IMG/VR virus record: IMGVR_UViG_3300030330_005305
Coordinates: 1 to 30,849 of that record
Origin: a virus
Lineage: Duplodnaviria > Caudoviricetes
Reading direction: 5' to 3' (one strand)
Length of the DNA: 30,849 nt
Shown: positions 1 through 30,849 of the stretch, in pieces
How the letters are laid out: each line of letters opens with the position of its first letter
Numbering within the stretch: the stretch's first letter is position 1
Program-made: the position numbers and the translations under genes
Notes under the pieces: model-generated
Seen by the model: only the letters and a program-made list of their open reading frames with translations
Told to the model about the DNA's origin: nothing
Database searches by the model: none

Positions 1-114
1 GAAAGAAGAAGATTTTCTTCCGTTCGTTCGTTAGATTCTAATTCTAATTCTGATTCTAATTGTGCGGGGTTGAAAGCGCCCGATACCTCTGGCGTTCTAG
101 CGCTCTCGTTTTCA
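1..114. repeat. Terminal direct repeat, copy 1 (most likely circular-assembly overlap)
   Basis: Bases 1-114 are identical to 30736-30849, and a minus-strand ORF reads continuously through the join. Confidence 0.95.
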
Positions 115-467
115 CTTTTTTGTATATTTTTTGTTGTTCTTTGTGAAGATTTTGTATTTTTTAATTGCTCGACCTCGTGTTTATCGGTCTTGTAGGCAAA
201 AGATTTTGTATTTTTTTTGTCAGAATTTTTTGATTGTTTGTTAGAATCTTTTTTAACTCTGCTATTGCTTAGGTGTTCTCGAACAATTCGCAACAATGAG
301 TATACAATGTTGTACGATACTTTTTTATCTTTTGCGAAATGCCGCAAATTATACGACTGATTAGACACCTCTAGCATATACAACTCGCAATAAAGCTGCA
401 GCCGCTTTGGATCTCGTTTCGCGATGAGCCGATCTGGCACAATTGCGAAGTGTTGTTTTTTTCCCAT
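1..467 (-). CDS. Putative replication initiator (5' part; continues across the junction to 30645; 185 aa; not in ORF track)
   Basis: ATG at 467 is preceded by ACAACGAGGA, and the frame has no stop through base 1 and on from 30735 to TAA at 30645-30647. The protein is MGKKQHFAIVPDRL...YNLRHFAKDKKVSYNIVYSLLR (HTH-like), then a K/S/N-rich linker encoded over direct repeats, then an ESELELES tract. This layout is typical of lambda O-like phage initiators. Confidence 0.6.
   Translation of the reverse strand, partial: MGKKQHFAIVPDRLIAKRDPKRLQLYCELYMLEVSNQSYNLRHFAKDKKVSYNIVYSLLRIVREHLSNSRVKKDSNKQSKNSDKKNTKSFAYKTDKHEVEQLKNTKSSQRTTKNIQKSENESARTPEVSGAFNPAQLESELELESNERTEENLLL
146..216. repeat. Iteron-like 17-bp direct repeat AAGATTTTGTATTTTTT (146-162, 200-216); candidate replication origin
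   Basis: Two exact copies, with degenerate T-tract copies near 116-132 and 222-239, inside the initiator-like gene. Confidence 0.5.
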
Positions 468-560
468 TCCATTATCCTCGTTGTTATGATATATATGGTA
501 CATAGCTATCTTTAGCCTATATACATTATATATATAAACGATTAAAAAGTACAATTAAAA

Positions 561-1145
561 ATGAAATATATTGTGATTGATACAGAGACGACGGGACTAG
601 ATGCCGATCAACATGAAATTATAGAGTTCGGTGCGATCGTTATGATTAATGAGATCATCACAGAAACATTAGATATAAAAATACAGCCTAGATCGCTCGA
701 CCGTGCCACTCCAGAGGCGATGAGAGTTAATGGATACTCCGAATATAGATGGCGCAATGCTCTCTCCCAAGATCTCGCAGCTAAGATGATCTGGCAGTTC
801 TTAGAGCGCCATCGAGATGGAATAACAGTCGGTCATAATCTACATTTTGATCGCAAATTTATCGAGGCTTTCGGGCGATACAATAATCTTGAATTGAATC
901 TCTCGTCTCCATACCTCGACACAAGAGACATATGCCGCTCTGTTTTGGCCCCATATGGACTTGAGTCGATGCGATTAGATGACATATGCGAGTTCCTAGG
1001 ATGGAAGCGCAGGAATGCGCATACGGCGCTCTCTGATTGCGAGGATTGTATCAGAGTATTAAGAAGCATGTGCCCGCCAAAAATAAAATTCATCGCTCGA
1101 CTAGAGCTACAACAACAAATTAGAAGAATTAGGGGATTATTATGA
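561..1145 (+). CDS. DEDDh 3'-5' exonuclease (DnaQ/epsilon-like)
   Basis: ExoI VIDTETTG, ExoII GHNLHFD and ExoIII HTALSD motifs. Confidence 0.93.
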   Translation: MKYIVIDTETTGLDADQHEIIEFGAIVMINEIITETLDIKIQPRSLDRATPEAMRVNGYSEYRWRNALSQDLAAKMIWQFLERHRDGITVGHNLHFDRKFIEAFGRYNNLELNLSSPYLDTRDICRSVLAPYGLESMRLDDICEFLGWKRRNAHTALSDCEDCIRVLRSMCPPKIKFIARLELQQQIRRIRGLL

Positions 1146-1540
1146 TCGTTCGCGTTGTCTCATCAGATAGCCCAGTCGACAATGTAGGCAACAGCTTCGA
1201 CGTGTCAAAAATCATAACGATAGATATGGGTATGTTTCCGCCTTCAGCGGCGTATCGTGGATATACATCCCTCATAATTGGCCAGATAAGCAATATATCA
1301 AGCGCGACAACATTAACACTCCGAGTGTGTCGAGATACACTGGGCGATCAAATGATCATAACAGACACGACCAGCAATATATTTACAGGCCTCACAACAG
1401 CGACGAAAGGAACAGCGATCTGGGCCCTGAATGCTTTTGTTGGACTAGAAGAGAATGATCAATTACATGTGTTTCTGAAGACAAACAACGGCACTTGTGA
1501 TGTTGACTTCGTTGAAATTACATGGGGAGACAATAAATAA
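1142..1540 (+). CDS. Hypothetical protein, probably virion-associated (beta-strand-rich)
   Basis: 4-bp overlap with the exonuclease gene; T/S/G/I/V-rich; lies upstream of fibre-like genes. Confidence 0.6.
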   Translation: MIVRVVSSDSPVDNVGNSFDVSKIITIDMGMFPPSAAYRGYTSLIIGQISNISSATTLTLRVCRDTLGDQMIITDTTSNIFTGLTTATKGTAIWALNAFVGLEENDQLHVFLKTNNGTCDVDFVEITWGDNK

Positions 1541-1827
1541 TGGCTATCTCTCGTATCTTCAATGATGACGGAGGCACAATTCCGCCATCGAGTAGCTCCG
1601 GCTCGGAAATCACCGAGGATCTGACATCGCAGGTCAATGGGCTAAATGCGTCATTTATCACTAGCAATAAATATGTATCAGGTAAGCTCCGAGTGTATTA
1701 CAATGGGATCAGGGAGATCGTTGGGGACTCTGTTTCAGAAGCTCCGAATCGGCTCTCGTTTACGTTCGATTTTACGCCTCTCGCAGGTGATAAAGTCCTC
1801 GTAGACTACGAAAAAGATAATTCTTAA
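1540..1827 (+). CDS. Small virion/fibre-associated protein
   Basis: GGAG RBS. The pattern NG...F...LRVYYNG...FTF..PLAGDKVLVDY resembles the C-terminal domain of the next gene (NG...F...VTVNG...ISF...NGDKVAIRY). Confidence 0.65.
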   Translation: MAISRIFNDDGGTIPPSSSSGSEITEDLTSQVNGLNASFITSNKYVSGKLRVYYNGIREIVGDSVSEAPNRLSFTFDFTPLAGDKVLVDYEKDNS

Positions 1828-1862
1828 TCCCACAAAATAAATACATATATAGGAGTATACTC

Positions 1863-3245
1863 ATGAGTGTACAAATTCGCGGCCGTCAAATTATGGACAA
1901 TACCATAACAGCGGCTAAACTCGTTCTATCTGATAATTTTTCTTTTGCTGGATCGGTATCTGTTCCAGATCCTACGGCCGACGGACATGCCGCAAATAAA
2001 GGCTATGTCGATGGATTGATCCAAGGCTTACACCCAAAGGAAGCTGTCCGTGTTTTGTCCAAGTCGAACGTCGATATCTCTAGCGCTCCAGCGACTATCG
2101 ATGGCGTTACTATGGGCGAAAAAGATCGTGTTTGCTTGACCAATCAGAGCACGGCCACTGAAAACGGAATCTATAAATACTCTTCGAGCGGATCGGCTAT
2201 GTCTCGTACTGGTGATGCTGATACCTTCAAGAAGTTACAAAGCGCCTATTTCTTTGTAAAAGAAGGAACCAGCGCTGATGAGGGGTTCGTCCAAACTGCC
2301 GAACTTACATCTTTCGCCGGTCAAACATATGTTCAGTTCAGTTCTGCTGGAAACATCGTTGCTGGCAATGGTTTAGCGAAATCAGGAAATACGCTCTCTG
2401 TCAATGTTGACGGCTCTAGTTTGGAGATCTCTAGTGATTCATTGCAGGTAAAAGCTGGTGGAATTACCAACACCATGCTCGCTGGAAGCATCGAGAACAG
2501 TAAACTCAGCAACAGCGCGATTAGCATTGCTGGATCTTCAATCTCTCTGGGCGGCACAATTACAGCCGCTTCTATTCTTGGCGCGGGCTCAACTAGTAAT
2601 CTGCCTGAAGGATCGAATTTATATTATACGGACGCAAGAGCACAAGCAGCGATCACTGTATCCGATTCTTCTGAGGTTGATCTTTCTATCTCTAGCGGTG
2701 AAATTAGCGCAGTACTGAAAGACGGATCGATCGCAAATGCTCGACTTGCTAACAGCGCGATCGAAATCGCCGGCGCTTCTACTGCTCTTGGTGGATCAAT
2801 CTCAGCCGCTTCTATTCTTGGTGCATCCAATACGGATTCTTTGGGTGAGGGAAGCAGCAATCTGTACTTCACGAACGCGAGAGCACAAGCGGCTATTACT
2901 GTTGCTGATTCTTCTGAAGTTGACCTAAGCTACTCTGGTGGACAGATTAGCGCAGCATTGAAGGCCGATTCTGTTGCTCTCTCGAAAGTGTCCTACCAAG
3001 GATATTACGAGAGCTTCACCGCAAACGGATCAAGCGCTGGATTTGATCTTGCACGTGCGATAAAAGCTAATCTTGCTCAGTCGTTCGTCGTTACTGTTAA
3101 TGGTTTGGTGATGGATTACAAAGCCTCACCCGATGCCAAAGACAATTTTAAAATCGACAATACTGGGGCCGGATCTGTTGGAAAAATTAGTTTCGGCGCA
3201 AATCTCGACAATGGCGATAAAGTAGCCATTCGCTACGTTGCCTAA
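1863..3245 (+). CDS. Tail or head fibre-like structural protein
   Basis: AGGAG RBS; PTADGHAANKGYVD fibre-type motif; G/S/A-rich; internal 80-aa duplication containing EGSNLY[YF]T.ARA. Confidence 0.75.
   Translation: MSVQIRGRQIMDNTITAAKLVLSDNFSFAGSVSVPDPTADGHAANKGYVDGLIQGLHPKEAVRVLSKSNVDISSAPATIDGVTMGEKDRVCLTNQSTATENGIYKYSSSGSAMSRTGDADTFKKLQSAYFFVKEGTSADEGFVQTAELTSFAGQTYVQFSSAGNIVAGNGLAKSGNTLSVNVDGSSLEISSDSLQVKAGGITNTMLAGSIENSKLSNSAISIAGSSISLGGTITAASILGAGSTSNLPEGSNLYYTDARAQAAITVSDSSEVDLSISSGEISAVLKDGSIANARLANSAIEIAGASTALGGSISAASILGASNTDSLGEGSSNLYFTNARAQAAITVADSSEVDLSYSGGQISAALKADSVALSKVSYQGYYESFTANGSSAGFDLARAIKANLAQSFVVTVNGLVMDYKASPDAKDNFKIDNTGAGSVGKISFGANLDNGDKVAIRYVA
2511..2990 (+). repeat. 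Intragenic tandem duplication, 240-bp (80-aa) period
   Basis: AACAGCGCGA at 2511 and 2751. Both units encode NSAI.IAG....LGG.I.AASILGA...EG..LY.T.ARAQAAITV.DSSEVDLS.S.G.ISA.LK. Confidence 0.9.
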
Positions 3246-3265
3246 CCTCAACTCCCTCCTAAAAT

Positions 3266-3296
3266 AAAAGGGCTGGTCAATTGACCAGCCCTTTTT
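3266..3296. terminator. Bidirectional intrinsic terminator (perfect 30-bp palindrome)
   Basis: AAAAGGGCTGGTCAATTGACCAGCCCTTTT lies between convergent genes. Confidence 0.85.
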
Positions 3297-3319
3297 CTAT
3301 CCTTTCAACATTTTTCGCA

Positions 3320-3478
3320 CTAAGCATGCTCGATTATATCATCTCCGAACATGATCATCCAGAAAACACAAGTTCTTTTTTGTGTTTCTGATCTCTTGAC
3401 AAGTCTAGCCATAGCTAGAGTTTCAGAAAAGCGCGTGCGGCTCGTGCCGTCCTCAAAGAGGACTGTAACTTTATACAT
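3320..3478 (-). CDS. Small hypothetical protein (52 aa, MYKVTVLFEDGTSRTRF...; not in ORF track)
   Basis: AAGGTGA SD-like sequence; overlaps the stop of the upstream mini-ORF; ends just before the terminator. Confidence 0.55.
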   Translation of the reverse strand: MYKVTVLFEDGTSRTRFSETLAMARLVKRSETQKRTCVFWMIMFGDDIIEHA

Positions 3479-3563
3479 AGATCACCTTGATAATATAGAG
3501 TGCTAGATACATAGATCCTGAGACGGCGCAAAAGTAAAAAGAGGATTCGCATATCGTTTTCAT
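3471..3563 (-). CDS. Small hydrophobic peptide (30 aa, MKTICESSFYFCAVSGSMYLALYIIKVIYV; not in ORF track)
   Basis: AGGAGAACAACAATG leader; ATG overlaps the TGA of the upstream gene. Confidence 0.5.
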   Translation of the reverse strand: MKTICESSFYFCAVSGSMYLALYIIKVIYV

Positions 3564-3880
3564 TGTTGTTCTCCTTTATTAAATCGCCCTTCTTCTGTAG
3601 CTTCGCATAGCTCTTCGTATGCTTTATCTGAGGCTTCTCGAATAACATCAAGAAACTTGATATCTGTATCCTCATCTACATCGACATAGACTTCTGAAGT
3701 GTACAGATAGAGTGATCCGCTCGATCCTTGCTCTTGACACATTGAATCGAAGTGATGCTCGATTCGTTCATGATAAAATTCAGTGGCTGAATCATAGTCA
3801 AATTCATCTGGATCTAAATCCCAATTAATCGGGTATGATGCCCGACCAAATTCGCTGGCTGTGATGGATGTTGTAGTCAT
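3560..3880 (-). CDS. Small, highly acidic protein (DNA-mimic candidate)
   Basis: About 27 D/E against 7 K/R in 106 aa; GGAG/GAGG RBS; translationally coupled to the upstream ORF. Confidence 0.7.
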   Translation of the reverse strand: MTTTSITASEFGRASYPINWDLDPDEFDYDSATEFYHERIEHHFDSMCQEQGSSGSLYLYTSEVYVDVDEDTDIKFLDVIREASDKAYEELCEATEEGRFNKGEQQ

Positions 3881-4035
3881 TCCGCCTCCTCTGGAGCTTC
3901 TTCTAGAAGCTCTTCTAGTTCAAAAATAACAGGCCACCAAGATTCTGCTGTTGCGAAGAGTTCTTCCTCTTCGCATTTTTCTATACGCTTCAAGATCAAG
4001 CGTATCTTTAGTTGTAATTCTTTTTTTGTTTTCAT
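3877..4035 (-). CDS. Small hypothetical protein (52 aa, start revised to MKTKKELQ)
   Basis: CAACAACAACGGAGATAAAAATG leader at 4033-4055; the longer ORF-track start lies inside the promoter. Confidence 0.7.
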   Translation of the reverse strand: MKTKKELQLKIRLILKRIEKCEEEELFATAESWWPVIFELEELLEEAPEEAE

Positions 4036-4090
4036 TTTTATCTCCGTTGTTGTTGATGTAAAGAAGATTAGTTTTTCTTTACATATATCT

Positions 4091-4118
4091 ATTATACATA
4101 TTATATACACTATTGCAA
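4091..4118 (-). promoter_or_regulatory. Sigma70-like promoter TTGCAA-N16-TATAAT, followed by a 5' stem-loop (4056-4084)
   Basis: Consensus-like hexamers upstream of the cassette; inverted repeat ATGTAAAGAA...TTCTTTACAT. Confidence 0.6.
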
Positions 4119-4138
4119 CATTTATTTTTAATATTGCT

Positions 4139-4176
4139 AAAATAAAATAGCCCGATCGAGGAATGATCGGGCTATT
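4139..4176 (-). terminator. Intrinsic terminator after the lysis genes
   Basis: AATAGCCCGATC-N7-GATCGGGCTATT stem followed by a T-rich tract on the minus strand. Confidence 0.8.
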
Positions 4177-4216
4177 AACAACGAAGAATTAGGGCTTTCA
4201 CCCTGTTCCGATAGTA

Positions 4217-4633
4217 TCACGGATTAAGGTTTGGCGCAATGCCGTTGGGAATTTGTGATCGGGCTATCTCTCTCATTTTAAGCTCTTGTACAACCTCTGA
4301 TAGCCCCTGTAGCTTGTTTGCCAACTCATCCACTTTTTTCTCTACCTGATCCATTTGTATATCTAATTTAGAGATCTCAGATACGATCGATTCTCTTATT
4401 TTTTCTTCTTTGTCTTGGTACATTTTAATTACATCGTCATAGCGAGCACGGAGAGCCTCTTGATCTTTCTCATAGCGCTCTCGAAGGCTATCTTCTCGTG
4501 ACTCCGATCGTTTATCTCGTGCATCGAGGCGCTTCTGTTGATAGAAAAATTGCCACAAAAGAAACGCAGCAAAGCCGGCATTTGCGCCGCCATTGATCAA
4601 CAATTCGATTAATTGTGTCTCACCCATGATCAT
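4217..4633 (-). CDS. Putative holin (BhlA/UviB-like single TM helix plus coiled coil)
   Basis: LINGGANAGFAAFLLWQFFYQQK TM segment followed by a charged coiled coil; ATGA overlap with the upstream endolysin candidate. Confidence 0.65.
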   Translation of the reverse strand: MIMGETQLIELLINGGANAGFAAFLLWQFFYQQKRLDARDKRSESREDSLRERYEKDQEALRARYDDVIKMYQDKEEKIRESIVSEISKLDIQMDQVEKKVDELANKLQGLSEVVQELKMREIARSQIPNGIAPNLNP

Positions 4634-5229
4634 TTCCCCATGATCAGTGTATACGTGAAGCTGCGCCAATCGTTGTGCGCTATCTGCTCTCGACAGATGC
4701 CCATGAACTCATCGAAATCGTCGCTATTCTGGAATACAGTACAACCCGCGCTCCACTTGCCAACAATGACCGAGTCGGCCCCTGCTTTGTGTATATTGAT
4801 CCCGAAATAGCCTTCATATACCTCACCCATCATGTCATGGATATGATCCTTGTTTCGATCACGCCAAACTTTTACCGTGCCGTTTCGCTGGCATAGCGCA
4901 TCATATTTGCCGCCGTGTTTATCAATCTTATATACTCCTCTCATTTGCTGAGGATGGCACAGAATAGCCGTTCCGCTCGGCATGTTGTAGTTTTTCAGGT
5001 AATACATACCCGCGTCCGTTGTGCATCGATACACATGCCAATGCCATAGCCCTCGCGCTCGATACAGAACATTGATATAATCGTCGAATTTATCTGCCTC
5101 ACCATGAGGATTGCGCTCTCCGATGATGTTAAGGTCGTAGTCATGCCCAGAGTCAAAGACGGTAAAGCCAAGAGCTTCGACGCGGTCGAGTATTTCAGGA
5201 CGAAGATTATTTTCTACAAAGATTCTCAT
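4630..5229 (-). CDS. Putative endolysin with L,D-transpeptidase (YkuD)-like catalytic motif
   Basis: GINIH...WSAGC matches the H-xn-S-x-G-C pattern; located after the tail genes and next to the holin-like gene. Confidence 0.65.
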   Translation of the reverse strand: MRIFVENNLRPEILDRVEALGFTVFDSGHDYDLNIIGERNPHGEADKFDDYINVLYRARGLWHWHVYRCTTDAGMYYLKNYNMPSGTAILCHPQQMRGVYKIDKHGGKYDALCQRNGTVKVWRDRNKDHIHDMMGEVYEGYFGINIHKAGADSVIVGKWSAGCTVFQNSDDFDEFMGICREQIAHNDWRSFTYTLIMGK

Positions 5230-6764
5230 TTACCAATTATCCCTATTGTCAATATACATCGAGATTGATTTGGTAGCCATCGATTGCCGAGCACCATGCC
5301 GCGCTTGCCTCGATATGTTTTTCCCACTGGATCATTAAATCCATAGATCAGGCTCGATGTAATCGCAACGATATCGCCTGCGACAAGACCCGCAAATCGC
5401 TCCTGAACGGCTAAAGTAAGCTCTTCGTAGGTGTACAGATCCCAAGCGGACATCCTAGCGCCGTCGGCGCTGGCCTTGCTCGACTGTACGGGGCTATCTA
5501 TACGATAGATTAGAGAATTATCCCTCTTGATCTCGTTATTGGCTGGAAGCGCTTTAACGTTTGAGACGTTTTCCGTGTATTTTGCTTGTACGCCCGAGCT
5601 AGAGCTATAGATGACAGTCGAATTGCTATAAACTACCGACTGAGACGGCGAGTATATAGCATGAGACTCTATTGCTATTATGTCTGTCTCTCTGATCGCG
5701 GTGATCGGTAGATTTGCACAGGCTTTCTCGGGATCTTGGCAGACTCGCCATGAGATGCGCCCCTGCCGAAACACCGGCCACATTCCGATCTGAAGAAAAG
5801 AATTTAGGAGGTGCCGAATTCCTGAATCTTGATTCTTTTCGATGACAAGTTGACACTCATGCGTTCCTGATGTTGTTCTCCAAGCTAGATACCATTGATC
5901 CATGTTGATCTTATCGATTATATCTGGGTTCCAATTGATACCAGATCCCCAAGATCTCGGATAGTCATCAGCCCATCCTTGCGTTCCATTGCCGGTACTC
6001 ATGACGGTTCTAGCGAAGATGTAATCTGCTCTAGCTTGCAATCGAGCGAGCGAAGTCACTTTGCTCCCTGAATTTAGAACGTTTAAATTGGCTGTTGCTG
6101 GCCAAGCTCCTGTATTCGTTATTGTTAGATAGCCGGCCGGCGCTGAGGTTGTTGTCTTGCTGCTCCATGTATAGTAGCTAGTGCTCCCGCTTCCATTGTC
6201 AACAAAGATCATTCCATCGTAATTCGAATCCTTCTCGAAAGCGGTTATGTCTGCTAGATACAGATTAGCACTCGCCGACATATTAAAATTAGTTGATACT
6301 GTCGTTTCTGTGCCTGCATTATAATAGAAGCTCAATTGATCGGCTTTTGTGCTTAATCGCGTCGTCATTGCAGATATAAAATCACCGAACTCCAATCTCC
6401 ATACACCTCGCCCGCCCGTCAGTGATCGAAGCTGCCCGATAGCGATTCGCTCTGGCTGCTGTCTATTGCGTCTCATAAACAACTCAGTGATCATGCCTTT
6501 CCTGAATGATGATGTATCGATCGGTCTAAGATCTCCATTGATCTGTATCGTAAAGCCGCCGAAGTTAACGCTCCATCTCTGAGGCGTTACCCTAGCATTG
6601 TCAATCGTAACAGAGGCCGCTCCTATATTGATTAAGCTACTCGTTGTAATCGTTGAGCCAGCACCGAGAAAATAATCATTTGTCGACGGGATAAATCTGA
6701 GTGCGTATTCGATCGATTTGCTTGGTGCATCGAGGCTAGATAAAAATGCAGAACCCCAACTCAT
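5226..6764 (-). CDS. Tail tip/hub protein (putative)
   Basis: 512 aa, second gene after the tape measure, coupled by 4-bp overlaps; assigned by synteny only. Confidence 0.6.
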   Translation of the reverse strand: MSWGSAFLSSLDAPSKSIEYALRFIPSTNDYFLGAGSTITTSSLINIGAASVTIDNARVTPQRWSVNFGGFTIQINGDLRPIDTSSFRKGMITELFMRRNRQQPERIAIGQLRSLTGGRGVWRLEFGDFISAMTTRLSTKADQLSFYYNAGTETTVSTNFNMSASANLYLADITAFEKDSNYDGMIFVDNGSGSTSYYTWSSKTTTSAPAGYLTITNTGAWPATANLNVLNSGSKVTSLARLQARADYIFARTVMSTGNGTQGWADDYPRSWGSGINWNPDIIDKINMDQWYLAWRTTSGTHECQLVIEKNQDSGIRHLLNSFLQIGMWPVFRQGRISWRVCQDPEKACANLPITAIRETDIIAIESHAIYSPSQSVVYSNSTVIYSSSSGVQAKYTENVSNVKALPANNEIKRDNSLIYRIDSPVQSSKASADGARMSAWDLYTYEELTLAVQERFAGLVAGDIVAITSSLIYGFNDPVGKTYRGKRGMVLGNRWLPNQSRCILTIGIIGK

Positions 6765-7642
6765 TCGAGTTCTCCTTGCACTTCTGGCGCAGACTCCTCG
6801 AACATTTGCGGTATATCCTGTGCTCGCTCTCTGAATCGCTTCGGTACTCCGTCGATCCCTGTCTCTCTTTGTCCCTGCGGAAGCTCTCCTGTTGCTGATG
6901 GCGTTGTCGATAGTTGCGATCCTATACTAGTTACACCATCATAGCTATCAGGATGAAAAGCGAATAGTGTTTCGTAGTCTGGAGTGAGACGGATAGAGAG
7001 CGAAAAAAGACGGCCGTTTTCATTTGTTATTATATTGCGTCCTATATCTGATTGCGGTCTCTTGAGGACGGGCCATGTACGATACTGGCGAGCGAAAGCC
7101 CTTCTATTATAGTCAAAATTCAATCTTTTCTCGATCGTAAAAGATCCTCCTGTCAGGCCGCTAAGATTAGAAGAGGAGTCAATCTTCTGCATCTCCTGTA
7201 GCATCGCCGGCGGGCGTGACTCGATTACAATATAATCACCAGAAGCCGGTGTAATATCGCTTGATGTTGTGTCCATAAAATCAACGAACGGATTAGCAAA
7301 TGCCGTTATTGTCTTCGTTCCGGCGTTAAGATAATTATGGATAGGGGCCGCCCATGCTTTGGTATGGTCTGCGGTGAACGCACATGAGAAACCCCTATCG
7401 AGGTGATTTTGTAGGGCCATCATTTGATAAACAAGATCTTCGCCGAGCTTCAATCTATCGCGTTGTATCGTGATCACCTCGCCCATAACACCGACAGATC
7501 GTTGTCGTTGTCCTGTTAATGATATGCCATCAACAGCATCAACGATGAAATCAGAGAACAATTCCCCGAGATCTTCGCCCAGATCAATCTCGACGAGGTG
7601 CGATCCGTTCGGCTCTGGATAGTAGTAGAATTTAGCGCTCAT
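6761..7642 (-). CDS. Distal tail/minor tail protein (putative)
   Basis: Immediately downstream of the tape measure; assigned by synteny. Confidence 0.6.
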   Translation of the reverse strand: MSAKFYYYPEPNGSHLVEIDLGEDLGELFSDFIVDAVDGISLTGQRQRSVGVMGEVITIQRDRLKLGEDLVYQMMALQNHLDRGFSCAFTADHTKAWAAPIHNYLNAGTKTITAFANPFVDFMDTTSSDITPASGDYIVIESRPPAMLQEMQKIDSSSNLSGLTGGSFTIEKRLNFDYNRRAFARQYRTWPVLKRPQSDIGRNIITNENGRLFSLSIRLTPDYETLFAFHPDSYDGVTSIGSQLSTTPSATGELPQGQRETGIDGVPKRFRERAQDIPQMFEESAPEVQGELE

Positions 7643-9825
7643 TATCGTCCTCCAAACAGATCGGAACTTGATAGCCCGAAGCTACTGTTAAATCGTTCTT
7701 CTATACGCCTTACAAGCGCATCCACGGCGTTCTGTTCGACTACTGGACTATTGATAACAATGTTCAATCCGCCGCCCATGCTGCCCATTTGCCTGTCGAC
7801 TGATTGCGGCCGTTGTCCGCTTGCGGGCACAACAAATTCATTTTGATGCAACATAGCCAGACCGCTTCGAGAAGCCCCTGTAAAGCGCATTCCGCCGGCC
7901 GCATGAGGAACAAACGATCCGCCGCCTGCAAAGCTCTGAAGTGACTCTCTGAAAGCTGTAACGCCACCGAATTGCGTCTCAAAGAACTCTTTTATAGCGC
8001 TAGCAGAGTCCGCTGCTGCCTCTCTTCGCCCCTCCTTCGTGAACACGGAGCTTATAAATGATCGGAAAAGATCGAGCGCTGTTTTAAATCCATTGACCAG
8101 ATCAGCCAGCAAGAAGCCTACCTCATTGATGACAGCTATCACTAGCTCCGGAATAGATCGGATAAGCGCTACGGGAAGATCTATAGCTATCAGTCGTTGC
8201 AGATCAACAGTGAGAACCTTAAACAGCGACACGATAAAGTCAGGGAGGATCTGCACAAGAAGCTCAGGCAATAGGCTCATTCCTCTCTCTAGGTCGCTCA
8301 AGAAGTTAGTAAAAGCCTTATTCATGTTTCCGAGTACAACCCGCTCGGCCTGTTTTTCGTCTAGCGTTATGCCCTCTTGCGCCGCTTCGTCTATTGCGTC
8401 ACCGATGGCGGAGCCAAAGCTAGCAAGAGAAGACACGGCAGAGCCGCCCGCTGAGACAGCAGAGCCAGCACCAACACCGGCCATACTTAAAACGCCACCT
8501 AAGCCACTCACGAAAGAAGAGGGATCTGATAACAATTGTATAGACGAGCCGGCAATTTGAAGTATTTTTTCGACTTCTTCGACCTGTTGTTTCATCAGAT
8601 CGAGCCTGCCTCTCTCTTTGTTGTTGAGATCGTCTAGTTTTTTATTCTTTTGATCTAGAAGATTTAGCTCAACTTCCGCCAACAGTGCGAAATCTTCAGC
8701 CGTGACAGCCAATGATCGCGCTGTTGCTAATTGATTTTCGAATTCCTTCTCTATTCTTTCTTCGGCACTCAGCAGATCAAGCGCCGCCCTAGCTCCTATC
8801 TCAGCAAGTTTATTTCTGGCGCTCTGTTGTTCGGCTAGTTTTTTATTTACCGCCTCTAACGTCTCCGATCGTTTGCGCTCTCGCTCTTCTTGATCCTTTT
8901 GTTCTTCTGTTATATTTTGAATCTTTTGCAGAATCTGCTCATAACCATTGACCTGAAGATTAATACCCTCCTTTTTCTCCTTCAATTGCCCTATTTCAAA
9001 ATTATTTTGATCAATGATTGCCTCTAGCGCCTGTTTCTTTTTAGCTAGCGGCTTTCTTTCCTCTCGTTTACCTATTTTATCTAGCTCTTTATTTAGTAGA
9101 TCGATCTCTTTTTTTGTGTCAGTGCTCGACTTCTCCAATTGAGATATAATCAGATCGAGATTGTCTTTAACGGCCTGCGCCTCGGATTGTACTTTTTGAG
9201 AGATGCGAAGATCCTCGAAATCACTCTCTGATAATTTGCCTTCTAGTACAGCCAGCCGAGCTGTAGCTAGATTGATATTGGAAATGAATCCTTCAAATGC
9301 TTTTCCTCGCTGATTCAAAATCTTATCTTGATTTTCTAGGGCGGCAGTTACTTGTTTCGTAGCTTGTGCTAGGATCTTAGCCTGATCCGCTGCCCTTTTT
9401 TGCTCTTTCTGAAATACAAAATAAGCAGCCGTCGCCGCCGTTGTAACAAGACCAGCAACAACGAACGCAGGATTAACAAACAAAGTCATGACCCGCCCAA
9501 GACCTTCAGCAACACTAGCTCCGTCAGAGAGTGTCATAAACATATTACCAAGAGCCGGATTTATAAGCCCGATCCCTTGAGCGAGATCAGCAAAAGCGCC
9601 GTCAAGATCTCGTCCCGCTCTTCGCATTTGTCGAAATCTTTTTTCTGTTGTAGCCGCCTGTCTCTCTGTTCTTTTTAATCCTGCGTTCAGTGCTGTTGTT
9701 GATTGTGCTGTTCTATCGAACTGTGTAGCCGTTTGTTTTGCCTCCATAGAGGTGTCTCTCAGGCCCTTCTCTGCTTTTCCGGTGTCGACGTTCAGGATAT
9801 ATTGTACAATTGTTTCATTTGGCAT
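7642..9825 (-). CDS. Tail tape measure protein (start revised to MPNETIVQ, 727 aa)
   Basis: Long helical/coiled-coil protein with hydrophobic segments; C-terminal AGG...GLAMLHQNEFVVPA motif typical of TMPs; follows the chaperone pair. Confidence 0.88.
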   Translation of the reverse strand: MPNETIVQYILNVDTGKAEKGLRDTSMEAKQTATQFDRTAQSTTALNAGLKRTERQAATTEKRFRQMRRAGRDLDGAFADLAQGIGLINPALGNMFMTLSDGASVAEGLGRVMTLFVNPAFVVAGLVTTAATAAYFVFQKEQKRAADQAKILAQATKQVTAALENQDKILNQRGKAFEGFISNINLATARLAVLEGKLSESDFEDLRISQKVQSEAQAVKDNLDLIISQLEKSSTDTKKEIDLLNKELDKIGKREERKPLAKKKQALEAIIDQNNFEIGQLKEKKEGINLQVNGYEQILQKIQNITEEQKDQEERERKRSETLEAVNKKLAEQQSARNKLAEIGARAALDLLSAEERIEKEFENQLATARSLAVTAEDFALLAEVELNLLDQKNKKLDDLNNKERGRLDLMKQQVEEVEKILQIAGSSIQLLSDPSSFVSGLGGVLSMAGVGAGSAVSAGGSAVSSLASFGSAIGDAIDEAAQEGITLDEKQAERVVLGNMNKAFTNFLSDLERGMSLLPELLVQILPDFIVSLFKVLTVDLQRLIAIDLPVALIRSIPELVIAVINEVGFLLADLVNGFKTALDLFRSFISSVFTKEGRREAAADSASAIKEFFETQFGGVTAFRESLQSFAGGGSFVPHAAGGMRFTGASRSGLAMLHQNEFVVPASGQRPQSVDRQMGSMGGGLNIVINSPVVEQNAVDALVRRIEERFNSSFGLSSSDLFGGR

Positions 9826-9906
9826 AGCTTCGCCCTCAATCACTAGCATAGCACGATCGATCTATCTATTCTATATCAAATTTTTCCTCTCGATTACATC
9901 GGCGAC

Positions 9907-10131
9907 CTATCCGATTATATCGATAAAATCCATCAATGATATATTTGCCGTTAATCCTGAGTTCTTCTTTTGGCTCTTGAGTACTCGATTTAAGCGTGTT
10001 GATCGTGCTTTTACGCATCGAACACAGATCATTAAATCAGGCCAGTCTAACTTCGCTATCTCGCTCGGGATCGTGCCATATGTACGCGCTATTATATCAA
10101 TTAGATGTACATAGTCCTCATCCTGCGCGAA
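9907..10131 (-). CDS. Tail assembly chaperone extension (gpT-like), reached by +1 frameshift; not in ORF track
   Basis: Open frame FAQDEDYVHLIDIIARTYGTIPSEIAKLDWPDLMICVRC...DIIG* with no start codon at its 5' end; the IA..YG..PSEI..L pattern is typical of gpT-like proteins. Confidence 0.75.
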   Translation of the reverse strand, partial: FAQDEDYVHLIDIIARTYGTIPSEIAKLDWPDLMICVRCVKARSTRLNRVLKSQKKNSGLTANISLMDFIDIIG

Positions 10132-10636
10132 ATATACTTAGTCTTTCGACAGCCTCCCTATGAGAGTGCATTGCTTTATTTAATATCTCCGTTCGATCGC
10201 TCGCTGAGAGCATGCCCACCCAGAGAAGATTGCGTTCTGCTGACTGCTGCTCTTGCGACAGAACGATCTTGAGATCTTCCCAGGTAGCACCATTATCCAT
10301 TGATGCGCTCTTGATGACCTGACAGATAATCTTGTTCTGTTGCTCGCTGATCGCTCTAAGTTGCTCAGGTTTTAGCTTCTTCAAGAAAGAATAAGCCCGA
10401 TCGATCGCTTCCTCTGATACGTCATCTTGCATAAGCTCAGAAGAAAGATTTCGCAAATCACCCAGTCCCTTTCCCTCGGACGGGGCGATCTGCGAAATCA
10501 GGAGTGTACTGTTTAGCGAGGCGGCTTCTGATTCAGATGGCGATAAGACACGGCCCCTAATAATTATTTTTCCCTCGAATATAGGCACAGAAAATAGAGA
10601 AGATGATTCCACTTCTCGCAGGAATTCTTTTAGCAT
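10118..10636 (-). CDS. Tail assembly chaperone (gpG-like; start revised to MLKEFLRE, 172 aa)
   Basis: GGAG RBS; lies between tail tube and TMP; ends ATA TTT CGC GCA GGA TGA. Confidence 0.75.
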   Translation of the reverse strand: MLKEFLREVESSSLFSVPIFEGKIIIRGRVLSPSESEAASLNSTLLISQIAPSEGKGLGDLRNLSSELMQDDVSEEAIDRAYSFLKKLKPEQLRAISEQQNKIICQVIKSASMDNGATWEDLKIVLSQEQQSAERNLLWVGMLSASDRTEILNKAMHSHREAVERLSIFRAG

Positions 10637-10659
10637 TTGCACTCCGCTGTATTTATTTA

Positions 10660-10688
10660 ATTCTATCAATGATAATTAAATCGTGCAA
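10660..10688 (-). promoter_or_regulatory. Sigma70-like promoter TTGCAC-N17-TAGAAT for the chaperone-TMP block
   Basis: Hexamers with 17-bp spacing, about 25 bp upstream of the chaperone start. Confidence 0.55.
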
Positions 10689-10766
10689 ATTTGTTTTTTA
10701 TGTACTCGATATAATGGGGATTATAGAAGTATTTTAAAAAATATCTATTTATTTTTACTGTATCTA

Positions 10767-10796
10767 TTGACTTATGCGCATTATATACAGTATAGT
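10767..10796 (+). promoter_or_regulatory. Sigma70-like promoter TTGACT-N18-TATAGT with TATGCGCATTATATA in the spacer
   Basis: Closely similar to the promoter at 28368-28396. Confidence 0.7.
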
Positions 10797-10826
10797 GTAT
10801 ATAGTTAACAACAAAGGAGTAAAAAC

Positions 10827-11042
10827 ATGAAAATCATCGAAATCAATATTGGAGACATTCTCTTAAATAAATGTAACGTAGGAAACGAGGTTCTTGTTGT
10901 AACAGGAAAATCGCTTGACGTTACAAGATACGGCGATGTCTACATCACAACGGAGGTTATCAAGTCTCCCATTTATGGAAAAGGCAAAGAGAAGATTTTT
11001 ACAAGCCTCAGCCTTCTTCGCGGGGTAGAAAAGATCGCATAA
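10827..11042 (+). CDS. Small hypothetical protein (stand-alone moron-like cassette, antisense within the tail operon)
   Basis: Has its own promoter, an AACAACAAAGGAG leader and a terminator. Confidence 0.8.
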   Translation: MKIIEINIGDILLNKCNVGNEVLVVTGKSLDVTRYGDVYITTEVIKSPIYGKGKEKIFTSLSLLRGVEKIA

Positions 11043-11061
11043 TAACAAAACAATTAACAAC

Positions 11062-11086
11062 AAAAGCCCTCTTTCGAGGGCTTTTT
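11062..11086. terminator. Bidirectional intrinsic terminator
   Basis: AAAAGCCCTC-TTTC-GAGGGCTTTTT between convergent genes. Confidence 0.85.
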
Positions 11087-11243
11087 ACTTTATAACTGTT
11101 ACGTGATCAGGACGACAAACAAGAACTTTTCCGGCGAATTTAAAACACCAGAAGCCCCTGTCTGTGCATAAGTAATCAGCATAGAAAGGCTCGGGCTCAT
11201 CCGTCCACTGGATCAGATATGTTTTGCCGACAATTAGATTCAT
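11085..11243 (-). CDS. Small hypothetical protein (52 aa, MNLIVGKTYLIQW...; not in ORF track)
   Basis: ATGA overlap with the tail tube stop; fills the gap up to the terminator exactly. Confidence 0.6.
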   Translation of the reverse strand: MNLIVGKTYLIQWTDEPEPFYADYLCTDRGFWCFKFAGKVLVCRPDHVTVIK

Positions 11244-12232
11244 GGACCAACAGTCGCAGAGCTATTTGCATTGATTACAACGATATTAAATCCGTCATCA
11301 GAAGAAGAGGCAAGGCCGCGAATTGTAAAGGTACGCTCAACACGTCCGAAAGATGTTACTGAGTCGCTATAATCTTCGATTACAGCATTATCGAGCTTAA
11401 ATGTTATCTTATGCGCGGAGGTTGCTGTCGATGTGAACACAATTGTTACATCGCCACTATTGCCGGCTAATTGATCGTTATATACATCATTATCATCAAC
11501 GTCAGCGGTGACGCTCATAGTAATCTCTCGAACATCTGATATAACGGGCTTCCCTGTCAACTTGCTACCGAGAATGTTTTTCCGCTCTAGCTTGTTGTCT
11601 AGTGTCATTTCGAATGATCGAATCTCTAGAGTGCTCGGTGTTAATGTTCCTGACATTGTAAGATTTCCAGCCTCAAAATGCAATACACTATCACCGGCGG
11701 GAAATGTTCCCGTGCTTGGCGACATTGCGCCCCTTGCGCTTGAATCTTTAGCTATAAGATCAAAAGAAGCTGTCATCTCCTCGCCAGCCGCGCAAGAAAT
11801 AGACATAGATGAAACCATTGCGCCGGTGAATTGCTCCATTGAATTAGTAAGATTAGATCCGCGCTGAAACTGAATTGTAAGAGCAGGCAGAGCGAAAGCG
11901 GGGCTATATGTATGTGTGTACGTCGGGCCCGATCCCGTTGTCGCTAGAGTGCCGAGCGCAGCATAAAAGAACATGCCTGATCCGTTGTATTGTATAGGTA
12001 TATCAACATTTCCGCCGGATGTTCTGAACGCGTCGAATGTACTAGCTAGCATTCCCGTCGCTGGGACAGATAGATTTGTCTTTCTTGGTCGCTCTTGTAG
12101 TGTTTGAAGCGTGGAACTATTCAGGCGGATATCAACCTGCTCTGAGCTTGTAGTATTGGCTGTTCCGTACGGCTGAGATGCGTCTTCTGGTGCGCATCTC
12201 AAAAATGCATTAAATCCAAATAATGTAGGCAT
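11240..12232 (-). CDS. Major tail tube protein
   Basis: 330 aa, S/T/G-rich; FTG.MV.SMSI...AGE and RSFEMTLDNKLE patterns of siphophage tube proteins; synteny. Confidence 0.8.
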   Translation of the reverse strand: MPTLFGFNAFLRCAPEDASQPYGTANTTSSEQVDIRLNSSTLQTLQERPRKTNLSVPATGMLASTFDAFRTSGGNVDIPIQYNGSGMFFYAALGTLATTGSGPTYTHTYSPAFALPALTIQFQRGSNLTNSMEQFTGAMVSSMSISCAAGEEMTASFDLIAKDSSARGAMSPSTGTFPAGDSVLHFEAGNLTMSGTLTPSTLEIRSFEMTLDNKLERKNILGSKLTGKPVISDVREITMSVTADVDDNDVYNDQLAGNSGDVTIVFTSTATSAHKITFKLDNAVIEDYSDSVTSFGRVERTFTIRGLASSSDDGFNIVVINANSSATVGP

Positions 12233-12242
12233 GTTCTATCTC

Positions 12243-13007
12243 CTATGATGGCAGTAGATTCTTTACTCGCAATATAGCACGAGATTCAATTGTTTGTTTT
12301 TCTGTTGTAACGAATTTTACAGCGACGGCATAGTCAGAGCCATTATCGCCCGCCCTATATCGTGCCCTAATAAAGTTGTTTCCAAGGCGTGTCTCGTCCG
12401 TATCGTATCGCGCTGAGGCATCAGATCCGGAGCTATCATAGCTGAAGATCTCAACATAATCGATCGCCTCCAGAAAATCCCTATTGTTGTAATTCTCTAG
12501 CCGTCGCCCTAGTAGTCCAGAAGTCATAAAGAATACATCGATCTCGTCCGTCTGCGCCTTGCTAAAGGAGGCAATAGGAGAGTCTGTTGCGCTTTGTCCA
12601 CCGCGAGAGGGTACTACACGAGAATAAGGCGCTTCTAGCGTTATATAGCCCGTTTTTGGGGCGGTAATCGTTACCGACGAAGAATGATCTGTCGTTTCAT
12701 CAGGATAGGCGTAATACACCCAAAGCGCATTCATTGAATTGTCATGATTGCAAGCGTATCCGTCAACCTGAAGAATTAGTGTTCTTGTCGCGAATACAGC
12801 GCCGGCCTTGCGTGCAAAAGTCAATAAATTGCCGCTCGGATCCGTCACAACAACATCATTGAAGTCGGATCTTATCTCGCTCCAGAAAGAATCCCAGTCT
12901 TTGGGGATTTGAAACTCGATATCGATCGTTGCTGAAGATCCAGATCCTCCGAAAACATCGACTCCAACCATCTGTCGTCGTCTATATCCTTTGTTGTACC
13001 AACTCAT
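12243..13007 (-). CDS. Virion protein with DUF2341-like N-terminal domain
   Basis: MSWYN..Y.RR...FWSEIRSDFND.VVTD..G..L...LWVYY pattern, recalled as DUF2341-like; lies in the neck/tail operon. Confidence 0.5.
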   Translation of the reverse strand: MSWYNKGYRRRQMVGVDVFGGSGSSATIDIEFQIPKDWDSFWSEIRSDFNDVVVTDPSGNLLTFARKAGAVFATRTLILQVDGYACNHDNSMNALWVYYAYPDETTDHSSSVTITAPKTGYITLEAPYSRVVPSRGGQSATDSPIASFSKAQTDEIDVFFMTSGLLGRRLENYNNRDFLEAIDYVEIFSYDSSGSDASARYDTDETRLGNNFIRARYRAGDNGSDYAVAVKFVTTEKQTIESRAILRVKNLLPS

Positions 13008-13008
13008 C

Positions 13009-13464
13009 TTATATCCCTGTCTTGCTCTGGAATGGCGTAGTTACTTCAATATAGCCTATTCCGGTGCCATCTAGTCCGAATTTATCACCATCGAGGGCCG
13101 TAAATTGGCAAAGAACATCGTCAATAACGCCGCCTCCGAGTCCCAAAAATCGATCTGCTGTGATGTTCTCAATTACATCAGAGCATAGATTAATAGCTGC
13201 TCTCATGCGCTCTGCGAGATCCGAACCACTAACAAAGAGATAGATTTCGAAGCGAGGTGTCATCGTGTATCGTCCTAGTGTCGGCCCGTGCTCAGTGGTA
13301 AAGTCCAAGAAAAACACACAACCAAACGGCACAAAAGGAGGCTCAGAAACAGATCCGATAATGACTCTGTCGGTCATGTTTAAGGCGCTTGATTTAGAAG
13401 TAAAGTTTCCACCGACTTTACTTTTGAGCGCATTTAAAATTAAATATACTCTAGAATCAGCCAT
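13009..13464 (-). CDS. Tail terminator/completion protein (putative)
   Basis: Size and position directly after the gp10-like gene. Confidence 0.6.
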   Translation of the reverse strand: MADSRVYLILNALKSKVGGNFTSKSSALNMTDRVIIGSVSEPPFVPFGCVFFLDFTTEHGPTLGRYTMTPRFEIYLFVSGSDLAERMRAAINLCSDVIENITADRFLGLGGGVIDDVLCQFTALDGDKFGLDGTGIGYIEVTTPFQSKTGI

Positions 13465-13864
13465 CTCGTTTTCCTAATAGCGCTGCGGATACAGCCTTTC
13501 TTATCGCCGGAAGAAGCTCTTCTTGCTCTGCATCAACAGAGCGCTTCAAGAATAAACGAGGAGTTATTTTGTTGCGCGTCTTCGTTCCAAACTCGATATA
13601 TTCAGCATAATTAACATTAGCCCCTCTGAACTGTCCGCCGGCCTGTAAAAATGCAGTTGGCCGTCCTTTGTAGTAGCCAAAATTACCCGCGATAGATTGC
13701 CGTAATCGCCCCGTTTGATTGTTAAAACGAGAGAAGGCTTTTTGCTTTGATCGTCCTTCCATACGAAGCGCGGAGATCTTCAATTGCTTCTCGATGCGCT
13801 CAAGTAATTTACTTCTTGACTTTTTGAGATTGTCTTGGAACTCTAGCAGGGTGATCTGTCTCAT
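13457..13864 (-). CDS. HK97 gp10-like neck/tail completion protein
   Basis: TGRLRQSI...YAEYIEFGT...PRLFL motifs. Confidence 0.85.
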   Translation of the reverse strand: MRQITLLEFQDNLKKSRSKLLERIEKQLKISALRMEGRSKQKAFSRFNNQTGRLRQSIAGNFGYYKGRPTAFLQAGGQFRGANVNYAEYIEFGTKTRNKITPRLFLKRSVDAEQEELLPAIRKAVSAALLGKRDG

Positions 13865-13871
13865 AGATCAC

Positions 13872-14483
13872 CTATAAGACCATGCTAGTAGATCGCAGCG
13901 GATAAAGGATCTCTTTCACTTCTTTGGGCATGGTTTTTAGTGAGAATTTAGTACTCGCGCCGCGCTGATCTATTGATTCTTTTCCTTGCGAAGTCTTTTG
14001 TCTGTGTAGTTGACTTGTAAAGACACAAATAGCATGCTCAAGATCCAAAGGAGGATTATCTCCGTAGCCCGCTGTACAAACAACCTTGTTTCCTCGAAAG
14101 GCTGTCACAAATCCTTCTGTGGATACATCCGTTTTCAGGATCAGTCTAGAATTGATCGTGTCTAGATCATACTCACTCGAAGCTATTTCGGTTGATGATC
14201 CGTATTTCCGATCTGCATCAGAATGAATCGAGGTGATCGCTGAGACTGGGCGGATCGGCAATTGCAAAACAACCTCATTATCATACATGGGGCCGTCAAT
14301 ATACAGTGTATATGTTTGCGATGTTAAAACGGTGGTCGATGCACCGTCATAAAGCGGGAAGCCGAGAAAACGGGCGATCTCGGCTTCTACTCTATCTAAG
14401 AGGGCGCCGAGTTCGGTATCTGCGGCCGTTCCTGAAATTTCAGGAAGATATTGCTTCAGTGTAGCTACAGATACCAAACTCAT
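13872..14483 (-). CDS. Head-tail connector (HK97 gp6/SPP1 gp15-like)
   Basis: LVSVATLKQYL...LPIRPVSAITSI...TAGY...P.DL..AI...MP.EV.EIL.P.R pattern. Confidence 0.8.
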   Translation of the reverse strand: MSLVSVATLKQYLPEISGTAADTELGALLDRVEAEIARFLGFPLYDGASTTVLTSQTYTLYIDGPMYDNEVVLQLPIRPVSAITSIHSDADRKYGSSTEIASSEYDLDTINSRLILKTDVSTEGFVTAFRGNKVVCTAGYGDNPPLDLEHAICVFTSQLHRQKTSQGKESIDQRGASTKFSLKTMPKEVKEILYPLRSTSMVL

Positions 14484-14495
14484 AACGATCCATTT

Positions 14496-14876
14496 TTAGA
14501 CTTTTCTAGCTGGCTCAAAAGACAAGATCAACATGCTATCAACGTCTCGACCTGTGCTTCCTGCTGCTGTTTTCGATATCTTGATCGATGTTCCAGCTTC
14601 ATAAACATCAAGGCCCGACTTTTGATCAGCAAGAGAAGCCGAAACACCATCAACAAGAGCACCCTCTTGTCCGGTCTGGCTACTCCATTTAAATGCGGCC
14701 GTTGATCCGTTGTTCCCGAAAACACTAAGAACAGCATAGTCCGATCCGTTAGATGTTACGCCGCCATTATCAACAACTTTAACGCCTGTTAGCTTGTATC
14801 TCTCGTCAAAAGCAAGATACTTGATCTTTCCGTTTGTTCCGGTGGCTTCAATATGTACTGCTACTTGGAATTTCAT
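14496..14876 (-). CDS. Putative head decoration/minor capsid protein
   Basis: AGGAG RBS; directly after the major capsid gene; beta-rich. Confidence 0.5.
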   Translation of the reverse strand: MKFQVAVHIEATGTNGKIKYLAFDERYKLTGVKVVDNGGVTSNGSDYAVLSVFGNNGSTAAFKWSSQTGQEGALVDGVSASLADQKSGLDVYEAGTSIKISKTAAGSTGRDVDSMLILSFEPARKV

Positions 14877-14889
14877 TTTAAATCTCCTA

Positions 14890-16350
14890 TTATACTGTTA
14901 CGTCTATTCCGTAAGCTACATTTTTGGTAGCATCAGGATCGAGTGTGTTAAATGTTAATCGCTCGGTACAAACGAGATTGATGGCTCCGGCAGTGATATC
15001 CTTGTCTTGTTCCACGCTGATTCCACGTCGAGCAAATATATTGTAACTATCACGAGCAACGATCAACATTCCGCTCTTTGTTTTAGTTACATTGTCGAAC
15101 TTTCCATCAGCGGCAAGATCAGCGCCCATAAATCTAGACATGACAATCGGCAATCCAAACACAGAAGCTATTTGCCCTGAGAGAATAGTTGCAGAAGGGC
15201 CGAACGCATCGACGGTTAAAACCTCTGTCAGAGATAGCAATTGAGCTACAACAACCTCAGGCGATGTAATCAGAACACGCTCAGAAGAATTAAGCTCTCC
15301 TAATTCAGCCATTAGAGTCAATAATTCCGCTGTGCTGAGAGTCCCGATAGCGGTCGGAGTGGTTCTGTCGAATGCTTGTTTTCTTAGTCCGTTCCACGCT
15401 CGACGATGATCTGCACTTCCACCAAGCCCACTGGCGCCCCATCGAGATCTTATATTCCAATTGGCTATATCATCTTGGTGAGTGGCAGAGGCATCACCAT
15501 TAATCAAGGCATCCTCAACAGCAGAAGCAAGATCACTAACGATCTGACGTTGCAATGTAGGGATCAAGGCGATCGCGCTATCTTCGGCAAGTGCATCGTC
15601 AATAACAAATCGACAAGCTAGGCCGCTCGTAGAGATTGATTTCTGAGAGGTTGCGGCAGAGCTAGCGGTGTAGTTGGCTGGATTGTCACTGGTGACCATT
15701 CCTTTTATATAAGGCCGGCCGCCTCGGTCTAATCGAGGAACCAATAGAGTAGGTCTGTCCATTTGGATCTCTGAGAAAAGAGAACGAACAACGCGAGGAG
15801 TCTTATACTCTTCGTAGAGTTCCGCACGGAATTGATCTGGAACCCAATCTCCGCCGCTTCCAGCAGAGTCGAACATAGCTTTCTCTACGCCAGCTTTGAT
15901 GTTTCGAGGAGCGCTGTTGAGGTGCTTTTGCAATCGAGCGTCGAGCTTAGGAGTAAACGCTTGACGCATAATCATACGGGCCATATTTCTCTGTGTGTTG
16001 ATGTGCATCAGTTCGCTATGCCACTCAGAGCATGGCTTCTCAGCATCGAGAATACCTTTGTTTTCAATCGGCTGTCGTCCGTTCGGTGTGTCGACGTATC
16101 CTTGTTCTTTAGTCCAGCGGATAGTGCCGTCTTTACGGATAAATTCTTTCAATCCATTGTCATCGTTACCAACTTCAGGAGCAGCGCGATAAACACTCTC
16201 TTCCATAAGTCTTTGTGCATGTTTCAGGTCTTCGACCTGCTTCTCAAATTGAGACAGTCGATCACTGCTGGTTTTTTGGTGAGTAACGATATCAGCGAGA
16301 ATGCCTTTAGCTTCTTCGACCATCTCGCGATCTCTTTTTTCAGTCGTCAT
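14890..16350 (-). CDS. Major capsid protein (HK97 fold, N-terminal delta-like coiled coil)
   Basis: GG.WVP..F..EL, ED.ALINGD and G.I..VFGLPIV.S motifs; AAGGAG RBS. Confidence 0.92.
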   Translation of the reverse strand: MTTEKRDREMVEEAKGILADIVTHQKTSSDRLSQFEKQVEDLKHAQRLMEESVYRAAPEVGNDDNGLKEFIRKDGTIRWTKEQGYVDTPNGRQPIENKGILDAEKPCSEWHSELMHINTQRNMARMIMRQAFTPKLDARLQKHLNSAPRNIKAGVEKAMFDSAGSGGDWVPDQFRAELYEEYKTPRVVRSLFSEIQMDRPTLLVPRLDRGGRPYIKGMVTSDNPANYTASSAATSQKSISTSGLACRFVIDDALAEDSAIALIPTLQRQIVSDLASAVEDALINGDASATHQDDIANWNIRSRWGASGLGGSADHRRAWNGLRKQAFDRTTPTAIGTLSTAELLTLMAELGELNSSERVLITSPEVVVAQLLSLTEVLTVDAFGPSATILSGQIASVFGLPIVMSRFMGADLAADGKFDNVTKTKSGMLIVARDSYNIFARRGISVEQDKDITAGAINLVCTERLTFNTLDPDATKNVAYGIDVTV

Positions 16351-16359
16351 GGTAGCTCC

Positions 16360-17214
16360 TTATGACTTGAGAATTAGAGCAAGCAATTCTCGCTCGTTTA
16401 TTGTTAGAAATCCTTTCTTCTCCTCTTCTTCCTCTTCTTCGCTGTCTTCTTCCTTGTCTTCTTCTTTGTATCGGGCCTTCTCTTCTTCTTCGTCGTCCTT
16501 GCCGTATTTCATCTCTTCTTCGTCCTCTGGGTTCTTTTTCATTCTTTCAGGGTCATGTTCCTCGACTATCTCGAACTCAAATGAGGAGGATGCACCCTCA
16601 TGATCGTCGCTAGATCCTTCCATCAATACGGGGCCATCTTCATAATTCATCCAATGATATCCTTCTGGGGCATCAACTTTTATTGCTGCCCTGATCTCCT
16701 CTGAGATTATGGATCTTATCATTTCCCGAAGAGATATTTTTCTGTAGCTCATGGTTGTAGCCTCGCTATTGGCTGGAATAGTCACGATCGAAACCTCTAA
16801 CAATTCAGATTTATTAAAATAGTTTCCGCCGCGCTCAGTGTATGCCGGATGATCTTTGGGGAGCCTAGATCGCTCGACCGACTCAAGAGGATTGAAGCCA
16901 ACAGAGACAGCATTCAGGAATCCGTTCCGTGCTTTACGTTCGACGCGCTGGGCGAGTTCGTCATCTTTATCGAACTCAACATCGATCATCAATTGGCCAT
17001 CTTTTACTTTTACAGCACCACGCCCGATAGGAAGGCAGTTTGCATTATGATTAAGCAATACGACCGGATTACGCTCATAGGCCTCGATGTTCCAGCCCTC
17101 TTGATTGATTACGTCACCATAGCGATCTACGCTATCTGTGGAAGCCACAAAAGTGATCTTGTTCTTGCGTGGTCTTCCACTGGCTTTCTTTACAACTAGG
17201 CTCTTTCTGTACAT
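16360..17214 (-). CDS. HK97-family prohead protease with acidic C-terminal extension
   Basis: STDSVDRYGD, NPVVLLNH, AVSVGF and ELLEVSIVTIPAN motifs. Confidence 0.93.
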   Translation of the reverse strand: MYRKSLVVKKASGRPRKNKITFVASTDSVDRYGDVINQEGWNIEAYERNPVVLLNHNANCLPIGRGAVKVKDGQLMIDVEFDKDDELAQRVERKARNGFLNAVSVGFNPLESVERSRLPKDHPAYTERGGNYFNKSELLEVSIVTIPANSEATTMSYRKISLREMIRSIISEEIRAAIKVDAPEGYHWMNYEDGPVLMEGSSDDHEGASSSFEFEIVEEHDPERMKKNPEDEEEMKYGKDDEEEEKARYKEEDKEEDSEEEEEEEKKGFLTINERELLALILKS

Positions 17215-17262
17215 AATAGTCCTCTGTGGTCAATATAATATATATTTTTCATTGTCAATAGA

Positions 17263-17655
17263 TTATTTTCTTTCACGATATAATCTGTAACATTCTTCCT
17301 CGCCATCTATACTCATTCTGCAATCCTCTCGTATAATTTGCGTATTGGCTAGATTGCTGATTTGTTCGCACTCTTGGCCGCTGGTCTGTGCGTCAATGCC
17401 TCGCGTCATCATTCGGCAGAACATTTCCCGGCAAAGCAGGTCGCCTTTTGCCTCGATAAATTCCATCGAGCATGGCTCCTTGAGCAGATCGATATCAGTG
17501 AGTTGCATAATGATCTCTTGTTGCGTCTCGCTCGTTGTGTCTTTGATCTCTATAGCTGGCTCGTCTTCTTTTGTGATTTTATGAACGATCCAAGCGCCCG
17601 ACAGACCGCCAACAATGAGCGCAGAGAGCGCCGTGAGAATGTAATTTGTAATCAT
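17263..17655 (-). CDS. Membrane-anchored Cys-rich hypothetical protein (start probably MITNYIL)
   Basis: N-terminal TM helix (ILTALSALIVGGLSGAWIV) and six Cys in the C-terminal domain; extended -10 TGcTATGAT at 17683-17691. Confidence 0.7.
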   Translation of the reverse strand: MITNYILTALSALIVGGLSGAWIVHKITKEDEPAIEIKDTTSETQQEIIMQLTDIDLLKEPCSMEFIEAKGDLLCREMFCRMMTRGIDAQTSGQECEQISNLANTQIIREDCRMSIDGEEECYRLYRERK

Positions 17656-17716
17656 TTTATTGTCCGTGATTTGCATAGCTGAATCATAGCACAGAAAAAA
17701 TAAATTAAAAAATAGC

Positions 17717-17744
17717 TTGCATATCTATGCGCATTATATATACT
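17717..17744 (+). promoter_or_regulatory. Sigma70-like promoter TTGCAT-N16-TATACT containing TATGCGCATTATATA
   Basis: 15-mer identical to 10773-10787; followed by a stem-loop at about 17751-17777. Confidence 0.6.
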
Positions 17745-17828
17745 GTATATAAGTAAGAGATAAAAGATCTTTTACTTGATCTTTTACAACTCAATCAAAA
17801 TATAAATACTCAACAACGGAGAATAATA

Positions 17829-18020
17829 ATGAGTAAAACAATATCCAAGATTTGGCAATACCTCAACAACACTGAAAATCCTAACTATGACCGCTTGGCG
17901 CAGATCCAGCAATGGATCGCCCGTCAAACATCAAAAACCAACGATCAAGACGAGGCTCACGATCTTCTCGAACTTGACGAAGCAATAGATGAGATAATCT
18001 TATCTTTGGAAAAAAAATAA
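17829..18020 (+). CDS. Small hypothetical protein (stand-alone cassette)
   Basis: CAACAACGGAGAATAATAATG leader, with its own promoter and terminator. Confidence 0.8.
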   Translation: MSKTISKIWQYLNNTENPNYDRLAQIQQWIARQTSKTNDQDEAHDLLELDEAIDEIILSLEKK

Positions 18021-18029
18021 GTTACTCAA

Positions 18030-18067
18030 AAAACAAACAATGCGCGCCCTCTTCGGAGGGCTTTTTT
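18030..18067 (+). terminator. Intrinsic terminator; copy 1 of a 38-bp exact direct repeat
   Basis: AAAACAAACAATGCGCGCCCTCTTCGGAGGGCTTTTTT with a UUCG loop; identical to 21676-21713. Confidence 0.9.
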
Positions 18068-18073
18068 GTGTCG

Positions 18074-18102
18074 TCGACAATTTGGATCGAATAAGCTATG
18101 AT
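18074..18102 (+). promoter_or_regulatory. Candidate portal promoter TCGACA-N17-TATGAT
   Basis: Lies just downstream of the terminator and about 20 bp upstream of the portal ATG. Confidence 0.5.
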
Positions 18103-18123
18103 GAAAAAGAGCAGGAGTTTATC

Positions 18124-19800
18124 ATGAGCAATGCCATTGTCAAGCGGCCTAATTTTATTATACGTCTATATCGATCTACCATCATCAGAGCATATCAACG
18201 GCTCGTCAGTAATCCCAAAGAGCCAGAGCATGGCGCATCGTACGCGGCTCCCTATGGAGTGAGGCAACACTTTAGCGCTGAATCGTCTATGAGTGCATAT
18301 AGCGGTCATGCTTATACGCACGCTTGTGCTTCTCGTGCCTCTCAAGATCTGGCCGCCCTTCCTCTTCGAGTTGTACGTGGTCGAGGATCCAATGCAGAGC
18401 GCATCGAGGAACATCCATTTTATGATTTAATGGATCAACCGAATACAACGACTGACGGCTATCTATTTCGTGAGCAACTACTTATCGATCTCATGCTCAG
18501 TGGAAACTGTTACATATTGATTGTGGGGCCGTTAAATAATCCCTCTTCGCTGTTCCGATTGCATCCTGAAAATGTTGAGGTAATCACGAGCCAGAGTCAA
18601 GGGCTGACAGGTTACAAATATACTGACGGCGGCGTGTCTGTTCAGTACCCGATCGAGCGCGTTCTTCACTCTCGCAATGCAAGCTGGGCAAATGGTGCCA
18701 GTGGCGAATTGTACGGAACAGGAGCGATCGAGAGCCTTGCAAGAGAGATTAACGCCGATATTAACGCACAGAAGCTAGCAAGTGACACAAGCGCTCAAGG
18801 TCGTCCTGATATACTCCTATCACCCAAAGATGATGCAGATATATGGGGAAGAGAACGCCGTCGAGAGATACTAGACTCGTATCGGAATATGAGCGATCGG
18901 GGCGGTGCTATGGTGCTCAGTGGGCAAGTAGATGTTAAGCCGCTCAACCTATCGCCTCGAGAAATGGAGTTCAGGGCATCGCGCGAGATGGCCAGAGAGA
19001 ACATTTCAGCCGTGCTCGGTGTTCCGTCGACTGTGTTGGGATTGCCGGACGCAAATTATGCCACTGCTCGACAGGCAAATTTGACGTATTGGGACATCCA
19101 GAGCAAGCGCGGCCGCAAGATGGAACTGCTATTCACTCGTATTGTTAAAATGTTCGATGATCGTCTATACATTCATATAGATTACTCTGAGGTTGAGGCA
19201 TTCCAAGATCTTAGAAACAGCAGACTAGAGCGCATCGAGAAGCATATTTTAATCGGCGGCATATCTCCGTCAGAGGCTTATGCTTATGAAGGACTAGATG
19301 ACTCTCCGCTGAAGGGAGCTACTGAAAAAGTAGAAGTTGAGGACAAGGAAGAAGAGGAGCGCAATCTTGAGTCTGTCCATCGATTATTCGAGATCTTAGA
19401 GACAAGAACAGAGAAGGCCAAAGAAGACGAGCTAGCCAAGATCGGAAACAAAAGAGAGGCATTTAATGAGATGCCGGCCGCGTCGCAGAAAGGTGTCGAA
19501 AACAAAGCAAAGGAGCATAACGAGGAATATGGAGACGATCCGAAGCGCAAGACAACAAAATTCACACTGGCCGTTGTTTGGTGGCGTGGAATTGGCGCGT
19601 ACAAGAACAACCCGCAAAGCGTCCGCCCATCCGTGAAAAGCCCCGAGCAGTGGGCAATGGCGCGAGTTAATAGCTTCCTCTATGCGCTTCGCAATCAGAA
19701 ATATCGATCAGGGAAGCACGACACTGATCTGCTTCCTGCCGATCATGATATGAAGGAAAAAAAAACTTTCTTGCAAATATTGAGCTTAGGGGATCAGTAG
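18124..19800 (+). CDS. Portal protein (HK97 family) with extra C-terminal domain (start revised to MSNAIVK, 558 aa)
   Basis: AGGAG RBS; HP..DL..QPN, L.LSGNCY, L..LHP..V, LSPREMEF, I.AV.GVP...LG and ANYATA motifs. The ORF-track start lies in the terminator. Confidence 0.93.
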   Translation: MSNAIVKRPNFIIRLYRSTIIRAYQRLVSNPKEPEHGASYAAPYGVRQHFSAESSMSAYSGHAYTHACASRASQDLAALPLRVVRGRGSNAERIEEHPFYDLMDQPNTTTDGYLFREQLLIDLMLSGNCYILIVGPLNNPSSLFRLHPENVEVITSQSQGLTGYKYTDGGVSVQYPIERVLHSRNASWANGASGELYGTGAIESLAREINADINAQKLASDTSAQGRPDILLSPKDDADIWGRERRREILDSYRNMSDRGGAMVLSGQVDVKPLNLSPREMEFRASREMARENISAVLGVPSTVLGLPDANYATARQANLTYWDIQSKRGRKMELLFTRIVKMFDDRLYIHIDYSEVEAFQDLRNSRLERIEKHILIGGISPSEAYAYEGLDDSPLKGATEKVEVEDKEEEERNLESVHRLFEILETRTEKAKEDELAKIGNKREAFNEMPAASQKGVENKAKEHNEEYGDDPKRKTTKFTLAVVWWRGIGAYKNNPQSVRPSVKSPEQWAMARVNSFLYALRNQKYRSGKHDTDLLPADHDMKEKKTFLQILSLGDQ

Positions 19801-21011
19801 GAGATAAGGATCCTACGAACTTTCCGAACGATGGCGAAAACAAAGAAGTGGCACTTCGCAATAGTGAATACAAGCGCTTCCCGTGGAAAGAGGCGCAGGC
19901 TCTAAAAGAAGAGTGGCCTGAGATATGGAAGAAGGGCGGCAATATATTAGGCAATACGCAATACAACCGCCTCAAGCCGATCGCTTCGCGTCCTAGTAGT
20001 GTAGCGAGAACGAGAACAGAGGAAAAGGCCATTCGACTGCGTGAAGCATGGGCAGCTAGACACCTCAAGGACTTTAGGCTCGCGGGCGTTGTTGCTCAGA
20101 TAAAATGGCTTGTTGTTGGTAGTCGCGGCTTGTCTCATATGAGAGCAGTAATCAGCGAGGAGAAGCAGAGACTTAGGAACAAGAAGAGCTTCGAATTAAA
20201 GAGCGATGAGCAGCGCATGGCATATTGGAAAGGATGGATCGAGCGCAAAGTGGAGCCGATAGAACAGGGCTTTTATCGTGTCGCTATGCGATACCTACAA
20301 GGAGCAAAAGCAAGATACCTTCGACGGCTTGACGGCATTATATCAGCGGCGAAAAATGCCACTGTTGACGAGACACGGGCGGTCGATTGGGTTGCTTTAT
20401 TGGCAAAAGATACAGAAGCTAGGATCTTGAGAGACACGCTCGGTAAATATTGGTTCGACTCGTGGATATTGACAGGCAATGACACGATAGAGGATATATA
20501 TCAGTTGCTCGGAAAAGATCGCCCGCCTGATGTTAGATTCGGGGATCGACCCATCGCAGAGAGATCGATCGGTGCTCTCGTTCGACAGATCGATGAGACA
20601 ACGAGAAAGAACATCAAGAAGATCGTGAAGCAAGGGATCGATGAGGGTAAAAGTAACAGAGAGATAGCCCTAGATCTAGAGAGTGAGGCCGCTTTCAGGC
20701 CATCAAGAGCACGCCTGATAGCGCAGACAGAAGCTACAAGTAGCATCAACAGAGCAACAAATCAGGCCTATGTTAGAGTGCAAGAAGAAGAAGGAATTAA
20801 GATACTGAAACAATGGATAGCGAGTGGAGACGATAATGTTAGAGAGCTTCATAAAGTGCTCGGGAATGATGCAACGAAAGGAATCATTCCAGCGGATAGT
20901 GACTTTTCGATTTCTGGTTATGTAGGGCCCGCTCCAGCGGCTTTCAGTAATGCGCCTGAAATGAATATAAATTGCCGATGTACAATAGCACCGATCATAA
21001 TCGACGAATAA
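19764..21011 (+). CDS. Mu gpF/SPP1 gp7-like head morphogenesis protein with extra N-terminal domain, in the -1 frame relative to portal
   Basis: RARLIAQTE, KQWIA..D..VR..H and INCRC motifs; frame open from 19749; no convincing RBS before GTG 19848. Confidence 0.85.
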   Translation, partial: NFLANIELRGSVGDKDPTNFPNDGENKEVALRNSEYKRFPWKEAQALKEEWPEIWKKGGNILGNTQYNRLKPIASRPSSVARTRTEEKAIRLREAWAARHLKDFRLAGVVAQIKWLVVGSRGLSHMRAVISEEKQRLRNKKSFELKSDEQRMAYWKGWIERKVEPIEQGFYRVAMRYLQGAKARYLRRLDGIISAAKNATVDETRAVDWVALLAKDTEARILRDTLGKYWFDSWILTGNDTIEDIYQLLGKDRPPDVRFGDRPIAERSIGALVRQIDETTRKNIKKIVKQGIDEGKSNREIALDLESEAAFRPSRARLIAQTEATSSINRATNQAYVRVQEEEGIKILKQWIASGDDNVRELHKVLGNDATKGIIPADSDFSISGYVGPAPAAFSNAPEMNINCRCTIAPIIIDE

Positions 21012-21078
21012 ATCTACTCTCTATGATCGCGATAAATAGGGCGTTGTAGCGAAAGATAAAAATAAATTAAAATAATAC

Positions 21079-21110
21079 TTGTATTATGCGTATTATGATG
21101 ATAATATAAT
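21079..21110 (+). promoter_or_regulatory. Candidate promoter (TTGTAT...GATAAT/TATAAT) containing TATGCGTATTATGAT
   Basis: AT-rich region with a variant of the shared 15-mer, upstream of a two-gene cassette; hexamer spacing is not canonical. Confidence 0.5.
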
Positions 21111-21141
21111 AGAGTAACCAACAACAACGAGGATAAATAAA

Positions 21142-21366
21142 ATGACTAAGCAAGAAGCCAAGCAAAGACTCGCAAACAGGATCAACAAATACACGTCAAC
21201 AGAGATTAAGAAAATTATTCTTGATATGGTCAAGCCGATGCGAGAATATACAGAAGAAGAAAAGATCGTTAGAGCGTTTCTTTTTGATGCTTACGAAAAC
21301 AAGACAAGTGAGGATCAAGTTGATCAGCTTCTTGATTACGTAGAACCAATCGAATGGCCAGCATAA
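21142..21366 (+). CDS. Small hypothetical protein (cassette)
   Basis: CAACAACAACGAGGATAAATAAAATG leader. Confidence 0.8.
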   Translation: MTKQEAKQRLANRINKYTSTEIKKIILDMVKPMREYTEEEKIVRAFLFDAYENKTSEDQVDQLLDYVEPIEWPA

Positions 21367-21396
21367 ACAACAACACAACAAACAACGGAGTATAAA

Positions 21397-21672
21397 ATGA
21401 AAGTATTAATTGAAAAATACAGAGGCCAGTTCAAAGAGGCCTCCAACAAAGAAGAGGGCGCTCGTATATACGACAACCTTCTTCACGAGATTCAAGAGCT
21501 ATCTTGGATCGTTCGTCCAGATATACGCCCCAATCAATACGGGTGGCATCAGGAGTACAGAAAAGGAGAGCTTAATAAAGAGAAGTATTTCTCTTTATTG
21601 ACAGAAGCTAAAGAAGCCCTCAACATCGTCACCGAGGGCGGCCCATTTGATAGCTTCATATCGGCCCTATAA
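21397..21672 (+). CDS. Small hypothetical protein (cassette)
   Basis: AACAACGGAGTATAAAATG leader. Confidence 0.8.
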   Translation: MKVLIEKYRGQFKEASNKEEGARIYDNLLHEIQELSWIVRPDIRPNQYGWHQEYRKGELNKEKYFSLLTEAKEALNIVTEGGPFDSFISAL

Positions 21673-21675
21673 AAC

Positions 21676-21713
21676 AAAACAAACAATGCGCGCCCTCTTC
21701 GGAGGGCTTTTTT
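21676..21713 (+). terminator. Intrinsic terminator; copy 2 of the 38-bp direct repeat
   Basis: Identical to 18030-18067. Confidence 0.9.
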
Positions 21714-21765
21714 ATTGCTCATATCCTCACACTTATCCCTATCAGGACTACTAGCTACTTAAATG

Positions 21766-22026
21766 TTAGTAGTCTTTTTTTATATGCCTGCTCATGCTCA
21801 TATAAATCTTAGCTTCGTCTTCTTTTGTAAGTGATGACAATGCCTCTATCAGAAACACGCCATTTAAAAGCCGAGGATGGCTAGTTCCTTGTATCCAGTG
21901 AGTTACATGTCGTCTTCCTATACCCAATCGCTTTGCAAGCGTTGTAACGTCTATATTATGCGTATTACAATAGTATTTCAACCACTCGCCGAAAGTATTA
22001 TTTGTATTGATGTTAACTGATGGCAT
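21766..22026 (-). CDS. XRE/Cro-like helix-turn-helix regulator
   Basis: FGEWLK...TTLAKRLGIGRRHVTHWIQGTSHP pattern. Confidence 0.85.
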   Translation of the reverse strand: MPSVNINTNNTFGEWLKYYCNTHNIDVTTLAKRLGIGRRHVTHWIQGTSHPRLLNGVFLIEALSSLTKEDEAKIYMSMSRHIKKDY

Positions 22027-22035
22027 GTTTTTCTC

Positions 22036-23493
22036 TCACTGGTACAAAAGGAATCTCTTCAAGAAAGCTACTTCATATCTCAAAGAGTCTAAAGCGTGAT
22101 CATTCTTCTTGATCGGCTTATCTTTTCCGGCTCCCTCGCTCCAACGATAAAGACGGAACTCCTTGAGTAGATTACGACAATTACTATGCACAATCAAGTG
22201 CGGCTTCCCCTCTGCATCAAGTGCCAGCCGCTCTTTCACCCAGTTGATCGTTTCTACCACTCCGATATGCTTCGGTGCGTTCTTTGTCTCTATTCCGCAC
22301 TCCCTAGCCAGTGTCAAGCGCCCGTCTCTACTCTCAGGATCAGCTACCGTCCATCTAAATCGAGTATCTGGATCTCTATTGTTCAAGATCCGCCCGTTCT
22401 CGACTGTCGTTTTTTCTGTGGCGTAGTACTCATCATATACATGTAATACATCGTCACGCTCATCATGCGCAAAGTACAAGCAAGCAAAAGGATTCTTTAC
22501 TCCGAAATCGATAGATCGAGAGCGAGGCCATGAGGCGGGCGGATCGAACGACTCTACAACGTGTATATTTCTTGAGAATTCAGGATACACAACTCCTTGC
22601 TGATTTGTAAAATCACCGAACAGTCGAGATCTTTGGCTCTCATCGCTCATATGGGCAATTGCACGGCGTAGCTTTACGGAGGAGATCCAAGGATTATCCA
22701 GCCCTGATATCGCGTAGCTTGTGTAGCCTCGTTGCGGGTTCTCAAAGAACACCTCATGAGGCCATGTAATTCCCTTCAATGGGGTCATAGTTAGAACGAC
22801 AATGCCCTTATAGTCGATACATCTAAGCATACACTCATCAAATATATCTTGCGGGTGCTCCTCGTCCAAGATTACCAATGACACGGCGGCCCCTTGGAAC
22901 TTCTCGCGGCCGCTCTCAGCGCTCATCGATAAGATCTTGCCGCCGTTTGGAAAGATCGCACTAGCTCTGTCTTGTGCTCTCCAGCGGATAAACTTTGTTC
23001 CGGTGGGGCAATACTTCTCTAGCTTTGGACGTAGATAAGCTAGAGCATCGCCATAAGACAAAGCACTCACCCAAACCTCGCTCGGCTTCTTTGGTACTAG
23101 ATCGATAGGTAGATCGTTCAGTCTTAGCCACTCACGAACCCACCATTCTTGGGAGCCGGCCGCAAAAGCAACAGCGAGCATACATCCTGACTCCGATTTT
23201 CCCGATCTATTCCCGCCGCTGATCAGAGAGCTTTCTGTTCCTAGATTCAAAAGTGCTTCTCGTTGGCTTGTGCGGCGCTCTGTTATATCGCAATGGTTAC
23301 AGCGATACAGTCCGCTCTGTATCATTTGCATAGGTCTTCCACAACCTCTAGCACGCTCAGAGAGCGATCCTTTACCGTCCCACCGATGGCAATGAGGCTC
23401 CCATAGCCTAGCAACAGCGAGCGGAAACGAGCGAGCGATCTGCTCCAATCTTGAGCTTGCTTTCAGGTAGGCTAGTAGAAGATTCTTATCCAT
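22036..23493 (-). CDS. terL: Terminase large subunit
   Basis: Walker A GGNRSGKS, Walker B VILDEE, motif III TMTP, and nuclease motifs SIDFG and DHALDSLRY. Confidence 0.95.
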   Translation of the reverse strand: MDKNLLLAYLKASSRLEQIARSFPLAVARLWEPHCHRWDGKGSLSERARGCGRPMQMIQSGLYRCNHCDITERRTSQREALLNLGTESSLISGGNRSGKSESGCMLAVAFAAGSQEWWVREWLRLNDLPIDLVPKKPSEVWVSALSYGDALAYLRPKLEKYCPTGTKFIRWRAQDRASAIFPNGGKILSMSAESGREKFQGAAVSLVILDEEHPQDIFDECMLRCIDYKGIVVLTMTPLKGITWPHEVFFENPQRGYTSYAISGLDNPWISSVKLRRAIAHMSDESQRSRLFGDFTNQQGVVYPEFSRNIHVVESFDPPASWPRSRSIDFGVKNPFACLYFAHDERDDVLHVYDEYYATEKTTVENGRILNNRDPDTRFRWTVADPESRDGRLTLARECGIETKNAPKHIGVVETINWVKERLALDAEGKPHLIVHSNCRNLLKEFRLYRWSEGAGKDKPIKKNDHALDSLRYEVAFLKRFLLYQ

Positions 23494-23680
23494 AGATGAC
23501 GATCAATATAGCACAATATAGCCTTTCAAGAAAAGGAACTTTTCGGATAGACAGATCGTGCTTGCAAGCTCTCAGTCTGCATCTTTTCATATCGTGATCA
23601 GTTAGAAGCAATGTCTCATAGCCCATCGCAGTTCGTATCTTGATCGCGTGATATTCTTTGTATTTCTGAATCTCGTTCAT
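23486..23680 (-). CDS. Small hypothetical protein (start revised to MNEIQKY)
   Basis: ACAACGGAGCTAAAAATG leader. Confidence 0.65.
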   Translation of the reverse strand: MNEIQKYKEYHAIKIRTAMGYETLLLTDHDMKRCRLRACKHDLSIRKVPFLERLYCAILIVIYG

Positions 23681-23771
23681 TTTTAGCTCCGTTGTAGTAG
23701 ATTGCAAAACAAATAACCATAGCAATGATAATCATTTGTATGCTGATTAAAATATGATCGTCCGTCTCCAT
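23616..23771 (-). CDS. Small membrane protein (51 aa, METDDHILISIQMIIIAMVICFAIYY...; not in ORF track)
   Basis: GAGG RBS; ATG just after the TerS stop; one TM helix. Confidence 0.5.
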   Translation of the reverse strand: METDDHILISIQMIIIAMVICFAIYYNGAKNERDSEIQRISRDQDTNCDGL

Positions 23772-23772
23772 T

Positions 23773-24207
23773 TCATTCCTCATCAAGATCGATAACAGGC
23801 AAGGATATCGGCTTCAATCTCTCTTGTTGTATTCTCACTTCTTCCATTAAGGCCGGCACATCTAGACCGTCTTGATTTATCGTGATCTCGACGGGAGCCT
23901 TCTCTTCTTTTGTGTAGCCGTGTCTTCGTTCAAGTAAGAACATCGCCGCTCTAACATCGCCATCATTCATAGCTGTATGCAGACAAGACAGCGAGCGGAT
24001 CGCGCTCATAGCTTCCGCGCGTTGAAACTCTCCATAAAAATCCAAGAATTGTCCGCTTTTCGCCTCTCGCCCTCGTTTGAGCCACTCATAGAGGATAGAC
24101 TCCGAAATGCCGGCATATTTGCAAGCGATCGCCCTTGTGCATCCAAGTGATGTAGCTTCGAGGATCTTGCGCTTATATTTATCAGTGAATTTACTCTTGC
24201 GGCCCAT
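23773..24207 (-). CDS. terS: Terminase small subunit (start revised to MGRKSKFT)
   Basis: GR.SKF...AC.YAGIS....YEW HTH and AAMFLLERR motif; upstream of terL. Confidence 0.75.
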   Translation of the reverse strand: MGRKSKFTDKYKRKILEATSLGCTRAIACKYAGISESILYEWLKRGREAKSGQFLDFYGEFQRAEAMSAIRSLSCLHTAMNDGDVRAAMFLLERRHGYTKEEKAPVEITINQDGLDVPALMEEVRIQQERLKPISLPVIDLDEE

Positions 24208-25798
24208 GTTCCCTCTCACGCTTTGCCCACTCAATCCGGCCTTCAATGATCGGATAGTAATCTTCTGTCATCTCGCATCCGATAGCGTCGAAGCCCTCAA
24301 GACACGCAGCTACGGCCGTTGTTCCAGATCCTAAGAAGGGATCGAGCACTGTTCCGTTTGGAGGCGTGATCAGTCGACACAGCCAGCGCATAACGCCGAT
24401 CGGCTTGACTGTCGGATGGAAGTTTTTAACATGATCCGCCGTTCTTCCTGCGCCCGCTCTTGGGTTGTCGAGGCCGGCAGATCCTTCGTTGCGGTCGACA
24501 GCCTCAAAGACTGATTTGCCTTGCAAATGCTCTAGTCCGGCCTCACGCTCAGATCTCGATGCTTTCGGACATTGATAAACATTAGCGGGCCATCTTCCTA
24601 TTTTCTGACCTTCTGATTGATTACTTTTTATGTCTCCATAATAAAAAATGGCTCTACCTGCTTGGCCAGTTGAGTGAGTGCTGGTTTCTTCTTGAGGGCC
24701 TACCCAGCACGGATCGCCATATGCAAATCTACAAGCGTCTATGTTGATCGCTCCTGTATTGTGCTTCAATACATTCTCAGCGACTGACAAGCCCTTCTCC
24801 AGTGGCTTTCGTGCAAGGATCGCAGGCTCGTAGCTAGGCTTCAATGCGGTGCCCCAGCCTTGCCACTGTGCGGCCTGTGGAGTGGCTGGCTTTGTTATAT
24901 CTACCTCAACAGCGCTACTCCCACCAATAGTATGCCTGTTCTTGTCATTTGGATTTGCTATGCCAGACATTTTTGTTCCAACAACTTTCCGCTCCGCTCC
25001 GAAATGTTTATCAATTCCTTTTGATACATCATGACTCTTCGGAAAGCCGGAGAAGTACAGCCAGCTTATCATATCGCGGATCTCGAAGCCTGCATTTGCA
25101 ATCGCAACGCCCATCGGATGCACTGTCCTTGTAGCGCTGAATGCGACCATATGCCCGCCGTGCTTGAGTACTCGATAGCACTCTTTCCACAACTCAACAT
25201 TGAAGGCGATCCCGCTATCATCCCAGCCTTTCCCCATAAATCCGATCTCGTAGGGCGGATCGGTGACGATGCTATCGATCGAGTTGTCTGGGATCTCTTT
25301 TAATTTCTCCAAACAATTGCCCTTCAGCAGTGTGAAGTTAAAATCACTTTGAACGGGCGCAGGAGGCTCGACAATCGATTCTTCTTCCTCATCGCTATAT
25401 AGATCATCAAGTATGCCATCAAGTTCGTCCTCGTCCCATCCTAGGCCGCTAAGATCCTCATCTTTCAACTCCTCGAAGAGTTCTTGTAGTGCATCTTCGT
25501 CCCAGTCTGCTCGTTCTCCGATCTTGTTGTCTGCCAGCATCAAGAGCTTTGCGTCAACGGGATCGAGATCCATAAATCGCACTGGCACTTTTGACAGCCC
25601 GAGGCTCTGCGCCGCCTTATATCTTGTATGCCCAGCGATGATAACAGAGTCTTCTTTTCTGGCGATAATCGGGCTAGCAAATCCGAAGCGCTTGATCGAT
25701 CCCGCTAGCTCTTCGATGGCGTGATCATTGATCCGTGGATTATCTGGATGGGGTGTTAATGTATCGATATCGATATACTCTGCTGCAATCTCACTCAT
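24191..25798 (-). CDS. ParB/Srx-domain and DNA N6-adenine/N4-cytosine methyltransferase fusion
   Basis: N-terminal NPR...SIKRFGF..PI...IIAGHTR..AA; catalytic DPPY precedes HPTVKP and the SAM-binding DPFLGSGTT (beta-class order). Confidence 0.93.
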   Translation of the reverse strand: MSEIAAEYIDIDTLTPHPDNPRINDHAIEELAGSIKRFGFASPIIARKEDSVIIAGHTRYKAAQSLGLSKVPVRFMDLDPVDAKLLMLADNKIGERADWDEDALQELFEELKDEDLSGLGWDEDELDGILDDLYSDEEEESIVEPPAPVQSDFNFTLLKGNCLEKLKEIPDNSIDSIVTDPPYEIGFMGKGWDDSGIAFNVELWKECYRVLKHGGHMVAFSATRTVHPMGVAIANAGFEIRDMISWLYFSGFPKSHDVSKGIDKHFGAERKVVGTKMSGIANPNDKNRHTIGGSSAVEVDITKPATPQAAQWQGWGTALKPSYEPAILARKPLEKGLSVAENVLKHNTGAINIDACRFAYGDPCWVGPQEETSTHSTGQAGRAIFYYGDIKSNQSEGQKIGRWPANVYQCPKASRSEREAGLEHLQGKSVFEAVDRNEGSAGLDNPRAGAGRTADHVKNFHPTVKPIGVMRWLCRLITPPNGTVLDPFLGSGTTAVAACLEGFDAIGCEMTEDYYPIIEGRIEWAKREREHGPQE

Positions 25799-26408
25799 GA
25801 CTTTCTGTCTCCTCTAGATCAAAGAATAGGCCCTCATTCAGTTGTGAGAACGTGTCGAGCCGCCCTAGAAACTGTCTAATCTTGGTATATGGCTTGTCTT
25901 TGGGCGTTAGTACGATTACGACGTGCCCTTCTTGGATCGATACCATTATATTATTGTTGTTGTCTGTATTCATCATCGAGGCCATTTTAATCGCGCTGAG
26001 ACGGGCGATCTCTTCGTCTATTACATTGATTACATCTTGATTAACGATCGTAGGATCTAACGATAGGACAGTGTCTCTAGCGCTCTTCTTCTCCTGTTTC
26101 GGTGCTGGCTTCTCTTCTAGCTTTTCCTTCTTCTCTGAAAGATAATCCTTATCGATCCAGTATTTCCGATATCGTGTTTTACTTGGGTCGCAAGCAACTC
26201 GCCCGATCCAAATAAGCCAGCGAATAGCCTCTCTGAGTGCATCAATACCAACTTCATTAAAGCATTCCGCTATCTCTTTAATGCCAATTGGCATAAGTGA
26301 TTGACTTATAAAATACTCTATATCATTGGCTAATTCTTTCGGCGGATTGTTACGGCCCCTAAATCTTGATGACAGTTCTTTCCTGTATTTCAGTAGCGTC
26401 TTTTTCAT
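25791..26408 (-). CDS. Hypothetical protein with probable winged-helix domain
   Basis: GAGG RBS; MPIGIKEIAECF...ALREAIRWL...GRV...YWI wHTH-like pattern. Confidence 0.6.
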   Translation of the reverse strand: MKKTLLKYRKELSSRFRGRNNPPKELANDIEYFISQSLMPIGIKEIAECFNEVGIDALREAIRWLIWIGRVACDPSKTRYRKYWIDKDYLSEKKEKLEEKPAPKQEKKSARDTVLSLDPTIVNQDVINVIDEEIARLSAIKMASMMNTDNNNNIMVSIQEGHVVIVLTPKDKPYTKIRQFLGRLDTFSQLNEGLFFDLEETESHE

Positions 26409-26538
26409 TTTGTTCCTCGTCTATTTTTTGCATTGCGGAGAGTGCATCCTGATAGATACACCTAGAATTAGATATAGGCCGGATGCGATTAACACCCAGC
26501 CTACAAATATATTTTAATGTTTTCTTTATCTGTCTCAC
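26359..26538 (-). CDS. Possible small hypothetical protein (59 aa, GTG start; not in ORF track)
   Basis: GTG overlaps the stop of the RHH gene and the frame fills the intergenic gap; no strong RBS. Confidence 0.3.
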   Translation of the reverse strand: MRQIKKTLKYICRLGVNRIRPISNSRCIYQDALSAMQKIDEEQNEKDATEIQERTVIKI

Positions 26539-26744
26539 TATTTCAGAGCCTTGATAGCTACTCTGATGAGTGCCGAGCGGCTTGTATTGTATTCAGCGCA
26601 CAACTCGTCTATATCTCGAAGCGTTCCCGCGTCAATAGTGATGTTCAAGGGCTTAGTGCGCCCTGAGGCCTTTACGCGGCTGTTAAAGGCCTCATTTCGG
26701 CTAGGAACAGGGATAGATTTGCTGGTTGTTTTTAATACTTTCAT
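26538..26744 (-). CDS. Ribbon-helix-helix (CopG/Arc-like) DNA-binding protein
   Basis: PLNITID...RDIDELC....TSRSALIRVAI pattern; CGGAGAACAACAATG leader. Confidence 0.85.
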   Translation of the reverse strand: MKVLKTTSKSIPVPSRNEAFNSRVKASGRTKPLNITIDAGTLRDIDELCAEYNTSRSALIRVAIKALK

Positions 26745-26756
26745 TGTTGTTCTCCG

Positions 26757-26894
26757 TTATTTTTGGTTGATCCACTGAGCAAGAGCTTGGGCGCAGTAGA
26801 AGCACACGAACCCTCCCTCTGTTTTGTGAAAAGAAAAGCAGTCAGGATTGTTTTTCTTTGCTTCGTATCGTGTTTTTGAGTCTGAAAATCTCAT
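26757..26894 (-). CDS. Small hypothetical protein (45 aa, MRFSDSKTRYEAKK...WINQK; not in ORF track)
   Basis: AACGGAGAATAAAAATG leader; fills the gap between its neighbours exactly. Confidence 0.7.
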   Translation of the reverse strand: MRFSDSKTRYEAKKNNPDCFSFHKTEGGFVCFYCAQALAQWINQK

Positions 26895-26906
26895 TTTTAT
26901 TCTCCG

Positions 26907-27149
26907 TTACATGTACATTGCATAAGTGTTTTTATCGAGGGCGATAACATAGCCCTTCTCGATGTCTTCAGATAATAAAGGCTTCCAGTCTCCTTTGTAA
27001 TCTATTACATCAAGATACCATTCCTTGATCCCGTCAGGATCAAAGATGTAGACATCGCCGTTATTCCATGCGTCGATAGCTTCCTTCTTTGTTATTTTAA
27101 ATCCTGCACTGAGTGCGAGGATTAAAGCCAATTGTTTTGTTTTATTCAT
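26907..27149 (-). CDS. Small hypothetical protein
   Basis: CAACAACGGAGAACAACGATG leader. Confidence 0.8.
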   Translation of the reverse strand: MNKTKQLALILALSAGFKITKKEAIDAWNNGDVYIFDPDGIKEWYLDVIDYKGDWKPLLSEDIEKGYVIALDKNTYAMYM

Positions 27150-27484
27150 CGTTGTTCTCCGTTGTTGATAATTATTTTTTTGTTTCCTCTGAAGCCAATT
27201 GTAGGCAATTCGTCATCAGGAAACAATGATAATGATTTTAGTTTTTTTCCTTGCTCCTCTAGCATAATCTTGATCTCATCCAGCCCTCTTGCTCCCATGT
27301 ATTTTATTGATAGGACATCTTCTTCTGTTTTCAGCAAGAGATCGTCTATCGATAATATATTGTTTCGCATCAGTAGATTGCTTACCCTACCCGAAAAGAT
27401 CCAAAAGTCCTCTGGAGGCTTCTGTTCTTGTAGCTCTTTTTTCATCGAAGCAATTGCCGTCAATAACATAGCTCTTTTGTTCAT
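27146..27484 (-). CDS. RNA polymerase alpha-CTD-like protein (start revised to MNKRAML, 112 aa)
   Basis: SGRVSNLLMRNNILSIDDLLLKTEEDVLSIKYMGARGLDEIKIML aligns by eye with alpha-CTD ([45 protein letters not shown]); GGGGG SD-like sequence. Confidence 0.8.
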   Translation of the reverse strand: MNKRAMLLTAIASMKKELQEQKPPEDFWIFSGRVSNLLMRNNILSIDDLLLKTEEDVLSIKYMGARGLDEIKIMLEEQGKKLKSLSLFPDDELPTIGFRGNKKIIINNGEQR

Positions 27485-27488
27485 GTTG

Positions 27489-27794
27489 TTACCCCCTGTA
27501 ATCGTATGCTGTTGATTGAACATAAAAGTCGGCTTCATAACAAACAGAGCACGAGCCAGCCAAGTGGAGCTTATTCGGTGCTCTAAATTGTCCGTCGTTC
27601 GAGTAACGATATAGAGTTCCAGATACAAAAGCATAAAGAAACTCATCAGTATCGTTCTCTTCAATCCATTGATCGATCGAAGCGCTAATATATCGCTTTG
27701 CTGCGTTGATAGATTTAAATCCATTCTTTCCAAAGAAGCCCCTAACCCGTACAGACCCCGCTTCTTTCGATATTTCATGTTGTTTGTATTTCAT
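27489..27794 (-). CDS. Hypothetical protein
   Basis: CAACAACGGAGAATAAAATG leader; tiles between its neighbours. Confidence 0.75.
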   Translation of the reverse strand: MKYKQHEISKEAGSVRVRGFFGKNGFKSINAAKRYISASIDQWIEENDTDEFLYAFVSGTLYRYSNDGQFRAPNKLHLAGSCSVCYEADFYVQSTAYDYRG

Positions 27795-27795
27795 T

Positions 27796-28026
27796 TTATT
27801 CTCCGTTGTTGTCTTTTTGTTCTAGAACGATAATTCTGTTCGCTCCGATATCGAAGCTCAATGGGTGAGGCACACGAGCAACCCCAAGCGGAAGATCTTC
27901 GCCCTCTTCGTCTTTGGTGCAAGCCACACCAAAGAACTCGATTATAAGATTTGTTGCTTCTTCGAGCAGAGCAAGCTCATACTCGAAGTCTACATCATTC
28001 ACAATTACTATATCGCAAGTCATCAT
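27796..28026 (-). CDS. Small acidic hypothetical protein
   Basis: CAACAACAACGGAGAAATAAAATG leader. Confidence 0.75.
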   Translation of the reverse strand: MMTCDIVIVNDVDFEYELALLEEATNLIIEFFGVACTKDEEGEDLPLGVARVPHPLSFDIGANRIIVLEQKDNNGE

Positions 28027-28049
28027 TTTATTTCTCCGTTGTTGTTGTT

Positions 28050-28337
28050 TTATCTTGTTACTCTTGAGATAATTCTAAGTGCATTTTTCAGTGAAGAAAC
28101 ATTCTGATCATTTGCATAGCCGATCTCACCGAAATAAGCTAATTCAGCTTCATTTCTTGAAAGTGTAGTAGATTTGTATACTCTTCCTTTAGTGGTAATG
28201 ATGTACACATCATTTTTAATGATAAAATTTGCGTGTATATCACCGTGGATTTTCTTGTTAAATTCTCTAGTAGCTTCTTCTACTAGAAGCTCTTGGGTAG
28301 TATATTCTTCTGTTGGGTTATTGAGAGTGTAGATCAT
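28050..28337 (-). CDS. Hypothetical protein (first gene of the main early cassette array)
   Basis: AACAACAACGGAGAAATAAAATG leader directly after the promoter. Confidence 0.8.
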   Translation of the reverse strand: MIYTLNNPTEEYTTQELLVEEATREFNKKIHGDIHANFIIKNDVYIITTKGRVYKSTTLSRNEAELAYFGEIGYANDQNVSSLKNALRIISRVTR

Positions 28338-28367
28338 TTTATTTCTCCGTTGTTGTTAACTATATAT

Positions 28368-28396
28368 AGTGTAGTGTATATAATATACATAGTCAA
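28368..28396 (-). promoter_or_regulatory. Sigma70-like promoter TTGACT-N17-TACACT with TATGTATATTATATA in the spacer
   Basis: Near copy of the 10767-10796 promoter, including the downstream TATATAGTTAACAACAA. Confidence 0.7.
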
Positions 28397-28426
28397 TAGC
28401 AAGACACAAAATAAATAAAAATAATC

Positions 28427-28627
28427 TTATCTTGTCTCTCTAGAGCGATCAGCCAGTATCCTCAAGATCTGCTTCTTCGCCCATTCTGCCGCGTCTTTAT
28501 GATTGTCAACAGTCGCTAGCTTCTGTATTGCTTTTTCTTGATCTTCTGTGAGCTTCAATATGATCAATGGCGCTTTTTCCGTTTTCGGTCGAGCGGTCGA
28601 TGCTATCTCTTTTGTCTTTCTTTTCAT
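28427..28627 (-). CDS. Small basic protein, possibly ribbon-helix-helix (start revised to MKRKTKE)
   Basis: GGAGAATAAAATG leader; IILKLTEDQEKAIQKLA...AEWAKKQIL pattern. Confidence 0.6.
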   Translation of the reverse strand: MKRKTKEIASTARPKTEKAPLIILKLTEDQEKAIQKLATVDNHKDAAEWAKKQILRILADRSRETR

Positions 28628-28628
28628 T

Positions 28629-28913
28629 TTATTCTCCAAATAATGAGAGTTGTTTTATTGTTTTTCGTGTCGTGTGTACGACATTATTATTATGATCCCA
28701 TACCTCTATCCATCCATTCGGATACGCTGTTATGCAATATGCATCTTTCCGGACGTTTTCGACTGTTATCCGCCTAGCTTCCTCGAGCGAGAAATACCAA
28801 ACAGGTTTTTTTGTCTCTGGAAAAATGGTGTCGGGTATTGTATTATGACCACCTAACATCGATGAATTTTTTTGTCCTTTGGGGCATAGAGATGAGTACC
28901 AAACAGTGAACAT
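28629..28913 (-). CDS. Hypothetical protein with C-terminal QLSLF motif
   Basis: GAGG RBS; ends KQLSLFGE. Confidence 0.75.
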   Translation of the reverse strand: MFTVWYSSLCPKGQKNSSMLGGHNTIPDTIFPETKKPVWYFSLEEARRITVENVRKDAYCITAYPNGWIEVWDHNNNVVHTTRKTIKQLSLFGE

Positions 28914-28914
28914 T

Positions 28915-29250
28915 TTATGCCTCGAATAATGATATTTGGTTGCTTTTCTTCTTTGTTTTCTGTTCTTTTTTCAGTCTTTTATGATATAGCGTTACAGAGC
29001 CTTCAGGGCCTTCATGCATTATTTTATAATCGGCCTCTTTTGGGTTGCACTGAGGTTCTAAGCCACACACGAGAGCTTCTATAATCTCGTCTCTATTTTC
29101 TGCTTGTAGGGCTCTAGTAATAAATTCATACATATAGTCAGACTCGAAAAACTCAAAAAATGATAGTCCTCTCGTCCTTTCCCATTCTCCTTTCTGCTCG
29201 TTGTATATGTTCATAGATAAATCTCTATGTTGGTAGTATATCGCTATCAT
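28915..29250 (-). CDS. Hypothetical protein with C-terminal QISLF motif (start revised to MIAIYY)
   Basis: GGAGGAG RBS and ATGA overlap; ends NQISLFEA. Confidence 0.75.
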   Translation of the reverse strand: MIAIYYQHRDLSMNIYNEQKGEWERTRGLSFFEFFESDYMYEFITRALQAENRDEIIEALVCGLEPQCNPKEADYKIMHEGPEGSVTLYHKRLKKEQKTKKKSNQISLFEA

Positions 29251-29504
29251 TGCTCCTCCTTGCTCCATATGTTCGCCTCAAATCGTAGCTTCAATAGCCA
29301 CTCGATTAAGATCTCTACAACCTCAAGATCATGATAGTCCTCTTGCACAAGATCGCCCTCATAGCGCTCAGAGAGACGATAGCGCCGCTCTGAGGACTCG
29401 TATACAAAAGAAAATCGATGCTCAGAGAGATCCGTCGATCTGTATCTGATCAGATTAATCGTTTTACCCTCAAGAAGGGCCTCTCTTAGTTTTCTCTGTA
29501 TCAT
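29247..29504 (-). CDS. Hypothetical protein
   Basis: GGAG RBS; abuts the upstream stop codon. Confidence 0.7.
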   Translation of the reverse strand: MIQRKLREALLEGKTINLIRYRSTDLSEHRFSFVYESSERRYRLSERYEGDLVQEDYHDLEVVEILIEWLLKLRFEANIWSKEEQ

Positions 29505-30344
29505 CTAGACTCCATATTTATAAATAGTAAACATCTTATCCACTGTTTCGTCAAGCAGTAGATTCTTTTGATTTTTCTTCTTAACTTTCTTCTTCTTGCG
29601 AGCTAGAACCTCGTCAGGAATAGTCCAGCCGACAGAATGAGCCATGACTTTCGCCATGCTTGTCGTCCAAAAGTCATGCTCCCAAACAGCAGAGTAGTAT
29701 CTTTGCCCGTCTTTTTCTATAATCTCAACATATCCATGTTCAATTCGGTGTTTCCACATCAAATTACTCTGATGCGTAGCTCTTTGTTTTCCTTCAATCT
29801 TAGCTGGCTCGGCTCCAACTTTTCGGCAATGCTTGCAATTAGGCCCGCACCAATGATCATATCGAATTGCGGCTTTTGGATCGATTTTCAGAATAGTTCT
29901 AATCATATCCGTCCAGAGTGGTCCCTTAAGCGTCTCAGCGGCCTCGCAATCACATCGAGGGCTAACAGTTGTGTTGATTGTCTGCCCTTCTCCTCTAAGC
30001 CCTGCATTCGGGTCGTAATACTCAGCCCAGAGGATGCGCCAGCCGCCCTCCTTTCCCTCGTCATCTGTTCGGCAATGCTTGCAAAACGTCCCACGATCAA
30101 AGAGAAACCATTTCTCTTGACAAGTCGGCTGGGCTTTCACGAACTCTTTTAGGGCCGTCAATGTAGGGAGGAATTGCGGCATATGATCCTCAAGATAAAG
30201 ATCAAAGTACTCCTTGAGACGAACGGGCGGAACGCTTTTAAATGCTCTCTCGTATTTCTCTAGCGAATTGTTCCGCCAAAAGTTGTTCTTGTTGTAGTGA
30301 TCCTGTAAGAAAGACAGGAAATCCTTACAGATTTGTTTGTTCAT
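29505..30344 (-). CDS. Zn-finger protein, possibly a replication/helicase-loader-like protein (start revised to MNKQICK)
   Basis: CxxC...CxC and C-x3-CxxC clusters; QFLPTLTAL resembles the F.PT...L motif of lambda P/SPP1 G39P-type loaders; lies two genes downstream of the initiator-like gene. Confidence 0.55.
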   Translation of the reverse strand: MNKQICKDFLSFLQDHYNKNNFWRNNSLEKYERAFKSVPPVRLKEYFDLYLEDHMPQFLPTLTALKEFVKAQPTCQEKWFLFDRGTFCKHCRTDDEGKEGGWRILWAEYYDPNAGLRGEGQTINTTVSPRCDCEAAETLKGPLWTDMIRTILKIDPKAAIRYDHWCGPNCKHCRKVGAEPAKIEGKQRATHQSNLMWKHRIEHGYVEIIEKDGQRYYSAVWEHDFWTTSMAKVMAHSVGWTIPDEVLARKKKKVKKKNQKNLLLDETVDKMFTIYKYGV

Positions 30345-30574
30345 CGTTGTTCTCCGTTGTTGATTTTGCTGTATAACCAATCCGGCATGATGATTGTTGC
30401 TGTATATTCTCCTTGATCGATCACATCAGTGCACGATCTTGGGATCCACACGTTTTTTCCGTTGATCGTGAATTGCTGCGCCTTTGGCACTGATACCTGC
30501 TTTCCATTAATCCACTTTACGATCGATCGGTATGAGTTTCTGATCCACTTACAATTCTTAATAGTAATTGTCAT
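30341..30574 (-). CDS. Small hypothetical protein
   Basis: CAACAACAACGGAGTAATAACATG leader; extended -10 TGtTATGAT upstream at about 30607-30615. Confidence 0.75.
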   Translation of the reverse strand: MTITIKNCKWIRNSYRSIVKWINGKQVSVPKAQQFTINGKNVWIPRSCTDVIDQGEYTATIIMPDWLYSKINNGEQR

Positions 30575-30644
30575 GTTATTACTCCGTTGTTGTTGGTTGC
30601 TCTATAATCATAACATATATAATATGTATTGTACAGTATATAAA

Positions 30645-30849
30645 TTAAATAATCCCTGCTCTTGTCAGAGCATCCCTATTTTTGTTTATGTATTTCGTTC
30701 TCTCTTCCTCTGATAATCCCAATATCTGAACAGCGGAAAGAAGAAGATTTTCTTCCGTTCGTTCGTTAGATTCTAATTCTAATTCTGATTCTAATTGTGC
30801 GGGGTTGAAAGCGCCCGATACCTCTGGCGTTCTAGCGCTCTCGTTTTCA
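30645..30849 (-). CDS. Putative replication initiator (3' part of the junction-spanning gene)
   Basis: Same frame as 1-467 after circularisation. Ends ...LSAVQILGLSEEERTKYINKNRDALTRAGII*. Confidence 0.6.
   Translation of the reverse strand, partial: ENESARTPEVSGAFNPAQLESELELESNERTEENLLLSAVQILGLSEEERTKYINKNRDALTRAGII
30736..30849. repeat. Terminal direct repeat, copy 2
   Basis: Identical to 1-114. Confidence 0.95.

Follow-up and report, generated by a model that had tools for sequence, protein, structure and literature searches.

A portal gene in the genome studied here stops shortly after a run of nine adenines (A9), and the -1 frame that overlaps its end carries a MuF domain. Is the run a place where the two frames are joined, and if so, by which enzyme and to what end? 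A portal is regarded as a ring whose subunits are all identical, and an earlier note on this DNA proposed that recoding at the run would place MuF covalently on only a few of the 12 subunits. The window, by which we mean the whole 30,849-nucleotide stretch analysed, is a complete circular phage genome with a 114-nt terminal repeat, derived from an uncultured marine phage; genes for terminase, portal, protease, capsid and tail-tube were identified in it, and the samples that match it best are mostly labelled marine metagenome. No RNA data set is listed among the matching samples, which carries no information about expression.

Organization of the portal-MuF junction

The features of the junction are as follows; set 1, mentioned under the GTG, is the collection of junctions described in the next section.

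18124..19800, + strand: portal ORF, 558 amino acids, preceded by AGGAG (18113-18117); made by default from the A9 allele
19450..19752, + strand: domain X, about 100 amino acids, with a weak likeness to DUF5824 that falls below the cut-off
19749..21011, + strand: -1 frame (linker, domain Y, MuF), open for 420 codons; entered by one added A or by a -1 shift, giving 962 amino acids
19757..19765, + strand: A9 run, the proposed slip site and the longest A/T run in the 30.8-kb genome
19781..19783, + strand: TGA terminating the third frame (A8 or A11 transcripts, 552-553 amino acids)
19788..20192, + strand: domain Y, a conserved helical domain (model pLDDT 89) whose conserved motif starts 20 codons before the GTG
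19797..19816, + strand: hairpin of 6 bp (arms 19797-19802 and 19811-19816), overlapping the codons of a conserved V-G-D-x-D-P-T
19798..19800, + strand: TAG terminating the zero frame, 11 codons past the heptamer
19848..19850, + strand: GTG (Val), the annotated ORF start; a start codon in the window only, among the seven split junctions of set 1
20607..20987, + strand: Phage_Mu_F (SPP1 gp7-like) domain, E 2e-13

The sequence bears out the layout described in the earlier note: the heptamer A_AAA_AAA occupies 19758-19764 within the A9 run and is followed by 11 codons and the TAG, and the -1 frame opens after a TGA at 19746-19748 and stays open up to 21011. When the product was computed for different run lengths, A8 gave 552, A9 558, A10 962 and A11 553 amino acids. 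Hence one added A replaces the 558-aa protein by a 962-aa portal-X-Y-MuF polypeptide.

The 558-aa product is an HK97-type portal, since it exceeds the curated cut-offs (PF04860, 154 bits against 39.1; TIGR01537, 116.6 against 112.05; Phage_portal profile match, E 7e-45). Its portal domain spans residues 66-387 and is followed by an acidic linker and domain X. Domain X scored 17.2 bits with PF19141 (DUF5824), for which the gathering score is 25, and was not assigned to that family. Directly downstream of the portal, PF04233 matched with 51.5 bits (cut-off 29.6), which identifies a MuF1/SPP1 gp7-like domain; TIGR01641 gave 36.5 bits on the same domain, slightly below its cut-off of 39.65. No C-terminal toxin domain, as in MuF polymorphic toxins, was found, and the frame stops 7 residues past the MuF match. 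The family phrog_2662 matches both frames of the window, the portal and the MuF one.

Domain Y had no match in Pfam, NCBIfam, PDB sequences or Foldseek PDB (E<=0.001), and in the Atlas it fell only into unnamed viral clusters, under 0.9. Its cultured matches were confined to Salinibacter phages, at 39% (Salinibacter ruber phages, e.g. OR896190.1, 18268-18600), which are a possible handle on its function. The modules also occur in other arrangements. X and Y are found together in non-portal proteins (L076-L078, L085-L090), Y is located after MuF in L080-L083, and near-identical portals may differ in having or lacking X (e.g. L046/L048, L033/L163), which suggests that X is a module swapped by recombination.

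The A run is conserved between portal and MuF

Two sets of relatives were compared. Set 1 comprises 72 distinct junctions before domain Y, the window included, and one of its source searches supplied the best 80 of 382 matches. Set 2 came from portal-anchored searching that is independent of Y, with the best 80 of 269 matches listed, and contributed a further 35 distinct loci in which sufficient DNA followed the portal. The counts omit 15 loci without the upstream module, loci with X-Y or MuF-Y in other proteins, 4 loci in which fewer than 300 nt follow, and 7 distinct portals whose identity is about 25%.

Among the matches listed, a run of A9-A11 was present between portal and MuF in 87 of the 107 distinct loci, 77 of them in frame and 10 split; the run-bearing loci are related, so that this count overstates the number of events and does not stand for 87 independent ones. 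In the linker before Y, at least nine A were found in 53 of the 72 listed set 1 junctions (41 A10, 3 A11 and 2 A9 in frame, and 7 A9 split), and 4 of the remaining 19 listed junctions have an A9 or A10 in the preceding linker, the one before X, bringing the total to 57/72. In set 2 at least nine A lie between portal and MuF in 30/35 of the listed loci; three of these (L241, L247 and L253) are split at A10, all with a -1 offset, and one of the three joins the portal directly to MuF. The run is found in portals that share as little as 55% identity, whether X or Y is present or not. In part of set 2 it lies about 15 residues inside X, and in one clade an A9 within domain X encodes a Lys-Lys-Lys which the protein itself may require.

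The earlier note had asked whether the run and the frame offset recur in relatives. Both do: among the matches listed, nine other distinct junctions share the -1 offset of the window, and all 10 split junctions would be restored by one added A, while none of the 107 loci needs the loss of one. A close counterpart is L193 (portal 87% identical), which has the flanks of the window with A10, in frame.

In the part covered, 20 of the 107 listed loci show no run of at least nine A; 7 belong to a deep outgroup and the others are scattered among run-bearing clades. A mixed ring would thus not be universal, and a constitutive fusion appears to work too. Of the seven omitted portals of about 25% identity, one carries A10 at the portal-MuF linker.

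Some loci depart from the common pattern. A distant portal-MuF fusion with 25% portal identity (L015/L016, at about 3709/3567) has A10 just before MuF, and six similar loci do not. Seven loci (L246, L249, L252, L257, L258, L278 and L279) have two separate A9-A10 runs per portal fusion gene, and such genes could give three product lengths. In L060, an A10 fusion that is in frame elsewhere, the frame is broken at 4172-4175 within the MuF domain, which represents either an error or a damaged allele.

The A9 state of the window is reproduced in separate assemblies

A homopolymer error in sequencing or assembly, the true gene being an A10 in-frame fusion, would account for the split, and A10 in frame is the commonest state (41/72 set 1 junctions among the matches listed). 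The earlier note had called for a check of A9 against A10. One contig spans the run in each of four sequencing runs from four studies (4/4), with 0 other letters and 0 gaps; these are contigs, which drop rare variants, and all four runs are possibly sources of the window DNA itself. In addition, a separate assembly record (L172) has a 230-nt junction identical to that of the window. Split alleles also recur in separate assemblies of distinct genomes (the L004 group, L022/L196 and L241/L247). An error confined to a single assembly was therefore rejected as far as contigs can show, and we regard an artefact as extremely improbable.

The frame downstream of the run is under selection in split lineages

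Split forms do not constitute one clade (AU test, p 6e-54, with 7 split rows among 17). In quick trees and FastTree trees, three split lineages were placed among in-frame ones in the subclade of the window, and further split forms appeared in another clade; domain X has been gained and lost, so that recombination is likely. In the L004 group, four distinct genomes in which A9 is fixed over a dS of 0.29-0.56, Y-MuF has a dN of 0.008-0.024. In L022/L196, which also keep A9, Y-MuF has a dS of 0.20 and a dN of 0.002. Strong purifying selection (dN/dS 0.01-0.05) thus acts on the start-less Y-MuF frame in these two split lineages.

The earlier note doubted the GTG at 19848 as a start, and its doubt was justified. 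In the other six split junctions of set 1 the same position reads GTA, GTC or GTT, and the first start codon is found only at Y residue 32-79, inside the confidently modelled helical fold. We rejected an independent GTG start for MuF, because among the seven set 1 splits it exists in the window only. With purifying selection on Y-MuF and no conserved start, passage through the run is the most likely way in which the split lineages express Y-MuF. Taken with the conserved run and the recurrent -1 offset, these results make the recoding into a portal-X-Y-MuF fusion that the earlier note predicted likely.

The length of the run appears to be selected

An A run of at least nine was found once in 111 kb of domains, and the portal and MuF domains, 51 kb in all, contained none; in other flanking DNA of the loci there were 3 A/T runs of at least nine in 288 kb, and 5 in 136 kb. 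Outside the run about 53% of the Lys codons are AAA, and AAA-AAA accounts for 16/128 and 13/51 of the Lys-Lys pairs, being the rarest or a minority pair. Among the matches listed, the longest run in the scored stretch was never 7 or 8 (0/72 and 0/33). The run begins in all three codon phases, and the next base may be G, C or T. The rarity of such runs elsewhere, the Lys codon use, the missing A7 and A8 and the free phase point to selection on run length. Judged from these comparisons, in which relatedness was corrected for only in part, the run appears to be conserved beyond what the protein needs and independently of codon phase.

Stops in the alternative frames gave a mixed picture that supports selection weakly. 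With one A added, the frame at run sites stops early (median 5 and 7 codons, against a background of 11), and run-less junctions have a median of 8; with one A removed, the median distance to the stop is 7 codons in set 1 and 19 in set 2.

Slippage on the run would yield two portal subunits

Coding sequence with an A/T run of at least nine, one of the features of programmed transcriptional realignment, is present at the locus as A9. The step at A9 agrees with the length of the RNA-DNA hybrid (9-10 bp) and with the run length from which polymerases slip (A9), as given in passages of PMC5009743 and PMC1088944. We infer that the host RNA polymerase slips on the run and adds one A to part of the transcripts, so that the gene would yield both the 558-aa portal-X and the 962-aa portal-X-Y-MuF. 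Short and long subunits would then co-assemble into one mixed portal ring, the purpose being that MuF is brought into the head by some of its subunits only. With A9 and a -1 offset, the window would by default make the short form and obtain the fusion by slippage; most relatives, with A10 in frame, would by default make the fusion, and would obtain the short form when slippage brought a nearby stop into frame. We put at about 0.6 the probability that polymerase slippage on the run generates portal subunits of both lengths, whichever of the two is the default.

Two expectations of the earlier note have to be revised. It had held in-frame fusions in relatives to speak against recoding; such fusions were found in most relatives, but the A run is kept there, so that recoding is not refuted by them. 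As most relatives are in-frame fusions that nevertheless retain the run, the element looks like a two-way switch rather than a device that keeps MuF always rare. With slip rates of 15-55%, as published in a passage of PMC4256274, long subunits would be a minority in the window and a majority in the in-frame relatives. Placement of MuF on only a few of the 12 subunits is thus plausible for the window, but probably reversed in the in-frame majority, and is not general.

The same two products and the same junction peptide would result if ribosomes underwent a programmed -1 shift on A_AAA_AAA or A_AAA_AAG. It would fit the -1 offset of all 10 split junctions among the matches listed, and the window offers an in-frame X_XXY_YYZ heptamer, although any A9 does so automatically. 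Many in-frame relatives read GAA AAA AAA AAG and have a stop in the -1 frame some two codons further on, like Escherichia coli dnaX as described in PMC3711429 (section 23). The heptamer, however, needs just 6-7 A, whereas runs of A7 or A8 are missing from the scored linkers and most runs are A9-A11, and neither the codon phase nor the following base is constant. Judged by the length of the run, slippage of the polymerase is favoured over a ribosomal heptamer. No Shine-Dalgarno-like element or hairpin is conserved at stimulator distance: in a scan for upstream and downstream stimulators nothing conserved was detected, and hairpins had a median z of -0.76, with 9/53 junctions below -2. The hairpin at 19797-19816, which the earlier note had described as further away than typical stimulators, lies 31 nt away and overlaps conserved codons, and both of its third-position pairs are possible in 11/50 junctions; it is not supported as a stimulator. 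One third-position pair is formable in 26/50 junctions compared with 18 after shuffling (p 0.005, not corrected for relatedness), a weak hint of a ribosomal event. On balance we consider ribosomal frameshifting unlikely.

The split and fused forms might also coexist without any recoding, if the run mutated during replication and the population were a mixture of fused and split genomes, each making one form. The state of the run flips repeatedly on the tree, and L193 has A10 between the flanks of the window; SPP1 gp7 is dispensable for assembly (as stated in a passage of PMC6316719), so that a phage with MuF switched off could be viable. Such phase variation is very unlikely in view of the fixation of A9 across the four L004-group genomes and L022/L196 with Y-MuF still under purifying selection, and of the lack of an out-of-frame one-base gain among the 107 loci listed; the contigs of the four runs contain no length variant, with the limit that contigs drop rare variants. 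We find it just as hard to believe that a Lys-rich linker is kept for protein reasons, the splits being tolerated deletions with Y-MuF made from an internal start or by reinitiation. Lys-Lys-Lys at domain borders, the GTG of the window and the existence of run-less in-frame fusions would agree with it, but the codon use described above does not favour AAA-AAA for Lys-Lys, and in the other six set 1 splits the first start lies inside the conserved fold of Y.

Comparison with known recoding and portal systems

The comparisons are with the systems as described in excerpts of the cited papers. The closest precedent is dnaX tau/gamma (PMC1088944, PMC5009743, PMC3711429 section 23), a case of programmed transcriptional realignment with an in-frame A9 in Thermus thermophilus and an A10 with a -1 offset in two-ORF dnaX genes. 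As in dnaX, a run of A9-A10 lies late in the gene, the short and long forms share their N-terminus and are (here by prediction) incorporated into one oligomer, stops in other frames lie near the run, and in-frame and -1 split layouts both occur in one family. Unlike dnaX, which is a cellular replication gene, this is a phage head gene, and slippage has been measured in T. thermophilus dnaX whereas here it is predicted. Transcriptional frameshifting also operates in T6SS tssM (PMC4256274), at A11 in Citrobacter rodentium and A9 in Yersinia pseudotuberculosis, where a structural subunit is likewise made in two lengths from a poly-A run and the default is short in one species and long in the other. 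The protein is unrelated, C. rodentium needs a +1 shift, and the run is rare among tssM genes, in contrast to its near-universal presence in this phage clade.

Constitutive portal-MuF fusions, with both parts in one polypeptide as here, are encoded by Microbacterium phage clusters EA3/EA5/EA8 and EB (PMC7302621; PHROG 2662, 859). In the passages of PMC7302621 on them no slip site is described, whereas here a conserved run lies between the parts, along with the extra domains X and Y. In SPP1 gp6-gp7 (PMC5576092, PMC6316719) the gp7/MuF domain enters the head through the portal, as proposed here, with 1-2 copies per SPP1 capsid; the SPP1 proteins come from separate genes and bind non-covalently, unlike the covalent fusion predicted here. 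Recoding fixes the ratio of plain to C-terminally extended virion or assembly proteins in lambda G/GT, SPP1 gp17.1/17.1*, the T7/T3 coat and PSA (PMC5009743, PMC6316719). Those phage frameshifts are ribosomal and affect capsid, tail tube or tail chaperone genes, unlike the portal gene considered here.

No report of recoding between portal and MuF was found in a literature search whose scope ended short of supplements (with possible GeneTack-type clusters) and most subscription papers. The word "portal" is absent from the main text of PMC3711429 and from the first 300,000 of the 449,034 characters of PMC5009743, and the excerpts of PMC4066793, PMC7911831 and PMC10299305 added nothing on portals. 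The window locus is a real feature and, on sequence grounds, a probable recoding site with a mechanism of a known type; what the locus adds is that the in-frame majority retains the run and that the polarity has flipped repeatedly. If the reading is correct, a conserved portal slip site would add a new recoded virion protein, and would explain how a portal-MuF fusion gene gives fewer than 12 MuF per head. It would also mean that a productive truncation can hide within an unbroken ORF, a situation hard to detect by comparison according to a passage of PMC1088944. The window (A9, split) and L193 (A10, fused), with near-identical flanks, form a natural allele pair for studying mechanism and ratio. 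More tentatively, and at slightly less than even odds, tailed phages may widely use host polymerase slippage on poly-A to build mixed portal rings with a MuF tail on some of the 12 subunits; the tract would be hidden in many genes annotated as in-frame fusions, and one A gained or lost would flip the dominant form, providing an evolvable dial for the stoichiometry of head cargo.

Genome context and other observations

No RNA polymerase was detected among the 28 window proteins scanned with Pfam, and the window is therefore presumably transcribed by the host enzyme. A 210-aa ORF on the - strand (27146-27778) has an RNA polymerase alpha C-terminal-like domain (PF03118, E 1.5e-9) and is a possible transcription modulator. 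No host was assigned, because the three MAG contigs that carry relatives are short and point to different phyla. Among cultured phages, no record covers 80% of the portal ORF, and the 30 best-ranked matches are at most 29% identical.

At 24191-25798 (- strand) a ParB-N domain is fused to an N6/N4 DNA methyltransferase; this ORF lies directly upstream of an HTH gene (23773-24246), which in turn precedes the large terminase gene. A 33-nt motif is repeated at 4031-4063, 26741-28366 and 30571-30603, at the starts of many small - strand ORFs, several of which also share similar upstream promoter-like repeats; the motif is likely a shared early-gene expression signal.

The portal genes form a cassette (18030-21713) with its own promoter-like site, flanked by two identical 38-bp terminator-bearing direct repeats:

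18030..18067, + strand: 38-bp direct repeat with terminator-like hairpin, copy 1, left border of the portal cassette
18074..18102, + strand: sigma70-like promoter match upstream of the portal gene, 10/12, a match to the consensus only
21676..21713, + strand: 38-bp direct repeat with terminator-like hairpin, copy 2, right border of the portal cassette

In the window and its subclade (L001, L004, L005, L008, L022, L026, L031, L130) the cassette points the opposite way to the terminase-protease-capsid genes, and it is co-oriented with them in the other clades seen. The subclade with the inverted cassette contains all 7 A9 split junctions of set 1.
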